A stretch of 64,000 nt of DNA from Minisyncoccota bacterium (GTDB lineage: Bacteria > Patescibacteriota > Minisyncoccia > UBA6257 > XYB1-36-10). The DNA is taken from the NCBI GenBank assembly GCA_041651415.1, contig JBAZJH010000002.1:111075-175074 (forward strand). The letters are read 5' to 3'. Positions 1 to 64,000 of this stretch are shown here, in pieces. How positions within the stretch are numbered: position 1 is the stretch's first letter; every line of letters begins with the position of its first letter. The position numbers were made by a program, and so were the translations under genes. The notes under the pieces were generated by a model that was given only the letters and a program-made list of their open reading frames with translations, ran no database searches and was not told where the DNA came from.

Positions 1-23
1 GAGCGGCATTTTTAATTTCAGAA

Positions 24-980
24 TTGATAAGAAAAAAAACAATCGAAGTAAAAAATATTTTGGGGATTATTTCTTTAGGGGCAATTTTTCAATCAGCGGT
101 CGCCTTTTTCCAATTTAAGTTTCAAAAAAGCTTGGGATTATATTTTTTAGGAGAACCAATGTTAAGTTCAAACACTCCCGGAATAAGCAAAATAACAGCG
201 GATGGCGCAAAAATCATAAGAGCTTACGGAACTTTTTTACACCCGAATATTCTCTCGGCATTTTTAATAATGGGATTTTTAGCGCTTCTTTATTTTTATT
301 TTAAAAAAGAAAATTTGAAGGAAAAAATTTTAATACTTATCTTTTCTTATCCGGTTTTGCTCGCCATAATTTTGACTTTTTCAAGACAGGCGTGGATAGC
401 TCTTCTTATGTCAATTTTCTTTTTATCCATAATGATTATTTTGAAAAAGAAAATGACGGGAGTTAAAAAAATGATTCCTATTTTTCTAGCTTTAGTTTTT
501 GCAGTGATTCCGGCAAAAGATTTTATTTTAGAAAGAGCTCCGATTTCGACAAAGGAAGACGCGGTAACGGAAAGATTAGCCTATAACGAAATGGGAATCA
601 GTTTAATAAAAGAAAATCCATTCGGGAGCGGACTTGGAACACAAGTATCTTACGCTTATAAAAACGGATTTTATGAAAAATTCGGGATGACAAAAAGCTG
701 GCTTTGGCAGCCGATTCATAATATTTATTTATTAATTGCGAGCGAAACGGGGATTTTGGGAATAACGCTATTTCTAGCGTTTGTTTTGAGTTTGCTTATT
801 CCAATAAAAAAAATAAGTTTAGAAATAGCGGTCATAAAAATAAATTTTTTGGCGTTTTTGATAATCGGGATAAGCGACCACTTTTTTTGGACAATCGGAC
901 AGGGACAAATAATGCTTTGGCTTTTGATTGGACTTTTAATGCAAAATTCTTGTAAAATAGAAAATCAAGAGAGTATTTAA
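24..980 (+). CDS. O-antigen ligase/polymerase-like (Wzy_C/WaaL family) polytopic membrane protein; may be N-terminally truncated at the window edge
   Basis: Multiple hydrophobic helices; motif 'WQPIHNIYLLIASETGILG' resembles the Wzy_C H-N-x-Y-L...E-x-G signature. Confidence 0.55.
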   Translation: MIRKKTIEVKNILGIISLGAIFQSAVAFFQFKFQKSLGLYFLGEPMLSSNTPGISKITADGAKIIRAYGTFLHPNILSAFLIMGFLALLYFYFKKENLKEKILILIFSYPVLLAIILTFSRQAWIALLMSIFFLSIMIILKKKMTGVKKMIPIFLALVFAVIPAKDFILERAPISTKEDAVTERLAYNEMGISLIKENPFGSGLGTQVSYAYKNGFYEKFGMTKSWLWQPIHNIYLLIASETGILGITLFLAFVLSLLIPIKKISLEIAVIKINFLAFLIIGISDHFFWTIGQGQIMLWLLIGLLMQNSCKIENQESI

Positions 981-984
981 AAAA

Positions 985-1057
985 GGGCGGTTAGCTCAGC
1001 TGGTAGAGCATCTCGTTTACACCGAGAGGGTCACAGGTTCGAGTCCTGTACCGCCCA
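985..1057 (+). tRNA. tRNA-Val (anticodon TAC)
   Basis: Hand-folded cloverleaf: acceptor GGGCGGT/ACCGCCC, D-arm GCTC...GAGC, anticodon stem TCTCG/CGAGA with loop TTTACAC, T-arm ACAGG-TTCGAGT-CCTGT, discriminator A. Confidence 0.9.
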
Positions 1058-1099
1058 CAAGAAAGTTGTTTCTATTAATAGATATAAATCTTAAAAATA

Positions 1100-1128
1100 T
1101 TGACACTCCCCTATTAAGAGAGTAGAAT
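1100..1128 (+). promoter_or_regulatory. sigma-70-like promoter (TTGACA-17-TAGAAT)
   Basis: Consensus -35 and near-consensus -10 with 17-nt spacer, downstream of tRNA-Val and upstream of the small ORFs. Confidence 0.4.
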
Positions 1129-1244
1129 AAAAAAAGCACGGGAGGTTTTCCTTAAAAATTCAGAAGGGAGGGAAATGATGTTGGTTGAGGAAATAAGGAA
1201 GGCCTCAGATAGCACATTCTAAAAAAACACGGGAGACGCAAAAA

Positions 1245-1451
1245 ATGGGAAAATCAAAAGAACAAAACGACGGAATGGTGGTAATGGAAAAACCGAAGGC
1301 GCCGGAGGGAACGTGCCGATGCTGTGGCATAAAAATAGCAGTCGGCGAAGTAAAAAAGAGCGAACCTGGATATTGCTTATCTTGCTCTCAAAAAATATGG
1401 AGAGCAAGAAAAATCGGAGAAGGAACCTGTATTAAAATGGTTTTCGCCTGA
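1245..1451 (+). CDS. small Cys-rich (CxxC...CxxC) zinc-ribbon protein, hypothetical
   Basis: ORF with two CxxC pairs (CRCCG...CLSC); followed by a rho-independent terminator. Confidence 0.4.
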   Translation: MGKSKEQNDGMVVMEKPKAPEGTCRCCGIKIAVGEVKKSEPGYCLSCSQKIWRARKIGEGTCIKMVFA

Positions 1452-1459
1452 TAGCACAA

Positions 1460-1497
1460 TCCCCTGTCTCATATAAAATGAGGCAGGGGATTTTTTG
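1460..1497 (+). terminator. intrinsic terminator
   Basis: GC hairpin tcccctgtctc-loop-gaggcagggga followed by TTTTTTGTTT. Confidence 0.6.
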
Positions 1498-1536
1498 TTT
1501 GTTCGGAAGTTCGGCAATTGCCGAAGGAAAGGCAAA

Positions 1537-2012
1537 TTTGTTTCACGTGAAACAAATAAATTATATTATCAATAAGATAATAATGTATTTCTTCGACAAA
1601 CTCAGAAAGTAAGTCGAGTGTTTGACGTGAAACATTGTTTTTTATGATTGTTTATTTATGCGGTTTTTTATAAATAGTGTTTTACGTGAAACACTATTTT
1701 TATTTTTTAGGCAGTTTTAATGTTTAACGTGAAACATTGTAATTGCCTGTTTTGACGTTTCACGTGAAACAATTTTTTAGAATTGGCTTATTTATGAGAA
1801 TATCCGGTTAAAAATTAAAGAGAAGACAAAATTTAAATATTTTTAGTGTTTTACGTGAAACATTAAAAAGGAGAGAAAGAAGGTTTTTGAGGTGTTTTAA
1901 TTGTTTCACGTGAAACAATATTATAGATATCCTTTATTTATGCGGATATCGGGTTTCTTTTTTGAGTGATATAATGATTTTAAGATAGTTTTAATGTTTG
2001 ACGTGAAACATT
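1537..2012. repeat. parS: array of 8 parS (ParB/Spo0J-binding centromere) sites, each matching TGTTNNACGTGAAACA
   Basis: Eight 16-20 bp palindromes at about 1537-1556, 1617-1637, 1675-1696, 1721-1740, 1757-1776, 1844-1867, 1900-1919 and 1993-2012. Two are the perfect consensus TGTTTCACGTGAAACA; the rest differ only at position 6. Irregular 33-93 bp spacing. Confidence 0.7.
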
Positions 2013-2015
2013 GCA

Positions 2016-2414
2016 ATGGCTAAACATATAGAAATAGGACGAAAAGGAGAAGAAATCGCTTGTGGATATCTTTTAAAAAAAGGGTATAAGTTGGTAGAAA
2101 GAAATTATCGAGAAAAATATGGAGAAATTGATATTATCGCTATAAATAAGGCTAAAATCTTAGTTTTTGTTGAGGTTAAAACATTAAAAATAGCGAATAT
2201 TGCCGAAGTGGATAATTCGGCAAAATTGGGGATAACTCCGGAAGATAACCTAACGGGAGTAAAATTGGCTAAAGTTAGGAGAACTGCTGAATTCTATGCC
2301 AATAGCCATCCGGAATTTATAAAAGAGGGAAAAGGATGGCAAATAGATCTTCTAGCGATTTTTTCAGAGGAAGAAGGCAGATATTTAATAAGGCATTATG
2401 AGAATGCGTCATAA
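2016..2414 (+). CDS. YraN family (UPF0102) putative endonuclease
   Basis: 132-aa protein with the YraN pattern ...GEEIACGYLLKKGYKLVERNY...GEIDIIA...VFVEVK. Confidence 0.65.
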   Translation: MAKHIEIGRKGEEIACGYLLKKGYKLVERNYREKYGEIDIIAINKAKILVFVEVKTLKIANIAEVDNSAKLGITPEDNLTGVKLAKVRRTAEFYANSHPEFIKEGKGWQIDLLAIFSEEEGRYLIRHYENAS

Positions 2415-2784
2415 AAGTAAAAAGTTTTTAAAGTTAGTAAAGTTTAAAGAGGGAAGAGGGTTTGTTTGACAAATTATTTATTTTATATCGTGATAAAAAA
2501 GTAGCTTGGCGCACACCTTTCAAGGAAGATTTTTTATTGACAAAAGATTTAAGAGGAGTAGAATTATTTGTAAGTATGATCCGCTAATGATAAGCGGATT
2601 TGTTTTATATTTAGGGAGGTAAAAATTAAGGTATCCCCATGCCTACCGGTAGGCAGAGCAGGCAAGCTTCGACAAGTTCAGGGATTAAAGTAAAAAATAA
2701 AGTTTTTTAAATAGGTTTTAAAAATAAAAAATTATAATTAAAAAAATAAATATAGATTCCCGCTTGCGCGGGAATGACATAATT

Positions 2785-3945
2785 ATGGATTTAAAAGAAT
2801 TAGCAAAAATAGTGCGAATGCTGGCGGAAGAAAAAAAAATAGACGAGGGAAAAATAATCGAGGTGATTGAGGCATCGCTCGCCGCGGCTTACCGAAAAGA
2901 ATACGGGCATAAAGGAATGGCGGTAAAAGCGACTCTTGATTTAAAAACCGGAGAGGTTAATTTTAAACAAACCAAAACAGTGGTCGACGAAACAATGGTT
3001 CGAATAGTGGAAGAAGGAGAAGAAGAACAAACAGAAACAGCGCCGGAAGAAGACGGAGTTTTGCCAAGATATAATTCAGACAGACACATATTTTTAGAAG
3101 AAGCGAAAAAAATAAAAAAGGACGCAAAATTGGAAGATGAAATTTCTTTTCCGCTCGAAGCGCCAAAAGAAGAGTTCGGAAGAATTGCGGCGCAAACCGC
3201 TAAACAAAATATTTTACAAAGATTAAGAGAAGTGGAAAGAGAATCTATAACGGATGAATTTAAAGGAAAAGAGGAAGCGATTATAAGCGGAACAGTAAGA
3301 AGGTTTGAAAGAGGAAGCGTTTACGTTGATTTAGGAAGAGCAGAAGGAGTGATGTTTGCAAGCGAATCAATGCCCGGAGAACATTACAGAATAGGGGAGA
3401 GATTAAAATTTTTTATTATCGCCGTGCAAAGCGAGGGAAGAGGGGCGGGAATTATTTTATCAAGAAGACATCCGAAATTCATAAGCAAGCTTTTTGAAAC
3501 GGAAGTGCCGGAAATCGCAGACGGAACCGTGGAAATAAAAGCAATCGCGAGAGAAGCGGGAAGCAGAACAAAAGTGGCGGTGTTTTCCAACGATGAAAGC
3601 GTGGATGCCGTCGGAAGCTTTGTGGGGCAACGCGGAACAAGAGTGATGGCGGTGAATAATGAAATCGGACAGGAAAAATTAGACATCATAGAATGGTCGG
3701 AAAATCCGGAAGTGTTTGTGACGCATGCTTTGTCTCCAGCAAAAGTTTCCAGAGTGGAAATGGGAGACAGAAGAGAGATTGTGGTTTTTGTTCCGGAAGA
3801 CCAATTGTCGCTTGCAATCGGAAGAGGCGGACAAAATGTGAGATTGGCGGCGAAACTTACCGGATTAAAGATAGACGTGCGGTCGGAATCAAATCCAGAA
3901 GAAAAGATAGAAGGCGGAATAGCAGAAGCGGAAGAGGAAGTTTAA
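2785..3945 (+). CDS. nusA: transcription termination/antitermination factor NusA
   Basis: N-terminal MDLKELAKIV...IEASLAAAYRKEYG, S1 and KH-like regions. Start moved to the Met at 2785, which fits the NusA N-terminus better than the track start at 2764. Confidence 0.85.
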   Translation: MDLKELAKIVRMLAEEKKIDEGKIIEVIEASLAAAYRKEYGHKGMAVKATLDLKTGEVNFKQTKTVVDETMVRIVEEGEEEQTETAPEEDGVLPRYNSDRHIFLEEAKKIKKDAKLEDEISFPLEAPKEEFGRIAAQTAKQNILQRLREVERESITDEFKGKEEAIISGTVRRFERGSVYVDLGRAEGVMFASESMPGEHYRIGERLKFFIIAVQSEGRGAGIILSRRHPKFISKLFETEVPEIADGTVEIKAIAREAGSRTKVAVFSNDESVDAVGSFVGQRGTRVMAVNNEIGQEKLDIIEWSENPEVFVTHALSPAKVSRVEMGDRREIVVFVPEDQLSLAIGRGGQNVRLAAKLTGLKIDVRSESNPEEKIEGGIAEAEEEV

Positions 3946-4074
3946 ATAATGTAATCCTTCAACAAGCTCAGAAACTAATAGTCGTTTTACTTTATTCAAA
4001 TAGACCGAGCAGAAAAAAAGTTGAAAAAAACAAAAAAATCAATTATAAGTTTCTTAAAATTAAACCAATAAATT

Positions 4075-6069
4075 ATGATTAATTATTTAATATTTGTTCC
4101 AGTCGCGGCAGCTCTTTTATACAGCGTCTATTTAATATTGTGGATAAAGAAGCAAAAACCAGGGAACGAAAAGATGGAAAAAATATCAAGAGCGATATTA
4201 GAGGGTTCAAGAGCTTATTTAAACAGGCAATATAAAACAGTGGCAGCAGTAGCAATAGTTTTATATTTAATCATTTGGTATGCCTTAGGAATAACAACGG
4301 CCGCCGGATTTTTAACCGGAGCCATAGCTTCAGCTTTAGCCGGATACATCGGAATGAATGTGGCGGTGAAATCAAATTCAAAAACCACAGCGGCGGCGGA
4401 AAACGGATTAAAGAGCGCTTTAAATTTAGCCTTTAAGGCAGGGTCCGTGACCGGATTTATGGTGGTGGCTTTGGCGCTTCTTGCGGTGGCTTCATTTTAT
4501 ATTTACACAAAAGAAATAAGCGCGCTTATCGGACTTGGATTCGGAGCAAGCTTAATTTCAATTTTTGCAAGATTAGGAGGAGGAATTTATACAAAAGGAG
4601 CGGATGTCGGAGCAGACTTAGTGGGAAAGGTGGAAGCGGGAATTCCGGAAGACGACCCGAGAAATCCAGCCGTGATAGCCGACAACGTAGGAGACAACGT
4701 GGGTGATTGCGCGGGAATGGCGGCAGACCTTTTTGAAACTTATGCCGTAACAATAACGGCGGCGATTTTACTCGGAACATCGGTTCTTTCATCGGGCGCA
4801 GGAAGCATTTACACAACTTTTCCTTTAGTTCTCGGAGGACTCGCGATTATTGCTTCCATAATCGGTTCATGGTTTGTGAGAGCGGGAAAAGAAGACGACC
4901 TTTCAGCCACAAATATTATGGGAGCTCTTTATAAAGGGCTGTGGGCGTCTCTTATAATTTCAGGAATATTTTTCTTTTACGCTTCAAAATATTTTTTCCA
5001 AGAAAATTATGAAAATATTTTTTATTCATCTTTGATCGGACTCATAGTGACAATATTGATGGTTTTGGCAACCGATTTTTACACTTCAAAAAAATACAGA
5101 CCGGTTAAAGAAATCGCCAAGTCATCAAATTCCGGACATGGAACAAACATAATCATGGGACTTTCAATCGGAATGGAAGCAACAGTTATACCAATCTTAA
5201 TAATTACAGCCGGAATGCTTGCTAGTTTTTATTTAAACGGAATTTATGGGGTGGCGATAGCGGCCGTCGGAATGCTGTCGGTGGCTGGGATAGTGGTGGC
5301 AATAGATTCATTCGGACCGATAACCGACAATGCCGGAGGAATAGCAGAGATGTCGGAGGCGCCTGAAAAGATCAGAAGAGTAACAGACGCGCTTGACGCC
5401 GTCGGAAACACGACAAAAGCGGTAACAAAAGGATACGCCATCGCTTCGGCTGGACTTGCGGCTATAGTGCTTTTTTCCGGATATGTGGAAGAATTGGCAA
5501 AAATGGCGAAAGAAGCAACATTTGGATTAGAAAATCCATATATTTTAGCCGGATTGTTTTTAGGAGCAGCAGTGCCTTATTTATTTGCTTCTATCGCAAT
5601 GAAAGCGGTAGGAAAGACAGCCGGTTCGGTAGTGGATGAAGTGAGAAGACAATTTAAAGAAAAACCGGGAATAATGGATTTTAAAGAAAAACCGGATTAT
5701 GGAAAAGCGGTGGATATTGTGACAAAGGCAGCCATAAAAGAAATGGTGTGGCCGGCTCTTATTCCAATAGTAACAGTTGTGGCAGTGGGACTTATTCTTG
5801 GCGCAGAAGCTTTGGGAGGATTTTTAATCGGTTCAATAATTACCGGAATGTTTGTGGCTTTATCAATGACTTCAGGAGGAGCGGCTTGGGATAATGCCAA
5901 AAAGTTTATAGAAGACGGAAATTACGGCGGAAAAGGGTCAGAAGCCCACAAGGCGGCAGTGACCGGAGACACAGTAGGAGACCCATATAAAGACACAGCG
6001 GGACCGGCGATAAATCCTTTAATAAAAGTGATGAATATTATTGCTCTTCTTTTGGCTAAATTTCTCTAA
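4075..6069 (+). CDS. hppA: membrane-bound H+/Na+-translocating pyrophosphatase
   Basis: 664 aa with ~15 TM helices and signature motifs [20 protein letters not shown] and DNVGDNVGD. Confidence 0.9.
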
Positions 6070-6072
6070 AAT

Positions 6073-7116
6073 ATGGATTTAAAGATAAATAAAAAAAGCG
6101 GCTCAGAGGCCGAAGTGGAAGCATCACTCACCGAAGAAGAGTTCGGAGAGTTTTTTGAAAACTCAGCCCGAGACGAAATGGCAAAGGTGGAAATAAAAGG
6201 ATTCAGAAAAGGACAAGCGCCGGAAAAAATAGCCAGAGAATATATCAACTATGATAAAGCGTTTGAAAAGGCGGCGGAAAGAGCGATAAAGGCAATTTTA
6301 AAAAAAGCGACGGAAGAAAACGAATGGGATTTGATAGACGCGCCGAAAGTGGAAATTTTAGAAGCAAAAGAAGGATTTAAATTTAAAGCGAATTTGGTTT
6401 TTTTGCCGGAAGTAAAATTAAACGATTATAAAAAAATCGCGAAGGAGGCAAACAAAGAAGCAAAAGAAAAAATAGAAAAAATAACAGTGGAAAAGAAGGA
6501 GGTGGAAGAAGCGGTTGATTGGCTGATGCATTCAAGGGAACACGACCACAAAGAAGGAGAAAAATGCGAGCACCAAGAGGAAGAAAAAAAAGAATTGACC
6601 GACGAGATGGCTAAGACTTTCGGAGATTTTAAAACAGCGGAAGAACTTAAAAAAAGCATTGAAGAAGGAATAAAAGCGGAAAAAATAATAAGGGAAGCCG
6701 ACAAAAACAGGGCAAAAATAATAAATAAGATTTCAGAAGAAGCTAAAATAGACGTGCCGGAAGTGATGATAAAAAAGATGGCAGAAAATATGAAAGAAGA
6801 AATAAAAGAAAGTTTAGGAGGAGAAGAGAAGTATAATGAGTATATAAAAAAGAATTTTGAAGGGAAAGAAGATGAGCTTTTAAAAAAATTCAGCGACCAA
6901 TCATTAAAAGAAATAAAAGCTCATTTAATAATTGATGAGATAGCAAGAGGGGAGAGAGTGATGCCGGAAGAAAAAGAAGTGGAAGAAGAAATGACAAAGA
7001 TATTAAACACAGTGGCGCCAGATAAAAGAAGCGAAGCAAATTTAAAAAGAATTTACGATTATAGTTTCGGAAAAGTAAAAAATGAAAAGGTTTTCAAATT
7101 TTTAGAAAAAATTTAA
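6073..7116 (+). CDS. tig: trigger factor, short form apparently lacking the FKBP PPIase domain
   Basis: N-terminal ribosome-binding signature GFRKGQAP (TF 'GFRxGxxP'); immediately upstream of clpP as in the conserved tig-clpP order; only 347 aa. Confidence 0.65.
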
Positions 7117-7120
7117 AAAT

Positions 7121-7708
7121 ATGAATTTAATACCAACAGTTATAGAAAAAACAAGCGGAGGAGAAAGGGCTTACGATATTTATTCAAGATTGCTTAAAGA
7201 AAGAATAATTTTTCTTGGCGGACCGATAAACGACGCCATAGCCAACACGATAATCGCTCAATTAATACTTCTAGAGCATGAAGACCCAAAGAAAGACATA
7301 AAGCTTTACATCAATAGCCCAGGCGGGTCAGTGACGGCAGGAATGGCAATTTATGACACGATGCAAATAATAAAGCCGGACGTAACAACTGTGTGCGTGG
7401 GAATGGCAGCTTCAATGGCGGCGGTATTGCTTGCGGCTGGAAAAAAAGGAAAAAGAATCGCTTTGCCAAATTCAGTGATTTTACTGCATCAGGTGATGGG
7501 AGGAGTGGAGGGACAAGCGACAGAAATAGAGATAACCGCAAGACAGATATTAAAAATCAAACAAAGATTAAATGAGATTTTAGCGAAACACACCGGACAA
7601 TCCTTATCTAAAATAGAGAAAGACACAGACCGAGATTTTTATATGAGCTCAGAAGAAGCAAAAAAATACGGAGTGATAGATGAAATAATAAAGAGTAATA
7701 AGAAATAG
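7121..7708 (+). CDS. clpP: ATP-dependent Clp protease proteolytic subunit
   Basis: [56 protein letters not shown] is canonical ClpP with the catalytic Ser context. Confidence 0.9.
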
Positions 7709-7732
7709 GGAACAGAAAGGTAAAAAAATCTA

Positions 7733-8167
7733 TTATTCTAAAATCGGTTTAATGACAACATGACGCATTTTTCCTTCGCCTTCGCTTTCAGTTTTAATAT
7801 CGGGGCGCATGGCAAGTTCCATATGAATAAGACGCCTTTCGTAAGAATTCATAATAGGGAGAGCAATAATGTCCTTAGTCATTAAAGCTTTTCTCGCGGC
7901 GGCTTTAGCCAGTTCGGCAATTATTTTTTCTCTTTCCAAACGATAATTATTGACATCGACAGTAAAAGCAGGGGAGTTCAATCTTCGGCTAACCAGCTGA
8001 CCAAGAAGATTAAAGTTTTCAATAATTCCCGGAATGTTTTTTTTGATTAAAGGGTCTTCGCTTAAAAAAAGACTGAGGCGGCGGCCTTCTTCATTTATTT
8101 CAACGCTAAATTCACCGATGTTCATCAGTCTTAAGAGTTCCTCGAAGATTTTCTTTATCTCGGTCAT
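7733..8167 (-). CDS. jag: Jag/KhpB-like R3H-domain RNA-binding protein
   Basis: C-terminal R3H motif (YERRLIHMEL); located downstream of yidC as in the classical rpmH-rnpA-yidC-jag cluster. Confidence 0.7.
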   Translation of the reverse strand: MTEIKKIFEELLRLMNIGEFSVEINEEGRRLSLFLSEDPLIKKNIPGIIENFNLLGQLVSRRLNSPAFTVDVNNYRLEREKIIAELAKAAARKALMTKDIIALPIMNSYERRLIHMELAMRPDIKTESEGEGKMRHVVIKPILE

Positions 8168-8864
8168 TTTTTTTAAGAGAATTATTGATAATTATCTGTT
8201 GAAGAGAAGAAAAGATGGAAGTGGTTATCCAATAAAGCCCAACAACGGAAGGAAGGCTATAGAGAATAAAAAAGGTCAAAAAAGGACCGATTAAAACCAT
8301 CTTTTTCCCTAAATCCTCCGCCGGGTTTTGTGATTTACCGCGAGAAGCGGGAAGACTTAGCCAGCCTTGAAAGTATTGAAAAGCAGCCGCTAAGACAACA
8401 ACAATAATACTAGGTTCTTTTAAATTTATCAAGCCAAGAAAAGAAAAATTAAAACTTTCCGGCTTAGGAACAAAAGAATAGAGGAGGGAAAAACTATCAG
8501 TTGAAGAAAGCCCATAATAAAAAACGTGAAAAAGGGCTAAAAGAATAGGGAGCTGAATCAGCAAAAGAAGAATGCCGGAAAAAGGATTAATCTTATTTTC
8601 CTTATAAATTTCCATTATTCTTTTTACTTGCTCCTCTTTATTATCTTTGAAATTATCAGAAATTTCTTTTATTTTAGGCTGAATTTTTTGAATAATAGCC
8701 TGATTTTTACTGCCTTTATGAAAAAGAGGGAAGAGAATTAAGCGAATAAAGACAGTTAAAAGAATAACCGCCAAACCAAGGTCTTCAAAAGAAATAAAAT
8801 CATAAATAAAAACTAAAGCGTTTAAAAGAGGACGATAAAGAAATTCATTATATAAAAAGGACAT
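8112..8864 (-). CDS. yidC: membrane protein insertase YidC/Oxa1 family
   Basis: 250-aa polytopic membrane protein adjacent to rnpA; YidC-like core helices. Confidence 0.8.
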   Translation of the reverse strand: MSFLYNEFLYRPLLNALVFIYDFISFEDLGLAVILLTVFIRLILFPLFHKGSKNQAIIQKIQPKIKEISDNFKDNKEEQVKRIMEIYKENKINPFSGILLLLIQLPILLALFHVFYYGLSSTDSFSLLYSFVPKPESFNFSFLGLINLKEPSIIVVVLAAAFQYFQGWLSLPASRGKSQNPAEDLGKKMVLIGPFLTFFILYSLPSVVGLYWITTSIFSSLQQIIINNSLKKNDRDKENLRGTLKTDEHR

Positions 8865-8868
8865 TTTA

Positions 8869-9207
8869 TTATTTTAGGCTCTCAAAGGCTGTTTTTAAAC
8901 AGTCTAAAAATATTTTTATGCCAAGAACCGACTTAGAAGAGGGGTTAATTATGATTAAAGTGTCATTTCCTTTAGGAAGAGATGGAAGATTGAGTCGAAT
9001 CCATTCAAAAATAGCTCTTTTTAACTTATTGCGATAAACCGATCTTTTATCGTATTTTGAGGAAATAATAAGGTTAAATCTGCTAAAATCCTTATTATTA
9101 GGGATTATTTTAAGAGAGAGATGACTTTTTTTAACGATTTTTAAGGGGGAAGCTTTTTTAAAGCTTTCAACAGAAAACTTATATTTTTTCTTTAACATAA
9201 AAGCCAA
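8869..9207 (-). CDS. rnpA: ribonuclease P protein component
   Basis: 112-aa basic protein with the RnpA-like motif KLKRAIFEWIR; lies between rpmH and yidC. Confidence 0.75.
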   Translation of the reverse strand: MAFMLKKKYKFSVESFKKASPLKIVKKSHLSLKIIPNNKDFSRFNLIISSKYDKRSVYRNKLKRAIFEWIRLNLPSLPKGNDTLIIINPSSKSVLGIKIFLDCLKTAFESLK

Positions 9208-9210
9208 AAA

Positions 9211-9345
9211 CTAAACAGAAAGCTTTTTTCTTCCTTTTCTTCTTCTGTTTTTTAGAACTTTTCTGCCAGTCGGACTCTTTTTTCTGACTAAAAAGCCGTG
9301 GGTTTTGCTTCTTTTTCTCTTTTTTGGTTGATAAGTTTGAGACAT
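9211..9345 (-). CDS. rpmH: 50S ribosomal protein L34
   Basis: Hand translation of the minus strand gives [44 protein letters not shown] (44 aa), a classic L34. The ORF-track entry 9179..9364 is a different, spurious frame. Confidence 0.85.
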
Positions 9346-9443
9346 AACCAGTTAAATTTAACATTGAAGAATTTTTTTTGCAAATTTTGGCAAGTTATTA
9401 CCTTTTAAAACAAAAAACATGGGTTTGTAAAATAATTTTAATG

Positions 9444-9452
9444 ATATCCACA
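9444..9452 (+). promoter_or_regulatory. DnaA box (ATATCCACA, 8/9 match to TTATCCACA) in the rpmH-dnaA intergenic region
   Basis: Sequence match in the 266-bp AT-rich spacer between rpmH and dnaA. Confidence 0.4.
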
Positions 9453-9611
9453 GGAAATGCACAAAAGGGGAAAAAACGGTTTTTTGAACTTTGAGGAGTA
9501 TGAGAGTAAAATGTGAGGAGATTTTGTTTTTCGTTAAAAAAAAATAATTTTTATTGAATAATTTTAGAAATATTTAACGGGGTAAATTATAATTTTAAAA
9601 AAATAAAAAAT

Positions 9612-10976
9612 ATGGATCTCGAAAAGATTTGGGAAACAGTTTTGGCAGAAATGGAAATAAATATTTCTCACGCTAATTTTCATACTTGGCTAAAAAACAG
9701 CAAATTAATCAATAAAGACGAATCAGGAAACTTCGTGGTAGCTTTGCCAACTAATTTTTCCAAAGAGTGGGTGGAAAATAAATATCAAAAGAATATTTTA
9801 CATATTTTGAGAGATTTAGACAGCCAGGCCAAAAAAATAGATTTTGTGGTACAGGGAAATATATTTAATTCAAACCAAAATCAGAAAACTTCAAAGGGAA
9901 GTTTCAGCCCAATTCCAGCACAAATGGCTTTTCCAGAGTTTAAAGTGGACCCGGAAACAAATCTAAATCCAAAATACACTTTTCAAAATTTTATAGTCGG
10001 TTCATCAAATGAACTGGCTTTTGCCGCAGCGCAGGCAATAGTCAAAGAAGTGGGGTCAAAATATAATCCATTGTTTTTTTACGGGGGAGTGGGTTTGGGA
10101 AAAACCCATTTAATTCAAGCAATCGGCAATGAAATAATAAAAGATTATAAAAACAGTCTGAAAGTAAGATATGTGACTTCAGAAAAATTTACCAATGACG
10201 TGGTTTGGGCAATAAAAAACAAGAGAATGGAGGATATAAAGAAAAAATACAGAGATATAGACATTTTAATAATAGACGATATCCAGTTTATAAGCGGAAA
10301 AGAAAAAACACAGGAAGAATTTTTTCATACCTTTAATTCTTTATACGCTTTAAATAAACAAATAATCATATCTTCAGACAGACCACCGCATGCTTTACCA
10401 ACACTTCATGAAAGATTAAGGTCAAGGTTTGAAGGAGGAATGACGGTTGATATAATTCAACCCGATTATGAGATGAGAGTGGCGATAATAAGCACAAAAT
10501 TACAAGAGTGCAAACATGAATTACCCAATAAAATAATAGGGATAATAGCCGGAAAAGTAAGTGAAAATATAAGAGAAATAGAAGGTTTATTAAATAAACT
10601 TATTTTTATAAAGGAAAATAAAGGGGTAGAAATAGATGAAGGGATAATAAACGAGGTAATAAATAAAAATACGCAAGTAAATAAAAATATAAACCCGAAT
10701 AAAATAATAAAAGCAGTGGCAGATTTTTTTGAAATTTCCATAAATGAATTAATAGGAAAATCAAGAAAAAAAGAGATTGTGGAACCGAGACAAATAACAA
10801 TGTTTTTACTTCGAAACATATTAAACACATCTTTTCCTTTTATTGGGGATAAGATGGGGAAGAGAGACCACACAACTGTGATGCATGCCTGTGAAAAAAT
10901 AAACAAAGAAATGGAAAAAAATATCAATACCAGCCAGAAAGTTAATTTAATAAAAGAGTCGATATATAAAAGTTAA
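9612..10976 (+). CDS. dnaA: chromosomal replication initiator protein DnaA
   Basis: Walker A GGVGLGKTHL, AAA+ core and a C-terminal DNA-binding domain; followed by dnaN. Confidence 0.95.
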   Translation: MDLEKIWETVLAEMEINISHANFHTWLKNSKLINKDESGNFVVALPTNFSKEWVENKYQKNILHILRDLDSQAKKIDFVVQGNIFNSNQNQKTSKGSFSPIPAQMAFPEFKVDPETNLNPKYTFQNFIVGSSNELAFAAAQAIVKEVGSKYNPLFFYGGVGLGKTHLIQAIGNEIIKDYKNSLKVRYVTSEKFTNDVVWAIKNKRMEDIKKKYRDIDILIIDDIQFISGKEKTQEEFFHTFNSLYALNKQIIISSDRPPHALPTLHERLRSRFEGGMTVDIIQPDYEMRVAIISTKLQECKHELPNKIIGIIAGKVSENIREIEGLLNKLIFIKENKGVEIDEGIINEVINKNTQVNKNINPNKIIKAVADFFEISINELIGKSRKKEIVEPRQITMFLLRNILNTSFPFIGDKMGKRDHTTVMHACEKINKEMEKNINTSQKVNLIKESIYKS

Positions 10977-10991
10977 GAGGTTATCCACTAG

Positions 10992-11130
10992 TTAAGAACA
11001 AAGTGATAATTTAAAAAGGCATTTAAAAAGAGGGTAAAAAAGACTTTTTAACTTTTTAAAGAATGCGTAATTATAACTACTAATTAATATAAATAATAAT
11101 AATTATATTAATTAATAAATTAAACATAAA
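10992..11130 (+). promoter_or_regulatory. candidate oriC module: DnaA box TTATCCACT plus a ~70-bp nearly pure A/T tract (possible DNA unwinding element)
   Basis: TTATCCACT at 10992-11000, a degenerate box (AAGTGATAA) at 11011-11019, then taattatataactactaattaatataaataataataattatattaattaataaatt at 11070-11130. Confidence 0.4.
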
Positions 11131-11132
11131 AA

Positions 11133-12242
11133 ATGAAAGTAATAGTAATAAGAGGAAATTTAAAGAAAGCTCTTGATTCAGTAGTAAGAGTGACAGGAGA
11201 AAATTCTAATTTACCTATTTTAAAAAATATTTTAATAAAGACTTCCGGAAGCGGATTGATTTTTTCTTCAACTAATTTAGAAATAGCCTTATCTTATAAA
11301 TTATCGGGAAAAGTGATTGAAAACGGCGAAATAACAGTGCCGGCGGCGATTTTTTCTTCAATAATAAATAATTTAAACAATGAAGTTATTAATTTAGATA
11401 TAATAGAAAAAAATAATTTAAGAATAAAAACCGATAATTACGAAGCGACGGTCAATACTTTACCCACAGAAGATTTTCCGATAATTCCGAGTATTTCCAA
11501 AGAAAATAACAGTTTTAAAATAGATGCCGAAAAAATAAAAGGATTTTTAGAACAAGTTTTAAGTTCCACGCAATTTTCAGATTTAAGGCCGGAAATAAAC
11601 GGAATTCTGTTTAATTTTGATGGGAATGTTTTAAAACTGGCTGGAACAGACAGTTTTAGACTTTCAGAAAAAACCATAACAAGCTCAGATTTTAATTCAG
11701 ATATAAAAGAGGGTTTTAAAGCAATTATTCCATTAAAAGCAATAATTGAGTTTTTAAAGGTTTTTCAAGAAGGAATAGTAGAATTTTATTTTGATAATAA
11801 CCAAGTTTTGTTTAAAAATGAGGAAGTAGAGATGGTTTCAAGATTGATAGACGGCGATTTTCCGGACTATGAACAAATTCTTCCAAAATCGGCCGAAATA
11901 GAAGCAGTGGCGGATAAAGAAGAAATGATAAACGCTTTAAAAGTGACAGGAATATTATCGGGAAAAGTTCATGATGTTTTGATAAAAATTAAAAAAGACA
12001 ATAAATATATAGAAATTTTTTCTTTAAATCAGGGAATTGGAGAAAATAAATATATAATTCCGGCAAAAATAAAAGGGGAGGATTTGGAAATTAATTTTAA
12101 TTGGCAATATTTGCTTAGCGGAATAAAATCTTTCAAGGGAGAAAAAATAATATTGGGATTTAACGGGAGCGACCGACCGACAATAATAAAATCAATAGAA
12201 GATGAAATGTATTTTTATATTTTAATGCCGGTAAAGAATTAG
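11133..12242 (+). CDS. dnaN: DNA polymerase III beta sliding clamp
   Basis: 369 aa, three-domain clamp-like sequence, immediately after dnaA. Confidence 0.9.
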   Translation: MKVIVIRGNLKKALDSVVRVTGENSNLPILKNILIKTSGSGLIFSSTNLEIALSYKLSGKVIENGEITVPAAIFSSIINNLNNEVINLDIIEKNNLRIKTDNYEATVNTLPTEDFPIIPSISKENNSFKIDAEKIKGFLEQVLSSTQFSDLRPEINGILFNFDGNVLKLAGTDSFRLSEKTITSSDFNSDIKEGFKAIIPLKAIIEFLKVFQEGIVEFYFDNNQVLFKNEEVEMVSRLIDGDFPDYEQILPKSAEIEAVADKEEMINALKVTGILSGKVHDVLIKIKKDNKYIEIFSLNQGIGENKYIIPAKIKGEDLEINFNWQYLLSGIKSFKGEKIILGFNGSDRPTIIKSIEDEMYFYILMPVKN

Positions 12243-12465
12243 TTTATCAGTTTACTTGTTAATTTATTTTAATTTATTAAAAGTTATGGATTTAAGCGAT
12301 ATTCTGACATATTAAAACAGCGGCCGGAAGAGCTTGACAATAACTTTCCATATAATATACTTCAACCCATTGGAATTTTTGTTGCAATAAATAAAACTTC
12401 CAAAAAGATAAATTTTAAACAAAAGGTCGTTTTATAACCTGTTTAAAAACGGGAAAATAAAAAAA

Positions 12466-12600
12466 ATGGAATTAGAAGTTAAAACGATTCTTAATCAAGA
12501 GGAGGATGAAGATGAAACAGTGGAATTAGACGAAGAAGAAAATTTGGATGAAGAAGATGAAGGGGAAGAAGATGATGACGATGACACAAACGAAGAATAA
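12466..12600 (+). CDS. 44-aa extremely acidic peptide (MELEVKTILNQEEDEDETVELDEEENLDEEDEGEEDDDDDTNEE), hypothetical
   Basis: ORF below the 60-aa track cutoff; RBS-like GGGAAAA upstream; followed by a clean intrinsic terminator at 12634-12666. Confidence 0.3.
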   Translation: MELEVKTILNQEEDEDETVELDEEENLDEEDEGEEDDDDDTNEE

Positions 12601-12633
12601 ACAATTTACTTAATTAATTTTGAAATTTAAAAT

Positions 12634-12666
12634 ATCCTGCCTTTAAACAATAGGCAGGATATTTTA
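12634..12666 (+). terminator. intrinsic terminator
   Basis: atcctgcc-tttaaacaat-aggcaggat followed by ATTTT. Confidence 0.55.
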
Positions 12667-12687
12667 TAATGTTCTAAACAAGAATAA

Positions 12688-14799
12688 ATGAAAAACTTTC
12701 TTTTCTTTTCTTTTTTAATAATACTTTTCGTTTTTTCGGTGGCTTTTATTTACGCTTCTTATTTGGCTTTAAAAATTCCCGATTTTGAAGAAATAGAAAA
12801 CAGAAAAATCAGCCAATCAACGAAAATATATGACCGAAGCGGAGAAACAATGCTTTATGAAGTGCATGGAGAAGAAAAGAGAACCATAATTCCTTTTGAA
12901 AAAATTCCGGAGAATGTAAAAAAGGCCACAATTGCGGCGGAAGATAAAAATTTTTATACGCATATGGCTTTTGATTGGAAAGCAATTTTAAGGTCAGCTT
13001 TTATAGATTTGTTTTATAACAAAAGAGTGGGAGGGTCGACAATAACGCAGCAACTCGCAAAAAATTCATTTTTATCTTCCGATAAAATTTTAACCAGAAA
13101 GGTGAAAGAGCTTTTTTTAGCGATTAAACTGGAAAAAAGATACAATAAAGACGAGATACTTTCTTTTTATTTAAACCAGATTCCGTATGGCGGAAATGCT
13201 TATGGAATTCAAGCGGCGGCGCAGACTTATTTTAATAAAAATGTTTCCGATTTAACTTTGGCGGAAACGGCAACTCTTGCGGCATTGCCGCAGGCGCCGT
13301 CTTTTTATTCGCCATACGGAGCGCATGTGGAAGATTTAAAAGAGAGAACCAGTTATGTGTTAGGGCAGATGAAAGACATCGGGTATATAACAGAAGAAGA
13401 AAAGAAAGCGGCGGAAGAAGAAAAATTGGTTTTTGCGCCGCAATCAAAATCTATCAAAGCGCCTCATTTTACAATGATGGTGATGGAATATTTAAGAGAA
13501 AAATACGGAGAGGATATGATTGAAACCGGAGGACTTCGAGTAACCACGACTTTAGACGAAAAATTACAGAAGATAGCGGAAGAAGAAGTGGAAAAGGGGG
13601 CGGCAAACAACGCGGAGCTTTATAAAGGGAAAAATATGGCCTTAGTGGCGCAGGACGCAAAGACAGGACAGATACTTGCTTTAGTCGGTTCAGCTAATTA
13701 TTTTGACGTGGAAAATGAAGGAAATTTTAATGTGGCTTACCAGGGACTAAGACAGCCTGGGTCGGCTTTCAAGCCGTTCGCTTATATCGAAGCTTTTAAA
13801 AAAGGATATACGCCGGAAACGGTTTTATTTGACGTGCCAACGGAATTTACAGCGGATAATCCAAATTGCCCGATAAGAGAAGAAGAATTCAACAGTGAAA
13901 ACGAAAAGTGCTATCACCCGCACAATTTCGACGGAGTATTCAGGGGTCCGGTCAATTTAAGAAACGCTTTAGCACAATCGATAAACGTGCCGGCAGTAAA
14001 GACTTTATATTTGGCAGGCATAGAAGACACTTTAAAATTGGCGGAAAGTTTTGGAATAAGCACGCTTTCTGATAGAAGCCGATTCGGATTATCTTTAGTT
14101 TTGGGAGGCGGAGAAGTAAAACTGACAGAACTGGTTAACGCTTACGCAGTTTTTGCGCAAGACGGGGAAAAACATAAACAAGCGATTATATTAAAAGTTG
14201 AAGATAGCAATGGAAAAATTATAGAAGAATATAGAGACGAGAAAGAAAAGGCGGTTGAGGAACAATATGCCAGAATGATAAATGATGTTTTATCGGATGC
14301 GGAAGCAAGAGCGGGACTTTTTCAAGGAAGCTTAAATTTAACAATTTTTCCGGAGCATGAAGTGGCAATGAAAACCGGAACGACAAACGATTATGTCGAC
14401 GCGTGGACAATGGGATATACGCCGTCACTTGTCGTTGGAGTATGGGCGGGAAATAACAGAAGGGAGCCGATGGAAAAACAAGGAGGTTCGATTTTAGCGG
14501 CTATGCCAACCTGGAGCGCTTTTTTGAGAAGAGCTTTGGAAAATTATGAACCGGAAACATTCAATAAACCGGAACAGGTTATTCGGGAAAAACCGATTTT
14601 AAGAGGAGATTATCTAAATAATAAACAAATCCATTCAATACTTTATTATGTCGACAAAGACAACCCATTAGGATTAAATCCGGTATATCCAGCCGGAGAC
14701 CCGCAGTTCCAAAATTGGGAAGGGCCAGTGATCGAGTGGGCAAAAAAGAACATTCCTGATTTTGCAACTTATAATTTGGGAATCGGGACAACAAATTAA
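12688..14799 (+). CDS. class A penicillin-binding protein (transglycosylase + transpeptidase), PBP1A family
   Basis: GT51 motifs (EDKNFYTH, GGSTITQQLAKN) and transpeptidase motifs (SAFKPF = SxxK, KTGT); N-terminal TM anchor. Confidence 0.9.
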   Translation: MKNFLFFSFLIILFVFSVAFIYASYLALKIPDFEEIENRKISQSTKIYDRSGETMLYEVHGEEKRTIIPFEKIPENVKKATIAAEDKNFYTHMAFDWKAILRSAFIDLFYNKRVGGSTITQQLAKNSFLSSDKILTRKVKELFLAIKLEKRYNKDEILSFYLNQIPYGGNAYGIQAAAQTYFNKNVSDLTLAETATLAALPQAPSFYSPYGAHVEDLKERTSYVLGQMKDIGYITEEEKKAAEEEKLVFAPQSKSIKAPHFTMMVMEYLREKYGEDMIETGGLRVTTTLDEKLQKIAEEEVEKGAANNAELYKGKNMALVAQDAKTGQILALVGSANYFDVENEGNFNVAYQGLRQPGSAFKPFAYIEAFKKGYTPETVLFDVPTEFTADNPNCPIREEEFNSENEKCYHPHNFDGVFRGPVNLRNALAQSINVPAVKTLYLAGIEDTLKLAESFGISTLSDRSRFGLSLVLGGGEVKLTELVNAYAVFAQDGEKHKQAIILKVEDSNGKIIEEYRDEKEKAVEEQYARMINDVLSDAEARAGLFQGSLNLTIFPEHEVAMKTGTTNDYVDAWTMGYTPSLVVGVWAGNNRREPMEKQGGSILAAMPTWSAFLRRALENYEPETFNKPEQVIREKPILRGDYLNNKQIHSILYYVDKDNPLGLNPVYPAGDPQFQNWEGPVIEWAKKNIPDFATYNLGIGTTN

Positions 14800-15260
14800 A
14801 AACGAGAATTGGCGGCGAGGATAGCGGCGGCCAGGGCGTCGGAAATATCATCGACGCCTTTTATTTTTTTATTGAGAATCAGCTCAACCGTTTTTTGAAC
14901 TTCTTTTTTATCGGCGCGTCCGGAGCCGGTAAGACAACTTTTTATTTCAGTGGGGGAAAATTCCAGAAAGGGAACAGAGTTGTTTTTTAAAGTTAAAATA
15001 AGCACGCCGCGGGCTTCCGCAACCTGTAAACCGGTTTTTTTGTTTTTCATAAAAAAAAGTTTTTCAATCGAGGCTAAGCCGGGCTTAAATTCTTTGATTA
15101 TTTTTTCCAAGTCCTTGGAAATTTCAGAAAGAATTTCCGATTCGTTTTCCGAAAACGATTTCAAAATACCGCCGGCGAGAAAAGATAATCTGCCTCCTTC
15201 TTTATTGACGAGGCCAAAGCCGGCTCTTTTTGTTCCCGGGTCGAGGCCTAAAATAATCAT
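14796..15260 (-). CDS. ruvC: crossover junction endodeoxyribonuclease RuvC
   Basis: MIILGLDPGTKRAGFGLV... canonical RuvC N-terminus; downstream of yebC. Confidence 0.85.
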   Translation of the reverse strand: MIILGLDPGTKRAGFGLVNKEGGRLSFLAGGILKSFSENESEILSEISKDLEKIIKEFKPGLASIEKLFFMKNKKTGLQVAEARGVLILTLKNNSVPFLEFSPTEIKSCLTGSGRADKKEVQKTVELILNKKIKGVDDISDALAAAILAANSRF

Positions 15261-15263
15261 CAG

Positions 15264-15800
15264 TTAAAAATTGACGTTAGTATAAACGTTTTCAACATCG
15301 TCATGGTCTTCAAGAGAAGAAATTATTGTTTTAAGCTTTTCTAAATTTTCAGAACTTATAGATTGAGGAAATTTTGAAGACCAAGTTTTGGTTTCTATGT
15401 TTTGTTCGAAAGCCCAAAGAACGCTGCCAGGGCTGGCAAATTTAGCATCAAGTTTAGTTAAAATAGTTTTTATTTCAGAAATAGTCCGATTTTTATTGTC
15501 AGTGATGGCGGTAATTAAAAGAGCGGAACCTTCTGGGCCATAGGCTTCAAGAACAACATCTTCAAGATTATTTCCGGCTTCTTTAACTTTTTTTATAGCG
15601 CGTTCAATATTGTCCAGAGGAACATTAGAGGCGCGAGCTTTTTCCACGACGGCGCGAAGACGGGGATTAAAATCGGGATTCGGCTCGTCTTTAGCGGCAA
15701 TAGTTACGGCTTTTAAAAGTTTGCCAAAAAGAGCGCCTTTCTTTTTATTATCGCCTTCTTTTTTTCTGGCGACGTTTTTTGCGTGGGAATGACCGGACAT
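15264..15800 (-). CDS. YebC/PmpR family DNA-binding regulator (short form)
   Basis: N-terminal MSGHSHAKNVARKK...GKLLKAVTIAAK resembles YebC; yebC-ruvC linkage is conserved. Confidence 0.7.
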   Translation of the reverse strand: MSGHSHAKNVARKKEGDNKKKGALFGKLLKAVTIAAKDEPNPDFNPRLRAVVEKARASNVPLDNIERAIKKVKEAGNNLEDVVLEAYGPEGSALLITAITDNKNRTISEIKTILTKLDAKFASPGSVLWAFEQNIETKTWSSKFPQSISSENLEKLKTIISSLEDHDDVENVYTNVNF

Positions 15801-15897
15801 ATAAAATTTAAATGAGAAATAACTAATTTTTAATGACTAAAAATCGTTTATGAGAAGATTTTAGCTTAAAATTTTAAAAATTCCAAGTTTTAAAAAA

Positions 15898-16025
15898 TGA
15901 AACTCCACGGCTTTACGGCCGTAGAATCTTAAAGTTTCACCCCGCCTACGACGGGGTTTTATTAAATCTTTATCATTTCAACTCCCGCGCTAATGCACGG
16001 GGTTTTCGTGGAGATTTAATAAAAA
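15898..16025 (+). repeat. copy A of a ~125-bp structured intergenic repeat (MITE/REP-like family, 5 copies in the window)
   Basis: AAACTCCACGGCyTTACGGCCGTAGAATCTTAAAGTTTCACCCCGCCTACGACGGGGTTTTATTAAATCTT ... GAGATTTAATAAAA; two GC hairpins plus an 11-bp inverted pair TTATTAAATCT/AGATTTAATAA. Confidence 0.7.
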
Positions 16026-16147
16026 AAAATTTTGACTGGTTTGTAAAAAAGATTTTTTGCCAGTTTTTTATTGACTTTGAGTTTTGAAAGAGAGATACTG
16101 TTTAGGAAAAGTTAATAAAAAGGATAAATTATTCATAAAAATCCAAG

Positions 16148-17833
16148 ATGCTCAACAATTCCACATATGTTAAGCAGAAGTTAGTCCGCTTTAATTCGGA
16201 AGCGGAGGAGCGAGACGCGGAAAGAAGGGCAGTAAGACAAAAAAAACAGCATCTTGATTTAGTAACGACACCAATTGAAATAGACGCCCTTAGTTTAATA
16301 CCAGAAGAAAGAGCAAAAGAGCTCGAGATGGCCGCCATAAATCTAATTAACCAGGATTTAATTGTGGCGGCTTTTGATTTTGAGAGGGAAGGCATTAAAG
16401 AAGAAATAAAAAAACTGGAAGAACGAGGATTTAAAATAAGGCCGGTCATAGTTTCGAAAGCAAGCTTGAGGCATGCTTTCAGTTTTTACCGCTTTGTTTC
16501 AAAAAAACAGGAAGAAATAACGGGGAGAGTTTTAATCTCCGGAGAAAAAATAAAAAAATTTGAAAAGGAACTCGGAACAATTCAGCTTATAAAGAAAGAA
16601 ATAGAATCGATAAATTTCAATAAAGTCACAGTTTCCGATTTTTTGGAGCTTGTTTTGGGAGGGGCGCTTTCAATCGAAGCTTCCGACATTCATTTTGAAC
16701 CGATAAGAGAAGCGGGGGTTTTAAGATATAGAATAGACGGAGTTTTGAATGAAATAACAGAAGGAGTGGAAAGAAACTTTTATAAAAAAATTGTTTCGAG
16801 AATAAAATTATTAGCGGGATTAAAAATGAACGTGACGGATGAAACGCAGGACGGAAGATTCACTATTTCCTTAGAAGGCAAAGACGTGGAAGTGAGAGTA
16901 GCGATAGCGCCGGCGGAGTTTGGAGAAGTGGCGGTTTTAAGAGTGCTTGACCCGAAAGCAATAAGTTTAGGGTTGGCGGAATTGGGATTTTTTGAAAGCG
17001 ATTTAAAAATAATAAAGGAAGAGTTAAAACGGCCAAACGGAATGATTTTAAACACCGGGCCGACCGGAAGCGGAAAAACAACAACGCTTTACGCTTTTTT
17101 AAAAGAGAAAGCGACAAAGGAAATAAAGGTGATAACAATTGAAGACCCGATTGAATATCATTTAGCCGGAATAGAACAGACGCAAGTGAATGAAGAGGCG
17201 GGATACACTTTTGCCGAAGGATTAAAATCGGCATTGCGGCAAGACCCGGACGTGATATTGGTCGGCGAGGTAAGAGATGAGGACACGGCGAGGACGGCAG
17301 TTGATTCGGCTCTGACCGGGCATTTGGTTTTTTCAACTTTACACACTAATGATTCGGCGGGGGCGATACCAAGACTGATTGATTTGGGAGTCAAAGAAAA
17401 CATAATCGGGTCGGCTTTAAATCTAGTGATCGCGCAAAGATTAGTGAGAAGAATTTGTTCAAATTGCAAAATAGCGGAAAAAGCCGGTTTGGAATTTCAG
17501 GAAAAAGCAAAAAAGTTTTTAGAGAAACTGCCGGAGAGAGCCGGAAAGGAAAATTTTTTAAAAGATTTGAAAGCATATAAAGCAAAAGAAGGCGGATGCG
17601 AAAAATGCAACGGAACCGGATATAAAGGGAGAGTGGGGCTTTATGAGCTTTTTCAAGTAAATGACGAAGTGCAGGAAGCGATTGAAAAGAAAAACTCGGT
17701 TTTAGAAATAAAAGAAATGGCCAGAAAACAAGGAATGATAACGATGCAAGAAGACGGAGTGTTGAAGGCGCTACTTGGAATCACGAGTTTGGAAGAGGTG
17801 GAAGCAGCGACTGGAGTGATAGAAGAACTTTAA
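16148..17833 (+). CDS. pilB: type IV pilus / type II secretion assembly ATPase (PilB/GspE family)
   Basis: Walker A GPTGSGKTTT, Asp box ILVGEVRDEDTA, His box, and a C-terminal tetracysteine motif (CxxC...CxxC). Confidence 0.85.
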   Translation: MLNNSTYVKQKLVRFNSEAEERDAERRAVRQKKQHLDLVTTPIEIDALSLIPEERAKELEMAAINLINQDLIVAAFDFEREGIKEEIKKLEERGFKIRPVIVSKASLRHAFSFYRFVSKKQEEITGRVLISGEKIKKFEKELGTIQLIKKEIESINFNKVTVSDFLELVLGGALSIEASDIHFEPIREAGVLRYRIDGVLNEITEGVERNFYKKIVSRIKLLAGLKMNVTDETQDGRFTISLEGKDVEVRVAIAPAEFGEVAVLRVLDPKAISLGLAELGFFESDLKIIKEELKRPNGMILNTGPTGSGKTTTLYAFLKEKATKEIKVITIEDPIEYHLAGIEQTQVNEEAGYTFAEGLKSALRQDPDVILVGEVRDEDTARTAVDSALTGHLVFSTLHTNDSAGAIPRLIDLGVKENIIGSALNLVIAQRLVRRICSNCKIAEKAGLEFQEKAKKFLEKLPERAGKENFLKDLKAYKAKEGGCEKCNGTGYKGRVGLYELFQVNDEVQEAIEKKNSVLEIKEMARKQGMITMQEDGVLKALLGITSLEEVEAATGVIEEL

Positions 17834-18124
17834 AATTTTCAGAAAAAAAGAATTTTCAGCTGTTTGAAAAGTTCTTTAAAAACAAAAAAGCTTGGATCTG
17901 TGGGCGAAAACTCTTTTAAGAGTTTAAAAAATCTTCGTGAAGGAAGAGGTTAAAACGCTCCTGAGGTAAGAACCAGCTAAAAGCCAATTCTCCCTTGGCG
18001 TCGGAGGGTTCCTGCCCACAGATCCAAACTTTTTCAAAATCTTGACTATTATAGCATACAATAAGAACGGAGTCAAGAAAGGGAAAAAAAGGGTTTTTTG
18101 GCTTGCTTTTAAAAAAATGGCTTT

Positions 18125-19219
18125 GTGGCGGATATTTTTTGTTATATGATAAGGGCAATGGGAAAGGATAAATTTGAAGAAAAAGACATAAATTTAGGAA
18201 AAGACGGGAAAAGCCAAGAAAATGGGGGAGATTTTTCCACTTTTGACCAAGCGCTTCGGCCGACAGATTGGGACGGATATGTAGGACAAGAAAAAATAAA
18301 AGATAATTTAAAAATAATAATAGAGGCGGCAAAAGGAAGAGAGGAACCAGTCGACCATCTGCTTTTTTACGGGCAGGCGGGGTTGGGAAAAACGACTCTC
18401 GCGGGGCTTGTGGCAAGCGAGATGGGAAGAGGAATAAAAATAACTTCAGGGCCGACTCTAAAAAAAGTGGGAGATTTAGCGGCGATTGTTTCTAATTTGG
18501 AGCCGGGGGAAGTTCTGTTTATAGACGAAGCGCATCGGTTAAACAGAATGGTGGAAGAATTTTTGTATCCGGCGATGGAGAGCAGAAAACTGCATTTGAT
18601 AATCGGAAAAGGGCCGGGAGCGAGGACTTTGTCTTTGGATTTACCGCCATTTACAATTGTGGCGGCGACAACAAGGGCGGATTTGTTATCAAGCCCGCTT
18701 CGGTCAAGATTCGGAGCTTCTTTTAAGCTGGATTATTATTCGGTCGCCGATATTGAAAAGATTTTAAAGCGGTCGGCAAGACTGCTTAATGTGGAAATAG
18801 AGGAAGGAGGTATAGAGGTTTTAGCGAGAGCGGCAAGAGCAACGCCGAGAATCGCCAACAGATTGTTAAAGCGGGCGAGAGATTACGCCGAGGTGAGGAG
18901 AAATGGAAAAATAACAAGGGAAACAGCAGAGGAGACATTAAAACTCCTAGAGGTGGACGTTTTGGGGCTTGAGCCGCATGACAGGAGATTACTTGAAGTG
19001 ATAATAGAGAAGTTCAGGGGCGGGCCGGTAGGGATAGAAACTTTAGCAGCGGCATTAAATGAAGAGAGAGGAGTGATTGAAGAAGTGCATGAGCCGTATC
19101 TTATGAGCGTGGGATTTTTGCAAAGGACACCGGCAGGGAGAACCGTGACGGAGGCGGCGTATAAGCATTTAGGAATAAAAACCAGAGAACAAAAACTTTT
19201 AGACGAGTCAGGATTTTAG
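18125..19219 (+). CDS. ruvB: Holliday junction branch-migration helicase RuvB
   Basis: LRPTDWDGYVGQEK, Walker A GQAGLGKTTLA and an AAA+ core; the true start may be the internal Met at 18160. Confidence 0.9.
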   Translation: MADIFCYMIRAMGKDKFEEKDINLGKDGKSQENGGDFSTFDQALRPTDWDGYVGQEKIKDNLKIIIEAAKGREEPVDHLLFYGQAGLGKTTLAGLVASEMGRGIKITSGPTLKKVGDLAAIVSNLEPGEVLFIDEAHRLNRMVEEFLYPAMESRKLHLIIGKGPGARTLSLDLPPFTIVAATTRADLLSSPLRSRFGASFKLDYYSVADIEKILKRSARLLNVEIEEGGIEVLARAARATPRIANRLLKRARDYAEVRRNGKITRETAEETLKLLEVDVLGLEPHDRRLLEVIIEKFRGGPVGIETLAAALNEERGVIEEVHEPYLMSVGFLQRTPAGRTVTEAAYKHLGIKTREQKLLDESGF

Positions 19220-19322
19220 AAAACTTTATGACTTAAATGTTTATTTTTAGGAAATAAATATATTAAGAAAGGTGATCTAAAAAAAATTGCGAAAAAGATG
19301 AGAAGATGTTATTTTAATATTT

Positions 19323-20084
19323 ATGATAATTTATCGATTAAAATCGAAAAATGTAGTTTATGACCTTTATTTGCCGGAAGAAAGTAATGGTAAGGCGGTT
19401 TTGTATGTACCAGGTTTACCTGGGCATCCTCGCCGAAAAGCTTTAGGAGAAACATTTGCCTCAAATGGTTTTAGCTTCTTTGAGATGAGATTTCCAGGCA
19501 GTTGGGAAAGTAACGGCGAATTTACGATGGATAACTGCGTCAAAAGCTTAGAAGAAGCTTATGACTTTATAAAAAGCGGTTTGGGAACAGAACTGCGAAG
19601 AGAGATAAAAAAAGAATGGGAACACAAAGAGATAATATTTTTAGGCAGCAGTTTCGGAGGCGGAGTAATCTTAAGCAGCCAAATTAAAGAGCCGCTTAAA
19701 TTCGCACTTCTGGCTCCGGTGACTAAAATAAAAAACGTAAAAGATTCTTTAGTAATGCTTTCTTCTGGCGAGGACGATTTATTTAACTTACTTACTAAAG
19801 GATACGCTAATGCATATAGAGGACTTAATAAAAAAGATTGGAATAGATTTTTGGACGGGGAATCACTAATTAATCCCGAGAAAAACACAGATAACCTAAA
19901 AAATAAAAAATTGCTGTTTTTACAAGGGACGGATGATGATGTAATTTTTGACAAACATACTTCCGAATACGTAAATAATCTTAAAAAAGCGGGAGTTGAA
20001 GTTGAGTTTATATTAATTTCGGGAGCCGGACACGGAGGGGACTTAGAGGAAAAAGCAGCGCAAACTTTGGTAGATAGTCTTTAA
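19323..20084 (+). CDS. alpha/beta-hydrolase fold protein (dienelactone hydrolase / S9 peptidase-like)
   Basis: Nucleophile elbow GSSFGGG, with later GTDDDV and GAGHG motifs. Confidence 0.55.
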   Translation: MIIYRLKSKNVVYDLYLPEESNGKAVLYVPGLPGHPRRKALGETFASNGFSFFEMRFPGSWESNGEFTMDNCVKSLEEAYDFIKSGLGTELRREIKKEWEHKEIIFLGSSFGGGVILSSQIKEPLKFALLAPVTKIKNVKDSLVMLSSGEDDLFNLLTKGYANAYRGLNKKDWNRFLDGESLINPEKNTDNLKNKKLLFLQGTDDDVIFDKHTSEYVNNLKKAGVEVEFILISGAGHGGDLEEKAAQTLVDSL

Positions 20085-20134
20085 TTAAACAAAAAACCAC
20101 GTGAAGTTTTTAGAAATACTTCACGTGGATATAT

Positions 20135-20890
20135 TTAAGAAAAGAAACGACATTTCTTGTTTTCGGATACTTGCTGACGCATTAAACTGTAAACTTGTTC
20201 GTGAATAGCGAGACATTGTTGCAGAAAATTCAGGGTATCTTTACTTGATGACGGGACAGTCCATTCGGTTAGAAGTTCTTGGAGAAATTCTAATTCTTTG
20301 GGAGAAAAATCGTATAAATATTTAGCTGCTTGGCTAAAAATTTCCGATTCCTCTTGGATCAAACTTCCTTGGGACATTAGAAGATCTTTAAGAACAACGA
20401 TAGTTCTTTTTCTGGTTTGCCTAATCTCTTTTTCGGAAATTGGTTCTATCTTAAAGATGAGATTGCGGAGTTGAAAAGTGTACTGCTGGACTTTTTGGAG
20501 CAAGCTTAACTGGAGGTGATAGTCTGATGGGCCGTTAACGACATCAAAAATATTTTTACCAAACAGGGTTTCGGCTTGTCTCAGATGGCAGACAAAGAAT
20601 GAACCGCAAGTATGGATTGAAAAGTAATCGGCATTGGTGGGTATTTCCTCAAGATAGATGAGATGAAGGTGAATCGGCAGTTCAAACATCCTTAAATCTA
20701 TAACAAGTTCTCGAAGTTTAAGACAGTCCCCTGAACTCTTTTTCTTTAGAATGATAATCAGATCAACATCCTGCGGAATTAAGTGAGGATTAAACAATAG
20801 AGAGCCATGAAGAAGAACGCAGACTATGTTATTAGTTCCAAAAGTAGAGACGATTTTTTCGCTAAGCTTTTTTAAGGATTCTCTACTCAT
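20135..20890 (-). CDS. nucleotidyltransferase-fold protein (pol-beta/ANT-like minimal NTase) with a C-terminal helical domain
   Basis: LLHGSLLFNPHLIPQDVDLIII matches the G-S-x(9-13)-DxD NTase signature; overlaps the upstream gene by TAATG (translationally coupled). Confidence 0.5.
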   Translation of the reverse strand: MSRESLKKLSEKIVSTFGTNNIVCVLLHGSLLFNPHLIPQDVDLIIILKKKSSGDCLKLRELVIDLRMFELPIHLHLIYLEEIPTNADYFSIHTCGSFFVCHLRQAETLFGKNIFDVVNGPSDYHLQLSLLQKVQQYTFQLRNLIFKIEPISEKEIRQTRKRTIVVLKDLLMSQGSLIQEESEIFSQAAKYLYDFSPKELEFLQELLTEWTVPSSSKDTLNFLQQCLAIHEQVYSLMRQQVSENKKCRFFS

Positions 20891-22041
20891 TAGATACTCC
20901 TTTCTATTAGTAAGCTTTGGTATGGAGATAACGAAACAGAAGTTTCTCGACGGAGGTTGGTAATGAGTTCATTAATCAGATTCCCATCCATAGTATTTAT
21001 TATTTTAGGGAAAGATAAAATATCATCTATGGGGCGGCTGATTAACGCTTTATTGTCTGAAGCTTTAAGTGCCCAGAAAATAAAATTGGAATTTACGATT
21101 ACTTCTTTCTGATTCCATTTTAATCCACTAGCGACCAAGAGTTTAGTAGGCAGTCGGCCGTATCGATCAACGAGTTCTTTGAGATTATTAATGTTTGGAT
21201 GTTGCGACTCATCACTTTCAAATTTTACAAAAGGCGTGACGATGACAGTTGTGTCTTTCAAATTTGCAAATAGCTTCTGGGAGATTCCCAATGACCAAAC
21301 TAGAGGTTTAAACGAACGATTGCTGATAACGACTGCTGACGGATAAAATCCATCTTCAATCAAGGAACAAAAGAGCAGGGACCAACAAAAGTCTGTATCC
21401 AACTGCCAAGTTTTACCGAATAGTGATATTCGGCGATCACCTTTCTTTTTTCTGGAGATTAATAGTGGATAGTTAAAATCTTTCCGTAGCTTCTCAATTT
21501 CTTTTAAATAGAACAGTGGGAGCACGTTAAGATTAGTTTTTTTGAAGTTGCTTTTTAATATCAGACAAGCTTCATCTTTTGGTTCAAGCGGCATGTCACA
21601 TAAAGCACAAAACGCTTTTTCATTTTTCCAATATAGAACTTTGTAATCCATCGACCAATCAGAATGGAGAGAATCTTTCAACACTTCAACGGCTCCGCAT
21701 TGACAGATAAAAATTTGTGAATTTTCGACTTTTAACTCTCCATCAGTAGCCAGTTTTTCACAATAGGTTTGCAGGCGATTGGCGTGACTGTTGTTGTTAT
21801 CAAACCAGTAATGGTTGATAGTTGAATCCAGACGATATAAGAGTTTCTGGAAGTTCTCAAATCTTTGGGCGATTTGATTAATTTCCAAATTTTTATATCG
21901 ATGACCGGTTAGGTTTACACAGCATACTGATGCGAGACCAGTGAGCTTCGATATTGCAGAAACCACAAAAGGAGTCAGAACAAGTCCGGTTTTTACTTTT
22001 TCTGGAATTGTTATTGGTAAACACAGGATGGAGTTTTTCAC
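20890..22041 (-). CDS. hypothetical 383-aa Cys/Trp-rich protein (possible zinc site CQCG...CALC), middle gene of a 3-gene operon
   Basis: Long ORF with RBS AGTGAGGTG upstream; amino-acid composition unlike the Lys/Glu-rich host proteins. Confidence 0.45.
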   Translation of the reverse strand: MKNSILCLPITIPEKVKTGLVLTPFVVSAISKLTGLASVCCVNLTGHRYKNLEINQIAQRFENFQKLLYRLDSTINHYWFDNNNSHANRLQTYCEKLATDGELKVENSQIFICQCGAVEVLKDSLHSDWSMDYKVLYWKNEKAFCALCDMPLEPKDEACLILKSNFKKTNLNVLPLFYLKEIEKLRKDFNYPLLISRKKKGDRRISLFGKTWQLDTDFCWSLLFCSLIEDGFYPSAVVISNRSFKPLVWSLGISQKLFANLKDTTVIVTPFVKFESDESQHPNINNLKELVDRYGRLPTKLLVASGLKWNQKEVIVNSNFIFWALKASDNKALISRPIDDILSFPKIINTMDGNLINELITNLRRETSVSLSPYQSLLIERSI

Positions 22042-22050
22042 TTTAACACC

Positions 22051-22746
22051 TCACTTTCTTTGTAATAGTTCTTCTGCTTTACGGACAGCAATTTCTGTTG
22101 CTAGTAAAGCATTATTTGATTGGATAAATAAGGCAACAAAAGAACCGAAAAAAGTATCTCCGGCTCCCAGAGTGTCTTTAGCTTCAATGGGATTGCTTTT
22201 AACAAAGTCTTGTCTTCCATGATGCCAAATTTCTACTCCTTTTTGACCGTGAGTGATAAGCAAAATACGAGACTGAAAAAGTTTAATAACTTTTTTTGGT
22301 ACGTATTTTGATTCTCTTTGGTTGACTTTAAGAGCGACGACATTCTTTAAATCTTTAGGACAACAATCCCAAAAATGGACAAGATTTTCTCCTTTGACTC
22401 GGATGTATCCTTGAGCGTCTAGAAAAATACAACAATCTCTTTCAGATAATTGCTCAAGATTGAATTCTCCCAGTATAGGTGAGAGTAAAATGTTTCGTGA
22501 AAATAAACGTTTTGGGAGCATTATTTTCCCGACTCTTTTAATCCGTATTTTTTCATGTTGGTCTTTGATAATTATGTGTACAGTTACCGGATTTTTAGGT
22601 GTTAGAAGACAGACTTTACAGCCAAGTGCATTTAAGGCTTCTTTGCAATAAAGGGCTGGACCTCCTGACCTAACCAATTTAACAGCTTTATCTAGATTGT
22701 TGATGTGATCCACAGTTTTTGTTGCTATGAGAGTTATAGATTTCAT
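22051..22746 (-). CDS. PfkB-family carbohydrate/nucleoside kinase (short, 231 aa)
   Basis: N-terminal GGPALY and C-terminal PfkB signature DTLGAGDTFFGSF. Confidence 0.7.
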   Translation of the reverse strand: MKSITLIATKTVDHINNLDKAVKLVRSGGPALYCKEALNALGCKVCLLTPKNPVTVHIIIKDQHEKIRIKRVGKIMLPKRLFSRNILLSPILGEFNLEQLSERDCCIFLDAQGYIRVKGENLVHFWDCCPKDLKNVVALKVNQRESKYVPKKVIKLFQSRILLITHGQKGVEIWHHGRQDFVKSNPIEAKDTLGAGDTFFGSFVALFIQSNNALLATEIAVRKAEELLQRK

Positions 22747-22996
22747 TTTTAGCTCCTTTTCAGCTATTTTTAGTTGTAAATTTTGCTACTTGTAAGATAT
22801 AATTTTTATTGTTTTTTGTCAATTTCTGGTGGTTTTCAGGGAGTACTGCACTTGTTATATTTTAGCTCTAAAATAGACACAAACCATTATCAGCTTCTCA
22901 TGACAAATCCCAATATTTGCTGTCGGGGCGATTCTTTTGCAGTTGACACAAGGCTGGAGTTTTTTATTTTTATGCGGAGTAGGATATTATTTTTAA

Positions 22997-23578
22997 ATGG
23001 CGGTTTTGATAAATGAGATATTTCCGAATCCGGCGGGGAAGGATGCGGACGGAGAATTTATTGAAATTTTTAACAACGGAAGCGAGACGATTTTTTTGGA
23101 CAGCTTCAGATTAGAAGACGAAAGCGGGAAGAAGTTTAGTTTAGCGGGAAAGAAAATCGACGGCGGAGAATATCTGGCGTTTAGTTATAAGGAAACGGGA
23201 ATATCAATAAACAATTCGGATGAGAAGATTTTTTTATACGACGGGAATAATTTAGCGGACAAGGCGGAGATGGAAGGAATGGCGGAAGAAGGAAGCAGTT
23301 TTTCAAGAAAAGGAGAAGAGTTTTTATTTACAAGCCAAATAACCAAGGGAGAAAGAAATCTTTTTGACGAAGAAAAGGTTTCGGGATATCTTCAGGGGGA
23401 AGCTTTAAAGAGTTCCGTAAAAACCGGAAATTTTGAGGCGAGAGATGTTATGGCGATTTTAATTATGGGAGTTTTAGCGGGACTGATAGCGGTTTACGCT
23501 TATAGTTTAATTTTTAAGAAAGAAAAAAATGAAGAAAATAAAGAAGGTTATTTTGAATGGCGAGGAGGAGACGATTAA
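22997..23578 (+). CDS. lamin-tail-domain (LTD) protein with a C-terminal TM anchor
   Basis: LINEIFPNPAGKDADGEFIEIFNNGSETIFLDSFRLED matches the LTD consensus (INE..pNP.g.D..EfIEL.N...); hydrophobic helix near the C-terminus. Confidence 0.6.
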   Translation: MAVLINEIFPNPAGKDADGEFIEIFNNGSETIFLDSFRLEDESGKKFSLAGKKIDGGEYLAFSYKETGISINNSDEKIFLYDGNNLADKAEMEGMAEEGSSFSRKGEEFLFTSQITKGERNLFDEEKVSGYLQGEALKSSVKTGNFEARDVMAILIMGVLAGLIAVYAYSLIFKKEKNEENKEGYFEWRGGDD

Positions 23579-23984
23579 ATTTGCCGCCGATTTTGCCAGA
23601 AAAATAACAGAAAAAAATAAAAAAAGAAAAACGGCTTTAGTGATTTCTTTAATCGGGGAACTGGGAGCGGGGAAGACGACTTTCGCGAGGGGGTTTTTAC
23701 ATAAACTTGGAGTAAAGAAAAAAATAACCAGCCCGACTTTTGTTTTAATTAAAAGATATAAATTGCTGAAAGGAGGAAGTTTTAAAGAAGCGTTTCATAT
23801 TGACGCTTACAGATTAAAAGACGGGGATTTAAATATGCTCGAGTGGCAGGAAATAATAAAAAATCCGGAAAACATTATTTTGATAGAATGGCCGGAAAGA
23901 GTGAGAGAAGCGAAAATAAAAGGGGCGGTTGAGATAAAGATAAAGCATTTGAAAGAGGGAAGAGAGATAGAAATAAATGATTAA
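23529..23984 (+). CDS. tsaE: tRNA threonylcarbamoyladenosine biosynthesis protein TsaE (YjeE)
   Basis: LIGELGAGKTTFARGFLHKLG P-loop typical of TsaE; ~150 aa. Confidence 0.8.
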   Translation: MKKIKKVILNGEEETIKFAADFARKITEKNKKRKTALVISLIGELGAGKTTFARGFLHKLGVKKKITSPTFVLIKRYKLLKGGSFKEAFHIDAYRLKDGDLNMLEWQEIIKNPENIILIEWPERVREAKIKGAVEIKIKHLKEGREIEIND

Positions 23985-24046
23985 TTTCTAATTACTAATA
24001 TCTGATTAATGACTAATTAAAAAATTTTAGTAAATTTTTAAGAATA

Positions 24047-24099
24047 AAAATAGCTTTGAAAAACAGGGCTAATCACCAATCGTTTTTCAAAGCTATTTT
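24047..24099 (+). terminator. terminator hairpin with conserved loop CAGGGCTAATCACCAATCG (family X)
   Basis: agctttgaaaaa-[loop]-tttttcaaagct followed by ATTTTT; the same loop sequence recurs at 27491, 42784 and 42905. Confidence 0.5.
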
Positions 24100-24313
24100 T
24101 ATTCTATAAATTATTCAGTAGAGAGAGGGATGGTGGTAATAATGCCCCGATGGAATACGGGGTAAATATTTTACTTCGTAAAAAATTATTTTTTAAATAA
24201 TTTTAATTGTGGAGATTTTTTATTTTTAAGGAGAAAAAATAGAAAAATAAGGGAGCTGTCTTCCGCTCTCCGCCAGTTGGCGGAGCGGATTTAATGGCAA
24301 CTTTGATTTTGTT

Positions 24314-24341
24314 TTGACTTTTTTAAATAAGCTGGTATAAT
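24314..24341 (+). promoter_or_regulatory. sigma-70-like promoter TTGACT-16-TATAAT
   Basis: Near-consensus hexamers 35 nt upstream of the 24376 ORF. Confidence 0.5.
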
Positions 24342-24375
24342 AAAGACAGAACTTAAAAATTTTTTTGGAGGTGAA

Positions 24376-24816
24376 ATGATGACTTTTCTTAATAAAGAGG
24401 AGCAACAAATTTTTAATCATTATGAAACTGCGAAATATATCTTCACTTTTAAGGGATTATCCTCTGGACTTCATGAAGAATTGAGATTGTTTTTAACTGG
24501 AGAAAGAATGAGAAGAGTGGGGAGATTTAGCATGATTTTGTTCTTAATAAGAATAGAAGAACAAAATAAATTAAGCTCTGAAAGAATAAATAATTTATGG
24601 GGAAAATTCTTGAGGGGTGAACAAGAGACAGAACCGTCTTGTTGGAAAAAGGGGAGTTGCGGCGCGCCAACTCAGGTTTGTGATGCTGATGTTATGTATC
24701 ATGGAAAAAGGGATGTTGATGCTTTTGGGTGGAGTGGCGCCACCAACTGGATTGACTTAAAAAGGGCGGTTTCTGGCGATTACTTTAGTGATTATGTCTT
24801 TAATTATGATACTTGA
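24376..24816 (+). CDS. hypothetical protein (146 aa)
   Basis: ORF with its own promoter and a downstream terminator (24826-24855); no recognizable domain. Confidence 0.45.
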   Translation: MMTFLNKEEQQIFNHYETAKYIFTFKGLSSGLHEELRLFLTGERMRRVGRFSMILFLIRIEEQNKLSSERINNLWGKFLRGEQETEPSCWKKGSCGAPTQVCDADVMYHGKRDVDAFGWSGATNWIDLKRAVSGDYFSDYVFNYDT

Positions 24817-24975
24817 AGACAAATAAAGGCGGGAGAAAAACCGCCTTTTTATTTTGGAATGAAGGGAGGGTATAATATAGATAATTAGAAATTAAAATTT
24901 GAAATATTTGAGCAACTCCGACCTAAGTCGGAGCGCTCAAATTCTTAAATAAATTAAAATTTATAAGAATTTGGC

Positions 24976-27456
24976 ATGAAAACATTGATTTTAATAGACG
25001 CAAACTCGCTGATACACAGGTGTTTTCATGCTTTGCCGCCACTGACAAATAAAAAAGGGGAGCCGACAAACGCGCTTTACGGGTTGTCTTCCGTTTTGAT
25101 GAAAATTTTTAGAGAATACAAACCGGATTACGCGGCGGCTTTTTTTGACCGGCCGGAGGAAACAAACAGAAAAAAAGATTACGCGGAATATAAAGCGGGA
25201 AGAGTGAAAGCGCCGGATGAATTAATAGAGCAAATTATAAAAGCAAAAGAAGTTTTCAGGGCTTTTGGAATAAAAACATTTGAACTGCCCGGGTTTGAAG
25301 CGGATGATTTGATCGGAACGGCGGCGGAAAGATTCAAAGGAAAAGAAGAAAAAATAATCATATTGACGGGGGATTTAGACACGACACAGCTCGTGAGCGA
25401 TAAAGAAAATGTAACAGTAGAGACATTTAAAAAAGGAATAACGGAAATGATGGTTTATGACGAAAAGGCGGTAAAAGAGAGGTTTGGAGTAGAAGCAAAA
25501 CAAGTAGTGGATTATAAGGGGCTAGCGGGAGACAGCTCGGATAATATAAAAGGAATACCGGGGGTGGGGCCGAAAACAGCGGTGCCGCTTTTAAACGAAT
25601 TTGGAACAATAGAGGGGATATTTAAAAATATAGACGAGAAAGATAAGAGATTTAAAAAATTTATCGGTTTTGAAAAAGAGGCGATGGCTTCCAAAAAGCT
25701 GGCGATAATAGAAAGAGATGCGCCGATTGATTTAGGCGGATTAGAAAATTTAAAAACAAACGAATCAAAAGAGAAAGATTTAAAAGGTTTTTTTGAGGAG
25801 ATGGGATTTCAAAGTTTGATAAAGAGAATAGGGGGCGAGGAAAATAAAAAAGCGGAAAATAAGGGACTATTTGAAAAGAAAGAAAGCAAGGCGCAATTAT
25901 TTAATTTTGACGCAAGGCAAAGCAGAGAAGAAGCAGAATTTATTTTAGAGGGAGAAAAATTAGAGGAGGAAAAAAGAAAAAGTAAAAAAATAAAAGTGGG
26001 ATTTTCTTTAAAAGAAATAATAAAAGAACAAGGATTGGAAGGCCCATATTTTGATTTAGGAATAGCATTCTGGCTTTTAGATTCTGACGTAGGAGATTAT
26101 AGCCCGGATTATGTTTTTAAAAGATTTTTAAAAAAAGAGTGGGGAAACAAAGAAGAGGATTTGTTTTTTGCTTATAAATGGGCTGAGGGAGAACTTAAAA
26201 AAAATAATTTAACGAAAGTTTTTAAGGAAATAGAAATGCCGCTTTTGCCAATTTTAGCGGAGATGGAAAATTGGGGAATAGAAATAGACAAAGAAAAGCT
26301 TGAGAGATTAAAAGAGAAAGTACGAGAAGGCGTGAACGAACTGGTAAAAAAAATATATAAATTAGCGGGGGGAGAATTTAATATAAATTCTCCGAAACAG
26401 ATGGGAGAAGTTTTATTCAAAAAACTTAATATTGCGGCTAAAAAAATAAGAAAGACAGCAGGGGGAGCGATGTCAACAAGTTATGAAAATCTGATAAGGA
26501 TAAAAAACGAACATAAAATAATCGAGCTTATTTTAGAATATCGGGAGCAATTTAAAGTGCTTTCCACTTATATTGAGCCGATTATTGAATTAACCGACAA
26601 AAAAGGAAGATTGCACACGTCCTATATTCAAACGGGAACAGCGACAGGAAGATTGTCTTCAGAACATCCCAATTTGCAAAATATTCCGCAAGGAGGAGAT
26701 TTAGCCCAGCCTTTAAGAGAAGCGTTTTTAGGGGGAGAAGGAAAGGAGCTTGTAAGTTTTGATTATTCGCAAATGGAACTTCGGATTCTCGCGTCTCTTT
26801 CTCGGGATGATAAAATGATAAAAGCTTTCAGGGAAGGAAAAGATATTCATGCGGCGACGGCATCTTATGTTTTTAATGTGCCATTTGAAGAGGTGGATAG
26901 AGAAAAGAGACGTGTGGCAAAAGTGCTTAATTTCGGGATTGTTTATGGAATGGGAGTAAATGCTTTTGCGGAATCCTCAGGACTTAAGAGGGAAGAGGCA
27001 AAAAAATTCATTGAAGAATATTTTAAGGAATTTTCAGAAATAAAAAGATGGCAGGAAAATATAAAAAAGGAGGCGAGGACTTTAGGGTATGCGACAACTT
27101 TAAACGGACGACGCCGGCTGGTTCCAGATTTAATGTCATTATCACCGAGATTTGCGGCGCAAGCGGAAAGAATAGTGATTAATATGCCGACGCAGGGACT
27201 GGCGGCTGATGTAATGAAAATAGCGATAATAAAAACGAAGGAGATGCTTGAAAAAGAGGAATGGTGGGGAAAAGAAGTAAAAGTGCTTTTAACGATTCAC
27301 GACGAGCTTTTATTTGAAGTAGAAAAAAAGGTGAAAGAAAAAGCGGCTAAAAAGATTAAGAGAGAAATGGAAGAGGCGTTTAAACTTTCCGTGCCACTAC
27401 TTGTAGAAATAAAGGAAGGAAAAAATTGGGGAAGTATGAAAAAAGTGGAAGTTTAA
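24976..27456 (+). CDS. polA: DNA polymerase I (5'-3' exonuclease + polymerase domains)
   Basis: N-terminal FEN/5'-exo motifs (LILIDANSLIHRCFHAL, GIPGVGPKTA) and C-terminal family A polymerase motifs (RRVAKVLNFGIVYG, HDELLFE). Confidence 0.9.
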   Translation: MKTLILIDANSLIHRCFHALPPLTNKKGEPTNALYGLSSVLMKIFREYKPDYAAAFFDRPEETNRKKDYAEYKAGRVKAPDELIEQIIKAKEVFRAFGIKTFELPGFEADDLIGTAAERFKGKEEKIIILTGDLDTTQLVSDKENVTVETFKKGITEMMVYDEKAVKERFGVEAKQVVDYKGLAGDSSDNIKGIPGVGPKTAVPLLNEFGTIEGIFKNIDEKDKRFKKFIGFEKEAMASKKLAIIERDAPIDLGGLENLKTNESKEKDLKGFFEEMGFQSLIKRIGGEENKKAENKGLFEKKESKAQLFNFDARQSREEAEFILEGEKLEEEKRKSKKIKVGFSLKEIIKEQGLEGPYFDLGIAFWLLDSDVGDYSPDYVFKRFLKKEWGNKEEDLFFAYKWAEGELKKNNLTKVFKEIEMPLLPILAEMENWGIEIDKEKLERLKEKVREGVNELVKKIYKLAGGEFNINSPKQMGEVLFKKLNIAAKKIRKTAGGAMSTSYENLIRIKNEHKIIELILEYREQFKVLSTYIEPIIELTDKKGRLHTSYIQTGTATGRLSSEHPNLQNIPQGGDLAQPLREAFLGGEGKELVSFDYSQMELRILASLSRDDKMIKAFREGKDIHAATASYVFNVPFEEVDREKRRVAKVLNFGIVYGMGVNAFAESSGLKREEAKKFIEEYFKEFSEIKRWQENIKKEARTLGYATTLNGRRRLVPDLMSLSPRFAAQAERIVINMPTQGLAADVMKIAIIKTKEMLEKEEWWGKEVKVLLTIHDELLFEVEKKVKEKAAKKIKREMEEAFKLSVPLLVEIKEGKNWGSMKKVEV

Positions 27457-27490
27457 AATAAATTATTTTTTTAAAAACGGAGTAAATAAG

Positions 27491-27548
27491 AAAAAAACAG
27501 CTTCAGAAAACAGGGCTAGTCGCCATCATTTTCTGAAGCTGTTTTTTT
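27491..27548 (+). terminator. terminator hairpin, family X (loop CAGGGCTAGTCGCCATCA)
   Basis: cagcttcagaaaa-[loop]-ttttctgaagctg followed by TTTTTTT, directly after polA. Confidence 0.5.
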
Positions 27549-27652
27549 CTTTAATTTTAAAAGGGTGGTAGAAGGTGATAATAAGCCCCGCCTATAAAAG
27601 GCGGGGTAAAGTAGTTCTGACGTAAGGTCGGAGCTTTTTATCTTTTTAAATA

Positions 27653-27681
27653 TTGACAGGTTTGGGAAATTTGTGTAGATT
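27653..27681 (+). promoter_or_regulatory. conserved promoter TTGACA-17-TAGATT (copy 1 of a duplicated promoter + leader module)
   Basis: Near-identical ~125-bp promoter + leader also at 43060-43187; partial copies at 31596-31649 and 60985-61040. Confidence 0.55.
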
Positions 27682-27778
27682 TGGCTTAGAATCAGGTTAG
27701 TTAAAAAATGAAATCCGCCTATGGCGAGATAAAGTCCGCCTAAGCTAAAAACTACGGCGAGACAAAAGGAGAAGAAAA

Positions 27779-27991
27779 ATGGAAACAAATCAGGTTTGTG
27801 AATTGAGAGATTTAGATTTGGTAAAAAAATTGGTTAGCACAATTGAGACATATGAGAGAAATTGGGAATACATGACAAAAGAAGATAGGGAGAAACAAAA
27901 AAAAGAACAAGAGGTTTTAGAAGGGGAGATTTTGAAGAGGCTAGGGGAAAGACAAGTGTTTAAAGAGATTGTTGCGACTACTATTTCTTAA
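27779..27991 (+). CDS. hypothetical 70-aa protein, paralog of the 43186 ORF
   Basis: Shares LxDLxxLxxxLVKKL and EILKRLGE-like segments with the 43186 product; same conserved leader upstream; terminator at ~27995-28040. Confidence 0.5.
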   Translation: METNQVCELRDLDLVKKLVSTIETYERNWEYMTKEDREKQKKEQEVLEGEILKRLGERQVFKEIVATTIS

Positions 27992-28070
27992 AAAAGATGA
28001 CCCCGATTTTTGCCAGTTGGCGAAGTCGGGGTTTTTTATTAAAAAGTTTGGTGAGGTATAATAGAGAGAG

Positions 28071-29408
28071 ATGGGGGATTTTAAAAATTTTTGGGACGAG
28101 GCGATTTTTTATTTCAAACAACCGGAGATGCGGCTGTTTTGGATTTTTTTGTTTTTAGCTTTTTCAATATCGGGAATAGAACTTTTTTATCTGCCGGGAT
28201 ATTTATCTTTAGTGACGTCTTTGATATTTATAGGAATAGCGGGAATCGTATTTTTCAGTAGTTTTAAACTGGCAAAAAATAATTTTGCGGTGCAGTTTGA
28301 AAAAAGACAATTGGAAGGAATGGTAACTAATCTTTATGACGGGATAATAGCCTATGACACTAATTTTAGAGTGATGATGTTTAATAAGACGGCGGAAGCG
28401 ATATTTTTAATAAAAAAAGAGGAGATTATGGGAAAAGAGTTTACGCCGCAGTTTGCCCAAAATCCGAGATACACGAGACTGGCGCAGATAATGTTTCCGT
28501 CGCTTGCGCCGGTAGTGATAACGCGGTCGGAAGCGGGAGTTTTTCCGCAGATAGTGGATTTGTCTTTTTCAGAACCAACAGCGGAGTTCAGAGTGACGAC
28601 GGTAAAAATGACGGATGAAAACAAAAAACTTTTGGGATTTATGAAAATAGTAAGAGACAGAACAAGAGAAATAGAAGCGGGAAAATCAAAAAGCGAGTTT
28701 GTGACGGTGGCGGCTCATCAACTTCGAACGCCATTAAATGCGGTTTCGTGGACTTTTGAAACTTTGTCGGGGGAAAATAATTTGCCGGATGATTTGAAAG
28801 AACTGATAAAAAACGGCCGAGTGGCAACGGAGAAAGTTTTAAAAACGGTAAATGATTTGCTGGATGTGGCAAAAATTGAAGAAGGAAATTTCGGATACGC
28901 GATGGAGGAAGTGGAGTTTACCGGATTTTTAGAAAATATTTTGGCGCAAAAAATGATTGCGGCCAAACAATACGGAATAAGAATGTATTTTGACCGGCCG
29001 CAGGATAAAAACTTAAAGATGAAAATAGACGTAAAAAGAATGACAATGGCGCTCGATAATATTTTAGACAATGCCATAAAATATAACGTAAAAAATGGAG
29101 AGGTGACCGTAAAACTTGAAAAATTAGAGGGAAAACCATTCATACAGGTAAGCGTGACTGATACGGGAATAGGAATACCGCCCGAGGAAGTGAAAAAGCT
29201 TTTTACCAAGTTTTTCAGGGGAACAAATGTGCTGAAGTTTCAAACGGAGGGGACGGGGCTGGGGATTTATATCGCTAAGAATATAATCAGGAGACACGGA
29301 GGGGAAATTTACGCCGAATCGACTTTGAATCGAGGAACAACGATTTATTTTTCTTTACCAACGGACCCAAATTTGATTCCAATAAAAGAGGTTTTTGTGG
29401 AGGAATAA
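28071..29408 (+). CDS. sensor histidine kinase (N-terminal TM helices, PAS-like domain, HisKA + HATPase_c); orphan, no adjacent response regulator
   Basis: H-box FVTVAAHQLRTPLNAV; G-boxes GTGLGIYIAKNIIRRHGGEIYAES. Confidence 0.85.
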   Translation: MGDFKNFWDEAIFYFKQPEMRLFWIFLFLAFSISGIELFYLPGYLSLVTSLIFIGIAGIVFFSSFKLAKNNFAVQFEKRQLEGMVTNLYDGIIAYDTNFRVMMFNKTAEAIFLIKKEEIMGKEFTPQFAQNPRYTRLAQIMFPSLAPVVITRSEAGVFPQIVDLSFSEPTAEFRVTTVKMTDENKKLLGFMKIVRDRTREIEAGKSKSEFVTVAAHQLRTPLNAVSWTFETLSGENNLPDDLKELIKNGRVATEKVLKTVNDLLDVAKIEEGNFGYAMEEVEFTGFLENILAQKMIAAKQYGIRMYFDRPQDKNLKMKIDVKRMTMALDNILDNAIKYNVKNGEVTVKLEKLEGKPFIQVSVTDTGIGIPPEEVKKLFTKFFRGTNVLKFQTEGTGLGIYIAKNIIRRHGGEIYAESTLNRGTTIYFSLPTDPNLIPIKEVFVEE

Positions 29409-29485
29409 GAAAAGTCAGTTAAAAGTTTAAAGTTTATAAAGTTAAAAGGAAAAAAATCATTAAATAAATGGATTGGAATAAAAAG

Positions 29486-29514
29486 TTGAAAGTTTCCAGC
29501 GGGCGTGCTATAAT
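29486..29514 (+). promoter_or_regulatory. promoter TTGAAA-17-TATAAT, giving a ~125-nt 5' UTR for rnj
   Basis: Consensus -10 with good spacing. Confidence 0.5.
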
Positions 29515-29641
29515 GAAGCAAAGTTTATTAACTCCTTTATTATTAAAGATATAAGCGACTCACTTTAAACAAAGAGATTTCGGGCGGAAGTTTTGTTTTT
29601 AAACAAACAACCGCAGGCTTTGTTTATAACGGGTAAAAAAT

Positions 29642-31390
29642 ATGAGAAAAAAGATAGAGAGCGAAGAATTCGGAGAAAGAGGCGTTTTTGAGTATTCAAA
29701 AAGACAGAAAAAAGCATCAACCGGAAAGAACGAAGCGGTTCGTTTTGTGCCGCTCGGAGGGCTGGAAGAAGTGGGAAGAAATATGATGTTTTTTGAATAT
29801 CAGGACGAAATAGTGATAATTGACGCCGGATTGCAATTTCCAGAGGAAGAAACGCCGGGAATAGATTTCATTATTCCAAACGTTTCTTATTTAGAGGAAA
29901 ACAAAGAAAGGGTAAAAGCTTTAATAATCACGCACGCGCATTTAGACCATATCGGGGCGATTCCTTACATAATCCATAAGATAGGAAATCCGATAATTTA
30001 TGCCACTAATTTAAGCAAAGAGCTGATTGTTAAAAGACAGGAAGAATTTCCGGCAAAAGTAAAACTTAATTTTCAAATAGTAAAAGAAGGAGATTCTTTT
30101 AAGATATCGGATAATTTTGAAGCGAAATTTTTCGGAGTGCCGCACACGGTGCCGGATTCGGTAGCGGTGATTTTAAAAACGCCGGTGGGGAACATGTGCA
30201 ACTTGGGGGATTTCAGAGTAAATTATGACAAAAAAGGAAATCCGCTGGGACTGGATAATTTTGAGAGAGTGGCGAAAGAGAATATTCATTCGCTCTTTAT
30301 GGATAGCACAAACGCGGAGAGGCCGGGGAAAACGGTTTCGGATGAAGTTGTCGAACAAAATTTGGAAAAGATATTCAGAGAAGCAAAAGGAAGAATAATT
30401 GTCGGAACTTTCGCTTCACTGCTTGATAGGATATATAAAGTGATTCAGATAGCCGATAGATTAGGAAGAAAGGTGGCGGTTTCCGGAAGGTCAATGCAGG
30501 AAAACATAAGAATCGCGCAAGGGTTAGGGTATATAAAAACAAAAAAAGGGGTTCTGATAGGACTTGATGAAATTCATAAATACAGAGACGATAAGCTTTT
30601 AATCTTATCGACAGGAGCGCAGGGGGAGCCGAACGCCAGTTTGATGAAAATAATAAACGGCGAGCATCGGCAGATAAGGATAAAGCCGGGAGATATGGTG
30701 ATATTTTCTTCATCCATAATTCCGGGGAATGAGAGAAGCGTGCAAACTTTGAAAGATAATTTAGCGAGGCAGGGAGCGATAATCCATCATTCGATGCTGA
30801 TGGATTTGCATGCCAGCGGACACGGATTTCAAGAAGATATTAAAACGGTAGTAAGAATTTTGAAGCCGAAATATTTCTTTCCGATTCACGGATATTATTT
30901 TATGAGATATTCAAATATAAACAATGCGGTGGAAGCGGATATGAAAAAAGAAAACTGCATAATAATGGATAACGGGCAGGTGGCGGAAATACAGAAATCG
31001 AAAATAGGAATTTTGCCGGAAACCGTGCCGGCTTATTACGTGATGGTGGACGGATTGGGCGTGGGGGATGTGGGAGAGGTGGTGCTTCGCGACCGGAAAA
31101 TGCTGTCGCAGGAAGGAATGCTTGTAATCATAACCACGCTTGATAAACAGACGGGAAGAATTTTGAAAAATCCGGATATTATTTCAAGAGGATTTATTTA
31201 TCTAAAAGAAAACAAGGAGATTTTAGACGAAGTGAGAAAAAGGATAAGAGGAATGCTTGGGAGAATGCCGGTTGACCAGCCGGTTGATTCGGATTATTTC
31301 AGAGGAATGATACGCGACCAGATCGGACAATTCTTATTTACAAAAACGAAGAGGCGGCCGATGATATTGCCGGTCATAATAGAGGTGTAG
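29642..31390 (+). CDS. rnj: ribonuclease J (metallo-beta-lactamase / beta-CASP)
   Basis: HxHxDH motif ITHAHLDHIGAIPYI, beta-CASP motifs and C-terminal domain; 582 aa. Confidence 0.9.
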   Translation: MRKKIESEEFGERGVFEYSKRQKKASTGKNEAVRFVPLGGLEEVGRNMMFFEYQDEIVIIDAGLQFPEEETPGIDFIIPNVSYLEENKERVKALIITHAHLDHIGAIPYIIHKIGNPIIYATNLSKELIVKRQEEFPAKVKLNFQIVKEGDSFKISDNFEAKFFGVPHTVPDSVAVILKTPVGNMCNLGDFRVNYDKKGNPLGLDNFERVAKENIHSLFMDSTNAERPGKTVSDEVVEQNLEKIFREAKGRIIVGTFASLLDRIYKVIQIADRLGRKVAVSGRSMQENIRIAQGLGYIKTKKGVLIGLDEIHKYRDDKLLILSTGAQGEPNASLMKIINGEHRQIRIKPGDMVIFSSSIIPGNERSVQTLKDNLARQGAIIHHSMLMDLHASGHGFQEDIKTVVRILKPKYFFPIHGYYFMRYSNINNAVEADMKKENCIIMDNGQVAEIQKSKIGILPETVPAYYVMVDGLGVGDVGEVVLRDRKMLSQEGMLVIITTLDKQTGRILKNPDIISRGFIYLKENKEILDEVRKRIRGMLGRMPVDQPVDSDYFRGMIRDQIGQFLFTKTKRRPMILPVIIEV

Positions 31391-31649
31391 AAAATTAGTT
31401 AAAAGTTTAAAGTTTATAAAGTTAAAAGGAAAAAGCTAGTAGATAATAGGTTGAGTAGATAAAGTTTTATAGTGGGATGGAGAATGATAAAAAGATAGCT
31501 CCTCTGATTATATCGGAGGAACTTTTGGTTTAAGGAGTAAAAAAGATTTGACCTTTTTTATGTTTAGTTATATAATATGGGAAGAATTTTGAAGCTAAAT
31601 TAAAGAAGTCCGCTTACGCTAAAACTATGGCGAGAAAAAGGAGAAAGAA

Positions 31650-32138
31650 ATGAACAGAGAAAAAATACTTGAAGGAGCCAAAGAATTTTTTTTTGAGGGG
31701 ATGTTGGCGAGATATTTCGGTCACCGAGATGGAAAAAAAATAACAAAGATAGAATCATCCGATGGTTGTAATGATATTGTGTTTAGAGATGGAGATTTTA
31801 AAGTGGTTGACCGGTTTTACATAACTCCGGATTCCGATTTTTCAGCGGGGACAACGACGATTTTCTTTGAGAACAAGCCGGTGTGGTGGATGGCTTATGG
31901 GGGATGTTATCCTGCTGAAGCCATTGCTTTTTTAAAAATGGCTTTAAAGGAGAATTATGAGAGAGGTACTTTTTTAGGGGGGAGAGGGCCAAAGTTAGTG
32001 GAAGAAGAAAATTTTGTTTATCGGAATGAAGTCAGAATGTCAGATTTCAAAATTTTTAATGGGCGGGAAAGTATTGTGGATTTAGAAGCTGAAAAGGAAT
32101 TGGGTTTTCATGAATATTTTGGCATGGCTTTAATATAG
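31650..32138 (+). CDS. hypothetical protein (162 aa) carrying a partial copy of the conserved leader
   Basis: Upstream ...AAGTCCGCTTACGCTAAAACTATGGCGAGAAAAAGGAGAAAGAAATG matches the leader family. Confidence 0.5.
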   Translation: MNREKILEGAKEFFFEGMLARYFGHRDGKKITKIESSDGCNDIVFRDGDFKVVDRFYITPDSDFSAGTTTIFFENKPVWWMAYGGCYPAEAIAFLKMALKENYERGTFLGGRGPKLVEEENFVYRNEVRMSDFKIFNGRESIVDLEAEKELGFHEYFGMALI

Positions 32139-32188
32139 CCAAACCAAAAGCAAAGAACTCTAAAGCCTGGAAATTTTTCCGGGCTTTT

Positions 32189-32314
32189 TTATTAAATCTC
32201 CGCTTCAAACTTCGCGCGCTATCTTAAGGGGTTTGAAGCGGTAAAGATTTAATAAACCCACGCCTAGGGCGGGGTGAAACTTGAAGAAACCACGGCCGTA
32301 AGGCCGTGGAGTTT
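32189..32314 (-). repeat. copy B of the ~125-bp MITE/REP-like repeat (inverted orientation), abutting the ileS stop codon
   Basis: Reverse complement matches AAACTCCACGGCCTTACGGCCGTGG...CACCCCGCCCTAGGCGTGGGTTTATTAAATCTTT...GAGATTTAATAAA. Confidence 0.7.
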
Positions 32315-35300
32315 TATTTTAGAGAAACAGAGATTTCGCCGAAGTTTTCAAAAGGGGAGGTTTTATTGATTCTTTGAGTATTAGCTTTTGAATAAAAGAT
32401 TTTTTTAAGGGAGCAGGCGGAACAGATTTCTTTTTCTTTGGCAGAAAAAATAGAGGAAAGATTTTCGGGAGCGGATTCAATATAAAGATTAACAAGCTCA
32501 CCAGGCTTTAAGTCGGCTTCACCGCGGAGAGATTGAATAAGGCGGATGAATTCACGAACGAGGCCTTCGGATTTCAATTCGGGAGTGATATTCAAATCAA
32601 GCCAAACTTCTTTTTTGTCAGGAAGATTATTTTCGAAAGATACTTTTTTAACGTTGACTTCGTCTTTTAGAATTTCGAGAAGATTGGCGGATATTTTTTC
32701 CGCTGATTTTATTTTCATTTCAGAAAGAGGCTGACGGACTTTGATGCCTAAAGCAGAGCGTTCGGCAAGGCCGAGGCTGGACCAATCTTTTACAAGAGTC
32801 ATTTCTTTTAAAAGCTTTTCGTTAAATTTTTCAGCTTTTGGCCAAGAAGAAAGATGAACGGAATTTTTGAAACCGGATTCTTTTTTAAGGGAATTAAGGG
32901 AGAGATAAAGATAGTCGGAAAAGAAAGGCGCAAAAGGAGCCATAATTTTACTTAGGGCGAGGAGAGAATTATAAAGGGCAAAAGAAGCGTCAAGGCGGTC
33001 CCGACCGAAACGTCGGGACAAATTGCCTGAAGCGATTTGAAACCTTGAGCGGGAACGGCGGATAAACCAGCGGGAGATATCGCTTAAAAGTTCTTCAATT
33101 TTTCTGCCAGCCGGAGGAATGTCATATTTTTCAATAAGTTCTTCCGTTTCTTTTATGGTTTTAGAGACGCGGGAAGTGAGCCATAAATCCAGAGGATTAG
33201 TGAATTTTTTTACTGACCCAGAAAGAGAGCCGTAAGTTTTCAAATAAAGAAGGCAATTTTTGACGATATTAAAAACATTAAGCGAGACTTTTTTTAGGTC
33301 GTCCTCGTTAAAATTTTTAGTTTCACCAGCGTCGTTTAAAGTGAAAAGATACCAGCGGACAGAATCGGCGCCGTATTTATCAAACATTTCCCAAGGGTCG
33401 ACGATATTGCCGCGGGACTTGGACATTTTTTTGCCGTTTTTGTCGTTGATCAAGCCAAGAGAAATGACGTTTTTATAAGGAGCGCCTTTTTCAAGAAGGG
33501 TGGAGATGGCAAGAAGAGTGTAGAACCAGCCGCGGGTTTGATCCATAGCTTCCGAAATATAGTCGGCAGGGAAAATTTTTTTCTTATCAATCAGGTCCTT
33601 ATTTTTGAAAGGATAACCAGAGGCGGCAAAAGGCATAGCGCCGGAATCAAACCAGACGTCGACAAGTTCCGGAATTCTTTTCATTTTTTCGCCGCAAGAA
33701 CAAGGAATTTTGATTTCATCGATAAAAGGGCGGTGCGGGTCAAGAAATCCGTCGTCGTTTAAAGGAATATTTTTAAAAGGCAGAGGTTTCCATTCGGCAT
33801 TTTTCAGAAAAAAATCTTTAACTTTAAGATTGTTTCCGCTTAAAGATTCCGCGAGAACGCGAAGAGGGTCTTCGTGCCCGACGATGAGAATATTTTTGCC
33901 GTCATATTTTTTGTCGATTTCTTTCAGAGCTTTCATTATTCTTTTTCTGACTTGATTCAGATTTTCTCCGTTTGCCGGGGACTGCTCGTATTTTTCTTTA
34001 AAAGAAGAAAAAAGCTTTTTGTAAGAAGAAGCGGATTTTTCATTTAATTCTCCAAAATCGGTTTCGCGAAGACGTCTGTCAAAAATTAAAGTTTTTATTT
34101 TCAGGGATTTTTTGATAATTTCGGCGGTTTCTTTGGCTCTTTTTAAGTCAGAAGAAAAAATAATATCGATATTCAACTTCTTTAATTTTTCGGCGGATTT
34201 TTCAACTTGAAGACGGCCTTTTTTAGTAAGAGAATTGGCTGTTTTTTCAGGCCAAGAGGAATTGAATTTGTTTTTATTAGAAAGAGCTTCGCCGTGGCGG
34301 ATGGCAAAAAAAGAGTTTTTTGAAGGAAGGGGAGAATCGGCGAGCTCTTTTAAAGAGCTGATTATTTTTTCTTGTCCGCATTTATGGCATTGCCAGATGG
34401 GAAGAGGTGTGCCCCAATATCTTTCTCTTGAGAGCGCCCAATCTTTGATGTCTTTCAGCCATTCGCCAAAACGGCCTTCTTTGATGTGAAAAGGAATCCA
34501 GTTGATTTTTTCGTTATTTTTTAAGAGAGCGTCTTTTAAAGAAGACATTTTAATAAACCAAGAGGAGCGGGCGAAATAAATGACCGGAGTGTCGCAGCGC
34601 CAGCAGAAAGGATAGTCGTGCTCGTAAAGATTTTCCGACAAAAAGAAATTATTTTTTTTCAAATAAGCAATTATTTTTTCTTCGGTTTCTTTTGATTTAA
34701 CGAAAAGGCCGGACAGTTCCGGAACAAAATCTTTAAAGTGACCGGACTCGTCGACGGTATGAACTTCGGGGAGACCGACTTCTTGGCCGAGGCGATAATC
34801 ATCTTCGCCATACATAACGGCGGTGTGGACGACGCCGGTGCCGTCAGTCGTTGTGACAAAATCGGCGGGATAAACCTGATAAGATTTTTCTGATTGCAAT
34901 TCTTTTATTTTGAAAAGAGGTTCGTATTTTAAGCCAACCAAGTCGGCGCCGGAAAATTCTCTAATTTTTTCTCCAGTAAAAATATTTTTATCAGAAAGAG
35001 GAGAAGCAATAAAGGCTTCTTCGCCATCAACAGACTTTAAAAGCGAATACTTTATTTTTTTTCCGACAGCTAAGGCGACGTTTCCGGGAAGAGTCCAAGG
35101 AGTGGTGGTCCAAGATAAAATAAAAGTTTTATTGCCGATTCTAAAGTCGCCGATTTTTTGGCCGGGAAGGAGCTTAAACTTCAAAAAAACAGAATTGTCT
35201 TTAACGATTTTATAACCTTGGGCAAGTTCGTGGCTGGAAAGACCGGTGCCGCAGCGAGGGCACCAGGGAATTATTTTGTGTCCTTGATAGAGAAGATTTT

Positions 35301-35823
35301 TTTTATAAATTTCCGAAAGAAGCCACCAAACGCTTTCAATATATTCTGGCTTGTAGGTGATATAAGGATTTTCAGTATCAAGCCAAAAACCCATTCTGCT
35401 TGTGAGATTTTCCCAGAGTTCTTTATATTGCCAAACGGAAGCGCGGCATTTTTCGTTGAATTTTTTTATGCTTTCCGTTTTATCTTTCGGAACCAGATTT
35501 TCAATCTCTTTTTTGCTTTTCAAACCGAGTTCTTTTTCAACCTGGAGTTCAACCGGAAGGCCGTGTGTGTCCCAGCCGGCTCGGCGGGGAACATTGAATC
35601 CGCGCATATTTTTGTAGCGGCAAATGATGTCTTTATAAGAACGGGCTAAGACATGATGAAGACCGGGTTTGCCATTTGCGGTCGGGGGACCTTCGTAAAA
35701 AACGAAGGTTTTGTTTTTGGCGTTTTGTTTAAGGGATTTTTCAAAGATTTTTTCTCTTTCCCATTTAGCGAGGATTTCTTTTTCAAGTTCGGGCAGGCTT
35801 TTATTTTTTTTTTCTTCCGACAT
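32314..35823 (-). CDS. ileS: isoleucyl-tRNA synthetase (type 2) with a ~170-aa histidine-phosphatase (PGAM-like) domain inserted at about aa 500-670
   Basis: HIGH-type PGLHHV, KMSKS, CP1 editing domain, zinc-knuckle halves WQCHKCG ... IPCSCGEKM. Between them: AIRHGEALSN (RHG motif), RETDFGEL, ILIVGHEDPL - a histidine phosphatase superfamily fold. Confidence 0.9.
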   Translation of the reverse strand: MSEEKKNKSLPELEKEILAKWEREKIFEKSLKQNAKNKTFVFYEGPPTANGKPGLHHVLARSYKDIICRYKNMRGFNVPRRAGWDTHGLPVELQVEKELGLKSKKEIENLVPKDKTESIKKFNEKCRASVWQYKELWENLTSRMGFWLDTENPYITYKPEYIESVWWLLSEIYKKNLLYQGHKIIPWCPRCGTGLSSHELAQGYKIVKDNSVFLKFKLLPGQKIGDFRIGNKTFILSWTTTPWTLPGNVALAVGKKIKYSLLKSVDGEEAFIASPLSDKNIFTGEKIREFSGADLVGLKYEPLFKIKELQSEKSYQVYPADFVTTTDGTGVVHTAVMYGEDDYRLGQEVGLPEVHTVDESGHFKDFVPELSGLFVKSKETEEKIIAYLKKNNFFLSENLYEHDYPFCWRCDTPVIYFARSSWFIKMSSLKDALLKNNEKINWIPFHIKEGRFGEWLKDIKDWALSRERYWGTPLPIWQCHKCGQEKIISSLKELADSPLPSKNSFFAIRHGEALSNKNKFNSSWPEKTANSLTKKGRLQVEKSAEKLKKLNIDIIFSSDLKRAKETAEIIKKSLKIKTLIFDRRLRETDFGELNEKSASSYKKLFSSFKEKYEQSPANGENLNQVRKRIMKALKEIDKKYDGKNILIVGHEDPLRVLAESLSGNNLKVKDFFLKNAEWKPLPFKNIPLNDDGFLDPHRPFIDEIKIPCSCGEKMKRIPELVDVWFDSGAMPFAASGYPFKNKDLIDKKKIFPADYISEAMDQTRGWFYTLLAISTLLEKGAPYKNVISLGLINDKNGKKMSKSRGNIVDPWEMFDKYGADSVRWYLFTLNDAGETKNFNEDDLKKVSLNVFNIVKNCLLYLKTYGSLSGSVKKFTNPLDLWLTSRVSKTIKETEELIEKYDIPPAGRKIEELLSDISRWFIRRSRSRFQIASGNLSRRFGRDRLDASFALYNSLLALSKIMAPFAPFFSDYLYLSLNSLKKESGFKNSVHLSSWPKAEKFNEKLLKEMTLVKDWSSLGLAERSALGIKVRQPLSEMKIKSAEKISANLLEILKDEVNVKKVSFENNLPDKKEVWLDLNITPELKSEGLVREFIRLIQSLRGEADLKPGELVNLYIESAPENLSSIFSAKEKEICSACSLKKIFYSKANTQRINKTSPFENFGEISVSLK

Positions 35824-35937
35824 GGTGGCTTTATTCTATTATAAACAAAGGGTTTTGTTAAGATTGACGAGTTTAAATAAAAAGAGTATAAAACAAGCAG
35901 AAGTTTGAGAATAAAAAATGAAAGGGAGAAAGAAAAA

Positions 35938-36117
35938 ATGTTTTCACAATCTAACTGGAAATGGAAGTGCAAAGAATGCGGGCACGAGTTTTATGGATTG
36001 ACGGAAAAAGAAGTACCAATAAAATATAATTGTCCAAAATGTGGGAGTAAAGAAGTAGAGAGTAAAGGGCCGATAGTTCACGACATGCCGTTAGAAAATC
36101 CTCATATAAAATACTGA
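35938..36117 (+). CDS. small zinc-ribbon protein (CxxC...CxxC), hypothetical
   Basis: KCKECGHEF...NCPKCGSKE; likely start at the MFSQSNW Met inside the track ORF 35905..36117. Confidence 0.45.
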   Translation: MFSQSNWKWKCKECGHEFYGLTEKEVPIKYNCPKCGSKEVESKGPIVHDMPLENPHIKY

Positions 36118-36302
36118 AAGGAGAAAGAAGAAAGGTTTTATTCTTTATGTTTTTGTTGTTCTAGGATTTTTTTTCTTTGTATCTTTTGTTTTGGGTGTTG
36201 TTTTCAAAATTATCTTAATTATCTTATTTCATGAGAAATGGCCGGAAATTTTTATTTATGAATTTCCGATATTGATATTCGCGGTTTCGAGAGGGGCCGC
36301 TT

Positions 36303-36420
36303 TTTTATTAAATCTCTGCGAAATCCCCGCGCTAACGCGCGGGGATAAAGCGATAAAGATTTAATAAACCCCACCTTTGGCGAGGTGAAGCTTCACGGCT
36401 TTATGGCCGTGGAGCTTCAT
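36303..36420 (-). repeat. copy C of the ~125-bp MITE/REP-like repeat (inverted orientation)
   Basis: Reverse complement: ...GCTCCACGGCCATAAAGCCGTGAAGCTTCACCTCGCCAAAGGTGGGGTTTATTAAATCTTTATCGC...GAGATTTAATAAAAAA. Confidence 0.65.
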
Positions 36421-36454
36421 TTGTGAAAACAGCCGATTTTGCTATATTTTAGGT

Positions 36455-36904
36455 ATGGCATTAGCAGAAAACAGAAAGGCGAGGTTTGATTATGAGATTT
36501 TAGACGAATTTGAAGCGGGAATAGAGCTTTTAGGAGGGGAAGTAAAATCAGCGAGAGAGGGAAGGATGAACTTGACCGGAGCGTACGCGATAATAAGGGG
36601 AGGGGAGATTTACCTTGTCGGAGCGGATATTCCTTTGTATCAGCCAAAAAACGCCTTAGAAGGTTATGACCCGCAAAGAACGAGACGGCTGCTTTTGCAT
36701 AAAAAAGAGATAGAAAGATTGGCGCAAAACGTGGAAGAGAGAGGGTTGACACTTGTGCCATTAAAAGTGTATGATAAATCCGGAAAAGTTAAGATTCTAC
36801 TTGGACTTTCCAGAAGAAAAAAGAAGCAGGATAAGAGAGAAAAGATAAAGAAAGAGGAAGTAAAGAAAGAAATGAAAAGAATATTGAAAAGAATTCGGGA
36901 ATAA
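36455..36904 (+). CDS. smpB: SsrA-binding protein SmpB
   Basis: ENRKARFDYEILDEFEAGIELLGGEVKS... canonical SmpB. Confidence 0.9.
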   Translation: MALAENRKARFDYEILDEFEAGIELLGGEVKSAREGRMNLTGAYAIIRGGEIYLVGADIPLYQPKNALEGYDPQRTRRLLLHKKEIERLAQNVEERGLTLVPLKVYDKSGKVKILLGLSRRKKKQDKREKIKKEEVKKEMKRILKRIRE

Positions 36905-36941
36905 ACCGAATATCCAGTTAAAAAGATTTAACCGGAAAAAT

Positions 36942-37319
36942 GGGGATGTAAGGAATCGACGATTTAAGGACGGTAGAAATGGCAGGCAGGATTGAAGATC
37001 CTCAAAATCTTCAAAAAAGAAAAGTGCCAACTTTAATAGGCAGCCAGCTTTTGCTTTTGCTTAAGCTTGGAAGCCGTCTTTTATAGGCGGCCGCTCACTC
37101 TTTCTTTTTGCCTGAAGAGGTAAGAGGAGCGAAAAAAAATTCAGGCTTTTCCGACTCTTTTCTCGGTTTTATGGGAAGGAGAAAAAATAAAAGCCGAACA
37201 AACAGAATTTTCTGACGCGCTTCAAGTTTTGTTTGTAAAAAAAAGAGCGCGCCTAAGCCATGTAGAAATTTTTATCAGTCGTAAATCGGACATGGGTTCA
37301 AATCCCATCATCTCCACCA
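36942..37319 (+). ncRNA. ssrA: tmRNA (SsrA); predicted tag reading frame ...ANFNRQPAFAFA*
   Basis: 5' GGGGATGTAAGGAATCGACG and 3' tRNA-like end GGACATGGGTTCAAATCCCATCATCTCCACCA; internal ORF gcc aac ttt aat agg cag cca gct ttt gct ttt gct taa; directly downstream of smpB. Confidence 0.8.
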
Positions 37320-37366
37320 GGGAAAAGTTTAAATTTTATAAAGTTAGAAAATAAAAAAACAAAAAA

Positions 37367-37903
37367 TTGCAAAATAGAAATTTTAGAGGAGGATTCTTTC
37401 GAAGGGGGCCTTTAGCAAATGAAGAAATAAAAGCGGAAGAGCTAAGAGTTATTGGCGACCAAGGAGAAAATCTGGGCGTGATGAAAAAGGAGGAGGCGAT
37501 CAATTTGGCGAAGGAAAGGGGGCTAGACTTAGTTTTAGTGAGCGGAGAAACAAGCCCGCAGATTGCCAAAATCATAAGTTTTGACAAATATCGCTATCAA
37601 CTGGAAAAAAGCGAGAAGGAAAAAAGAAAAAAAATGAAAACTTCGGAGCTTCGGGGAATAAGGATAACACCACGGGCGGCCAAAAATGATTTAGAGGTAA
37701 AAATGAAGAAGGTAGTTGAATTTTTAGAAAAAGGTGATAAAGTAGAAATCCAGCTTTTTATGAGGGGGAGAGAAAAAGGAAATAAGGATTTTGCCCGAGG
37801 AAAGCTAGAAGAGTTCTTAAAAATGGTGCCGGTGGAGCATAAGATAACCGCTCCGATAAAGTTTGCCGGCAGAGGGTTTAATGTGCAAATTTCAAAGAAA
37901 TAA
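37367..37903 (+). CDS. infC: translation initiation factor IF-3 (start codon uncertain; IF-3 often uses a non-ATG start)
   Basis: EELRVIGDQGENLGVMKKEEAINLAKERGLDLVLVS... ; infC-rpmI-rplT operon order. Confidence 0.85.
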   Translation: MQNRNFRGGFFRRGPLANEEIKAEELRVIGDQGENLGVMKKEEAINLAKERGLDLVLVSGETSPQIAKIISFDKYRYQLEKSEKEKRKKMKTSELRGIRITPRAAKNDLEVKMKKVVEFLEKGDKVEIQLFMRGREKGNKDFARGKLEEFLKMVPVEHKITAPIKFAGRGFNVQISKK

Positions 37904-37907
37904 CAAA

Positions 37908-38084
37908 ATGAAAAAAACATTCAAAAGCAGAGTAAAAACAACAAAGACAGGGAAAGTTTTAAGAAGAATGATGGGAGCATCTCATTTTCGGTCGAAAAAG
38001 TCTTCAAAATATAAGCAGTCAAGAAGAAAAACGGTAGGCCTGGGATATTTGATGAAGGCGATACAAAAAAGAGTAAAAAGATAA
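37908..38084 (+). CDS. rpmI: 50S ribosomal protein L35
   Basis: MKKTFKSRVKTTKTGKVLRRMMGASHFRSKK... basic ~58-aa L35; internal Met of track ORF 37863..38084. Confidence 0.85.
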   Translation: MKKTFKSRVKTTKTGKVLRRMMGASHFRSKKSSKYKQSRRKTVGLGYLMKAIQKRVKR

Positions 38085-38093
38085 AATAAAAAT

Positions 38094-38438
38094 ATGCCAA
38101 GAGTAAAAAGAGGAACAACAGCCAATAAAAAAAGAAAGAGCGTATTAAAGCTCACGAAAGGTTTTAAATGGGACAGAAAGTCAAAAGAAAGAGCGGCGAA
38201 AGAAGCGTTATTGCACGCTTTGTCGAGGTCTTTCAGAGGACGAAAAGAAAAGAAAGGAGATTTTAGGAGATTGTGGCAGGTGAAAGTGAGCGCGGCGGCA
38301 AGAGAAAATGGAATGAGCTACAGTGTTTTCATAAAAAAACTGAAAAACGCCAATATAGTTTTGAACAGAAAGATGCTGGCGGAATTAGCGGAAAAGCATC
38401 CGGAGGCGTTTAAAAAAATTATAGAGGAAGTGAAATAA
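38094..38438 (+). CDS. rplT: 50S ribosomal protein L20
   Basis: MPRVKRGTTANKKRKSVLKLTKGFKWDRK... canonical L20. Confidence 0.9.
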   Translation: MPRVKRGTTANKKRKSVLKLTKGFKWDRKSKERAAKEALLHALSRSFRGRKEKKGDFRRLWQVKVSAAARENGMSYSVFIKKLKNANIVLNRKMLAELAEKHPEAFKKIIEEVK

Positions 38439-38440
38439 AA

Positions 38441-38478
38441 AAAAGAACTGCCCGGAAGGGCAGTTTTGGTTTAATTAA
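38441..38478 (+). terminator. intrinsic terminator after rplT
   Basis: gaactgcccggaagggcagtt followed by TTGGTTT. Confidence 0.55.
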
Positions 38479-38517
38479 ATAATTTTCAACTAATCTGCTA
38501 TCTGCAGAATTGAAAAA

Positions 38518-39042
38518 TTATAGTTTTTGGTCGGGGGGAAGACGGAAGAACGGATTTTTGCGAATAAAAGGTTTTTTTAAAGGATTCTTTTTCGGAAAGA
38601 TTTTAGGACGATTAAAATTACTGACAAGCCGGCCGGCTTTTTTGAGAATTTCAAAAGTGTTTTTGTGCTTACCTAAAACGGTTTTAGCTTCGGATAATCT
38701 AAACCAACCGAATCCCTCTTCGCGGGGGTCGATTTTAACTTCTTTTTGCTTGGTTTCGGCGAGATAAAAAGTGACGATTTTGAAGACTTTGTCTTTGCTT
38801 TCGCGGTCGTTAAAGGTGAATCTTTCAGAAACGCGGAAATTTCTAATGAGATGAAGATTGATTGATTTAATGCCGGTTTCTTCTTCCACTTCGCGAAAAG
38901 CGGTTTCAATGCTTCTTTCATTTTCCTCCATTTTTCCTTTAGGAAAATTCCAATAGTTGTTTCCATGATAAAGGAGAAGAAATTTTATTCCTTCTTCAGA
39001 ACGTCTGAAGATTATAATGCCGGAAGAAATTTGAGTTTTCAT
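38518..39042 (-). CDS. NUDIX hydrolase
   Basis: Nudix box GKMEENERSIETAFREVEEETGI. Confidence 0.75.
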   Translation of the reverse strand: MKTQISSGIIIFRRSEEGIKFLLLYHGNNYWNFPKGKMEENERSIETAFREVEEETGIKSINLHLIRNFRVSERFTFNDRESKDKVFKIVTFYLAETKQKEVKIDPREEGFGWFRLSEAKTVLGKHKNTFEILKKAGRLVSNFNRPKIFPKKNPLKKPFIRKNPFFRLPPDQKL

Positions 39043-41546
39043 AATTTTTTAGAGATGAAAACAATCTTATCATTTTCCAGAATTGCTTCAAGTTTATCTC
39101 CTTTTTTAATTTCTCCTCTTAAGATTTTTTCAGCCAGAGGATTTTTAAGATAGTCATTAATAGCTTCGTTCAAAGGGCGGGCGCCGAAGACCGGGTCGAA
39201 ACCAAGCTCGGAAACTTTTTTCACAACATCTTTTCCGAGAGAAATACCAATGGACTTATTTTCTTCAATTTCTTTCATAAGAGAGCCGATTTTAAGTTCG
39301 GCGATTTTTTCGATATCTTCCGGAGAAAGATTTTTAAAAGCGATTATTTTGGAAAAACGGTTTAAAAGTTCCGGACGGAAAAAGGCGGTGAGCTTTTTTT
39401 TGAGTTCTTCAGAAATTTCTTCCATTTTTTCTCCGGAATCGATTTTTTCTTTTATCCAATCGGAATGGGCGTTTGAAGTGGCGATAATAATGGCGTTTTT
39501 AAAACTAACGACGCGACCGAAGTTGTCGGTTAAGCGTCCGTCGTCCAGAACTTGCAGAAAAAGATTTAAAATATCGGGATGAGATTTTTCGAACTCATCG
39601 AGGAGAACGAGAGAAAAAGGCTTCTCTGAAATAGCTTCAGTCAAGGAGCCGACAACTTTCCCATCGGGAGAGCCGATGAGCCGGAAAAAACTTTGCTTGT
39701 CCTGAAATTCCGACATATCAAGGCGAATCATTTCTTTTTTGGAACCGAATTCGATTTCAGCGATGATTTTGGAAAGTTCGGTTTTGCCGACGCCAGTCGG
39801 GCCGACAAAAAGAAAAGAGGCGATCGGTCCTTCTTGATTAATAAGGCCGCTTCTGTATTGGCGGAGACTGGAAGAGACGGCAGAGACAGCTTCTTTTTGG
39901 TCGATTAATTTAGCATGAATTATTTCTTCTAAATTAATAAGTTTTTCCGATTCGGAAGCGGTGGTGTCGTGAAGGGGAACGTTTATTTTTCTTTCAGCAA
40001 TTTTAACAATGGAAGAAGCATTCACTTCTTTTTCCCGATTTTGATAAGCGTCAGCGGCAGCTTCTTTTAACAATTTTGAAGCGCTACCCGGAAGCATAAC
40101 TTTTCCAAAATACTGGCGGGCGATTTTTACCGCTTTATTAATGGCGGGAATAGTAATAAGCAATTTATTTTTATATTGATTTTCAAGAATTATTCCTTCA
40201 AAAACGAGAATAGCGGAAGCTTCCTCATCGGTGATTTCTTCAAGCATAATCGGAGAAAAAGCGCCGGAAAAATCGGAATTGTTTTCAATAAGATTTTTAT
40301 ATTCACGCGGAAAAGTGGTGCCGATAACAGAAAAGGAACTGGAGGAGATGGCAGGAATGAGGGTGTCGGCAATAGAAATCGAACCGGGCGAAGAGGATTT
40401 CAAGAGATTGTGAATGTTTTCAATAACGAGAACAATATTTTTAGCTTCGATAATTTCTTTAATAATGTCGGAAACTCTTTTTTGAATTTCTTCATCTTTA
40501 GCGCCGGCAATCAGACTGCCAATTTCGAGAGAAACGAGGCGGTGGTCAAAAAGAGGTTCAGCCACTTCGTCTTTTATAATTTTGAAAGCGAGGTGGGAGA
40601 TGACGGTAGATTTTCCGGAGCCGACTTCTCCAATAAGAAGAGCGTTTGGTCTTTCAGGCTTAGAAATAATATCTTCCAACTCGTCATATTCTTTGGCATG
40701 GCCTATCAGAAGGCCGATACGTTCGTTTCTCGCAAGAAAAGTCAAATCAGTAGAATATTTATCGAGAACGGGGGTGGGAAGGGCAGTCCAGGCGCGATTC
40801 ATAATGATGGGTTTTTCAGAAAAAGAGCGGGGAGCAAAACCGCCAATTGAAGAAGGAAGGCGTTTTAAAAATCCAAGACGCTTTTTATTGGCATTCCAGA
40901 TTATGGCTTTATTAATATCTTCTGGAAGAAGGGAAAAAAAAGAAAGAGCTTCTTTAATTTTTTCGTTTTCGGAAAGAAGAATACCCATAAAAAGATCATG
41001 AATTTCGATGAAGGAATTTTTATTTTGGAGGGCGCTTTTTGCCGAGGCAACACAAATTTTTTCCAAATCAAGATATATTTCTTCTCTAGAAGTTTTGGCG
41101 GTTTCTCTTAAACTGATTGTTTTTGAGAGGAGCTCTTTTTGAGGCGATTCGAGACGAGAGAGAGATTCGGATATTTCTCTTTTTTGAATCAAGTTTTCAA
41201 AGAGGTTTAAAGAAAAACTTTCTTTAGAAATTAGAGATTTATCCAGGCAAGCTTCAAGAGCGTTTAAGGAACGGGAAGTGAGAAAGAGAGAGGAATTTAT
41301 AGGACTTTTTTTGCAATTCAGAAAATTTTTTTCAGCTTTTTTCAAGTGGAAAGAGCGGTCAAGAAGAAAAAGAAAAAGGCCGAGAGCGGGCCAGAAGAGG
41401 TAAGAGATTTTAGAAAAAAAGACGGTGGCGACGAAAGCGATAAGCAGGCTGTAAAAAATATAGGAAATGACGCGGAAAAGAATTCTTTCCAAAAAAGACA
41501 TAGAGAGGCGCGGATTCTTAAAATATATTTCGAAATCAGATTTCAT
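39039..41546 (-). CDS. ClpA/ClpB/ClpC-family double-AAA+ ATPase with an N-terminal membrane anchor (2 predicted TM helices) in place of a canonical Clp_N region
   Basis: Two Walker A motifs (LLIGEVGSGKST and LFVGPTGVGKTEL) and a sensor/ClpB_D2-small region; hydrophobic N-terminus ILFRVISYIFYSLLIAFVATVFF...WPALGLFLFLL. Confidence 0.8.
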   Translation of the reverse strand: MKSDFEIYFKNPRLSMSFLERILFRVISYIFYSLLIAFVATVFFSKISYLFWPALGLFLFLLDRSFHLKKAEKNFLNCKKSPINSSLFLTSRSLNALEACLDKSLISKESFSLNLFENLIQKREISESLSRLESPQKELLSKTISLRETAKTSREEIYLDLEKICVASAKSALQNKNSFIEIHDLFMGILLSENEKIKEALSFFSLLPEDINKAIIWNANKKRLGFLKRLPSSIGGFAPRSFSEKPIIMNRAWTALPTPVLDKYSTDLTFLARNERIGLLIGHAKEYDELEDIISKPERPNALLIGEVGSGKSTVISHLAFKIIKDEVAEPLFDHRLVSLEIGSLIAGAKDEEIQKRVSDIIKEIIEAKNIVLVIENIHNLLKSSSPGSISIADTLIPAISSSSFSVIGTTFPREYKNLIENNSDFSGAFSPIMLEEITDEEASAILVFEGIILENQYKNKLLITIPAINKAVKIARQYFGKVMLPGSASKLLKEAAADAYQNREKEVNASSIVKIAERKINVPLHDTTASESEKLINLEEIIHAKLIDQKEAVSAVSSSLRQYRSGLINQEGPIASFLFVGPTGVGKTELSKIIAEIEFGSKKEMIRLDMSEFQDKQSFFRLIGSPDGKVVGSLTEAISEKPFSLVLLDEFEKSHPDILNLFLQVLDDGRLTDNFGRVVSFKNAIIIATSNAHSDWIKEKIDSGEKMEEISEELKKKLTAFFRPELLNRFSKIIAFKNLSPEDIEKIAELKIGSLMKEIEENKSIGISLGKDVVKKVSELGFDPVFGARPLNEAINDYLKNPLAEKILRGEIKKGDKLEAILENDKIVFISKKL

Positions 41547-41922
41547 AGTTTTTGAAATTTAAAATGTTCAGCGCTGGAAAAAATATTTCGGATGATTTTA
41601 AAATAATTAAAAGAGGGAGAATCGACCAAAGGAGAAAGAGGATAACAGCAAGAGAAATGATTATGATGTAAAGCAAAAGACCGAAAAAGAGAAGAATTAT
41701 TCTAAAAGGAAAACCAATCAGGCGCCCAAGGAGAGTGTAGTCTTGAAAAAGAGGCTGAAAGAGGTTGAGGGTAGTTATTTTGACGGCAAAGAAGCTGTCA
41801 AAAAACGCCAAGATGAAAATTGTTTTTCTAATGAAGAAAAAAAAGCCGTCAGAGTACCAATGTTTAAAAAATAGAAAGAGGCGGAGAAAGAAGGATTGAA
41901 TAATGAAGACAGGCAAATACAT
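41536..41922 (-). CDS. hypothetical membrane protein (128 aa)
   Basis: Hydrophobic ORF upstream of and overlapping the Clp ATPase start. Confidence 0.4.
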   Translation of the reverse strand: MYLPVFIIQSFFLRLFLFFKHWYSDGFFFFIRKTIFILAFFDSFFAVKITTLNLFQPLFQDYTLLGRLIGFPFRIILLFFGLLLYIIIISLAVILFLLWSILPLLIILKSSEIFFPALNILNFKNYEI

Positions 41923-42111
41923 AAGGATATTATATAATGGCTGGTTAAGAATTTCTAATTTGTATAAAAGAAGGTAATAATTAGCATTTTTGAATTATTA
42001 AAGCCAACTGGCAGTCTTTCAAAAAACCGCGAATCGCGAAAATTTTTCAAGACTGCCAGTTGGCTTGACTTATATTTTAGAGAGTGGGGGTGGGAGAGAA
42101 GGAAGGAAGGA

Positions 42112-42753
42112 GTGGAAAGAGGGGGAAAAGAGAGATATATTTTAGGTATGGAAATAAGCGAAAAAGAAAAACAAGAAAGATATGAGGCGATGAAAAAGAT
42201 AAGAGACGAGGTGATAAATTTGAAAGAATCGCCGCTTTATGCGACGAGAGTAAAACCGGTAATCGGGGAGGGAAGCCATTTTTCCAAAATTATGTTTATC
42301 GGGGAGGCGCCCGGAAAAAACGAGGCGGAGACGGGCAGGCCTTTCTGCGGAGCGGCGGGGAAAATTTTAGATGAGCTTTTAGAATCGGCCGGAATAAAGC
42401 GGGAAGAGGTTTATATAACAAATATTGTGAAAGACCGTCCGCCAAATAACCGCGACCCGTTGCCGGAGGAAATAAGGCTTTACGCGCCGTTTTTAGACAG
42501 ACAGGTGGAGATTATAAAGCCAGAGATAATAGCGACTTTAGGGAGATATTCGATGGTTTATATAATGGAAAGATATGGACTAGCGGAAATGGTGGAACCA
42601 ATAAGCAAGGCGAGGGGAAAAGTTTATGAAACGATTATGCCTTATGGAACGGTAAAAATAGCGCCGCTTTATCATCCGGCCGTGGCGGTTTATAACAGAA
42701 CAATGATTGAGGCATTGAAGGAGGATTTTAAAGTTTTAAAGGAATTAGTTTAA
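42112..42753 (+). CDS. uracil-DNA glycosylase, family 4
   Basis: GEAPGKNEAETGRPFCGAAGKILDELL matches the family-4 UDG motif GE-PG..E...G-PF-G-AG. Confidence 0.8.
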   Translation: MERGGKERYILGMEISEKEKQERYEAMKKIRDEVINLKESPLYATRVKPVIGEGSHFSKIMFIGEAPGKNEAETGRPFCGAAGKILDELLESAGIKREEVYITNIVKDRPPNNRDPLPEEIRLYAPFLDRQVEIIKPEIIATLGRYSMVYIMERYGLAEMVEPISKARGKVYETIMPYGTVKIAPLYHPAVAVYNRTMIEALKEDFKVLKELV

Positions 42754-42783
42754 AAGGGACTTTATTAAGAGAACGGGTTGTAA

Positions 42784-42977
42784 AAAAACAAAAACATCTC
42801 TGAAAAACAGGGCTAATCGCCATCATTTTTCAGAGATGTTTTTGTTTTATAAATTATAAAGAATTGGTTTAAATTAAGGAGAAATAAATATTAAAACCAA
42901 AAACAATCCTTCAAAACAGGGCTAATCACCAATTCCATCAAAGACGGACAGGCTGTTTTTAGGAATGTTTTTGGTTT
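42784..42977 (+). terminator. two tandem family-X hairpins (loops CAGGGCTAATCGCCATCA and CAGGGCTAATCACCAATTCC...) after the UDG gene
   Basis: 42784-42848: stem catctctgaaaaa/tttttcagagatg + T-run; 42889-42977: longer stem aaaaccaaaaacaatcc/ggaatgtttttggtttt. Confidence 0.5.
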
Positions 42978-43059
42978 TAGTAAAAACTTTTTTAGAGGGG
43001 GAGGAGGTGATAATAATGTAACTCCGACCTTGCGTCGGAGTTTCTCATCTTTTTAGAAG

Positions 43060-43088
43060 TTGACAGGTTTAGGAAATATGTATATATT
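43060..43088 (+). promoter_or_regulatory. conserved promoter TTGACA-17-TATATT (copy 2 of the promoter + leader module)
   Basis: ~125 bp nearly identical to 27653-27778. Confidence 0.55.
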
Positions 43089-43185
43089 TGGCTTAGAATT
43101 AGGTTAGTTAAAAAATGAAATCCGCCCATGGCGAGATAAAGTCCGCCTAAGCTAAAAACTACGGCGAGACGAAGGGAGAAGGAAA

Positions 43186-43482
43186 ATGGCTGAATTACAG
43201 GATTTAGCTTCGCTTAGTAATGAGATTTTAGTAAAAAGATTGATGGAGGTGGTATCAGCTTGTAAAGTAGCGAGAGTAGAAGGTTTTGTTGGGGTGTCTC
43301 GACTTGAGTATGGGTTGATGGAAAAAAATAAAAATGAATTAGAGGCGGAGGTTTTGAGGAGGTTGGAGGAAGCGGAAGAATTAAAATCACATTCAAAGCC
43401 TTCTTTCTCTGGGATTCCATATGAGGTTGCTCTTGAGGCCGGAATGATTGCAACTGAAATGAGGGAGTTTGAAGAGCTTTAA
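43186..43482 (+). CDS. hypothetical 98-aa protein, paralog of the 27779 ORF
   Basis: Shared leader and shared sequence blocks; terminator at 43499-43525. Confidence 0.5.
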   Translation: MAELQDLASLSNEILVKRLMEVVSACKVARVEGFVGVSRLEYGLMEKNKNELEAEVLRRLEEAEELKSHSKPSFSGIPYEVALEAGMIATEMREFEEL

Positions 43483-43564
43483 AAATGTTTTAAAATGACC
43501 TGCGAGAAACCGCAGGTTTTTTTTATATTTGCTTTTTTTAAAAAGTTCTGTATTATGTACGGGT

Positions 43565-43831
43565 ATGCCAAATACCAGCACAGCCAAAAGGGCTTTAAGA
43601 AAAAATAAAAAAAACAGGGCGATTAATCTTGTCAAAAAGGACGCTTTAAAGGCGGCGATAAAAGAATACAAAAAAATAGCGTTAGCGGGGAAAGGAGACG
43701 AGGCAAAGGCCAAACTTCCGGCGATCTATAAAAAAATAGACAAAGCAGCTAAAATAAATTTGATAAAAAAGAACAAGGCGGCGAGGTTGAAGTCAAGATT
43801 AGCCAAGAAAATAGCAGTCCCAGTGAAATAG
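43565..43831 (+). CDS. rpsT: 30S ribosomal protein S20
   Basis: MPNTSTAKRALRKNKKNRAINL...KNKAARLKSRLAKK; internal Met of track ORF 43529..43831. Confidence 0.8.
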   Translation: MPNTSTAKRALRKNKKNRAINLVKKDALKAAIKEYKKIALAGKGDEAKAKLPAIYKKIDKAAKINLIKKNKAARLKSRLAKKIAVPVK

Positions 43832-43923
43832 TTGCTAAAGCGAATTTCACGAGATAAATTAGTTTTTTAGTTCGTTAGTTGAAAAAACAGAAATCAAAAA
43901 AACAGCGGAAGCTGTTTTTTTGA

Positions 43924-44712
43924 TTATAAAACCAGTTGAAGCAGGGCTTCTTCGTATTCCAAACGGCCGGATTTTACATCCAAGTCGGCTTCGGCCAGTT
44001 TAGATTTTTTCGCGCCATTTTGGTAAGCGAGAGAGTTTAAAATTTTTCCCGGGTCTTCTTTTTGAATAAAAAGGAGTTCAAGAGCAGAAAGACGCTTGCC
44101 AATTTCTTTTTCGGAAAGATTTTTAAGGAGATAAAAAAAATCGTAGTTTTTAGAAAGGCCGATTTTTCGTAAAAGTGAGGCATCTATTTTTTGGCGGATA
44201 AGGGAGAGTTTTTCAAGTTCCGAAACAAGACCCCAAGAATCGCCGGAAAAAGTTTCAGAAATTATTTTTAAAGAAGGTTCGTCAAAGGAAAGATTGAGAT
44301 TTAGAGATTCTTCCAAAATAAAATTTTTCCAAGAATCATCTTTCAAGAGGTCGATTTTTTCAGATTTTACAGGAGGAGAAAGGAGAAAAGAAAAAGGCTT
44401 AGGGGGCAGAGAGGAGTGAGAAATAATAATGATAAAATTATCATTTTTTAAATTGGCTTCAAGGATTTTTTTAAAGTCCTTTTGAAAGTCCGATTCAAAA
44501 GGATTTTTTATAACGCAAAGCTTGGAAGTTTCAAAAAGGGATTGGGAGCCGGAAAAATCTTTGAAGGAAAAAAAGTCTTCTTGATTATCCTTTTCTTTAA
44601 AATCAAATCGTTTGAAAGAAAAGCCGGCAAATTTTTCCAGATATTTAGAAACGATATGCTTTTCTTTTTTTTGGCGGCGGTAGGAGTCGGGACCGTAGAG
44701 GAAAATAATCAT
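43924..44712 (-). CDS. holA: putative DNA polymerase III delta subunit (HolA-like)
   Basis: N-terminal IIFLYGPDSY... resembles HolA; divergent adjacency to rpsT is a conserved arrangement; weak. Confidence 0.45.
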   Translation of the reverse strand: MIIFLYGPDSYRRQKKEKHIVSKYLEKFAGFSFKRFDFKEKDNQEDFFSFKDFSGSQSLFETSKLCVIKNPFESDFQKDFKKILEANLKNDNFIIIISHSSLPPKPFSFLLSPPVKSEKIDLLKDDSWKNFILEESLNLNLSFDEPSLKIISETFSGDSWGLVSELEKLSLIRQKIDASLLRKIGLSKNYDFFYLLKNLSEKEIGKRLSALELLFIQKEDPGKILNSLAYQNGAKKSKLAEADLDVKSGRLEYEEALLQLVL

Positions 44713-44815
44713 AGTTTAAGCTAATAGTATACGAAGAAAAGAAAAAGTAAAAAAGATGATTTTTCTCTTATAAGTGGTATAGTAGTTTTAGAACACTATC
44801 AGAAAGGAAAAGAAG

Positions 44816-45010
44816 ATGAAAACAGATAAGAAGGGGCTTTTGAAACAGCGGGAGCAGACGCCGGAGGAAATTATTGGCGGAGTTTTAAGACAATTTCCTT
44901 TGTTGTTTTCGAGACTTAAGAAAAGGGTGGGATGTTATTTTGCGGGATCGGGATATGGGAAGCCTTTTAATGAGTCTCCTGAAACGTGGAAGAACTATCT
45001 TAAGGAATAA
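44816..45010 (+). CDS. hypothetical small protein (64 aa)
   Basis: ORF followed by the terminator aaagcggtttctaaaaagaagccgctttttt (45028-45058). Confidence 0.3.
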   Translation: MKTDKKGLLKQREQTPEEIIGGVLRQFPLLFSRLKKRVGCYFAGSGYGKPFNESPETWKNYLKE

Positions 45011-45160
45011 GACTTGGGTATTTATTAAAGCGGTTTCTAAAAAGAAGCCGCTTTTTTATAAAAAGAACAGTGGGAAGATAGAGAAGATTGGGTTTTAAAA
45101 TTTAAATTCTGATGTTCCGATATGATCGGAACATCATTTTTACTCTGAGTAAAAATGATG

Positions 45161-45244
45161 TGGGGATGGGGAGAGTTGAACTCCCATGGGTGTGAGCCCA
45201 TACGCTCCTGAAGCGTACGCGTATACCAGTTCCGCCACATCCCC
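45161..45244 (-). tRNA. tRNA-Leu (anticodon CAG), long variable arm
   Basis: Reverse complement folds: acceptor GGGGATG/CATCCCC, anticodon stem TACGC/GCGTA with loop TTCAGGA, variable arm ~16 nt, T-arm GGGAG-TTCAACT-CTCCC, discriminator A. Confidence 0.85.
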
Positions 45245-45269
45245 GAAAATAAAAAAAGAACTTGCTTAA

Positions 45270-45298
45270 ATACTAAGAGAAGAATGAAGGAGTGTCAA
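45270..45298 (-). promoter_or_regulatory. promoter for tRNA-Leu (TTGACA-17-TAGTAT on the minus strand)
   Basis: Reverse complement cTTTGACActccttcattcttctctTAGTATtt immediately upstream of the tRNA. Confidence 0.45.
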
Positions 45299-45300
45299 AG

Positions 45301-46953
45301 CTATTTTAGTTCACGGGCGGTTTTAACAAACCAGTTGTTGATGTCGTCAAAGCGACTAGGAGGAGTGATAATAAGTTTTGTTCCAAAACCGTTTAGATTT
45401 TTTGAAGTGATATAAACATAGTAAGGAGAATAAAGAAAGACGGCGGGGACATCTTTGCCAATAAGAGATTGGAGAGCGGAAAGGTCGCCTATCCGTTCTT
45501 CTTCATCAGAGGTTTTTCTGATTTCTTCAATCAGTTTGTCGACAGTTTTATTTTCGAATAAAGAAAGGTTTAATCCGGGGTGCAGTTTTTCCGAAGAATG
45601 CCAGAAGGAAAAAATGTCGGGACTGCCTCCCAGGATATTACCGAAAATCAGAAGTTCGTAATTGCGGTTTTTGATAGCGTCGTTATTTATTTCTTCGGGA
45701 GAAATAATGATGATGTTAGTTTTGACGCCGATTTCCCGCCAAGCTTTTTCGAGATAGTTGGCAGTGTTAACCAAAAAATCCACTTCCGGAACAACGAGAT
45801 TAAATTCAAGGGAAACGGTCTTATTTTTTATTTTCTTTTCGCGGACTTCATTTTCAATCAGTTTCCAGCCGGAATTTTCGAGAATTTCTTTGGCTTCAAG
45901 AGCTTCGTTATTGGAAACTTCACTGATATTTCGGCCGATAAAATTGGGAGTGATGGGACCAAAGATGGGGTCGGCCCAGCCGCCGAATATTTTTTCAATC
46001 AAATCTTTTTTATTGACGGCGGCATCAAGAGCAAGGCGGACATTTTTGTCCTGCAGGGCGGGGTTGACACTTTGGTTCATAAAAACGGCATAATAGCGGG
46101 GGGTGGCCATTTTATAGATATTGTTGGAGCGGGAAATAAAATCATATTCACTTTTAGTGAGTCCGCCCAAGCCGTCGATTTTAGCAAAATTAAAATCTTC
46201 ACTGGCCTTTTTCAAACTGGTATAGAAATTAATATCCAAATTTTCGACAAAAGGAGAGGATTTAAAATATTTATCGTTAGCAACGAGAGAATATTTAGTG
46301 ATGAAGCCGTCTGATTTCTTTTTGTAGGAATCAAACTTATAAGCGCCGCAGCCGACCGGCTGGAGATTATAATCAGAGAGCCGCCAGTTGTTTAAGGGAA
46401 TGTCGGCATAAATATGTTTGGGAATAATATAAAGCTTTTTCAAATTTTCTTCAAAAAAAGCGTAAGGAGAACTCAGTTTGATGGAAATTTCCAATTCGCT
46501 GACGCGATTCATAACGATGCCTTGCCAGGTGGCGCTCAAGGGAGAATGAAATTCCGGGTCCTGAATTTTATTTAAAGTGAAAATAATATCGTCGCTTGTT
46601 AGTTTTTCACCATCGTGCCAAAAGAGATTATCTTTCAGCCGGATTTGCCAGGATTGATTGTTGTTAGTCGGTTCTATTTTTTCCGCCACTTCAAAGGCGT
46701 TGCAAAAGATAAGAGAAATGAGGTCGCGGTCGGCGTCATTATTGCCGGAAATGATGGGGTTAACAAAAACCGGCTGACCGACAATTCCTTCCGTAAAAAG
46801 TCCGCCTTTTAGAGGGACGGGAACAGTAAATTTATTGAAAAGAATAAAACCAAGAAAAATAAGGGAAGCGAGGGAGACAAAGAAAAAAGTCAAAAAAAGC
46901 TTCCACTCAGAAGGCTTTAAATTTCTGACAATGGCTTTAGCTTTATACCACAA
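45301..46953 (-). CDS. ABC transporter substrate-binding protein, family 5 (peptide/nickel type), membrane-anchored
   Basis: 550 aa with N-terminal TM helix; SBP_bac_5-like sequence; no adjacent permease or ATPase genes. Confidence 0.65.
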   Translation of the reverse strand: MWYKAKAIVRNLKPSEWKLFLTFFFVSLASLIFLGFILFNKFTVPVPLKGGLFTEGIVGQPVFVNPIISGNNDADRDLISLIFCNAFEVAEKIEPTNNNQSWQIRLKDNLFWHDGEKLTSDDIIFTLNKIQDPEFHSPLSATWQGIVMNRVSELEISIKLSSPYAFFEENLKKLYIIPKHIYADIPLNNWRLSDYNLQPVGCGAYKFDSYKKKSDGFITKYSLVANDKYFKSSPFVENLDINFYTSLKKASEDFNFAKIDGLGGLTKSEYDFISRSNNIYKMATPRYYAVFMNQSVNPALQDKNVRLALDAAVNKKDLIEKIFGGWADPIFGPITPNFIGRNISEVSNNEALEAKEILENSGWKLIENEVREKKIKNKTVSLEFNLVVPEVDFLVNTANYLEKAWREIGVKTNIIIISPEEINNDAIKNRNYELLIFGNILGGSPDIFSFWHSSEKLHPGLNLSLFENKTVDKLIEEIRKTSDEEERIGDLSALQSLIGKDVPAVFLYSPYYVYITSKNLNGFGTKLIITPPSRFDDINNWFVKTARELK

Positions 46954-47152
46954 CGTTTAAGATCGATAAAATCACAAAACAGACGAGAGAAACGACGGTT
47001 AAAATAAAAATTATTTTTTCCACGCCTCTTCTTCTCCCGCGAAAAGCCGATTCGCCTCCCCCGAAAGTTCCAGAAAGACCGGATGACCTTTCTTGAATCA
47101 GAACGAGAGCAACGAGAATTATTGAGAAAATTATTTGAAGGGTAGTAATCAT
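46943..47152 (-). CDS. secG: preprotein translocase subunit SecG
   Basis: Two TM helices flanking the Gly-rich loop LIQERSSGLSGTFGGGESAF. Confidence 0.7.
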   Translation of the reverse strand: MITTLQIIFSIILVALVLIQERSSGLSGTFGGGESAFRGRRRGVEKIIFILTVVSLVCFVILSILNVVV

Positions 47153-47514
47153 TTTTTATAGACAGATCTAGCGGAAAAGCCGATTAACAGGCTTAAAGCG
47201 CTGAAAATGACAGTGGCAACCAAAAGATCGCTTATCGAATTGATTTTAATGTCATCGCTCAAAAAGTCAAGAAGGTAGAGAAGTCCGGCATTGATAAAAA
47301 AACTTAAAATTCCAAAAGTAATAAAGATAAAAGGAGAGAGAAAAAACTTTATTAAAGGTTTCAGAAAGATATTAATCAAGGCGAGAGCTCCGGCTAAAGA
47401 AAAAAGAGCTTCCAAATTTTCTTTAACTTCAAAGCCGGAAAGATAGCGATTGGCAATCAAGATGGCAACAATATTAGTTAAAAGCGAAAGAAAGAGTTTA
47501 GAGATGATTTTCAT
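47149..47514 (-). CDS. small polytopic membrane protein (phage-holin-4_2/DUF-like), hypothetical
   Basis: 121 aa, four predicted TM helices. Confidence 0.4.
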   Translation of the reverse strand: MKIISKLFLSLLTNIVAILIANRYLSGFEVKENLEALFSLAGALALINIFLKPLIKFFLSPFIFITFGILSFFINAGLLYLLDFLSDDIKINSISDLLVATVIFSALSLLIGFSARSVYKK

Positions 47515-49049
47515 CTTATTATGTATTTTAGCAGACTTTGTCCGGTCATATCGTTCGGTTTTTCCACTCCCAAAAGTTCAAGAACGGTTGGAGCGACATC
47601 AGAAAGAAGACCGACAGTGGTTGATTCTTCGGAAGAGACTTCGCTTTCGCTTTTTTTTCTTTCATATTCGCGAGCTATGAGAATAAAAGGGACAGAATTT
47701 TTAGTATTTTTAGTTTCGGGTAAGCCGGTTTCCGGGTCCACCATTTCTTCGATGTTGCCGTGACTGCCGACTAAAATAACGGGAGTGTCGCTTTCCATAG
47801 CGGAACGGATAACTTTATTAACTTCGTCATCTATTATTTTGACAGTGTTTTTAGCAGCCGCGAGATTGCCGGTGTGGCCGATAATATCAAAGTTGGCATA
47901 GTTGACGACAATCAGATTAAAAACATTTTCATTAATGGATTGAATGGCGCGAGCGGTGATTTCCGAGGCGCGCATAGCGGGAAACTGTTCCTGGTGAGGG
48001 GTGCTGTTAGAAGGAACGAGAACCCGATATTCGTTTGGAAAAGGCTTTTCGTTAAAACCGTTCAGAAAATAAGTAAGAGGATAATATTTTAAAGTTTCTC
48101 CGATTTTAATTTGGGTTTTTCCCTGGTTGGAAATGATTTTTCCAAGAGGATTTTTTATGGAATCTTGAGGAAAGGCGACGGAAGCGGAAAAACCGGGGTC
48201 ATATTCGGTAAAAGTAACAAAAGAAATATCCTTGAGCGGAAGACGGGTAAATTCTTCAAATGATTTATCGATAAAAGAAGAGGCGAGCTGCCAAGAGCTG
48301 TCTTCGCTGAAGTTGAAGAAAATAACGGAATCGTTGTCTTTTATTATTTGCGGATTTTCTCCAACAAGAGACGATTCAACAAATTCATCACTTAAGTTGC
48401 GGCTGTAAGCGGACTCAAGAATTTCCGGAACACTTTTTGAAATTTTATTCTGGCCGGTTAAGGTTTTGTAAACTTTTTCAGTGCGGTCCCAGTTTTCATT
48501 TTCGTCCATAGCGTAAAAGCGGCCGGAGAGAGAAGAAACTTTGCTTGGGTCGGGAAGCTTTTTTATCAGAGCGGCGGCGGATTTAGCCGGACTATCTTTG
48601 CCGTCAGTAAACAAGTGGAGAGAGTAAGAAGCGTTTTCCGAATCGGCCATTTTAATCAAAGCTTCAAGGTGTTCAAAGGAAGAATCAATATTAGAAGAGC
48701 TTAAAAGTCCGACGAAATGAAGACCGGCATTTTTTTCTTTGGCGGATTTTATAGCTTCGAGAATTTTTTCATTTTTAAAAAATTCGCCGCTTTTTATAAA
48801 GAGAGAGATGCGGGGATATGATTGATAAATAATTTTTCCAGCGCCAATCGAGAGATGGCCGATTTCACTATTGCCCGGTTCTCCCCAAGGGAGGCCGACG
48901 GCAATGCCGGCAGATTGAAGGGAGCCACCCGGAAAATTTCTTTTTAAATATTCAAGGGTTTTGGGATCGGCTGAGTGGAGAGGGTTGTTTTCTTCCCTTT
49001 TTCCGACACCCCAACCGTCTAAGATTAAAAGAACAAGATTTTTTTTCAT
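47511..49049 (-). CDS. gpmI: 2,3-bisphosphoglycerate-independent phosphoglycerate mutase
   Basis: LLILDGWGVGKREENNPLHSADPKTLEYL... and metal-binding Ser/His/Asp motifs. Confidence 0.9.
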   Translation of the reverse strand: MKKNLVLLILDGWGVGKREENNPLHSADPKTLEYLKRNFPGGSLQSAGIAVGLPWGEPGNSEIGHLSIGAGKIIYQSYPRISLFIKSGEFFKNEKILEAIKSAKEKNAGLHFVGLLSSSNIDSSFEHLEALIKMADSENASYSLHLFTDGKDSPAKSAAALIKKLPDPSKVSSLSGRFYAMDENENWDRTEKVYKTLTGQNKISKSVPEILESAYSRNLSDEFVESSLVGENPQIIKDNDSVIFFNFSEDSSWQLASSFIDKSFEEFTRLPLKDISFVTFTEYDPGFSASVAFPQDSIKNPLGKIISNQGKTQIKIGETLKYYPLTYFLNGFNEKPFPNEYRVLVPSNSTPHQEQFPAMRASEITARAIQSINENVFNLIVVNYANFDIIGHTGNLAAAKNTVKIIDDEVNKVIRSAMESDTPVILVGSHGNIEEMVDPETGLPETKNTKNSVPFILIAREYERKKSESEVSSEESTTVGLLSDVAPTVLELLGVEKPNDMTGQSLLKYIIR

Positions 49050-49336
49050 AAATTGCCGATTTTTGACAAGAAGGGAATAATTAGTATATTATTATTGTAT
49101 CATATTTTAAAAGAGTCATTTTGAAAAAAGAAATTAAACGAGCTTCTTAGCTTGCGGTTTCTGGAAAAAAAATAAATTTATGTTTTTTGCAAGGAATTCT
49201 TTAAAGCAATTTTTAACCTTACTAAAAAAGGAAAAAAGAGCTGCTTTTAAAAAAGTTTTAAACTTCATAGGAGGGCGAAATTAAACATTTTCTTATTTTT
49301 ATCTTTCAGAAAAACGCTTAAGGGGCGCTAAATTTT

Positions 49337-50866
49337 ATGATTTTAGAAAATAACTTGGTTTTTTTGGCGGGGCTGGCGGCGGTTTCGGCGATAATCGGAT
49401 TTTTTCTTAACCGGCTGATTTCTATTTATTTGACGGGAACGGCGGAACAGACGGCAAAAAAGAGAATAGAGGAGGCGCAGACAAACGCGCAAGATTTGGT
49501 TTTAAAAGCCAAAGAAAAGGCAGTGCAGATTTTAGAAGAGGCAAAGGAGGAGGAAAGGGTGAAAAAGGCCCAGCTTGATAAAATGGAAGAAAGGATTTTA
49601 AAGAAAGAAGACCAGTTGGAAGAAGGAACAAAAGAAGTGGAAAAACAGAAAGTGAAAATAGTTCAGGATGTGGAAAAGTTGAAATTGGCCAAACAGCAGA
49701 TAGAAGAAATGAAAGGAAGAGTGGCGGAGGAATTAGAAAAGGCGGCGGGAATGAAGAGAGAGGAGGCGAAAGAAAAATTAATGAAAGAGATAAGAGAAGC
49801 AAGTCGAGAAGATTTGGCGATATTGTCGCAAAAACTAGAAAAAGAAAGAAGAGAGGAAATAGAAAAAAAGAGTTTGGAAATCATAACTTCTTCAATTCAG
49901 AGATACGCAAGGTCAAATATTTCGGAGATGACAACAAGCGTTTATCATTTGCCGGACGAGGATTTAAAGGGAAAAATCATCGGACGGGAAGGGAGAAATA
50001 TAAGAACAATAGAGAGAATGACCGGAGTGGAGTTGATAGTTGATGAAGCGCCGGACAGCGTGGTGCTTTCTTCTTATGACCCGATGCGAAGAGAAATAGC
50101 GAGAATAGCTCTTGATAAACTTTTAAAGGATGGAAGAATACAGCCGGCAAAAATAGAAGAGAAAGTGGAAGAAGCCAAGCAAGAACTGGCAAAAAGAATG
50201 CAGGAAAAGGGAGAAGAAGCGGCTCTTGAGGTGGGGGTTTATGATTTGCCGAAAGAAATAATCCAGCTGCTCGGAAGATTATATTTCAGAACAAGTTATG
50301 GGCAGAATGTTTTGAATCATTCAGTGGAAATGGCGCATATCGCGAGAATGATTGCGTCAGAGCTTGGATTAAACGCGGAGATAACCAAAAAGGCGGCTTT
50401 GCTTCACGATATTGGGAAAGCGATAGACCACGAAGTGGAAGGAACGCACGTGGAAATCGGAAGAAAGATATTGAAAAAATACAATATAGACGAACAAGTG
50501 ATCAGAGCGATGGAATCGCATCACGATGATTATCCATATTCTGTGCCGGAAGCTTTTGTGGTGGCTGCGGCAGACGCCTTATCGGCGGCAAGGCCGGGAG
50601 CAAGAAGAGAGACGGTAGAGAACTTTATAAAGCGGTTGGAAGAATTAGAGCAAGTGGCTAAGAGCTTTAACGGAGTGCGCGATGTTTACGCTATTTCAGC
50701 AGGAAGAGAGCTGAGAGTGTTTGTGATTCCGGAAAAAATAGACGATTTTGGAGCGCTGACACTGGCAAGAGATATCGCTAAAAAAATAGAATCAGAGCTT
50801 AAATATCCGGGAGAAATAAAAGTGAATGTAATAAGGGAGATGAGAGCGGTGGAATACGCAAAATAA
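49337..50866 (+). CDS. rny: ribonuclease Y
   Basis: N-terminal TM helix, coiled-coil, KH domain (GKIIGREGRNIRTIE) and HD domain (LLHDIGKA...H). Confidence 0.9.
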   Translation: MILENNLVFLAGLAAVSAIIGFFLNRLISIYLTGTAEQTAKKRIEEAQTNAQDLVLKAKEKAVQILEEAKEEERVKKAQLDKMEERILKKEDQLEEGTKEVEKQKVKIVQDVEKLKLAKQQIEEMKGRVAEELEKAAGMKREEAKEKLMKEIREASREDLAILSQKLEKERREEIEKKSLEIITSSIQRYARSNISEMTTSVYHLPDEDLKGKIIGREGRNIRTIERMTGVELIVDEAPDSVVLSSYDPMRREIARIALDKLLKDGRIQPAKIEEKVEEAKQELAKRMQEKGEEAALEVGVYDLPKEIIQLLGRLYFRTSYGQNVLNHSVEMAHIARMIASELGLNAEITKKAALLHDIGKAIDHEVEGTHVEIGRKILKKYNIDEQVIRAMESHHDDYPYSVPEAFVVAAADALSAARPGARRETVENFIKRLEELEQVAKSFNGVRDVYAISAGRELRVFVIPEKIDDFGALTLARDIAKKIESELKYPGEIKVNVIREMRAVEYAK

Positions 50867-51097
50867 GAGAAGAAAATCATTTAATTTTTACTGGTAGAAA
50901 GTTAAATAAAAGAGGAGGGTGGGGTGATAATATTGCCCCGATAAAATACGGGGTAAATATTTTTCTTTGTAAAAAAGACCGTTTGGATTTTAAGGTTTTT
51001 GAGGAATTTGGCTTTTTTATTCAGGAAATGCTATAATCAAGCCATAATTAGAAAAGCAGGAAAGGTCGTTTTAGCTTTTAAACTTTAAAATTTCTCA

Positions 51098-51373
51098 ATG
51101 AATAAGGAAAAATTGGTTGATGTAGTAATGGAGGCGGCGGGACTGGAAACAAGAACTTCCGCCAAAACCGCGGTTGACGCTGTTTTTGACGCTATCACAA
51201 AGGAACTCTCAAACGGAGAGGAGGTAGCGATCGCCGGCTTTGGAACTTTCAAAGCTTCAAAGAGAGCTGCAAGAATGGGAGTAAATCCCAAAACTGGAGC
51301 AAAAATCCAGATTGCGGCGACAACAGTTCCGAAATTCAAAGCTGGAAAAGCTTTGAAGGATGCAGTAAAGTAA
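51098..51373 (+). CDS. hup: DNA-binding protein HU
   Basis: MNKEKLVDVVMEAAGL...GFGTFKASKRAARMGVNPKTGAKIQIAA... canonical HU beta-arm. Confidence 0.85.
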   Translation: MNKEKLVDVVMEAAGLETRTSAKTAVDAVFDAITKELSNGEEVAIAGFGTFKASKRAARMGVNPKTGAKIQIAATTVPKFKAGKALKDAVK

Positions 51374-51400
51374 ACGAAAAATTAGGCAAACTAATAAAAA

Positions 51401-51432
51401 ATTCCTCCGCTTTAGACGGAGGAATTTTTTTA
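51401..51432 (+). terminator. intrinsic terminator after hup
   Basis: attcctccg-ctttaga-cggaggaat followed by TTTTTTTAT. Confidence 0.6.
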
Positions 51433-51439
51433 TAAAAAG

Positions 51440-52342
51440 TTAAAAACCTAATATTTTTTCAACGGACTTACTGACTTTAAAAAAATCCTGATAAGCTTCT
51501 TTTATTTTATCAAGTGATTCTTTGATAAGCTTATCGGCAAATTCTTTTTCTTCTTCCGGTTTCACTTCTTCTTTTTCTTCAGTTTTTTCGGATGTTTCTT
51601 TATCTTCCCCTTTTACTTCTTGGTTAGAAATTAAAGCATCGGGAGTGGAAGTGGCAGATGTCTCTTCAATAAACTTTTTAAAGTCTTCATTAATTAAAGA
51701 ATAAGCTTTGTTGTTCAGTTCTGAAGCGGCGCTTATTTTTTTAGATGAGCTTGAAAGAAGGTTATTTATTTCTTTATTTTCGATAGAAAGCATTTTCTTA
51801 AGAGAAGAGGAAATTTTAGCCAGCCGGACTTCGGCAGTTCCAATAATATTTTTTTGTTTGAAGAAATAAGTAAAATTCACCACTTTTTTAATAAGGGGAG
51901 AATAAACATTTTGGCGCCAATCAAGAATCTCTTTGGCAAGTTCTTTTATTTTTTCCCGGTCGTCTTTTATTTCTTTAAAGACGTTATTTTTTTCTTCAAA
52001 AAATTTGAAAAACTCATCTATTTTCAGGAGAAAAACTTCTCTTATTTTTCCATCTTCATCTCCCAGTTTTTTGAGGTTGTTAAGTTCCGATTTTATTTCT
52101 TCCAGCTCTTTTCCGGAGCAAGAGATAATGGAATCAAGAAGAATTTTTTTAGCTTCAAATTCAAGGTCGGATTTTTTCTCTTCGGAAAGCTTAAGGTCAT
52201 CTTTAACAAGAAGAAGATTGTTTAATTTTTCTTCAATTTGTTCATTGCAGGTTTTTTCAGCAGCCAAGGCGGTAAAATTTGAAAAAGAAAACAAACCAAG
52301 AATAGCAAGTAATAAAGAAGAAGTTTTAATTATTTTTCGCAT
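51440..52342 (-). CDS. secreted coiled-coil protein, hypothetical (signal peptide)
   Basis: N-terminal MRKIIKTSSLLLAILGLFSFSNFTALAAE; highly charged helical repeats. Confidence 0.45.
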   Translation of the reverse strand: MRKIIKTSSLLLAILGLFSFSNFTALAAEKTCNEQIEEKLNNLLLVKDDLKLSEEKKSDLEFEAKKILLDSIISCSGKELEEIKSELNNLKKLGDEDGKIREVFLLKIDEFFKFFEEKNNVFKEIKDDREKIKELAKEILDWRQNVYSPLIKKVVNFTYFFKQKNIIGTAEVRLAKISSSLKKMLSIENKEINNLLSSSSKKISAASELNNKAYSLINEDFKKFIEETSATSTPDALISNQEVKGEDKETSEKTEEKEEVKPEEEKEFADKLIKESLDKIKEAYQDFFKVSKSVEKILGF

Positions 52343-52346
52343 TAGT

Positions 52347-52826
52347 TTAATCTAAAATTTCGCTTAAAGCTTTATCGATGTTTTTGCCGGTCGGATCTTC
52401 CAGTTTAAGAAGATTTGTTTCTTTATCCAAAATGACTTCTTCAAAATAAACAGGGTCGTCTTTAATGGTTTGGTTTAAGGCGGTTTTAACAGTTTGGTTG
52501 GATTCTTGATAATAAGCGAGTTTAGAGATGTTGACATCAATGCCTAAGCTTTCCGCTTCGGCTTCAAGTGTTTTGAGGTCAAGGCCGGCAATAACCATTG
52601 GAAGATTTGATTTTTCGAGATAGTTAAATCCGCCAAGAATAAGAACAATAAGAGCGGCAGTCAGGGAAGTAGCGGTTAAGTATCTGAAAATTTCAGAAAC
52701 TTGGCTGGGCATCCAGTAAATAAGTTTTCTATTGGAGGAAAGCACTAAAAAGCGGGACTTCTCGGAAAAGTTTTTGTCAGGAATAATGCTTTTTAAGCTT
52801 TTAAGTTGTTCAATTATTTTCTCCAT
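52347..52826 (-). CDS. putative membrane-spanning anti-sigma factor
   Basis: Single TM helix; overlaps the stop of the upstream ECF sigma gene. Confidence 0.4.
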   Translation of the reverse strand: MEKIIEQLKSLKSIIPDKNFSEKSRFLVLSSNRKLIYWMPSQVSEIFRYLTATSLTAALIVLILGGFNYLEKSNLPMVIAGLDLKTLEAEAESLGIDVNISKLAYYQESNQTVKTALNQTIKDDPVYFEEVILDKETNLLKLEDPTGKNIDKALSEILD

Positions 52827-53364
52827 TTTCTTCTTTTAGAATTTTCTTTAATTTGTTTACGGCTCTAAATTGAATAAGTTTTACCGCGCCGATACTTTTA
52901 TCAAGAGCAAGAGCAACTTCTTTTATGGGCAGGTCTTCAACAAAGCGCATAATCAGGACATCTTGCTGTTCTTCGGTTATTTTAGCCATCGCATTCCTTA
53001 TTCTCTCAAGTTCCATTGATTTTTCAGCAAGCAGTTCTGGAAAGGAAGAACTTTCGATAGCATTTTCGTCCATAGATTCAAAACTGGAAACCGGTTTTTT
53101 TGAGCGATAATAATCAATAACTTTATTTTTCGCTATTTTATAAAGCCAGCTGGAAAAAGGAACTTCTTTTATTCTGAAACTTTTTATATTCTGCCAAGCG
53201 CTTAAAAAAACCTGGTGAGTAATATCTTCTGATTCTTCTCTATTGCCTACTTTGAGAAAAATAAAACGATAAATTCTTGGCTGGTGAAAGTCGTAAAGTT
53301 CTCCAAAACTTTCCCTTTTTCCGGCACAAGCTTGCCTTATTAGATTTTCTTCTTTTTCTATCAT
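52810..53364 (-). CDS. ECF-type RNA polymerase sigma-70 factor
   Basis: Region 2 (RIYRFIFLKVGNREESEDITHQVFLSAWQNIKSF) and region 4 HTH (LPIKEVALALDKSIGAVKLIQFRAVNKL); start placed at the MIEKEENL Met. Confidence 0.75.
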   Translation of the reverse strand: MIEKEENLIRQACAGKRESFGELYDFHQPRIYRFIFLKVGNREESEDITHQVFLSAWQNIKSFRIKEVPFSSWLYKIAKNKVIDYYRSKKPVSSFESMDENAIESSSFPELLAEKSMELERIRNAMAKITEEQQDVLIMRFVEDLPIKEVALALDKSIGAVKLIQFRAVNKLKKILKEENGENN

Positions 53365-53472
53365 ATTACAACGATTTTTTAAGGGATAAGTTACCCAAAA
53401 GAACCGATAAAATGCTCTAAAACACAAGATTATTTAAAGAGAGAGCAAGTTTTCCAAGTGGAAACATTAAGA

Positions 53473-53760
53473 TTATTGTTTATCAATTTCTTGAGAAAAA
53501 TCATCAAGAGAAGAGGACTCGGATTCAAGGTCGCTAAATATGTCTTTTACTGAACCAGTTTGCGGCTTGGAGTTATCAATTTTTTCGTTTTGGTTATCAT
53601 TTAGACTCTTTTTTTCGGAATTAGTTATGGGTTCTGCCAAATTGGCATTTTCCTCCGGAGCGGGAGTTTGGGATTTAATGAGATAATGAACAAAAAAAAC
53701 TATAAAAATGATAGCTAAAACAATGGAAAGAGTCCAAAAGATATTTATTTTTTTAGGCAT
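53473..53760 (-). CDS. small membrane protein, hypothetical
   Basis: N-terminal TM helix; low-complexity C-terminus. Confidence 0.3.
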   Translation of the reverse strand: MPKKINIFWTLSIVLAIIFIVFFVHYLIKSQTPAPEENANLAEPITNSEKKSLNDNQNEKIDNSKPQTGSVKDIFSDLESESSSLDDFSQEIDKQ

Positions 53761-53918
53761 AGACGATTAAAGCACAAAATACAAATTTAAAATGACAAAT
53801 ATTAATAAAAAACGATGTTTTTATTATACAACGGCAATTTAAGAATTACTAACAAAAAAGCAAATTGAGGAAAACAATCTAATTTATATATAACCAGAGA
53901 AAAATAAAAGAATAATCT

Positions 53919-53992
53919 TGGAGCGGGATACGGGAATCGAACCCGCGTCTTCTGCTTGGAAGGCAGGCGCACTGCCACTGTGCTAATCCCGC
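53919..53992 (-). tRNA. tRNA-Gly (anticodon TCC), CCA encoded
   Basis: Reverse complement GCGGGAT-TA-GCAC-AGTGGCA-GTGC-G-CCTGC-CTTCCAA-GCAGA-AGAC-GCGGG-TTCGATT-CCCGT-ATCCCGC-T-CCA. Confidence 0.9.
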
Positions 53993-54104
53993 TTTTTTCT
54001 TGATATTAAAGATAATACTTTGATTTTTTTTATAAAGCAAGAGCTTAAAAGAAGCTTTTTAGCAAGATTGATTATTTTTTTGAAAGGAGATAAGATGCTT
54101 CAAG

Positions 54105-54713
54105 ATGAATATGCGGTTTTTTGATTTTCCGAACAAAATTAAATTTCCGGCTTTGTTTATTGCCATAATTCTTTTGGCTTATTTGTTTTGGAGAATAGTT
54201 TTAGTCGGAGGGTCTTTTGTGCCAAAGGAATTTTTAGAAGCAAATCAGCAAGGAGCTTTAATAGCCACTCAAATAGTGGATTTTTCAAAAAAATCGGTTA
54301 GCAATATTGATAAAATCAATGATTTAGACAGAGAGGAAAATTATTCCGAGGCGCTCAATCTGATTATGGAAGAAATAAGCAGAAACGAAGAGATGAAAAA
54401 AGAAGCTTATAATCTTTCGTTTGAATTGGCTAAAATGGCGGAAACTTTAAAAGAAATAAAACCGAAAGTGGCAACGGAAACAGCTTTGCGAGGAATAAAT
54501 TATGAAACTTCTTTAATAATCCGGTTGATAAACTACAACGCTTTTATGGGAAATCTATTAATAACTTTGAGAGATAAATTTACGGGGAAGATGGTGGAGG
54601 AAGGAAAAGTGGGAGAGATAATCAAAAAAATAAACGACGAGGCGACGGCGATAAATGATTTAAACGAACAGTATAAGGCGGCGATGAATGAGTTTGATGA
54701 GAAAATAAAATGA
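54105..54713 (+). CDS. hypothetical membrane-anchored protein (202 aa)
   Basis: N-terminal TM helix; coiled C-terminal region. Confidence 0.45.
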   Translation: MNMRFFDFPNKIKFPALFIAIILLAYLFWRIVLVGGSFVPKEFLEANQQGALIATQIVDFSKKSVSNIDKINDLDREENYSEALNLIMEEISRNEEMKKEAYNLSFELAKMAETLKEIKPKVATETALRGINYETSLIIRLINYNAFMGNLLITLRDKFTGKMVEEGKVGEIIKKINDEATAINDLNEQYKAAMNEFDEKIK

Positions 54714-54838
54714 AACTTCACGGCCTTAAGGCCGTAGAATCTTAAAGTTTCACCCCGACCAAAGTCGGGTTTTATTAAATCTTTACCGCGAAAACTTCTA
54801 AACTGACATGCGGGGTTTGAAGCTGAGATTTAATAAAA
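54712..54838 (+). repeat. copy D of the ~125-bp MITE/REP-like repeat, followed by a CTCCGA-type terminator (54841-54868)
   Basis: GAAACTTCACGGCCTTAAGGCCGTAGAATCTTAAAGTTTCACCCCGACCAAAGTCGGGTTTTATTAAATCTTTACCGCG...GAGATTTAATAAAAG. Confidence 0.7.
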
Positions 54839-54871
54839 GATCCTCCGATACAATCGGAGGATCTTTTATGT

Positions 54872-55208
54872 TGGTGCCGCGAGAGGGAATCGAACCCCCG
54901 ACACGATGCTCTTCCAAATAATGAATCTCAAATTACTTTGAGGATTGGACTATATCATCACCCATATAAATGGGGCTAGGCGCTTCCTCCAACCTAACGT
55001 CGGAGTACTCCGTTAAGGATAGTCTCTGAACCTTTCTAGCTCCAGTTCATAAAAAAACTGGGGCTGGACTTGGCTGCTGATTGCCCAGCTTCAGTTTTTA
55101 AAAAAACTGAAGCTGGGTTTCCAGCAATTCACCTAGTTTTCATTTCCAAATTACTTCGGAACGGCCCAAAGAGTTTAGGCATCTGCTCTACCACTGAGCT
55201 ACCGCGGC
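54872..55208 (-). tRNA. tRNA-Phe (anticodon GAA) interrupted by a group I intron in the anticodon loop; exons at 55177-55208 and 54872-54914
   Basis: 5' exon GCCGCGGTAGCTCAGTGGTAGAGCAGATGCCT and 3' exon GAAGAGCATCGTGTCGGGGGTTCGATTCCCTCTCGCGGCACCA join to a canonical tRNA-Phe (loop CUGAAGA, variable loop GUGUC). Confidence 0.7.
54915..55176 (-). ncRNA. group I self-splicing intron (262 nt) within tRNA-Phe
   Basis: 5' splice after U33, with exon GCCU pairing to a GGGC internal guide near the intron start. The intron ends in G. The core contains CAGAGACTA ... ATATAGTCC, matching the P7 strands of characterized group I introns (cf. Tetrahymena CAGAGACUA / AUAUAGUC). Confidence 0.65.
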
Positions 55209-55258
55209 TAACAAAAAAAGCTTATAATATTTTTCAAATCTATTCAATACTTAATAAA

Positions 55259-55288
55259 ATAAAACTTATTTGTCGGGCTGCTGGGAAT
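55259..55288 (-). repeat. duplicated 3' fragment of tRNA-Pro plus flank (direct repeat of 55401-55430)
   Basis: TAAAACTTATTTGTCGGGCTGCTGGGAATT occurs twice, 112 bp apart; the second copy is the genuine 3' end of tRNA-Pro. Confidence 0.5.
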
Positions 55289-55415
55289 TTCACTACTCCT
55301 CGCCTACGGCTCGTGCGTTTTAAAACCCCTCGGTTTTAATATTTCCGCTACGGGAAAACTCCCGTTTTCCCGACCCCTTTCCCGTTCAATTCCCTAAATA
55401 AGTAAAACTTATTTG

Positions 55416-55486
55416 TCGGGCTGCTGGGAATTGAACCCAGTCTGCTTGCTCCCAAAGCAAGTGTACTACCGGTATACGACAGCCCG
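55416..55486 (-). tRNA. tRNA-Pro (anticodon TGG)
   Basis: Reverse complement CGGGCTG-TC-GTAT...anticodon stem CTTGC/GCAAG with loop TTTGGGA, T-arm CTGGG-TTCAATT-CCCAG, acceptor CAGCCCG, discriminator A. Confidence 0.85.
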
Positions 55487-55559
55487 TTTCAAGACTCACT
55501 CTAACAAAAAATTGCTTGCGAAACAAGCAGTAAAATGATAAATTATAATCGTTAAATTT

Positions 55560-55631
55560 GCCCCCGTAGCTCAATGGATAGAGCAGTAGCCTTCTAAGCT
55601 ACTGATGAGGGTCCGATTCCTTCCGGGGGTA
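55560..55631 (+). tRNA. tRNA-Arg (anticodon TCT)
   Basis: GCCCCCG-TA-GCTC-AATGGAT-AGAGC-A-GTAGC-CTTCTAA-GCTAC-TGAT-GAGGG-TCCGATT-CCTTC-CGGGGGT-A; terminator hairpin at 55634-55662. Confidence 0.85.
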
Positions 55632-55949
55632 CAAAAAATCCCGAAATTATTTTCGGGATTCAACAGGGAGAGAAAAAATTTTGCATTCAGTTTTTTTATT
55701 TTTTTCGTTTGGTTTTTCCTGAAGAATGTGGCGGATTTTTGGTCGGCCGAATTTGGGGCTTGAAGGAAGCGAATAGACGGTTGCTTTTAAGCCGAGTGTT
55801 CGATCTCTGAAGTGAAGTATAAAAAGTTTTTCCATTTTTTCTCCTTATTTTAAGAGCTGATTTTTTTATACAGGTTTTGAGAAACAAAAGCAAATTTAAA
55901 AATTGACCGAAGGAGATTTTTAAGATAGGATTTTAAAGAAAATTAAGAT

Positions 55950-56022
55950 GGTGCCTATAGTTTAACGGTTAGAACTTCCCCCTGTGGAGGGGACGGTTCG
56001 GGTTCGATTCCCGATAGGCACC
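55950..56022 (+). tRNA. tRNA-His (anticodon GTG) with G-1:C73
   Basis: G-1 + GTGCCTA acceptor paired to TAGGCAC, anticodon stem TCCCC/GGGGA with loop CTGTGGA, T-arm TCGGG-TTCGATT-CCCGA, discriminator C. Confidence 0.85.
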
Positions 56023-56174
56023 CTAGGTTCTAATGATATTAAGTTAGGGGGAAAAATTGGGCGAGGTTGGAAATTAAATATATTTTAGAAGAACTCAGGA
56101 TTGATTGACAAGTTTGGTTTTATTTTGTATTTTGTAATCAGAAAAGTTGAAAACTAAATAAAGGAGAGAAGGGG

Positions 56175-56510
56175 ATGGCTGAGATAATTGAGTTGTTTAA
56201 GAAAAAAGATGAAGAACCTGCTTCTGAAAAAGATTCCAAAAGAGAAGATTTGCCTGGGTATTTTCCTTGTCTTAATGACTTTTTTGCGTTAAAGGAAGGA
56301 ATTGAACCAGAAAAAATGGATTTAATAAGAAATTTAAAAGGAAGTTGCGGAATTTCGGAGTCTTCTTTAAATGGCGCAAGAGCGTTAGTAGGAAAATATT
56401 CAAAGGAGGAATTGATCTCTATGATTAATAAATCTTCTGACATTCTCATAAGGTCAAAACCAGCATTTTTTATTGCGGCATACGAAAAAGTTATTTCCCG
56501 AGAAGAGTAG
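56175..56510 (+). CDS. hypothetical protein (111 aa)
   Basis: Strong RBS AAAGGAGAGAAGGGG before the ATG; no recognizable domain. Confidence 0.45.
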   Translation: MAEIIELFKKKDEEPASEKDSKREDLPGYFPCLNDFFALKEGIEPEKMDLIRNLKGSCGISESSLNGARALVGKYSKEELISMINKSSDILIRSKPAFFIAAYEKVISREE

Positions 56511-56613
56511 AAAAAGGGGAGTGTAAAAGACAAAAAATAATCCTCGCACTAAGCGGGGATTTTTATTTATATTTTTATAGAACAGGTTCTAATTTGAAGG
56601 GTTTTTGATGATA

Positions 56614-56642
56614 TTGACAAGATATGTAAAATATGCTATACT
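56614..56642 (+). promoter_or_regulatory. promoter TTGACA-17-TATACT
   Basis: Near-consensus hexamers 65 nt upstream of the 56709 ORF. Confidence 0.5.
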
Positions 56643-56708
56643 TTTAATAGCTTTTTAAAATCATTAAGATTGACTCTTAATGAAAAAACTTCTTGACGGA
56701 GGATTATC

Positions 56709-57200
56709 ATGACAGAATTCAAGTTCGGGCAGTTTGTGGCAAGCGCAATCAGGGTAGTGGATGTTATACTTTCGGGAAATTATCCGATAGAACAGGTTTT
56801 TGATCTGGTTTCTCATAAAAGGGTAAATTTTTTACCTCCAGATTGGAATGCTGAAAAAGGATATTTCATCGGTCGGGTAGAGGCTGATGAAGAGAGAGGT
56901 GTTCAAAGCGAAGATTCGCAATGCCTTGAAAGAGAAATTAGAATTTGGATAAATAATGGCAATCACAAAGAGAAAAATTTGATTACCATTATTTTCCGGC
57001 AAAGATATCTTGATGGGGACGAATTTGCTGGTTGGACAAAGTGGAAGATCGAGGAATTTCACTACAGAGACTTTTCTTCTGAAGAAAAAGAAGAATCTTG
57101 GAAGAAAATCAGTTTCTTGCGCGAGGGGAGAGTTTTAAGTCATGAAGATTGGATGGAGATGAAAGATTCTCGTTCATGGATTGTTGTTGTCGGTTGTTAG
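56709..57200 (+). CDS. hypothetical protein (163 aa)
   Basis: ORF with promoter and a downstream terminator (gggagttgcgaaattgcagctccc + T-run at 57226-57266). Confidence 0.5.
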   Translation: MTEFKFGQFVASAIRVVDVILSGNYPIEQVFDLVSHKRVNFLPPDWNAEKGYFIGRVEADEERGVQSEDSQCLEREIRIWINNGNHKEKNLITIIFRQRYLDGDEFAGWTKWKIEEFHYRDFSSEEKEESWKKISFLREGRVLSHEDWMEMKDSRSWIVVVGC

Positions 57201-57303
57201 TTTAGTAGAGTAGTCCAAAGTCAAAAAAATAGGGAGTTGCGAAATTGCAGCTCCCTTTTATTTTTTACTTGACTTTGATGTTAGAAAGGACTAACATTGG
57301 AAT

Positions 57304-57879
57304 ATGTTAAAAAAATCTAACAATAAGGGCATAAGTTTGAGGAGTTTTAAAATTATAAAAATTGCGGTGGCGATGATTATAGCCATGGTTGCAAGCAGGT
57401 CGATAATAGTCGGGGGGTTTATTCTGCCGATTATCACGATGGCGGCAGGATTTCTAATCGTTTTTTATTTTAAAAAACAAGTGAAAGAAGTCATGGCAGA
57501 TGAGAGAGATTATGAGGCGGGAGGGGTGGCGGCAAGATGGGCGATTCAGATATTCGGGATAGCGGCGGTTGTCATAATGTTTGTTCTTTACGCTTATCGA
57601 GAGATCAATCCTTTTTATGAAGCGGTGGCGGGAACTTTGGCTTATGCGGTTTGTTTTCTTTTAATTCTTTATTCTTTGATTTTTCATTATTACGAGAAGG
57701 CGAAGTTTTTTAGATGGAAAACTTCTTATATAGTTTTTGCGGCGATTATAGGAATAGTTGTTTTTTTGGCCGGAGCGAGATTGTTTTCAGGAGAGGACGA
57801 TTGGATTTGCAGAGGCGGAGAATGGGTGAAGCACGGCAATCCGAGTTTTGAAGCGCCAAGCGTGCCATGCAAAAAATAA
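57304..57879 (+). CDS. 4-TM membrane protein with Cys-containing C-terminal tail, hypothetical
   Basis: Four hydrophobic helices; its 3' end overlaps the start of the downstream XRE regulator. Confidence 0.5.
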
Positions 57880-57883
57880 AGAT

Positions 57884-58072
57884 ATGAAAAACAGAATAAA
57901 GGAACTCAGAGTAAAAAGAGGAATGACGCAGGAGGAGTTGGCGGAAATGGCGGGAGTGAGGAGAGAGACGATTGTTTTTTTAGAGCAGGGGAAATATAAT
58001 CCGTCGCTTAATTTGGCGCATAGCGTGGCAAAAATCTTAAAAACCAAAATAGAAGATTTGTTTTTGTTTTAA
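57884..58072 (+). CDS. XRE-family helix-turn-helix transcriptional regulator (62 aa)
   Basis: [52 protein letters not shown] is a canonical Cro/C1-type HTH. Confidence 0.75.
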
Positions 58073-58076
58073 AAAA

Positions 58077-58204
58077 TAAAACTCTACGGCCGTTAGGCCG
58101 TAGAATCTTAAAGTTTCACCCCGCCTACGACGGGGTTTTATTAAATCTTAGCCGTGAAAATTCCTAAGTTGACATACGGGGTTTTCTCGGAGATTTAACA
58201 AAAA
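58077..58204 (+). repeat. copy E of the ~125-bp MITE/REP-like repeat, lying between convergent genes
   Basis: AAACTCTACGGCCGTTAGGCCGTAGAATCTTAAAGTTTCACCCCGCCTACGACGGGGTTTTATTAAATCTTAGCCG...GGAGATTTAACAAAAAA. Confidence 0.7.
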
Positions 58205-58236
58205 AGCCCGAGGGAGTCGGGCTAAGAGAGGGGAGA

Positions 58237-58494
58237 TTAAAGTTTTTCTAGGATGTCTTTTAAAAGGTCTTTGTCGCGAAGAGCGAGTTTTTTTGAAGAT
58301 CCAAGCCATTCTTCCGGAGTTATCTCATTAGTTTCCGGGATTGATTCATCGAAAGAAACTAAAGGATCAGTTTCTATCTTGACTGGCAGGTTAAGAGAGG
58401 AGAATAGATTATTCGGGTCGATACCGTGAATTTCCTCAAAGTGTTCAAAAAAGTCTTCATCTGTATAGGGTTTTCCTTTGTAAACGTCGGGCAT
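58237..58494 (-). CDS. small acidic protein (85 aa), second of a tandem paralog pair
   Basis: RBS AAAGGAGAG; shares the N-terminal pattern MP...P(W/Y)(M/T)DE.F...DP.N with the upstream ORF. Confidence 0.45.
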   Translation of the reverse strand: MPDVYKGKPYTDEDFFEHFEEIHGIDPNNLFSSLNLPVKIETDPLVSFDESIPETNEITPEEWLGSSKKLALRDKDLLKDILEKL

Positions 58495-58495
58495 A

Positions 58496-58696
58496 TTATT
58501 TCTCTCCTTTCTGGAAAGTGTTTGGATTGAGGAGTTCGTCTGTTATTTCGCGAAGCAGAGGCGCATCTCTTGTGATAAGAGTTAGAAAATTTTCTGAAAA
58601 TCTTGGTCCAAGTGGGTAAAGATTGGGATTATTTGAAGGATCAAGGTCTCCAAATTTTTCATCCATCCATGGTTCAGCAGCTAAAATTCCAGGCAT
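58496..58696 (-). CDS. small acidic protein (66 aa), first of a tandem paralog pair
   Basis: RBS AAAGGAGAAC 8 nt upstream of the ATG; its stop abuts the downstream paralog's start. Confidence 0.45.
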   Translation of the reverse strand: MPGILAAEPWMDEKFGDLDPSNNPNLYPLGPRFSENFLTLITRDAPLLREITDELLNPNTFQKGEK

Positions 58697-58911
58697 AGCA
58701 GTTCTCCTTTCTTTTTATTAGATTCAAAAGTGAGAGCTATTTATTTTTTAACTAATCTAGGTTCTGATTTAATAATAAGAGTTTTTTAGAAAAAGAAAAG
58801 AAATGTAATCTTTAGACAAGATTAGAAACTAATCTTGTAAAATAGGAAAGGCAGTTGTTTTTAAGAAGAAGCGTGGTAAAGTAAAGGCAAATTATAATTA
58901 GCTTTTAAAAT

Positions 58912-59682
58912 ATGGAAGAATTACTTTTTTACGGGGAGATTGTTTTAGGGATTATCGTTCTTGCAGTGCTGTTTTTGAGACAAGTAAACCAATATGAAAG
59001 AGGTGTGAAATTCACAATGGGAAGGTTTGTCGGGATAAAAAATTCGGGATGGAGAATTGTTGTGCCGGTATTCCAATCGATGACAAGGGTGGATATGAGA
59101 GTAAAGGCGGTAGATGTGCCGGATCAAAAGGCGATAACTAAAGATAATATATCAGTTGGAGTAAATGCAGTTATTTATTATAAAGTAATGGATGCGGGAA
59201 AGGCGATTATGGAAGTGGAAAATTTCCGCTACGCGGTTTCGCAACTGGCGCAGACAACAATGAGAAACACAGTAGGCGAAGTGGAGCTTGACGAACTCTT
59301 AAGCTCAAGAGAAAAAGTTTCGGAGAGAATCAGGAGCGTGGTAGATGCGGCGAGCGATCCATGGGGAATAAAAGTGGACAATGTGGAATTGAAAGATGTG
59401 TCTTTGCCGGAGAATATGGAAAGAACAATCGCCAAACAAGCGGAAGCGGAAAGAGAAAAGAGAGCGGTGATTATAAAAGCGGAGGGAGAAGTGGCGGCGG
59501 CAGAAAATATGGCAAAGGCGGCGGGCATATTAGCTTCTTCGGAAGGAGCTTTGCATCTAAGAACGCTGCAATCAATAAACGACATAAGTTCGGACCAATC
59601 AAACACGGTGGTGTTTGCGATTCCGCTTGAAGTGCTTCGGGCATTTGAGGGATTAAAAAAGAAGAAGGAAGGAAACGAATAG
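58912..59682 (+). CDS. SPFH/band-7 (stomatin/prohibitin-like) membrane protein
   Basis: N-terminal TM helix, then YERGVKFTMGRF...RVDMRVKAVDVPDQKAITKDNISVGVNAVIYYKV, typical of the SPFH domain. Confidence 0.8.
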   Translation: MEELLFYGEIVLGIIVLAVLFLRQVNQYERGVKFTMGRFVGIKNSGWRIVVPVFQSMTRVDMRVKAVDVPDQKAITKDNISVGVNAVIYYKVMDAGKAIMEVENFRYAVSQLAQTTMRNTVGEVELDELLSSREKVSERIRSVVDAASDPWGIKVDNVELKDVSLPENMERTIAKQAEAEREKRAVIIKAEGEVAAAENMAKAAGILASSEGALHLRTLQSINDISSDQSNTVVFAIPLEVLRAFEGLKKKKEGNE

Positions 59683-59769
59683 AAAATTTTATTAAATAGC
59701 GGAGTAAAAAATCCCGGCTGGAAAATGGCTGGGATTTTTTATTTTTTTATTTGGCGGTAAAATTAAAGA

Positions 59770-60300
59770 ATGGATATGAAAAAAGCTTTGGGAATTTTAT
59801 TAATTTTATTAATTGCGGGAGCCGTTGGGTATTACTTTTTAAATAAAAGCGGGAACTTGAAGGGAGGAGAAACGGGCGAAGTTATAGACCCTCTAAATGC
59901 GGTTTATAAAGCAGAAGGAGGAATTTTTTCTATGGAAAATGGAACAGCAAAAGAAAAAGTCAATTCAATGAGCGGGGAAGCGGCGGAAGTTAAAATTTTT
60001 GGACAGCCAGTTTTCGGAGATTTAAACCAAGATGGAAAGGAAGAGGCGGCGGTTATAATCAGCTATAAAAATAAAAAAGGAGAAGCGTTTTATGCGGCGG
60101 CGGCTGTCAGAGATAAAAACAGCCAAGAAACAAAAGGAACTAATGCTTTGATTTTAGGGGAAGGAGTGGTGCCGAAGAAAATCTTAATAGAAGGAGGGAA
60201 GATATTGGTGAGTTATGAGGTAAAAACGAAAGAACTAACTCCGGTTATAATAGTTGGGAGATTTAGAGTGGAGGAGACGGAGCTAAGGCCGTCTAATTAA
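59770..60300 (+). CDS. hypothetical membrane-anchored/secreted protein (176 aa)
   Basis: N-terminal TM/signal helix. Confidence 0.4.
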   Translation: MDMKKALGILLILLIAGAVGYYFLNKSGNLKGGETGEVIDPLNAVYKAEGGIFSMENGTAKEKVNSMSGEAAEVKIFGQPVFGDLNQDGKEEAAVIISYKNKKGEAFYAAAAVRDKNSQETKGTNALILGEGVVPKKILIEGGKILVSYEVKTKELTPVIIVGRFRVEETELRPSN

Positions 60301-60357
60301 GAAAAAGGGGGAATTCTTGCAAAAAAGCTTCTTTTTAGGGCATACTTTGAAAGAGGG

Positions 60358-60843
60358 GTGTTTTTATATAAAAAGATGACAAAAGTAAAAGTTCCATTTT
60401 TCAAGCAGGATACTGTTTATTCCTGCGGGCCGACGGCATTACAAATGGTCTTTCTTTTCTTTGGAAAGATGAAAAGCGAGGAAGAATTGATAAAAAAGCT
60501 TAAAACAAGGAAAGATGAAGGAACCAGCCATACAAAAATGAAGGAGGGAGCCAGAAAATGCGGTTTTAGAGTTATAACAAGGGAAGGCGCAACGATAACA
60601 ACGATTAAGAGTTTTTTAAAGAAAAACAGGCCGGTGATTGTTAATTACATTGAAACAGAAAATAACGAAGGCCATTATGCAGTAGTGACCGGTATAAACA
60701 AGGGATATATTGTAATGAATGACCCGTGGTATGGAAAAAATTTTAAAATGGAGAAAGGAGAATTTGTGAAAAGATGGAGAAGCGAATATGAAGAAAGCAG
60801 AAAATGGCTGATGGTGATTTCGGAGAAAAGACAGGAGGCTTAG
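60358..60843 (+). CDS. standalone papain-like cysteine peptidase domain (peptidase C39-like)
   Basis: VPFFKQDTVYSCGPTALQMVFLFFG (catalytic Cys context) and EGHYAVVTGINKGYIVMNDPW (His). Confidence 0.55.
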   Translation: MFLYKKMTKVKVPFFKQDTVYSCGPTALQMVFLFFGKMKSEEELIKKLKTRKDEGTSHTKMKEGARKCGFRVITREGATITTIKSFLKKNRPVIVNYIETENNEGHYAVVTGINKGYIVMNDPWYGKNFKMEKGEFVKRWRSEYEESRKWLMVISEKRQEA

Positions 60844-61040
60844 CAAGTTTATATTTTGATAGTAAAAAACAGCCGAAAAATATTTTTAGCGGTTGATTTT
60901 TTTCGGATATCGAGAGGTGTATAATAAGGACAGAATTTTGAGATAAAAAAACCTTGCCAGACAGCGGGGTAAAGTCCGCCTACATTATGGTTATAGTGAG
61001 ACATCCCGACGCAAGAGTCGGAGCAAGAAGGAGAAAGGCG

Positions 61041-61583
61041 ATGAGTGCGGAAAAAGAAAGGAAAAAAAATGAATTTTTTGGAGGGAATGAAAAACTTTTG
61101 GAAGTGAGAAATAGAATAATTATTCCCTCTTCTTTTGATATTAAAGGAAGAGGGATAACTGGGTTATTGGAAAATAATGAAGTAGAGATAAGAAACGGAG
61201 CGGGGGAGATGGATTGGATAAGAGGCGGATATGGAGAGACTTCTGAATCAGGAGTTTTAACAATTAAGATTTTAGATCCTCTTAATGCATCCGATATAAT
61301 AAGAACAGAAAAAAAGGGGAGAGAGTTTTTAATTAAGAGAACTTTAACTCCTTTACAGGTTTCTTTTGTTCTTATTTCTGAGGCGGGCAGATTTTTAGAG
61401 AAGAAAGGCGGTTATAATTATTTGTTCTTTATTTTCAATCCGGATAGAAAAGAAGAGGAAGGAAAACTTTTTGTTTTAGAGATAAGCTGGCTTTCTTCGG
61501 AAAAAAGATGGCAAGGATCTTTGACTGGAGAAAATTTTCCCAATAAAAAAGATCCGGGAAGTTTGATATTTTTGAAAAATTAA
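61041..61583 (+). CDS. hypothetical protein (180 aa; start moved to the Met with RBS)
   Basis: RBS GGAGAAAGG before ATG 61041; upstream region carries a partial copy of the conserved leader (AAGTCCGCCTACATTATGGTTATAGTGAGAC). Confidence 0.4.
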   Translation: MSAEKERKKNEFFGGNEKLLEVRNRIIIPSSFDIKGRGITGLLENNEVEIRNGAGEMDWIRGGYGETSESGVLTIKILDPLNASDIIRTEKKGREFLIKRTLTPLQVSFVLISEAGRFLEKKGGYNYLFFIFNPDRKEEEGKLFVLEISWLSSEKRWQGSLTGENFPNKKDPGSLIFLKN

Positions 61584-61746
61584 GGGCAGGAACTGTTTTG
61601 TTCCTCCGATACAGAAAGCGTGCCGGAGGATTTTTTTTCCAATAATTTTTTATGTAGTTTGACTTTTTAAAAAATAATGTTATATTTAAGAAAAAGAAAT
61701 ATCGGCAAAAGAATGGAATTTTAACCTTATTTTTTTGTATTTATAA

Positions 61747-62316
61747 ATGGAATTGGAAAACAAAACAGAAAAAAGCGATGAACAACTTATTTCCCTGATA
61801 AAAGAAGGGGGGGTTGAACATTTTCGAGAAATCATGGAAAGATACGAAAAAAAGATATTTTTTTACGTGCGGAGATTTTTAAATAATCAAGACGATGCAA
61901 GAGATTTGACGCAGGATGTTTTTATAAAAGTTTATAAGAATATCCAAAGTTTTGATTCGGAAAAAAGATTTTCCCCGTGGATTTACAGAATTGCCCATAA
62001 CGAGGCGATAAACACCATAAAGAAAAAAATAAAAGAGCCGCTGAATTTTTTCGACCCGGAGGTTTTGTTTCCGCATCCGATGGCCGCTGAAGACCCGCAA
62101 AATGACGCGGAAAGAAGCGAGATAAAAAAAGCGCTCGGAGAATGTTTGGAGGATGTCGATGAAAAATACAAGGAAGTTTTGGTTTTAAGATATTTTGAAG
62201 ATATGGATTATAAAGACATTGCGGAAATTTTGAAAATTCCGGTTGTGACGGTTGGGGTAAGACTAAACCGGGGAAAAGACAAATTAAGGGAAATTTACGA
62301 AAAAAAATTCAAATAA
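61747..62316 (+). CDS. ECF-type RNA polymerase sigma-70 factor
   Basis: Region 2 (DLTQDVFIKVYKNIQSFDSEKRFSPWIYRIAHNEAIN) and region 4 (KEVLVLRYFEDMDYKDIAEILKIPVVTVGVRLNRGKDKL). Confidence 0.8.
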   Translation: MELENKTEKSDEQLISLIKEGGVEHFREIMERYEKKIFFYVRRFLNNQDDARDLTQDVFIKVYKNIQSFDSEKRFSPWIYRIAHNEAINTIKKKIKEPLNFFDPEVLFPHPMAAEDPQNDAERSEIKKALGECLEDVDEKYKEVLVLRYFEDMDYKDIAEILKIPVVTVGVRLNRGKDKLREIYEKKFK

Positions 62317-62319
62317 AAA

Positions 62320-63021
62320 ATGGAAAACGAAAAACAAAATAAAATTGCGGACGAGATTCTCGGCAAAATAAAAAGAGGGGAAGTGAAGATGTTGCCGAAA
62401 TCTTACTTTTTAATGAAGTCGATTCTTTACGCGGCGGTTTCGGTTTTTGCGATTGTTTTCGCGACATTTTTTGCGGCCTTAGTTTTTTATATTCTAAAAA
62501 TAAACGGATTTTTGAGTTTGCCGCAATTCGGTTTGAAGGGGCTGCGCGATTTTGTTTTGTCTTTGCCGGTTTTCCTTTTAGCGACAGCGATTTTATTCAT
62601 AGTGGCGGCGACAATGTTTTTATCAGAATATCCGGCAACTTACAGAAGGCCGCTCATATACTCCGTTGGAAGTTTACTCATTATCTTAAGCTTGGGACTT
62701 TTATTCATAACAAAAGCAGTTTCTTTTAGAAGGGTAGTTTATAACGAAATAGAAAGCGGGGAGGTGCCGGTTATTTCTTCTTTTTACGATTATATAAAGG
62801 AGACGAATCCGAGGAATGTTTTAAAAGGAAGAGTGGAAAATGTTTATAGCAACAGCTTTTTGATGGACGTGGGAGACGGGGAAGAAGTGAGGGTGGTTTA
62901 CGGGCCGCAAACTTCGGTTTATTCGGAGGGAGGGATAAGAAGCGGGGATTATGTGATAGTGCATGGAAGAAGAAACGGAAATTCAATAGGGGCTTTTGTA
63001 GTGGAGAGGGTGGAGGAATAA
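62320..63021 (+). CDS. putative membrane anti-sigma factor / DUF protein cotranscribed with the ECF sigma
   Basis: Starts 4 nt after the sigma stop; 3-4 TM helices; C-terminal beta-rich domain. Confidence 0.4.
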   Translation: MENEKQNKIADEILGKIKRGEVKMLPKSYFLMKSILYAAVSVFAIVFATFFAALVFYILKINGFLSLPQFGLKGLRDFVLSLPVFLLATAILFIVAATMFLSEYPATYRRPLIYSVGSLLIILSLGLLFITKAVSFRRVVYNEIESGEVPVISSFYDYIKETNPRNVLKGRVENVYSNSFLMDVGDGEEVRVVYGPQTSVYSEGGIRSGDYVIVHGRRNGNSIGAFVVERVEE

Positions 63022-63319
63022 AAAGATTTTTGTTTAATTTTAGAGAATAATTGTAGGGATAAAAAAATCAGAATATGATTTTAAGAGAGCGCTCCAAGGC
63101 CGCTAGGCCGGTCTTACTCTCCTAAAATCATATTCTGATTTTTCTTTAAAATTATTTTGAAAGAGGGGGAAGAGGTGATAATAAGGAAGCTCCGACACAA
63201 GGTTGAAGTTTTTATTTTATTTGAAAAGAAAAGAAGCAGAGAGTAAGATTAAAAAATAATAAATTTTAATGTAATCCTTCGATAAACTCAGGAAATAATA
63301 TCAAGACTGATAAAAAAAT

Positions 63320-64000
63320 ATGAAATTCAGCTATTTGGATAAAAAGGACAAGAAGCTTTCAGAGCTTATAAAGAAAGAGATAAAGCGGCAGGAGGAGACG
63401 CTTGATTTGATCGCTTCGGAAAATTTAGCGCCGAGAGGAGCGCTTGAGGCGCTGGGGTCGCCCTTAGTCAATAAATATTCAGAAGGATATCCGGGAGCGA
63501 GATATTATCCGGGAAACAAGTTTTATGACAAAATAGAAATTTTAGCGCAAGAAAGAGCGCTTAAAGCTTTTCAATTGAAACCGGAAGAGTGGGGAGTGAA
63601 TGCGCAGCCGTATTCCGGGTCGCCGGCAAATTTGGCGGTTTATATGGCTTTAATTCAGCCGGGAGATTTGATTATGGGAATGAATCTATCTTCAGGGGGG
63701 CATTTGACGCATGGGCACAAGGCGTCGGCGACGGGAAAAATTTTTAAATCAATCCAATACGGAGTGGGAGAAGACGGTAGAATAAATTATGACGAGGTTT
63801 TGAAATTAGTAATGGAGCATAAACCAAAAATAATAATAACGGGAGCGACGGCTTATTCGAGAGAAATAGATTTCAAAAAATTCGGAGAGATTGCCAAAAA
63901 AGCGGGAGCTTATCACGTGGCAGATATTTCGCATATTGCGGGACTTGTGGCAGCGGGAGTCCATATGTCGCCCTTTCCATATGCGGACGCGGTGACGATG
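63320..64000 (+). CDS. glyA: serine hydroxymethyltransferase (5' portion; continues past the window end)
   Basis: LIASENLAPRGALEALGSPLVNKYSEGYPGARYYPGNKF...SGSPANLAVYMAL... canonical SHMT. Confidence 0.9.
   Translation, partial: MKFSYLDKKDKKLSELIKKEIKRQEETLDLIASENLAPRGALEALGSPLVNKYSEGYPGARYYPGNKFYDKIEILAQERALKAFQLKPEEWGVNAQPYSGSPANLAVYMALIQPGDLIMGMNLSSGGHLTHGHKASATGKIFKSIQYGVGEDGRINYDEVLKLVMEHKPKIIITGATAYSREIDFKKFGEIAKKAGAYHVADISHIAGLVAAGVHMSPFPYADAVTM

Follow-up and report, generated by a model that had tools for sequence, protein, structure and literature searches.

What is the block of about 125 bp that stands, almost letter for letter, before two small genes of this genome, and why does its core return ahead of two others? 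The window, by which we mean the whole analysed stretch of 64,000 nucleotides, is chromosomal DNA of a Candidatus Paceibacterota MAG and encodes polA, a histidine kinase, RNase J, IleRS, SmpB, tmRNA, IF3, L20, ClpB, S20, RNase Y and other housekeeping genes. The first-pass annotation had described the block as a promoter-plus-leader module driving paralogous small genes, its core being either a leader RNA structure or the operator of a regulator dedicated to at least four genes.

Promoters and hairpins of the duplicated leaders

The near-identity of the two blocks is real. Pairwise alignment of 27653-27781 with 43060-43188 gave 9 differences in 129 positions (∼93% identity), and a repeat search extended the pair to 27607-27782 and 43014-43189 at 87%. 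The likeness stops at the start codons. Differences between copies 1 and 2 amount to 1 in 53 nt of the hairpin region, 5 in 57 nt of the promoter and 3 in 19 nt of the SD region; that the hairpin region has the fewest fits gene conversion or selection, and the two copies have probably been homogenised by gene conversion. The core is indeed found twice in copy 1, as had been noted, and copy 2 is double as well, each with a short and a long form. The two additional occurrences were also recovered, at about 31605-31638 and about 60971-61004. The paralogy proposed for the 70-aa and 98-aa proteins is weak: both are small and helical, and they are linked by a BLASTP match of E = 0.01 over 25 residues and an hhalign probability of 13%.

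The core is a small RNA hairpin, which we call M1. Its lower stem, 5'-GUC-CGCC...GGCG-A-GAC-3', comprises seven pairs and one bulged A on the 3' strand. Above it lies a 3x3 internal loop, UAC (or UAA) opposite UAC/UAU (UAY), followed by an upper stem-loop that is freely variable and is absent in a minimal form of 18-21 nt. Loops are UAU, UAAC or variable, loop length (the half-site spacing) runs from 3 to >20 nt, and the flanks are A-rich. CTAC, or GTAG on the opposite strand, is present twice, inside M1 as the internal loop. Folded alone, the short hairpin of copy 1 takes the drawn structure at -7.2 kcal/mol (z = -3.4) and the long one at -9.8 kcal/mol (z = -3.5), and the closing stem of the short form (AUC/GAU) is compensatory with respect to GUC/GAC. 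The third and fourth hairpins of the window are weakened, and their predicted minimum-free-energy folds differ from M1. Both duplicated leaders leave the SD unpaired in their minimum-free-energy folds. Table 1 gives the coordinates.

Table 1. Promoter-like sites, hairpins and downstream genes at the four M1 loci of the window. L143 is the one locus with a homolog of the 98-aa gene, and L025 is the locus of a DUF5680 ortholog.
Feature	Position	Strand	Basis or remark
Promoter-like site, copy 1 (TTGACA-17-TAGATT)	27653..27681	+	10/12 match; kept in copy 2 and L143
Imperfect palindrome AAATTTGTGTAGATTT over the -10 hexamer	copy 1 promoter, within 27653..27681	+	palindrome search
Short 'A-type' hairpin AUC-CGCC-UAU-GGCG-A-GAU, triloop, bulged A	27713..27730	+	14.8 bits
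Long 'G-type' hairpin GUC-CGCC-UAA-GC..C-UAC-GGCG-A-GAC	27734..27763	+	46.8 bits, E = 3e-12
SD GGAG (27768-27771) and 70-aa orphan ORF (27779-27991)	27768..27991	+	no Pfam match; strong-SD class
Promoter-like site, locus 3 (TTGACC-17-TATAAT)	31548..31576	+	11/12 match; identical in L025
Weakened hairpin GUC-CGCU-UAC-GC..C-UAU-GGCG-A-GAA, U-G wobble, G-A closing mismatch	31608..31636	+	40.4 bits; intact in L025
SD GGAG (31640-31643) and DUF5680 gene (31650-32138), 162 aa	31640..32138	+	PF18931, E = 4.9e-09
Promoter-like site, copy 2 (TTGACA-17-TATATT), perfect palindrome AAATATGTATATATTT	43060..43088	+	promoter and palindrome search, L143 alignment
Short A-type hairpin, copy 2, loop CAU	43120..43137	+	11 bits
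Long G-type hairpin, copy 2, identical to 27734-27763	43141..43170	+	44 bits
SD GGGAG (43174-43178) and 98-aa ORF (43186-43482), then rpsT	43174..43482	+	single homolog, P0002
Two other leader hairpins around 60974-61002	60951-60970 and 61006-61021		leader fold
Most divergent hairpin GUC-CGCC-UAC-..-UAU-AGUG-A-GAC	60974..61002	+	33.9 bits, E = 4e-08
SD GGAG (61030-61033) and 180-aa orphan ORF (61041-61583), then ECF-type sigma factor gene	61030..61583	+	no Pfam match, no homolog but itself

The pattern TCCGCYYA-N(0-30)-GYGAGA matched the window seven times, against 0.06 expected from shuffles; a match at 33835, antisense within a 1169-aa ORF, is due to chance. With filters off, a covariance model run over the whole 64 kb placed just four loci above E=0.05. 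On the 8 kb of the contig that follow the window it found two further loci, one with a tandem pair ahead of an 85-aa orphan and one with a single hairpin ahead of an 81-aa orphan, which brings the total to nine hairpins at six loci in ∼80 kb. At all six loci M1 is in the sense orientation in the 5' leader. A sigma-70-like promoter precedes it by about 25-50 nt, and the predicted TSS is about 25 nt upstream of the first hairpin. Copies here are direct throughout, inverted doublets being absent from the six loci. The hairpin's 3' end is 3-5 nt upstream of a strong AAGGAG-type SD in five loci and 27 nt upstream of it in the fourth.

SD usage sets these genes apart within the window. No SD precedes 44 of the 65 called genes, including almost all housekeeping genes; a strong SD (AAGGAG/GGGAGA) precedes 12, for the most part small orphans, and these include all four hairpin genes. 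No M1 was found at the remaining strong-SD genes of the window. With the core at only 4 of 65 called genes, it is not the generic ribosome-binding-site context that the annotation had considered as an alternative.

Could the core act as DNA? As an operator for a transcription factor, or as an alternative-sigma promoter element, it would be common to four promoters; it is promoter-proximal and at first sight a dyad. However, the dyad is asymmetric by one bulged base, its half-sites are spaced anywhere from 3 to >20 nt, the TAC repeats are direct and not inverted, some 30-50 nt separate the core from the -10 hexamer upstream and place it in transcribed sequence, and the covariation of the stems is that of RNA or single-strand pairs. 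Variable loop length, asymmetric bulge, direct repeats and stem covariation together establish a single-strand hairpin and speak against a double-stranded DNA operator, which we regard as barely credible. Of the two possibilities raised at the outset it is the leader RNA structure that holds, given the hairpin, the compensatory stem changes, the sense orientation and the position between promoter-like site and SD at every locus here. A better candidate for an operator, and the only good one, would be the palindrome AAATATGTnTATATTT, which spans the -10 in copies 1 and 2 as well as in L143 and is separate from the core.

Several other identities were considered for the leader. A leader peptide, MKSAYGEIKSA (ATG AAA TCC ... 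TAA in copies 1 and 2), was rejected: it has no SD, it is not conserved at the other loci, and the stems covary as RNA. A K-turn was rejected because tandem G-A pairs are lacking. The GUC/bulged-A/GAC arrangement is presumably similar to the foot of 16S helix 22, where S15 binds; when an E. coli rrn operon was searched with the covariance model for such rRNA mimicry, no match exceeded 6.6 bits, which lends the idea no support from E. coli rRNA. We also take the 5' arm RAGUCCGCC to resemble the 3' half of the tRNA T-arm, and CCUAAG..UAUGG to resemble the 11-nt tetraloop receptor.

Covariation and occurrence of M1 in other genomes

The paired character of M1 was examined by alignment. Among 39 sequences, 96% of cells pair, compared with 26-40% when the 3' partner is slid, and double changes occur in all six of the six upper-stem pairs. 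A 69-match alignment, fitted to the model, has 97.4% of cells paired and double changes in 7 of 11 pairs. The inner stem varies yet stays paired, as GCCC/GGGC, GCAC/GUGC, GUCGCGUC/GACGCGAC and others. Compensation in the lower stem took the forms GCC...GGC with a bulged C (L080, L062), CACC...GGUG (L043), AUC...GAU (the window, L057, L099, L082) and CGCU...AGCG (L148, in the same genome just past the window), all of them in divergent copies found by the covariance model, the search patterns having fixed those positions. Both sides of the internal loop likewise change together: L061 and the reverse-complement copy of L066 have UUC/UUC for UAC/UAC. Since the exact-match scans fix most lower-stem positions, the apparent invariance and the closing-pair G-U excess are partly built in; the count of G-U versus A-C by strand says little on the closing pair, where the search pattern allowed Y.

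With each GTDB species represented by one genome (185,579 genomes), an exact-pattern scan returned 29 stretches, most of which are coding-region chance matches in high-GC genomes (the estimated chance expectation is ∼50). Five credible intergenic matches, in three phyla going by the record titles, come from a Daviesbacteria genome (L005), a Falkowbacteria genome (L021, tandem), a Paceibacterota genome with the DUF5680 ortholog (L025), a Planctomycetia MAG (L019) and a Gammaproteobacteria MAG (L020). The planctomycete locus is an array of 21-nt minimal units before a putative ribonucleotide reductase (RNR), which by our own reading would belong to class II. A metagenome scan added 67 stretches on contigs of GC 0.31-0.68, most of them with the same M1 architecture and a canonical, covarying inner stem, and other contigs carry 2-3 copies per short contig. 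The covariance model gave 49 matches of at least 30 bits in 60 loci, plus weaker divergent copies.

Databases of known elements were then compared with these loci. At the gathering threshold, Rfam 15 identified only tmRNA, tRNAs and a group I intron in the whole window; for 27640-27790 at E ≤ 10 the best match reached 12.8 bits, and all were far below gathering. Twenty M1-bearing loci yielded only tRNAs, and the canonical copy of L102 yielded nothing. String and keyword searches of full-text literature (RNA and DNA strings, CPR RNA motifs, spurious repeat peptides) returned nothing relevant. A BLAST search with the two-unit consensus found no match among PLSDB plasmids and INPHARED phages, and a scan of IMG/VR gave only coding-region chance matches, all without the inner stem. 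M1 is a dispersed hairpin repeat family in several bacterial phyla, absent from Rfam. The striking point is that ∼20 nt stay almost unchanged across genomes from 31% to 68% GC.

The genes behind M1 here are small and mostly orphan. The 98-aa protein has one homolog in 5.8 billion sequences, and a homolog search with the 180-aa protein returned essentially only itself. Downstream products over all genomes comprise orphans, DUF5680, DUF5320, a PIN_4 protein, lipoproteins, small membrane proteins, L7/L12 (rplL), RNR and a purD-like protein, and no common Pfam family was found among the proteins downstream of M1, here or elsewhere.

This diversity bears on two alternatives. M1 might be a small riboswitch or ion sensor, its internal loop binding a ligand and controlling the adjacent SD. 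The conserved unpaired UAC/UAY and bulged A next to the SD would suit such a role, as would the tandem arrangement known from some small riboswitches and, in L005, a possible competition between a purine tract and a terminator. Against it stand the functionally unrelated downstream genes (orphans, rplL, the putative class II RNR, purD-like, lipoproteins), the minimal 18-21-nt forms that have no internal loop (the short form of the window, L019), an SD that the folds predicted for the duplicated leaders leave free, the copies behind tRNA genes and in arrays, and the lack of any Rfam riboswitch match; we consider it very improbable. Nor do the genes lend much to the idea that the hairpins are operators of an RNA-binding regulator encoded at the locus, a mini-regulon in which the 70-aa and 98-aa proteins would act as repressors of their own mRNAs and of a few others. 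Tandem sites do precede these two small helical proteins and single sites the others, and hairpins with a bulged A, such as M1, are classic protein operators, for example that of the MS2 coat protein. But the two proteins are barely similar, many other M1 genomes yield no homolog of either, and the sole homolog of the 98-aa protein in 5.8 billion sequences has a hairpin-less leader. This explanation is improbable, if slightly less so than the riboswitch.

Gain, loss and placement of the hairpins

The homolog locus of the 98-aa gene, L143, shares 51% protein identity with the window by BLASTP local alignment (57% by MAFFT pairwise alignment) and has rpsT as its neighbour, as in the window. It retains the upstream terminator, and also the promoter, including the palindrome AAATATGTGTATATTT that covers the -10 hexamer; identity in the promoter and the first ∼25 nt of the leader is about 88%, counted from the alignment. 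In place of the window's 57-nt hairpin pair, L143 has 11 nt, and both hairpins are missing. The hairpins are thus an indel relative to a conserved promoter, and the single evolutionary 'promoter + leader module' of the first-pass annotation finds no support. The 125-bp duplication would consist of a conserved promoter, with its own palindrome over the -10 hexamer, and an inserted hairpin pair.

The DUF5680 ortholog of L025 (65% identical) presents another case. Its 5' region is 96% identical overall to that of the window, and the hairpin is kept in its intact form. Five of the 12 non-coding substitutions between the two fall inside the 29-nt hairpin, and it is the window copy that has lost the pairs; this looks like decay and not like purifying selection. 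No hairpin was found upstream of the more distant DUF5680 orthologs.

Placement in other genomes varies with GC content. In contigs of GC ≤0.46, an SD-like motif lies within 16 nt at 17 of 31 matches, 12 of these with a properly spaced start codon; in contigs of GC ≥0.54 this holds for 1 of 17 matches. An AAGGAGG tract follows the hairpin in L102, L020, L021, L005 and L070, with no ORF start there. A terminator lies further downstream in L005, and there alone the purine tract behind the hairpin might compete with it. Antisense copies occur in L054 and L068. Six M1 matches in five contigs sit 0-70 nt downstream of tRNA genes, in either orientation (L053 twice, L057, L071, L080, L099; GC 0.42-0.65), and a copy in L050 lies 3 nt upstream of a tRNA. 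Copies flanking tRNAs are often inverted doublets, made of a G-type hairpin and the reverse complement of an A-type or UUC-type one, foldable as one long hairpin. The high-GC contigs L057, L099 and L066 carry inverted doublets; L087 and L061 carry tandem triples.

A second hairpin family, M2 (UCCUUCGAC..CUCAGGA; (G)UCCUUCGAC-N4-5-CUCAGGAC), co-occurs with M1 and has the GUCC...GGAC foot and AAG flanks in common with it. In L077 M2 forms an array of eight 25-nt units, in L005 it flanks M1, and in L089 it is nested within the M1 upper stem; the window has three to four diverged copies.

The unrelated downstream genes, minimal forms, arrays and doublets, tRNA flanks and ortholog indel all point to a dispersed repeat that evolves in the manner of REP elements, and not to a dedicated regulon or a metabolite riboswitch. 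The four-gene regulon proposed for this locus finds no support, as M1 is dispersed over many unrelated genomes, before unrelated genes, by tRNAs, in arrays and in inverted pairs. M1 would evolve REP-like, with several copies per genome that are gained and lost between orthologous leaders.

It is a further step to regard M1 as a selfish or neutral REP/MITE-like DNA element, mobilised for instance by a hairpin-recognising transposase, with leader copies merely tolerated and any effect on RNA incidental. Presence or absence between orthologous leaders (L143, the distant DUF5680 orthologs), tandem arrays (the 21-nt units of L019, three in L087, L061), REPIN-like inverted doublets (L057, L099), the six matches 0-70 nt behind tRNA genes in five contigs and the association with M2, including the 8-unit array in L077 and the nesting in L089, all agree with such an element. 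So do the faster change of the hairpin than of its flanks between the window and L025, the sporadic and rare occurrence (5 credible matches in 185,579 species genomes), and the fact that this genome has other dispersed repeats, one of them a MITE-like element at an assembly breakpoint. On the other hand, all six loci here are sense, five with an SD 3-5 nt on, and more than 12 independent loci elsewhere are alike; copy number is low; near-invariant sequence over GC 0.31-0.68 is unusual for REPs; GTAG/CTAC lies inside the hairpin and not at its foot as in REPs; and no transposase, of the Y1_Tnp or any other family, was seen among the Pfam-annotated genes of ∼80 kb of the genome. We consider a purely selfish or neutral element, the main rival explanation, possible but rather unlikely.

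The regularity of placement in this genome and in CPR-like contigs, sense and abutting a strong SD, is too great for random insertion and favours a role at the RNA level; it is from position that this role is read. The explanation that we prefer, with about even confidence, is that leader copies act as RNA, presenting a stable hairpin beside an exposed SD and affecting 5'-end stability and/or 30S loading, perhaps through a factor that reads the sequence. The hairpin would abut the SD and leave it unpaired, and it may set the stability of the 5' end (RNase J and RNase Y are both encoded) and/or the access of the 30S subunit. A trans-acting factor would probably read the stem, the bulged A and the internal loop, and such a putative factor would account for their invariance.

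Some points run the other way. The window copy looks decayed beside that of L025, and the third and fourth hairpins do not appear in the predicted minimum-free-energy folds. A simple stabiliser or insulator hairpin needs no invariant sequence. Copies that are antisense (L054, L068) or downstream of tRNA genes elsewhere fit a repeat at the DNA level.

A bolder and unlikely possibility is that M1 and M2 (GUCCUUCGAC..CUCAGGAC) belong to a class of structured RNA 'handles' that is so far undescribed, extends over several phyla and is recognised by some universally conserved component, be it the 30S platform, a ribosomal protein or an RNase. Sequences so nearly identical in genomes of 31-68% GC would then be accounted for. 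From a place immediately 5' of an SD, or behind a tRNA, M1 would steer the initiation of translation or the processing of RNA, and in the SD-poor Patescibacteria it would set apart a special group of small genes that depend on an SD. If the constraint is functional, M1 would be a new and very small RNA motif of distant phyla with a fixed position by ribosome-binding sites, and would open a way into the organisation of translation or mRNA decay in Patescibacteria. If M1 is merely REP-like, its description is still useful annotation, explaining the duplication, several spurious ORF calls and assembly breakpoints in CPR genomes. Natural controls for reporters are at hand in the hairpin-less leader of L143 and in the intact hairpin of L025 versus the decayed one of the window.

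Comparison with known systems

Among known leader RNAs, the pan motif (RF01749) and guanidine-II (mini-ykkC) are likewise very small hairpins, often tandem and close to the SD, and the pan motif has conserved bulged adenosines. M1 differs in having no Rfam match at relaxed thresholds, no ACGR loops and no association with pantothenate or guanidine genes. The coat-protein operators of the RNA phages MS2 and PP7 are also bulged-A hairpins by a ribosome-binding site and serve as sequence-specific handles for a protein, an analogy that extends to how they work only; M1 loci are chromosomal and many, and the hairpin excludes SD and AUG.

The likeness to REP/REPIN elements (repetitive extragenic palindromes, BIMEs) goes further. 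M1 is a short (20-45 nt) imperfect palindrome with a bulge that defines its orientation, its copies would be scattered outside genes, several to a genome, with tandem clusters and, in other genomes than this one, inverted doublets, and it is present or absent between close relatives. REP elements are mobilised by RAYT Y1 transposases, and transcribed ones act as mRNA stabilisers or terminators; to our knowledge they are lineage-specific. Unlike them, M1 is strictly sense and SD-adjacent here at low copy number, its core is near-identical across phyla and very different GC contents, its CTAC lies in the 3x3 loop with no 5' GTAG head, and no RAYT gene was seen in ∼80 kb of the genome.

The Gram-positive 5' stabilisers (the ermC and aprE stem-loops, the cryIIIA STAB-SD) share with M1 a stable leader hairpin and/or an SD-like purine tract close to the 5' end, in a host with the 5'-3' exonuclease RNase J. 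The AAGGAGG after M1 without a start codon in L102, L020, L021, L005 and L070 is particularly reminiscent of STAB-SD. We know of no conserved sequence among these stabilisers, whereas that of M1 is conserved, and the predicted start of M1 is some 25 nt away from the TSS and not at the 5' end. By analogy, M1 may work most like a REP/REPIN element transcribed within a leader or like a Gram-positive 5' stabiliser.

Initiation signals and post-gene elements

Across the window, no Shine-Dalgarno (SD) motif was found in 44 of the 65 called genes, nearly all housekeeping genes included, and the sequence upstream of these 44 genes is A/T-rich. A strong SD (AAGGAG/GGGAGA) was detected only in 12 of the 65, mostly small orphans of 59-111 aa. 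The lack of SD in the larger group and the confinement of strong SD to the 12 genes suggest that this one small genome has two classes of initiation signal.

The recurrent 3'-module lies in the stretch that separates gene ends from the next promoter, and is followed by a GC hairpin and then a U-run. Its GGAGGUGAU segment is a perfect complement of the anti-SD, and at 43003-43016 this segment stands before an ATG-TAA start-stop. In the long post-gene hairpins the stems covary, whereas the 17-nt loop (ACAGGGCUAAUCRCCAAY) is conserved; AUCACC within the loop resembles the 16S 3' end, and the loop is complementary to GGUGAU ~40-70 nt downstream. Rfam searches with these hairpins gave generic long-hairpin noise only.

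Positions of the features (window coordinates unless a locus is named; L143, ortholog locus of the 98-aa gene; L148, the window's own contig past its right end; L005, L077 and L089, outside loci)
Feature	Window	Other loci	Remarks
3'-module 'GAGGG..GGTGATAATAAKG'	24120-24185, 27563-27650, 42995-43055, 50905-50975, 63150-63225		
Long A/U-flanked hairpins	24040-24110, 27487-27545, 42785-42850, 42890-42975	L143 40-130, 185-260	directly 3' of genes
M1 leader		L148 13524-13590	1.3 kb past the right end; precedes 85-aa orphan gene
M1 leader		L148 15296-15329	3.0 kb past the right end; precedes 81-aa orphan gene
M2 hairpin	1590-1610, 3956-3975, 63276-63295; diverged copy 58810-58830	L077 4380-4560; L005; L089 270-290	
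Palindrome GGAAATATGTnTATATTT	27665-27682, 43072-43089	L143 347-364	overlaps -10 hexamer of duplicated promoter
Palindrome GTTTCACGTGAAAC	1540-2020		6 copies in ~450 bp around small UPF0102/NucS-like gene
Group I intron	54926-55186 (-)		Rfam match
~140-nt non-coding repeat	15887-16026, 54700-54839, 58066-58205		reverse-complement-like copy near 32160-32300

Leader hairpins and palindromes

One hairpin of the two M1 leaders beyond the window has a compensatory lower stem (CGCU/AGCG). A second hairpin family found across genomes, M2, has the form (G)UCCUUCGAC-N4-5-CUCAGGAC, with extra flanks TAATGTAAT / ACTAATA on the window copies. M2 is nested within M1 in L089, and in L077 it forms an array of 8 x 25 nt that was called as a spurious ORF ('SFDFAQDKFLRLRSGQ...').

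The promoter palindrome is kept in L143, the ortholog without M1 hairpins. It is a candidate repressor site, separate from the hairpin core. The arrangement of the GTTTCACGTGAAAC copies resembles an array of operators or iterons.

Intron-split tRNA gene and dispersed repeat

The group I intron sits in the anticodon loop of a tRNA gene and splits it into the exons GCCGCGGTAGCTCAGTGGTAGAGCAGATGCCT ... GGGGGTTCGATTCCCTCTCGCGGCACCA; ARAGORN did not call this gene (flanks 54870-55240). The point at which L147, a second contig of the same sample, diverges from the window is exactly the ~140-nt repeat copy after the DUF5680 gene, which points either to a rearrangement in a strain or to a branching of the assembly at the repeat. 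With three GC hairpins in its interior and inverted repeats at its termini (TTATTAAATCT / AGATTTAATAA), the repeat looks MITE-like.

Follow-up and report, generated by a model that had tools for sequence, protein, structure and literature searches.

Few enzymes are as conserved as the aminoacyl-tRNA synthetases, and it is rare for their catalytic core to contain a second active site. The closest precedent for the synthetase described here is the isoleucyl-tRNA synthetase (IleRS) of SR1, likewise an IleRS of a candidate phyla radiation bacterium interrupted by domains of the His_Phos_1/PGAM type, which was reported in one sentence to carry a Nudix domain and two PGAM domains (Kantor 2013, mBio, PMC3812714). 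That sentence does not go into where the domains are inserted, their catalytic residues or their origin, and we found no description of the architecture in the literature beyond it. Another accessory enzyme domain in an IleRS is represented by the family NF040702 ('ileS_w_GNAT'), but this domain belongs to the N-acetyltransferase family and the present protein is not a member (307 bits for a cut-off of 1999). Histidine phosphatases are also joined to a nucleic-acid or nucleotide enzyme in the RNase H/acid phosphatase proteins (PRK07238, Rv2228c type) and in MutT1 (9cxx, 3fjy). These are, however, end-to-end fusions whose partner is no synthetase, whereas the present case is an insertion into a catalytic domain; in this comparison the protein reaches 79 bits for a model cut-off of 326. 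Finally, the IleRS2 of P. megaterium (8c8u-w) and the IleRS of T. thermophilus (1ile) share the fold, the zinc knuckle and DUF5915 with our IleRS at 31-35% identity, but without a domain in the knuckle loop.

The window (the whole 64-kb stretch of DNA that was analysed) encodes a complete type-2 IleRS as one continuous ORF of 1169 aa on the minus strand (ORF listing), exactly as given in the preliminary description. The parts of the synthetase, with motifs located from the translation, are as follows.

32314..35823, minus strand: whole ORF, type-2 isoleucyl-tRNA synthetase with embedded phosphatase (stop codon at 32314-32316)
34336..35823, minus strand: N-terminal part of the IleRS, aa 1-496, with the first half of the Rossmann fold, the CP1 editing domain and the first half of the knuckle
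35650-35667, minus strand: HIGH-type motif PGLHHV
35086-35112, minus strand: CP1 editing motif WTTTPWTLP
34825-34842, minus strand: CP1 editing motif GTGVVH
34375-34395, minus strand: first half of the zinc knuckle, WQCHKCG, aa 477-483
33742..34335, minus strand: inserted histidine-phosphatase domain with linkers, aa 497-694 (Pfam His_Phos_1 part aa 507-678, 33790-34305)
32317..33741, minus strand: C-terminal part of the IleRS, aa 695-1169, including the anticodon-binding domain and the DUF5915 C-terminal domain
33718-33741, minus strand: DPHRPFID, in the C-terminal part
33688-33708, minus strand: second half of the zinc knuckle, IPCSCGE, aa 706-712
33640-33660, minus strand: DVWFDSG, in the C-terminal part
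33415-33429, minus strand: KMSKS, aa 799-803, in the C-terminal part, conserved

The ORF scores 859 bits with the ileS model TIGR00392 (cut-off 621), the match being split around the insert, and Pfam recognizes tRNA-synt_1, His_Phos_1, Anticodon_1 and DUF5915 (E = 4e-12 for the last). All four motifs listed for the N-terminal part are invariant or nearly so among 118 orthologues. The top Foldseek match of a full-length AF2 model (pLDDT 92, pTM 0.85) is P. megaterium IleRS2 (8c8w, E = 1.3e-88), with 1ile also matched (E = 1.3e-76). The ileS equivalog score, the class I and CP1 motifs, DUF5915 and the IleRS2-like fold all place the enzyme in type 2. As judged from these motifs and domains, the synthetic site, the CP1 editing site and the anticodon-binding and C-terminal domains are all intact. 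No second ileS was seen within the 64-kb window, and no T-box or other Rfam leader was found upstream of ileS.

In an alignment with five Patescibacteria IleRS that lack the insert (934-970 aa), about 195 extra residues fall precisely into the gap that divides the knuckle (CxxC...CxC) into its two halves, where the preliminary description had located them; the region that it singled out, 33816-34326, translates to aa 500-669 and lies inside the His_Phos_1-bearing insert. Because of these residues the window IleRS exceeds the five insert-less enzymes by 199-235 aa. The earlier estimate was an excess of about 130-190 aa; over the P. megaterium IleRS2 chains (1028-1032 residues) the excess is about 130 aa. 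The insertion point is the tip of the Cys4 zinc knuckle, between the core motifs ISRxRxWGxPxPxW and DxWFDSG. The segment IPCSCGE...DVWFDSG aligns to residues 488-522 of T. thermophilus IleRS (1ile), so that C708 and C710 correspond to its Cys502 and Cys504. In the AF2 model, block pLDDT is 94-96 in the regions that hold one or the other half of the knuckle (aa ~470-489 and 700-719).

The insert matches Pfam His_Phos_1 (PF00300) over aa 507-678 with E = 1.2e-34 and 120.1 bits for a cut-off of 21.7, covering profile positions 3-176 of 194. The catalytic signature noticed earlier (AIRHGEALSN, RLRETDFGELNEK and ILIVGHEDPL) is present in full, and its residues are located as follows.

34291..34299, minus strand: RHG motif R509, H510 and G511, within AIRHGEALSN; H510 is the predicted phospho-accepting nucleophile
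34243..34260, minus strand: SSWPEK motif, aa 522-527, shared by the insert with those free-standing relatives next to ileS that the alignment displays
34138..34140, minus strand: R562, second arginine of the phosphate pocket
34063..34065, minus strand: E587, predicted general acid/base, in RLRETDFGELNEK
33874..33876, minus strand: H650, second catalytic histidine, in ILIVGHEDPL

R509, H510, R562 and H650 are each kept in 119/119 orthologues and G511 in 112/119, while position 587 is Glu in 117 and Asp in the remaining two. The insert adopts the alpha/beta fold of branch 1 of the histidine phosphatase superfamily, and it folds as a plain phosphatase. It is a whole, independently folding histidine phosphatase of about 190 aa, of the PhoE/PspA/CobC-like branch. 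Since every residue for the two-step mechanism of the superfamily is retained, the domain is apparently active. H510 would attack a phosphomonoester to give a phospho-histidine, the phosphate being held by R509, R562 and H650, and E587 would first donate a proton to the leaving group and afterwards activate a water molecule. The catalytic residues are invariant across the clade, which makes a bifunctional synthetase-phosphatase the most likely identity of the window protein. The insert evolves with a dN/dS of 0.22, compared with 0.073 for the remainder of the gene, and its mean column identity (0.43) is near that of the C-terminal domains (0.47).

The same insertion is widespread. All of the best 120 full-length homologues (49-88% identity, Parcubacteria/Paceibacteria) contain both PF00133 and PF00300, and judging from this survey a large Parcubacteria clade uses the insert-bearing form as its standard IleRS. 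A single-sequence query of genome contigs gave only 19 loci, of which about 11 carry the insert.

The proteins most closely related to the insert are free-standing phosphatases of about 190 aa (43-56% identity), whose genes in other Patescibacteria stand between argS and ileS (for example P0245, P0261, P0247 and P0279). In 7/7 contigs checked, argS and an ileS without the insert flank the free-standing copy, all on one strand, and in four of them the copy directly adjoins ileS, overlapping it by 4 bp or separated from it by no more than 9 bp. In the alignment, the knuckle of the partner IleRS bears no more than a short loop. The window and the free-standing loci also have smpB, infC, rpmI, rplT and a Nudix gene in common. 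The gene of an out-group phosphatase in this superphylum has no ileS nearby. In neighbour-joining trees the fused and free forms make one clade apart from other His_Phos_1 proteins; at this low resolution they interleave at the base of the clade, and the domains of double-insert synthetases are placed elsewhere. The same catalytic columns are conserved in the free-standing relatives. The SSWPEK motif, seen in the relatives displayed in the alignment and not in the other His_Phos_1 proteins displayed there, is only moderately conserved among the fused orthologues. The free-standing phosphatases differ from the insert in being separate polypeptides and far more basic: their median pI is 9.9 and their net charge +9.6 per 100 aa, compared with +2.6 for the fused domains as a group, which are mildly basic like the rest of the IleRS, and +1.4 for other hits.

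The domain very probably descends from a gene that is free-standing, between argS and an insert-less ileS, in sister Patescibacteria lineages. On this origin the fusion hard-wires an older operon partnership, and the fused and adjacent forms suggest a genetic coupling of phosphatase and ileS of the Rosetta-stone type. Gene adjacency can mirror co-expression and not a shared substrate. Taken together, we consider it very probable that the architecture is as described, that the catalytic set is intact and that the insert came from a neighbouring gene.

Such domains are found in other synthetases too. In other uncultivated lineages IleRS and ValRS carry two to four of them at three or more sites, which include the homologous loop of ValRS, almost all with an intact catalytic set. 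These multiple tandem copies are as compatible with dosage or hitch-hiking as with a mechanistic explanation. Compared with the SR1 enzyme, with its two PGAM domains and Nudix, the window ORF has a single His_Phos_1 and no NUDIX domain (Pfam), and its lineage belongs to the Paceibacteria and uses the standard code. A separate NUDIX gene lies at 38518-39042, 2.7 kb from the ileS ORF. NUDIX was found in 0/16 multi-domain hits scanned, and the Nudix-bearing IleRS of SR1 was not among the retrieved sequences; SR1 genes may have been truncated by standard-code gene calling. The architecture is indeed unusual, as had been remarked, but it is less singular than it seemed, given the clade in which it is standard, the SR1 precedent and the multi-domain IleRS and ValRS. 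New here are the free-standing argS-ileS relatives of the insert and the IleRS/ValRS with two or more such domains.

Several other explanations can be weighed against these data. The preliminary description had allowed for a frameshift or an assembly chimera; together with a mis-called three-gene fusion or an intein-like selfish insertion, this has next to no probability. The ORF is continuous, the identical protein (P0121) occurs in four independent sources (NCBI, JGI, ENA and Logan) on a 206.7-kb contig, the 120 homologues are alike and the knuckle halves are confidently modelled. An intein, self-splicing or mobile insertion was likewise rejected, as Pfam finds only His_Phos_1 in aa 497-694, with no Hint or homing-endonuclease domain, and the fold is that of a plain phosphatase. 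A catalytically dead structural or tRNA-binding insert, the 'degenerate' option of the earlier reading, would resemble the lineage-specific insertions of class I synthetases: its place is a loop on the surface, at which such elements are tolerated in other class Ia enzymes, and E or H has been lost in a few domains of multi-copy synthetases (P0430_660, P0504_713 and P0440_445). Yet the five catalytic residues are conserved across ~50% sequence divergence in the window's clade, and the free-standing relatives keep them as well, which makes a dead insert very improbable. Just as improbable is a genuine cofactor-dependent phosphoglycerate mutase supplying a glycolytic step from inside the IleRS. 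The insert stays far below the dPGM models (94.4 versus 225 bits for NF038349, dPGM_arch; 44.5 versus 316 for PRK01295; 39.8 versus 320 for PRK01112; 59.9 versus 261 for GpmB, PRK03482), and its minimal core of ~185 aa is sized like the small phosphatases (171-228 residues) and not like PGAM1 (243). The term 'PGAM-like' consequently holds at the level of the superfamily and not for any of the specific families, since the CobC models (81.6 versus 162.9 bits for TIGR03162; 56.8 versus 250 for PRK15004) and the PspA model (66.2 versus 350 for PhserinePhPspA) are not reached either.

The structures nearest to the insert are small-molecule phosphatases and not mutases, namely PhoE (1h2e/1ebb), PspA (4ij5), GpgP (6s2q) and CobC (6e4b). 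These are only 23-25% identical to it and are stand-alone enzymes without a link to translation, and the insert reaches no NCBIfam equivalog cut-off for them. The domain could instead be a protein phosphatase that removes phospho-His/Ser/Thr from the synthetase or from signalling proteins, in the manner of SixA or of the histidine-phosphatase domain of mycobacterial MutT1, which has been reported as a protein phosphatase. However, the insert is clearly less similar to SixA and MutT1 than to the small-molecule phosphatases, and the kinase gene does not belong to the neighbourhood conserved in the related loci, and so we regard this role as improbable. A housekeeping phosphatase (for phosphoserine, sugar phosphates or, PhoE-like, a broad range) that hitch-hikes on the IleRS for constitutive co-expression in a streamlined genome, without any mechanistic tie to aminoacylation, is a possibility to be taken seriously, although we think it rather doubtful. 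Insertion into the core of an essential enzyme would be a risky way to obtain a co-expression that the ancestral adjacent gene already gave; moreover, the association is specific, with 7/7 free copies between argS and ileS and the out-group copy elsewhere, and the domain recurs at several sites in both IleRS and ValRS.

Our preferred reading is that the phosphatase serves aminoacylation, its substrate most probably being a phosphomonoester of nucleotide type such as class-Ia synthetases encounter. A first candidate would be a phosphorylated tRNA 3' end (a 3'-phosphate or a cyclic or pyrophosphate remnant), restored to a chargeable 3'-OH; another would be an adenine-nucleotide by-product. We give a substrate of this nucleotide or tRNA-end class an even chance, and the explanation as a whole (an intact IleRS, an active phosphatase from an operon partner and a nucleotide-type substrate) stands at evens as well. 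The healing of tRNA 3' ends in particular is considerably less probable. Still a little more speculative is the proposal that embedded and free-standing phosphatases alike are CCA-end healers that remove a 2'/3'-phosphate or, with a Nudix partner as in the SR1 enzyme, a 3'-pyrophosphate installed by a toxin. Pyrophosphorylating toxins target tRNA CCA ends and block aminoacylation, and fusions of Nudix and histidine-phosphatase domains, such as MutT1, act on nucleotides.

Several observations touch on the substrate. The partners argS, ileS and valS have in common only ATP/AMP/PPi and the tRNA CCA end, which hints at a nucleotide or RNA, as do the strongly basic free-standing clade and the Nudix beside two PGAM domains in the SR1 IleRS. 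The roles suggested in the preliminary description, on a phosphorylated nucleotide or alarmone or on a tRNA 2'/3'-phosphate, would agree with the present observations. Against such a substrate, all of the nearest characterized relatives are small-molecule phosphatases, the fused domains are only mildly basic and lysine-rich proteins are the rule in these low-GC genomes. To our knowledge, no His_Phos_1 enzyme acts on RNA ends.

What the clade presents, as read from its sequences, is an apparently active phosphatase that has become fixed in what looks like the only IleRS of a large candidate phyla radiation branch. Together with the operon origin and the recurrence at multiple sites, this pattern argues for an unrecognized phosphate-removing step tied to tRNA charging or to nearby nucleotide housekeeping in minimal-genome organisms. 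Were the tRNA end the substrate, this would be a new class of RNA-repair enzyme and a possible counter-measure to tRNA-targeting toxins. The histidine-phosphatase superfamily would gain its first RNA-end repair activity, one recruited repeatedly by the IleRS and ValRS of ultra-small bacteria, and for the first time a synthetase would be seen to mend its own tRNA substrate. Were it a metabolite, we would be dealing with an unusual metabolic enzyme embedded in the translation apparatus.

A link to defence systems was also considered, and PADLOC yielded no meaningful result with either the insert or one free-standing relative. Finally, it should be noted that a mis-start was rejected: the 1373-aa homologue P0151 owes its length merely to an N-terminal over-extension.

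The protein that carries the phosphatase domain is encoded by the following ORF.
32314-35823, minus strand: ileS, 1169 aa
It is an IleRS according to the NCBIfam model TIGR00392 (859 bits for a cut-off of 621), whose match is interrupted after residue 509. Five Pfam domains are found (tRNA-synt_1, His_Phos_1, Anticodon_1, tRNA-synt_1g and DUF5915, the last being the C-terminal domain of IleRS). The HIGH-type PGLHHV, KMSKS, threonine-rich WTTTPWT and GTGVVH editing motifs are all present; among 118 IleRS sequences most of their residues (all of TTT and the MSK within KMSKS, for instance) are invariant, and the others are at least 90% conserved, with the exception of the variable middle residue of GTGVVH. 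Judged by sequence, the synthetase part looks fully functional. AlphaFold predicts the full-length protein with confidence (pLDDT 92.0, pTM 0.85, 83-98 for the blocks of the insert) and the insert as a separately folding domain; the model's best matches in the PDB are type-2 IleRSs (8c8w, E = 1.3e-88; 1ile; yeast IleRS), the type to which the host protein belongs.

The preliminary description had placed a PGAM-like histidine-phosphatase domain at 33816-34326, within the zinc-knuckle loop. This segment corresponds to residues 500-669, and all of the quoted motifs are found in the stated places. The position in the loop is borne out by an alignment with five Patescibacteria IleRSs without the domain (934-970 aa, 40-45% identical): these have the same CxxC...CxC knuckle with a short closing loop (for example ...SANELEK-ESGIKVTDLHKD...), and the window protein has about 195 additional residues exactly at this loop, between ...SSLKELA and GFLDPHRPFID. 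The second half of the knuckle (IPCSCGE...DVWFDSG) aligns with residues 488-522 of the Thermus thermophilus IleRS 1ile, so that Cys708 and Cys710 are equivalent to its Cys502 and Cys504, which, in the 1998 structure paper, reportedly make one zinc site with Cys461 and Cys464. The knuckle cysteines are retained in 112-116 of 119 orthologues. In the model, short linkers tie the first strand of the insert (residues 504-509) and a late strand (residues 678-680) to the knuckle halves; both chain ends of the histidine-phosphatase fold lie close together, which suits placement within a loop. It should be noted that in a Liptonbacteria IleRS (P0128) the four zinc-knuckle cysteines are all lost (QTEDG..., IKS-EKG) and the phosphatase insert is kept, with a 12-residue deletion in its cap region (aligned to window residues 477-712).

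Every sequence and fold criterion assigns the insert to the histidine phosphatase superfamily. His_Phos_1 (PF00300) matches residues 507-678 with E = 1.2e-34 and 120 bits, compared with a gathering score of 21.7, and a PDB sequence search gives PhoE (E about 2e-12). None of the NCBIfam equivalogs dPGM, CobC, PspA and GpmB comes near its cut-off, and membership in the first three was rejected on this basis. Among 119 full-length orthologues (about 50% identity) aligned with MAFFT, Arg509, His510, Arg562, Glu620 and His650 are invariant, residue 587 is Glu (117 sequences) or Asp (two), and Arg628, Gly511 and Asn516 are conserved in 118, 112 and 108, respectively; the superfamily's nucleophile, proton donor and phosphate-pocket residues are among these positions. 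The dN/dS ratio (Nei-Gojobori, against the closest orthologue DNA, L001) is 0.22 in the insert, as opposed to 0.073 elsewhere in the gene. In 118 orthologues, the mean pairwise column identity of the insert is 0.43, close to the 0.47 of the anticodon-binding and C-terminal part. Taken together, the catalytic conservation, dN/dS, PDB search and equivalog results point to a histidine phosphatase that is catalytically intact as far as its residues predict, and not to a recognisable mutase.

The best 120 full-length homologues (49-88% identity, mostly 1130-1240 aa) all combine PF00300 with IleRS domains, and include Liptonbacteria, Jorgensenbacteria, Wolfebacteria and Parcubacteria entries of 2015-era genomes. 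The same junctions occur in partial proteins of Uhr-, Niyogi-, Nealson-, Magasanik-, Sung- and Colwellbacteria, and the insert is also found in Nomura-, Staskawicz- and Kaiserbacteria genomes. Given this breadth, a large part of Parcubacteria normally has an IleRS with the insert.

A search with the insert as sole query retrieved free-standing proteins 179-217 aa long. Their identity to it is 38-56%, and 43-56% among the best thirty; some are labelled Portnoybacteria or Staskawiczbacteria. Gene context was checked on long contigs for seven of these proteins. In every case argS precedes the phosphatase gene and an insert-less type-2 ileS follows it, all on one strand. Four adjoin ileS directly (overlapping it by 4 bp or separated from it by no more than 9 bp); in the other three, one to three small genes intervene, namely a single unknown ORF in one case and the following in the others.
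L028 5561-6097: NYN nuclease
L032 4672-5156: toxin-antitoxin pair (RHH/YafQ-like), plus an unknown ORF
Toxin-type genes adjoining synthetase or phosphatase genes in related loci may be chance. The wider neighbourhood of the free forms (smpB, infC, rpmI, rplT, often a Nudix gene, recO) corresponds to that of the window, in which the neighbours of ileS are smpB-tmRNA-infC-rplT and a Nudix gene.
36455-36904, plus strand: smpB, with the tmRNA gene directly after it
36942-37319, plus strand: tmRNA gene (Rfam, 136.7 bits; ARAGORN tag peptide GRSLFLFA*)
38518-39042, minus strand: small Nudix hydrolase gene, beside rplT and 2.7 kb from ileS
A neighbour-joining tree unites the fused domains with the free proteins in one clade, apart from 67 other His_Phos_1 hits. 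Among the sequences displayed, an S(S/C)WPEK motif follows RHGE in the window's insert and in the free forms and is absent from the other proteins; its positions are only moderately conserved across the fused orthologues. In an Andersenbacteria genome, the gene for an out-group histidine phosphatase lies away from ileS. Most simply, a phosphatase gene that was already a partner of argS and ileS would have moved into the knuckle loop of ileS in an ancestor of this Parcubacteria group. Such a fused-versus-adjacent ('Rosetta-stone') pattern is evidence of a functional link, not proof of a shared substrate.

After the window's tmRNA gene come infC and rplT, and the smpB-infC-rpmI-rplT block adjoins ileS in related loci too. 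A Nudix gene stands at the same place in three contigs with a free phosphatase (L020 181-639, L023 1542-2024 and L027 791-1231). This recurrent neighbour is intriguing because the passages on the SR1 IleRS in Kantor et al. (2013; PMC3812714) report a Nudix domain and two PGAM domains in that protein, an architecture that the window protein does not have.

A profile search with the insert over 1.8 billion representatives gave, among its best matches, class Ia synthetases with several His_Phos_1 domains from other uncultivated lineages; the domains occupy at least three insertion sites.
P0363, P0368, P0403 (L029 8001-12260), P0416: IleRS with two His_Phos_1 domains
P0440 (L030 703-5319), P0504: ValRS with two His_Phos_1 domains
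P0361: synthetase fragment with four His_Phos_1 domains
Site A: the window's loop, between ISRxRxWGxPxPxW and DxWFxSG; used in ValRS too, singly or in tandem
Site B: right after WFESGSMPYA
Site C: between the catalytic body and the anticodon-binding domain
The Arg, His, Arg, Glu and His residues are kept in nearly all of these domains. A coarse tree places these domains apart from the window's clade. Either there was one old synthetase-associated lineage that diversified, or such domains were captured more than once. The P0403 cluster, with contigs of up to 1.06 Mb and SLH-domain and DAHP-synthase neighbours, may not come from Patescibacteria. A PemK/MazF-family toxin gene (L030 162-596) lies just upstream of the two-phosphatase ValRS, and proteins of about 400-430 aa with two His_Phos_1 domains in tandem are also among the best profile matches (P0364, P0369, P0375 and about 50 more).

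Motifs and model show the window protein to be a predicted bifunctional polypeptide, with an intact synthetase and an intact phosphatase active site on its own folding unit. The phosphatase would use the standard phospho-histidine mechanism on a substrate tied to class Ia synthetases; ArgRS, IleRS and ValRS have ATP/AMP/PPi chemistry and the tRNA CCA end in common. We give roughly even chances to a nucleotide-type phosphomonoester as the substrate class. It is suggested by the unusually basic free-standing clade (median pI 9.9, net charge +9.6 per 100 residues versus +1.4 for the other hits), by the pairing of the SR1 version with a Nudix pyrophosphatase and by the action on nucleotides of Nudix plus histidine-phosphatase proteins such as MutT1. 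The specific idea that we prefer, although unlikely in itself, is that a blocking phosphate is taken off the tRNA 3' end: blocked ends come from tRNases, and toxSAS toxins produce 3'-pyrophosphates that prevent aminoacylation. On the other hand, small metabolites are the substrates of the nearest characterised relatives, the fused domains show no marked basicity as a group and the tandem copies suit dosage or hitch-hiking equally well.

The main rival is a housekeeping metabolic phosphatase linked to IleRS by co-expression alone, which we regard as possible if doubtful. A protein phosphatase has at most a slight probability. 'PGAM-like' is right as to the superfamily, but the dPGM model scores far below its cut-off and a true mutase is highly improbable. 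The 'degenerate structural insert' of the preliminary description conflicts with catalytic residues that are invariant or nearly so in 119 orthologues, which leaves little room for a pseudo-enzyme. An artefact is very improbable too: a frameshift or chimera is ruled out by the identical protein in four sources (P0121, in NCBI, JGI, ENA and Logan; 206.7-kb contig, 'Candidatus Paceibacterota bacterium') and by the same architecture in the best 120 homologues.

In the passages returned by full-text literature searches, nothing similar to this architecture was found apart from Kantor et al. (2013; PMC3812714). The sequences are public, under the generic annotation 'class I tRNA ligase family protein'. 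No earlier description was found of the single-domain Parcubacteria form, of the insert's origin from a gene linked to argS and ileS, of the conserved catalytic set or of the recurrence in IleRS and ValRS. The architecture would be unexpected for a synthetase specialist, yet is visible in existing databases.

Upstream of the window's ileS, no T-box or other Rfam leader was found; the 630-bp spacer between its start and smpB holds a small ORF. Other genes lie downstream of ileS, and an apparently split tRNA gene is present elsewhere in the window.
35905-36117, plus strand: small ORF with two CxxC pairs, zinc-ribbon-like (...WKCKECGHEF...YNCPKCGSKE...)
31650-32138, plus strand: DUF5680 protein, 162 aa, directly downstream of ileS and convergent
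29642-31390: RNase J, preceding the DUF5680 gene
28071-29408: PAS histidine kinase, also preceding the DUF5680 gene
54872-55208, minus strand: tRNA gene, apparently with a group I intron (ARAGORN with introns allowed: one tRNA spanning the intron)
54926-55186, minus strand: group I intron of about 262 nt (Rfam RF00028, 109.8 bits)
The intron appears to split the tRNA gene in the anticodon loop; the anticodon may be Phe GAA or, with another splice point, Met/Ser, and CCA is encoded at the end of the 3' half.

Follow-up and report, generated by a model that had tools for sequence, protein, structure and literature searches.

A probable IA-like group I intron splits the anticodon loop of tRNA-Phe(GAA) in a Patescibacteria bacterium

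The tRNA-Phe(GAA) gene on the minus strand of a 64-kb stretch of DNA (hereafter the window) is interrupted between U33 and G34 by a 262-nt insert (AAACUC...UUAUUUG, 54915-55176). We hold with high confidence that this insert is an ORF-less, IA-like group I ribozyme intron of a Candidatus Paceibacterota (Patescibacteria/CPR) bacterium, its behaviour being that of a vertically inherited and obligatorily spliced element. The compared sequences show directly where exons and intron meet, that the insert has a group I fold and that covariation runs through the whole family, and Rfam, ARAGORN and covariation identify the insert concordantly. An initial annotation of this DNA had proposed a group I intron of this length at this site, a placement which ARAGORN with intron search (-i) returned exactly to the base. 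The intron belongs to an already catalogued class (2020, 2026), whose members share its host tRNA and insertion site, are homologous to it and come from Patescibacteria.

The 5' exon (55177-55208, minus strand, 32 nt, GCCGCGG...GAUGCCU) was delimited by ARAGORN -i, by the fold of the joined exons and from the sequence itself, which reads GCCGCGG UA GCUC AGUGGUA GAGC A GAUGC CU from 55208 to 55177 and supplies the acceptor 5' strand, the D-arm, the 5' strand of the anticodon stem, C32 and U33. The 3' exon (54872-54914, minus strand, 43 nt including the encoded CCA at 54874-54872), delimited by ARAGORN -i and the joined-exon fold, reads GAAGA GCAUC GUGUC GGGGG UUCGAUU CCCUC UCGCGGC A CCA from 54914 to 54872 and continues with G34 A35 A36 G37 A38, the 3' strand of the anticodon stem, the variable loop GUGUC, the T-arm, the acceptor 3' strand and A73. 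ARAGORN -i called this locus as tRNA-Phe(gaa) with a 262-nt intron, displayed as 'tgcct-Intron-gaaga', and when the exons are joined it draws a canonical 75-nt tRNA-Phe(GAA) cloverleaf with discriminator A73 and encoded CCA; the ligated exons are predicted to read ...GAUGCCU-GAAGAGCAUC... across the junction. Default ARAGORN, which does not search for introns, and the Rfam tRNA model found no tRNA at the tRNA-Phe locus, although the same runs did detect the neighbouring Gly(UCC), Pro(UGG), Arg(UCU) and His genes.

These neighbours were placed by ARAGORN at 53919-53992 (tRNA-Gly(UCC), minus strand), 55415-55486 (tRNA-Pro(UGG), minus), 55560-55632 (tRNA-Arg(UCU), plus) and 55951-56023 (tRNA-His, plus), in agreement with the tRNA cluster of the initial annotation, and the duplicated 3' fragment of tRNA-Pro that it had listed proved to be a perfect 30-nt direct repeat (AATTCCCAGCAGCCCGACAAATAAGTTTTA, minus strand, 55432-55403 and 55289-55260). 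The repeat comprises 13 nt of trailer together with the acceptor 3' strand and the 3' half of the T-arm of tRNA-Pro, and about 113 nt of G-rich, well folded sequence (-36.8 kcal/mol for 118 nt) lie between its two copies. A permissive search of this sequence gave no Rfam match at E<=1, and neither the window nor the fetched loci described below contain a second copy. The repeat looks like an att-type duplication that an insertion at the 3' end of tRNA-Pro may have left behind. About 880 nt separate tRNA-Phe in the window from the next tRNA downstream, Gly(UCC), and the opposite strand of this interval carries a 202-aa ORF that belongs to no known family; in many relatives a tRNA-Gly(GCC) gene follows the intron-bearing tRNA-Phe by 30-70 nt, and in others by about 750 nt (loci L002, L010, L018, L019, L032, L035 and others in our numbering). 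The window also contains a tmRNA gene (36942-37319, plus strand, 136.7 bits in Rfam), for which ARAGORN gives the tag GRSLFLFA*, apparently taken from the wrong ORF; a frame lying upstream, in the usual position, gives ANFNRQPAFAFA*, a more typical tag.

Five nucleotides past the CCA of tRNA-Phe, a 15-bp perfect hairpin (AAAAGAUCCUCCGAU UGU AUCGGAGGAUCUUUU) followed by a U-rich tail can be read from the sequence (54835-54867, minus strand). It probably terminates transcription of the tRNA-Phe unit, a role suggested by its form and position. A consensus scan listed no promoter on the tRNA-Phe strand, and the hairpin after the CCA was also absent from its list.

A covariance-model search identified the insert independently of the tRNA. 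Rfam RF00028 (Intron_gpI) matched 55186-54926 with 109.8 bits, against a gathering score of 50, and an E value of 1.2e-27, over the whole of the model (positions 1-253 of 253), so that a match by chance is excluded. The insert is a real group I intron, and most likely a self-splicing one. No minus-strand ORF of at least 40 aa was found within its 262 nt, and a homing endonuclease ORF was found neither there nor among the flanking ORFs, which show only sigma-70 and DUF2178 domains; the intron thus lacks the equipment of a mobile (homing) intron.

Homologues were collected by two pattern scans. In GTDB species-representative genomes, a pattern that combined the J8/7-P7 block with the 3' exon of tRNA-Phe matched nine stretches, eight of which are real and all of these in Patescibacteria metagenome-assembled genomes (MAGs), including Paceibacterota, Liptonbacteria, Doudnabacteria and four labelled Saccharibacteria; the ninth, a 'Spirochaetes' match (L008), was dropped as a chance match within GC-rich coding DNA. 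In metagenomes, a pattern of 5' exon plus guide returned 45 stretches, of which about 16 were dropped as intron-less Lys or Val tRNAs or as other chance matches to the pattern. The same pattern scan of viral contigs gave no match and hence no sign of a phage-borne copy. With the window, 29 intron-bearing loci (8 genomes and 21 metagenome loci) were obtained, comprising 22 distinct alleles, every one of which is a tRNA-Phe(GAA) interrupted at 33/34 with U at -1 and a terminal omegaG, the intron being 207-280 nt long. The Rfam gathering score was passed by 17 of the 19 loci scanned, L022 and L023 falling below it. The 22 alleles together with the published Doudnabacteria sequence constitute alignment A1 (23 sequences), on which the fold described below was evaluated.

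At the 5' end of the intron, P1 (55164-55180; this and all following elements on the minus strand) is formed by exon GCCU (55180-55177) and intron AAA (55176-55174) with the guide UUUGGGC (55170-55164). The pairing of GCCU with a GGGC guide had been part of the initial annotation and is present in the Rfam alignment; it places a U33.G wobble at the 5' splice site, which recurs as U.G in 23/23 sequences, and the pair adjacent to it alternates between A-U and G-C across the alignment. An overlapping guide segment, CUCUUU (55168-55173), can form the 6 bp of P10 with the 3' exon GAAGAG (54914-54909). Four to six contiguous P10 pairs are possible in all 23 sequences, and since the exon side is invariant, the support that they give is one-sided. 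At the other end the intron closes with omegaG at 54915, as had been noted, and the published sequence, like each of the 22 distinct alleles, has a G there.

These details bear on whether the splice sites could be off by one or two bases, or the anticodon be another one, as happened with Asn/Thr and Asp/Ala in published surveys. ARAGORN and tFind are known to misplace the ends of Patescibacteria tRNA introns (PMC13011429), and in our set ARAGORN sets the intron one base later where a homologue intron begins with G. The first three intron bases (AAA in the window, GAA in most relatives) occupy guide bases which would later bind the anticodon GAA, and it is this sharing of guide bases that accounts for the one-base ambiguity in some homologues. 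In those that begin with G, however, either placement gives an identical mature GAA tRNA, and in the window a shift by one base needs A at -1 and yields the anticodon AAA, whereas 33/34 alone gives U-1 in the U.G pair of P1, G at omega, a 7-nt loop and a Phe-type tRNA body (GUGUC, A73). We therefore regard a wrong boundary or tRNA identity as extremely unlikely, and retain the intron between U33 and G34 of tRNA-Phe(GAA).

Beyond P1, the insert contains every element of a group I core. P2 (55144-55161) is a hairpin of 7 bp with a GUAA (GNRA) loop and compensatory changes in 7/7 pairs. The 5' strand of P3, CUAGGUG (55130-55136), has its partner at 54982-54976, where the covariation model places the 3' strand CGCCUAG (54976-54982); P3 is paired in 100% of cells, shows compensatory changes in 3/7 pairs and occurs as CUAGG/CCUAG, UUGGG/CCCAA, UCGGG/CCCGA, CUGGG/CCCAG and other variants. 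In the P4-P5 domain (55075-55126), P4 pairs UGCUGG (55126-55121) with UCAGCA (55080-55075), three of these pairs having compensatory changes, and encloses J4/5 (AAA), a 16-bp P5 hairpin (55117-55084) and J5/4 (CAA). The base of P5 has four compensatory pairs, and only 71% of its cells are paired because this variable region is poorly aligned. P6 and its extension (55031-55073) consist of an invariant CC/GG and a P6a/b hairpin (55068-55035), in which P6a has compensatory changes in 7/7 pairs.

The guanosine-binding helix P7, which is pseudoknotted with P3, pairs its 5' strand GAGACUA (55020-55026), with a bulged A and aligned to the Rfam core, with UAGUCC (54952-54947). Both P7 strands that the initial annotation had pointed out, CAGAGACUA and AUAUAGUCC, are present, and the helix is invariant and 100% paired in 23/23 sequences, with its bulged nucleotide and conserved G-C pair; because P7 and P6 are both invariant, covariation carries no signal on either. 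P7 is set apart from the 3' strand of P3 (P3') by two further hairpins (54987-55019), P7.1 (UCC..GGA, 55019-55009) and P7.2 (CUCCGAC/GUUGGAG, 55005-54987), with the linker GUA between them. A long hairpin CCU(U)AACG/CGUUAGG that can be drawn across the same segment was rejected, as comparison with homologues favours P7.1 and P7.2. P8 (54961-54974) is a CCCAU/AUGGG hairpin with compensatory changes in 3/5 pairs, and is followed by J8/7 (UGAUGAUA) and the P7 3' strand UAGUCC (54947-54960), which fall within the nearly invariant GAUGAUAUAGUCC block and the Rfam core. P9 (54927-54942), a CUCAAA/UUUGAG hairpin with a GUAA loop, is found in 11/23 homologues and has compensatory changes in 6/6 pairs.

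As a whole, the manually built P1-P9 model, with its P4-P6 and P3-P8 domains and the P3/P7 pseudoknot, comprises 57 pairs, of which 34 change on both sides; 95.3% of its cells are paired over the 23 sequences. Its covariation score is 0.437, as against 0.145 for shuffled alignments, and none of 500 shuffles reached the observed value on any measure, while controls in which the structure was slid along the alignment gave covariation of 0.049-0.105 with 31-50% paired. RNAalifold independently predicted P1, P2, P3, P4, P6a and P8, with compensatory changes in 25/47 of its pairs. Its pairs at alignment columns 191-202 and 299-336 were rejected as spurious and the canonical P7 was substituted, as RNAalifold is unable to draw pseudoknots and had put these pairs in the place of P7. 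The minimum free energy of the intron is -103.5 kcal/mol (z = -6.6 vs shuffles), and its single-sequence minimum-energy fold recovers P2, P4-P5, P6a, P7.1, P7.2, P8 and P9 and misses P1, P3 and P7, as is expected for a pseudoknotted ribozyme; the case for the core was made without this fold.

The host and the history of the intron are documented by a close relative, Ca. Paceibacterota STF2_126 (JAQVXM01, L001), whose contig is collinear with the window over about 8 kb (46798-55057). This synteny with a Ca. Paceibacterota MAG, together with the Patescibacteria origin of all true genome matches, places the window in Patescibacteria. Genes are 84-86% identical between the two contigs, and the part of the intron present in L001 together with the 3' exon is 93.8% identical, a sign that constraint on the intron is no weaker than on the proteins; P7.2 is still paired in L001 despite 3 substitutions. 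With no homing endonuclease gene, and with the same site occupied in a syntenic relative, the intron behaves as one that is vertically inherited and obligatorily spliced.

Constraint of this kind is difficult to reconcile with an intron that has lost its activity within a tRNA pseudogene, the functional tRNA-Phe being encoded elsewhere in the genome. Such a second gene could lie outside the visible sequence, which amounts to 64 kb of the genome. Against this, both exons are perfect, the catalytic-core elements are all intact and invariant across the 23 sequences, the helices stay paired through compensatory changes, and the compared segment is better conserved than the neighbouring genes. The initial annotation had raised the matter of intron-less tRNA-Phe alleles in relatives; none was found in the 64-kb window or in the 54 fetched loci, but one such gene, 92% identical, occurs in another Patescibacteria genome (PMC13011429), so that such alleles do exist in the phylum. 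In the Doudnabacteria genome GCA_016699995.1, the one complete genome that carries a homologous intron, all three tools used by Nakagawa et al. count one tRNA-Phe gene (PMC13011429 Table S2). Splicing is thus probably essential there and, by analogy, here, where the interrupted gene is probably the only tRNA-Phe gene of the genome. A pseudogene is in our judgement very improbable, and an obligatorily spliced intron in a functional gene is the reading that we keep.

With regard to subgroup, the classical IC3 tRNA introns have, to our knowledge, a compact core in which P3' directly follows P7, without P7.1 or P7.2. By the Michel and Westhof criteria, subgroup IA is recognized by the extra helices P7.1 and P7.2 that it carries between P7 and P3'. 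The window intron carries 35 nt in two hairpins at this place, as an IA intron would and an IC3 intron would not, and its modelled fold is accordingly IA-like, unlike that of the classical IC3 tRNA introns. This assignment agrees with the survey of Nakagawa et al. 2026 (PMC13011429), which reports no IC and nearly only IA introns among Patescibacteria tRNA introns.

Single-sequence folds of the P7-to-P3' segment revealed two architectures among the homologues. In the first (12 sequences, including the window), P7.1 (UCC[C]...[G]GGA) and GUA are followed by a P7.2 that varies in sequence yet is always paired; in the second (11 sequences, including both published examples), a single hairpin takes their place, and its loop, GUGAG(U)CCCAACAAUAA, is conserved. 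The P7.1+P7.2 variant is represented by the window, L002, L004, L010, L011, L018-L023, L027 and L048, and the single-hairpin variant by L003, L005-L007, L015, L034, L043, L045, L046 and L050. That this 17-18-nt loop is almost invariant suggests that it may make a tertiary contact. A loop resembling it is also seen in a non-Phe row of the Williams 2020 seed alignment.

Membership in an IA-like subgroup also bears on whether the RNA would act alone. Self-splicing is often weaker in IA-type introns with peripheral P7.1/P7.2 than in IC3 introns, and some IA introns require a host factor; an intron that has the group I fold and is inefficient on its own in vivo, needing a cofactor of the aminoacyl-tRNA-synthetase type or a chaperone, would be in keeping with the AU-rich composition of this one (44% G+C) and with its long AU-rich P5 and P6 extensions. 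Patescibacteria proteomes, however, are very reduced, and the GNRA loops on P2 and P9 together with the complete core argue for an autonomous fold. Moreover, Nakagawa et al. report protein-free self-splicing in vitro for related IA introns in the Asn and Asp tRNAs of Patescibacteria (PMC13011429). Dependence on a protein is thus unlikely, and we favour autonomous splicing.

Catalytic activity, which we infer from the sequence, would follow the general group I pathway. The tRNA-Phe gene would be transcribed as a single precursor, in which the guide UUUGGGC pairs with exon GCCU and intron AAA to form P1, with U33 in the U.G wobble. An external guanosine bound by P7 would then attack after U33. 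Next, the guide stretch CUCUUU would pair with the 3' exon GAAGAG (P10) while the terminal G (54915) moves into the G site. Attack by the 3'-OH of U33 after this terminal G would ligate the exons to a normal tRNA-Phe and release the intron. As P1 and P10 make use of G30-U33 and G34-G39, the last two pairs of the anticodon stem would have to open during splicing. In L003, L004, L005, L006, L018 and L019 a partial mimic of the anticodon stem can form, in which the final 8-10 nt of the intron pair with the strand of that stem that the 3' exon supplies (GACGC...GCGUC, for instance, or, around the 3' splice site, GCUC/GAGC); the window intron has no clear pairing between its 3' end and that strand.

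The claim of the initial annotation that a tRNA-Phe(GAA) host with an insertion at 33/34 is undescribed does not hold. Williams 2020 (bioRxiv 10.1101/2020.01.27.920355; tFind), who expanded the four classical tRNA intron classes to 21, has in the seed alignment a row 'Mba55.Phe.2Ug', in which position 2 denotes 33/34, and Table 1 of Nakagawa et al. 2026 (PMC13011429) has the entry 'GCA_016699995.1 Phe (GAA) 33/34', from Doudnabacteria, with the sequence in Table S3. In alignment A1 the GCA_016699995.1 intron aligns with that of the window over all core blocks, and the Mba55 row has the same blocks: the invariant GGGCC guide, GGUGAAUU, AAUC..AGCCAAG, GAGACUA, AGCGCC and GAUGAUAUAGUCC. To the shared host tRNA and phylum are added the anticodon, the insertion site, U-1 and omegaG. 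The window intron differs from the published Phe introns in length (262 nt vs 211 nt), in having P7.1+P7.2 where these have a single hairpin, and in its P9 hairpin with a GNRA loop and its extended P5 and P6; its host is from Paceibacterota, not Doudnabacteria as for GCA_016699995.1.

The Patescibacteria introns found to self-splice in vitro in 2026 are likewise small, mostly ORF-less, IA-type introns of the anticodon loop from the same phylum, but they sit in other host tRNAs and at 35/36 instead of 33/34. The site 33/34 is itself also that of the classical tRNA-fMet intron; the cyanobacterial tRNA-fMet(CAU) intron (fMet.2Ug) shares the position after U33 and the splicing logic, and differs in its host tRNA, its listing as IC3 and its cyanobacterial host. 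The classical IC3 introns of Anabaena and plastid tRNA-Leu(UAA) (34/35), Azoarcus tRNA-Ile(CAU) and Agrobacterium tRNA-Arg(CCU) (both 36/37) resemble the window intron as bacterial anticodon-loop group I ribozymes which draw P1 and P10 from nucleotides of the anticodon stem-loop and have a similar J6/7-P7, but they occupy other sites and hosts, and the window intron has two extra hairpins between P7 and P3'.

An ORF-less intron has been retained in what is probably the only tRNA-Phe gene of a lineage that has lost almost all non-essential sequence, and the intron segment is more conserved towards the nearest relative than the neighbouring protein genes are. Both observations could be read as signs that splicing is a control point, at which the supply of mature tRNA-Phe would depend, through the guanosine-requiring first step, on the guanine-nucleotide or Mg2+ status of the cell and the alternative peripheral modules (P7.1+P7.2 or the hairpin with the 17-18-nt loop) might be lineage-specific tuning or docking elements. 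Regulatory splicing of this kind is raised in general terms by Nakagawa et al. 2026 (PMC13011429); for the intron described here we offer it tentatively, as an unlikely proposal.

Given that tRNA group I introns of Patescibacteria, including that of Phe(GAA) at 33/34, are already published, the intron opens no new question. What our analysis adds, to a class so far known as table rows and one seed-alignment row, is a fold backed by covariation and a 23-sequence alignment, a Paceibacterota host, the spread of the class over several Patescibacteria lineages and its two peripheral-domain variants. For the organism itself the consequence is one of gene content: default tRNA finders overlook the split gene, so that the genome would seem to be without a tRNA-Phe, and annotation of the intron corrects that.
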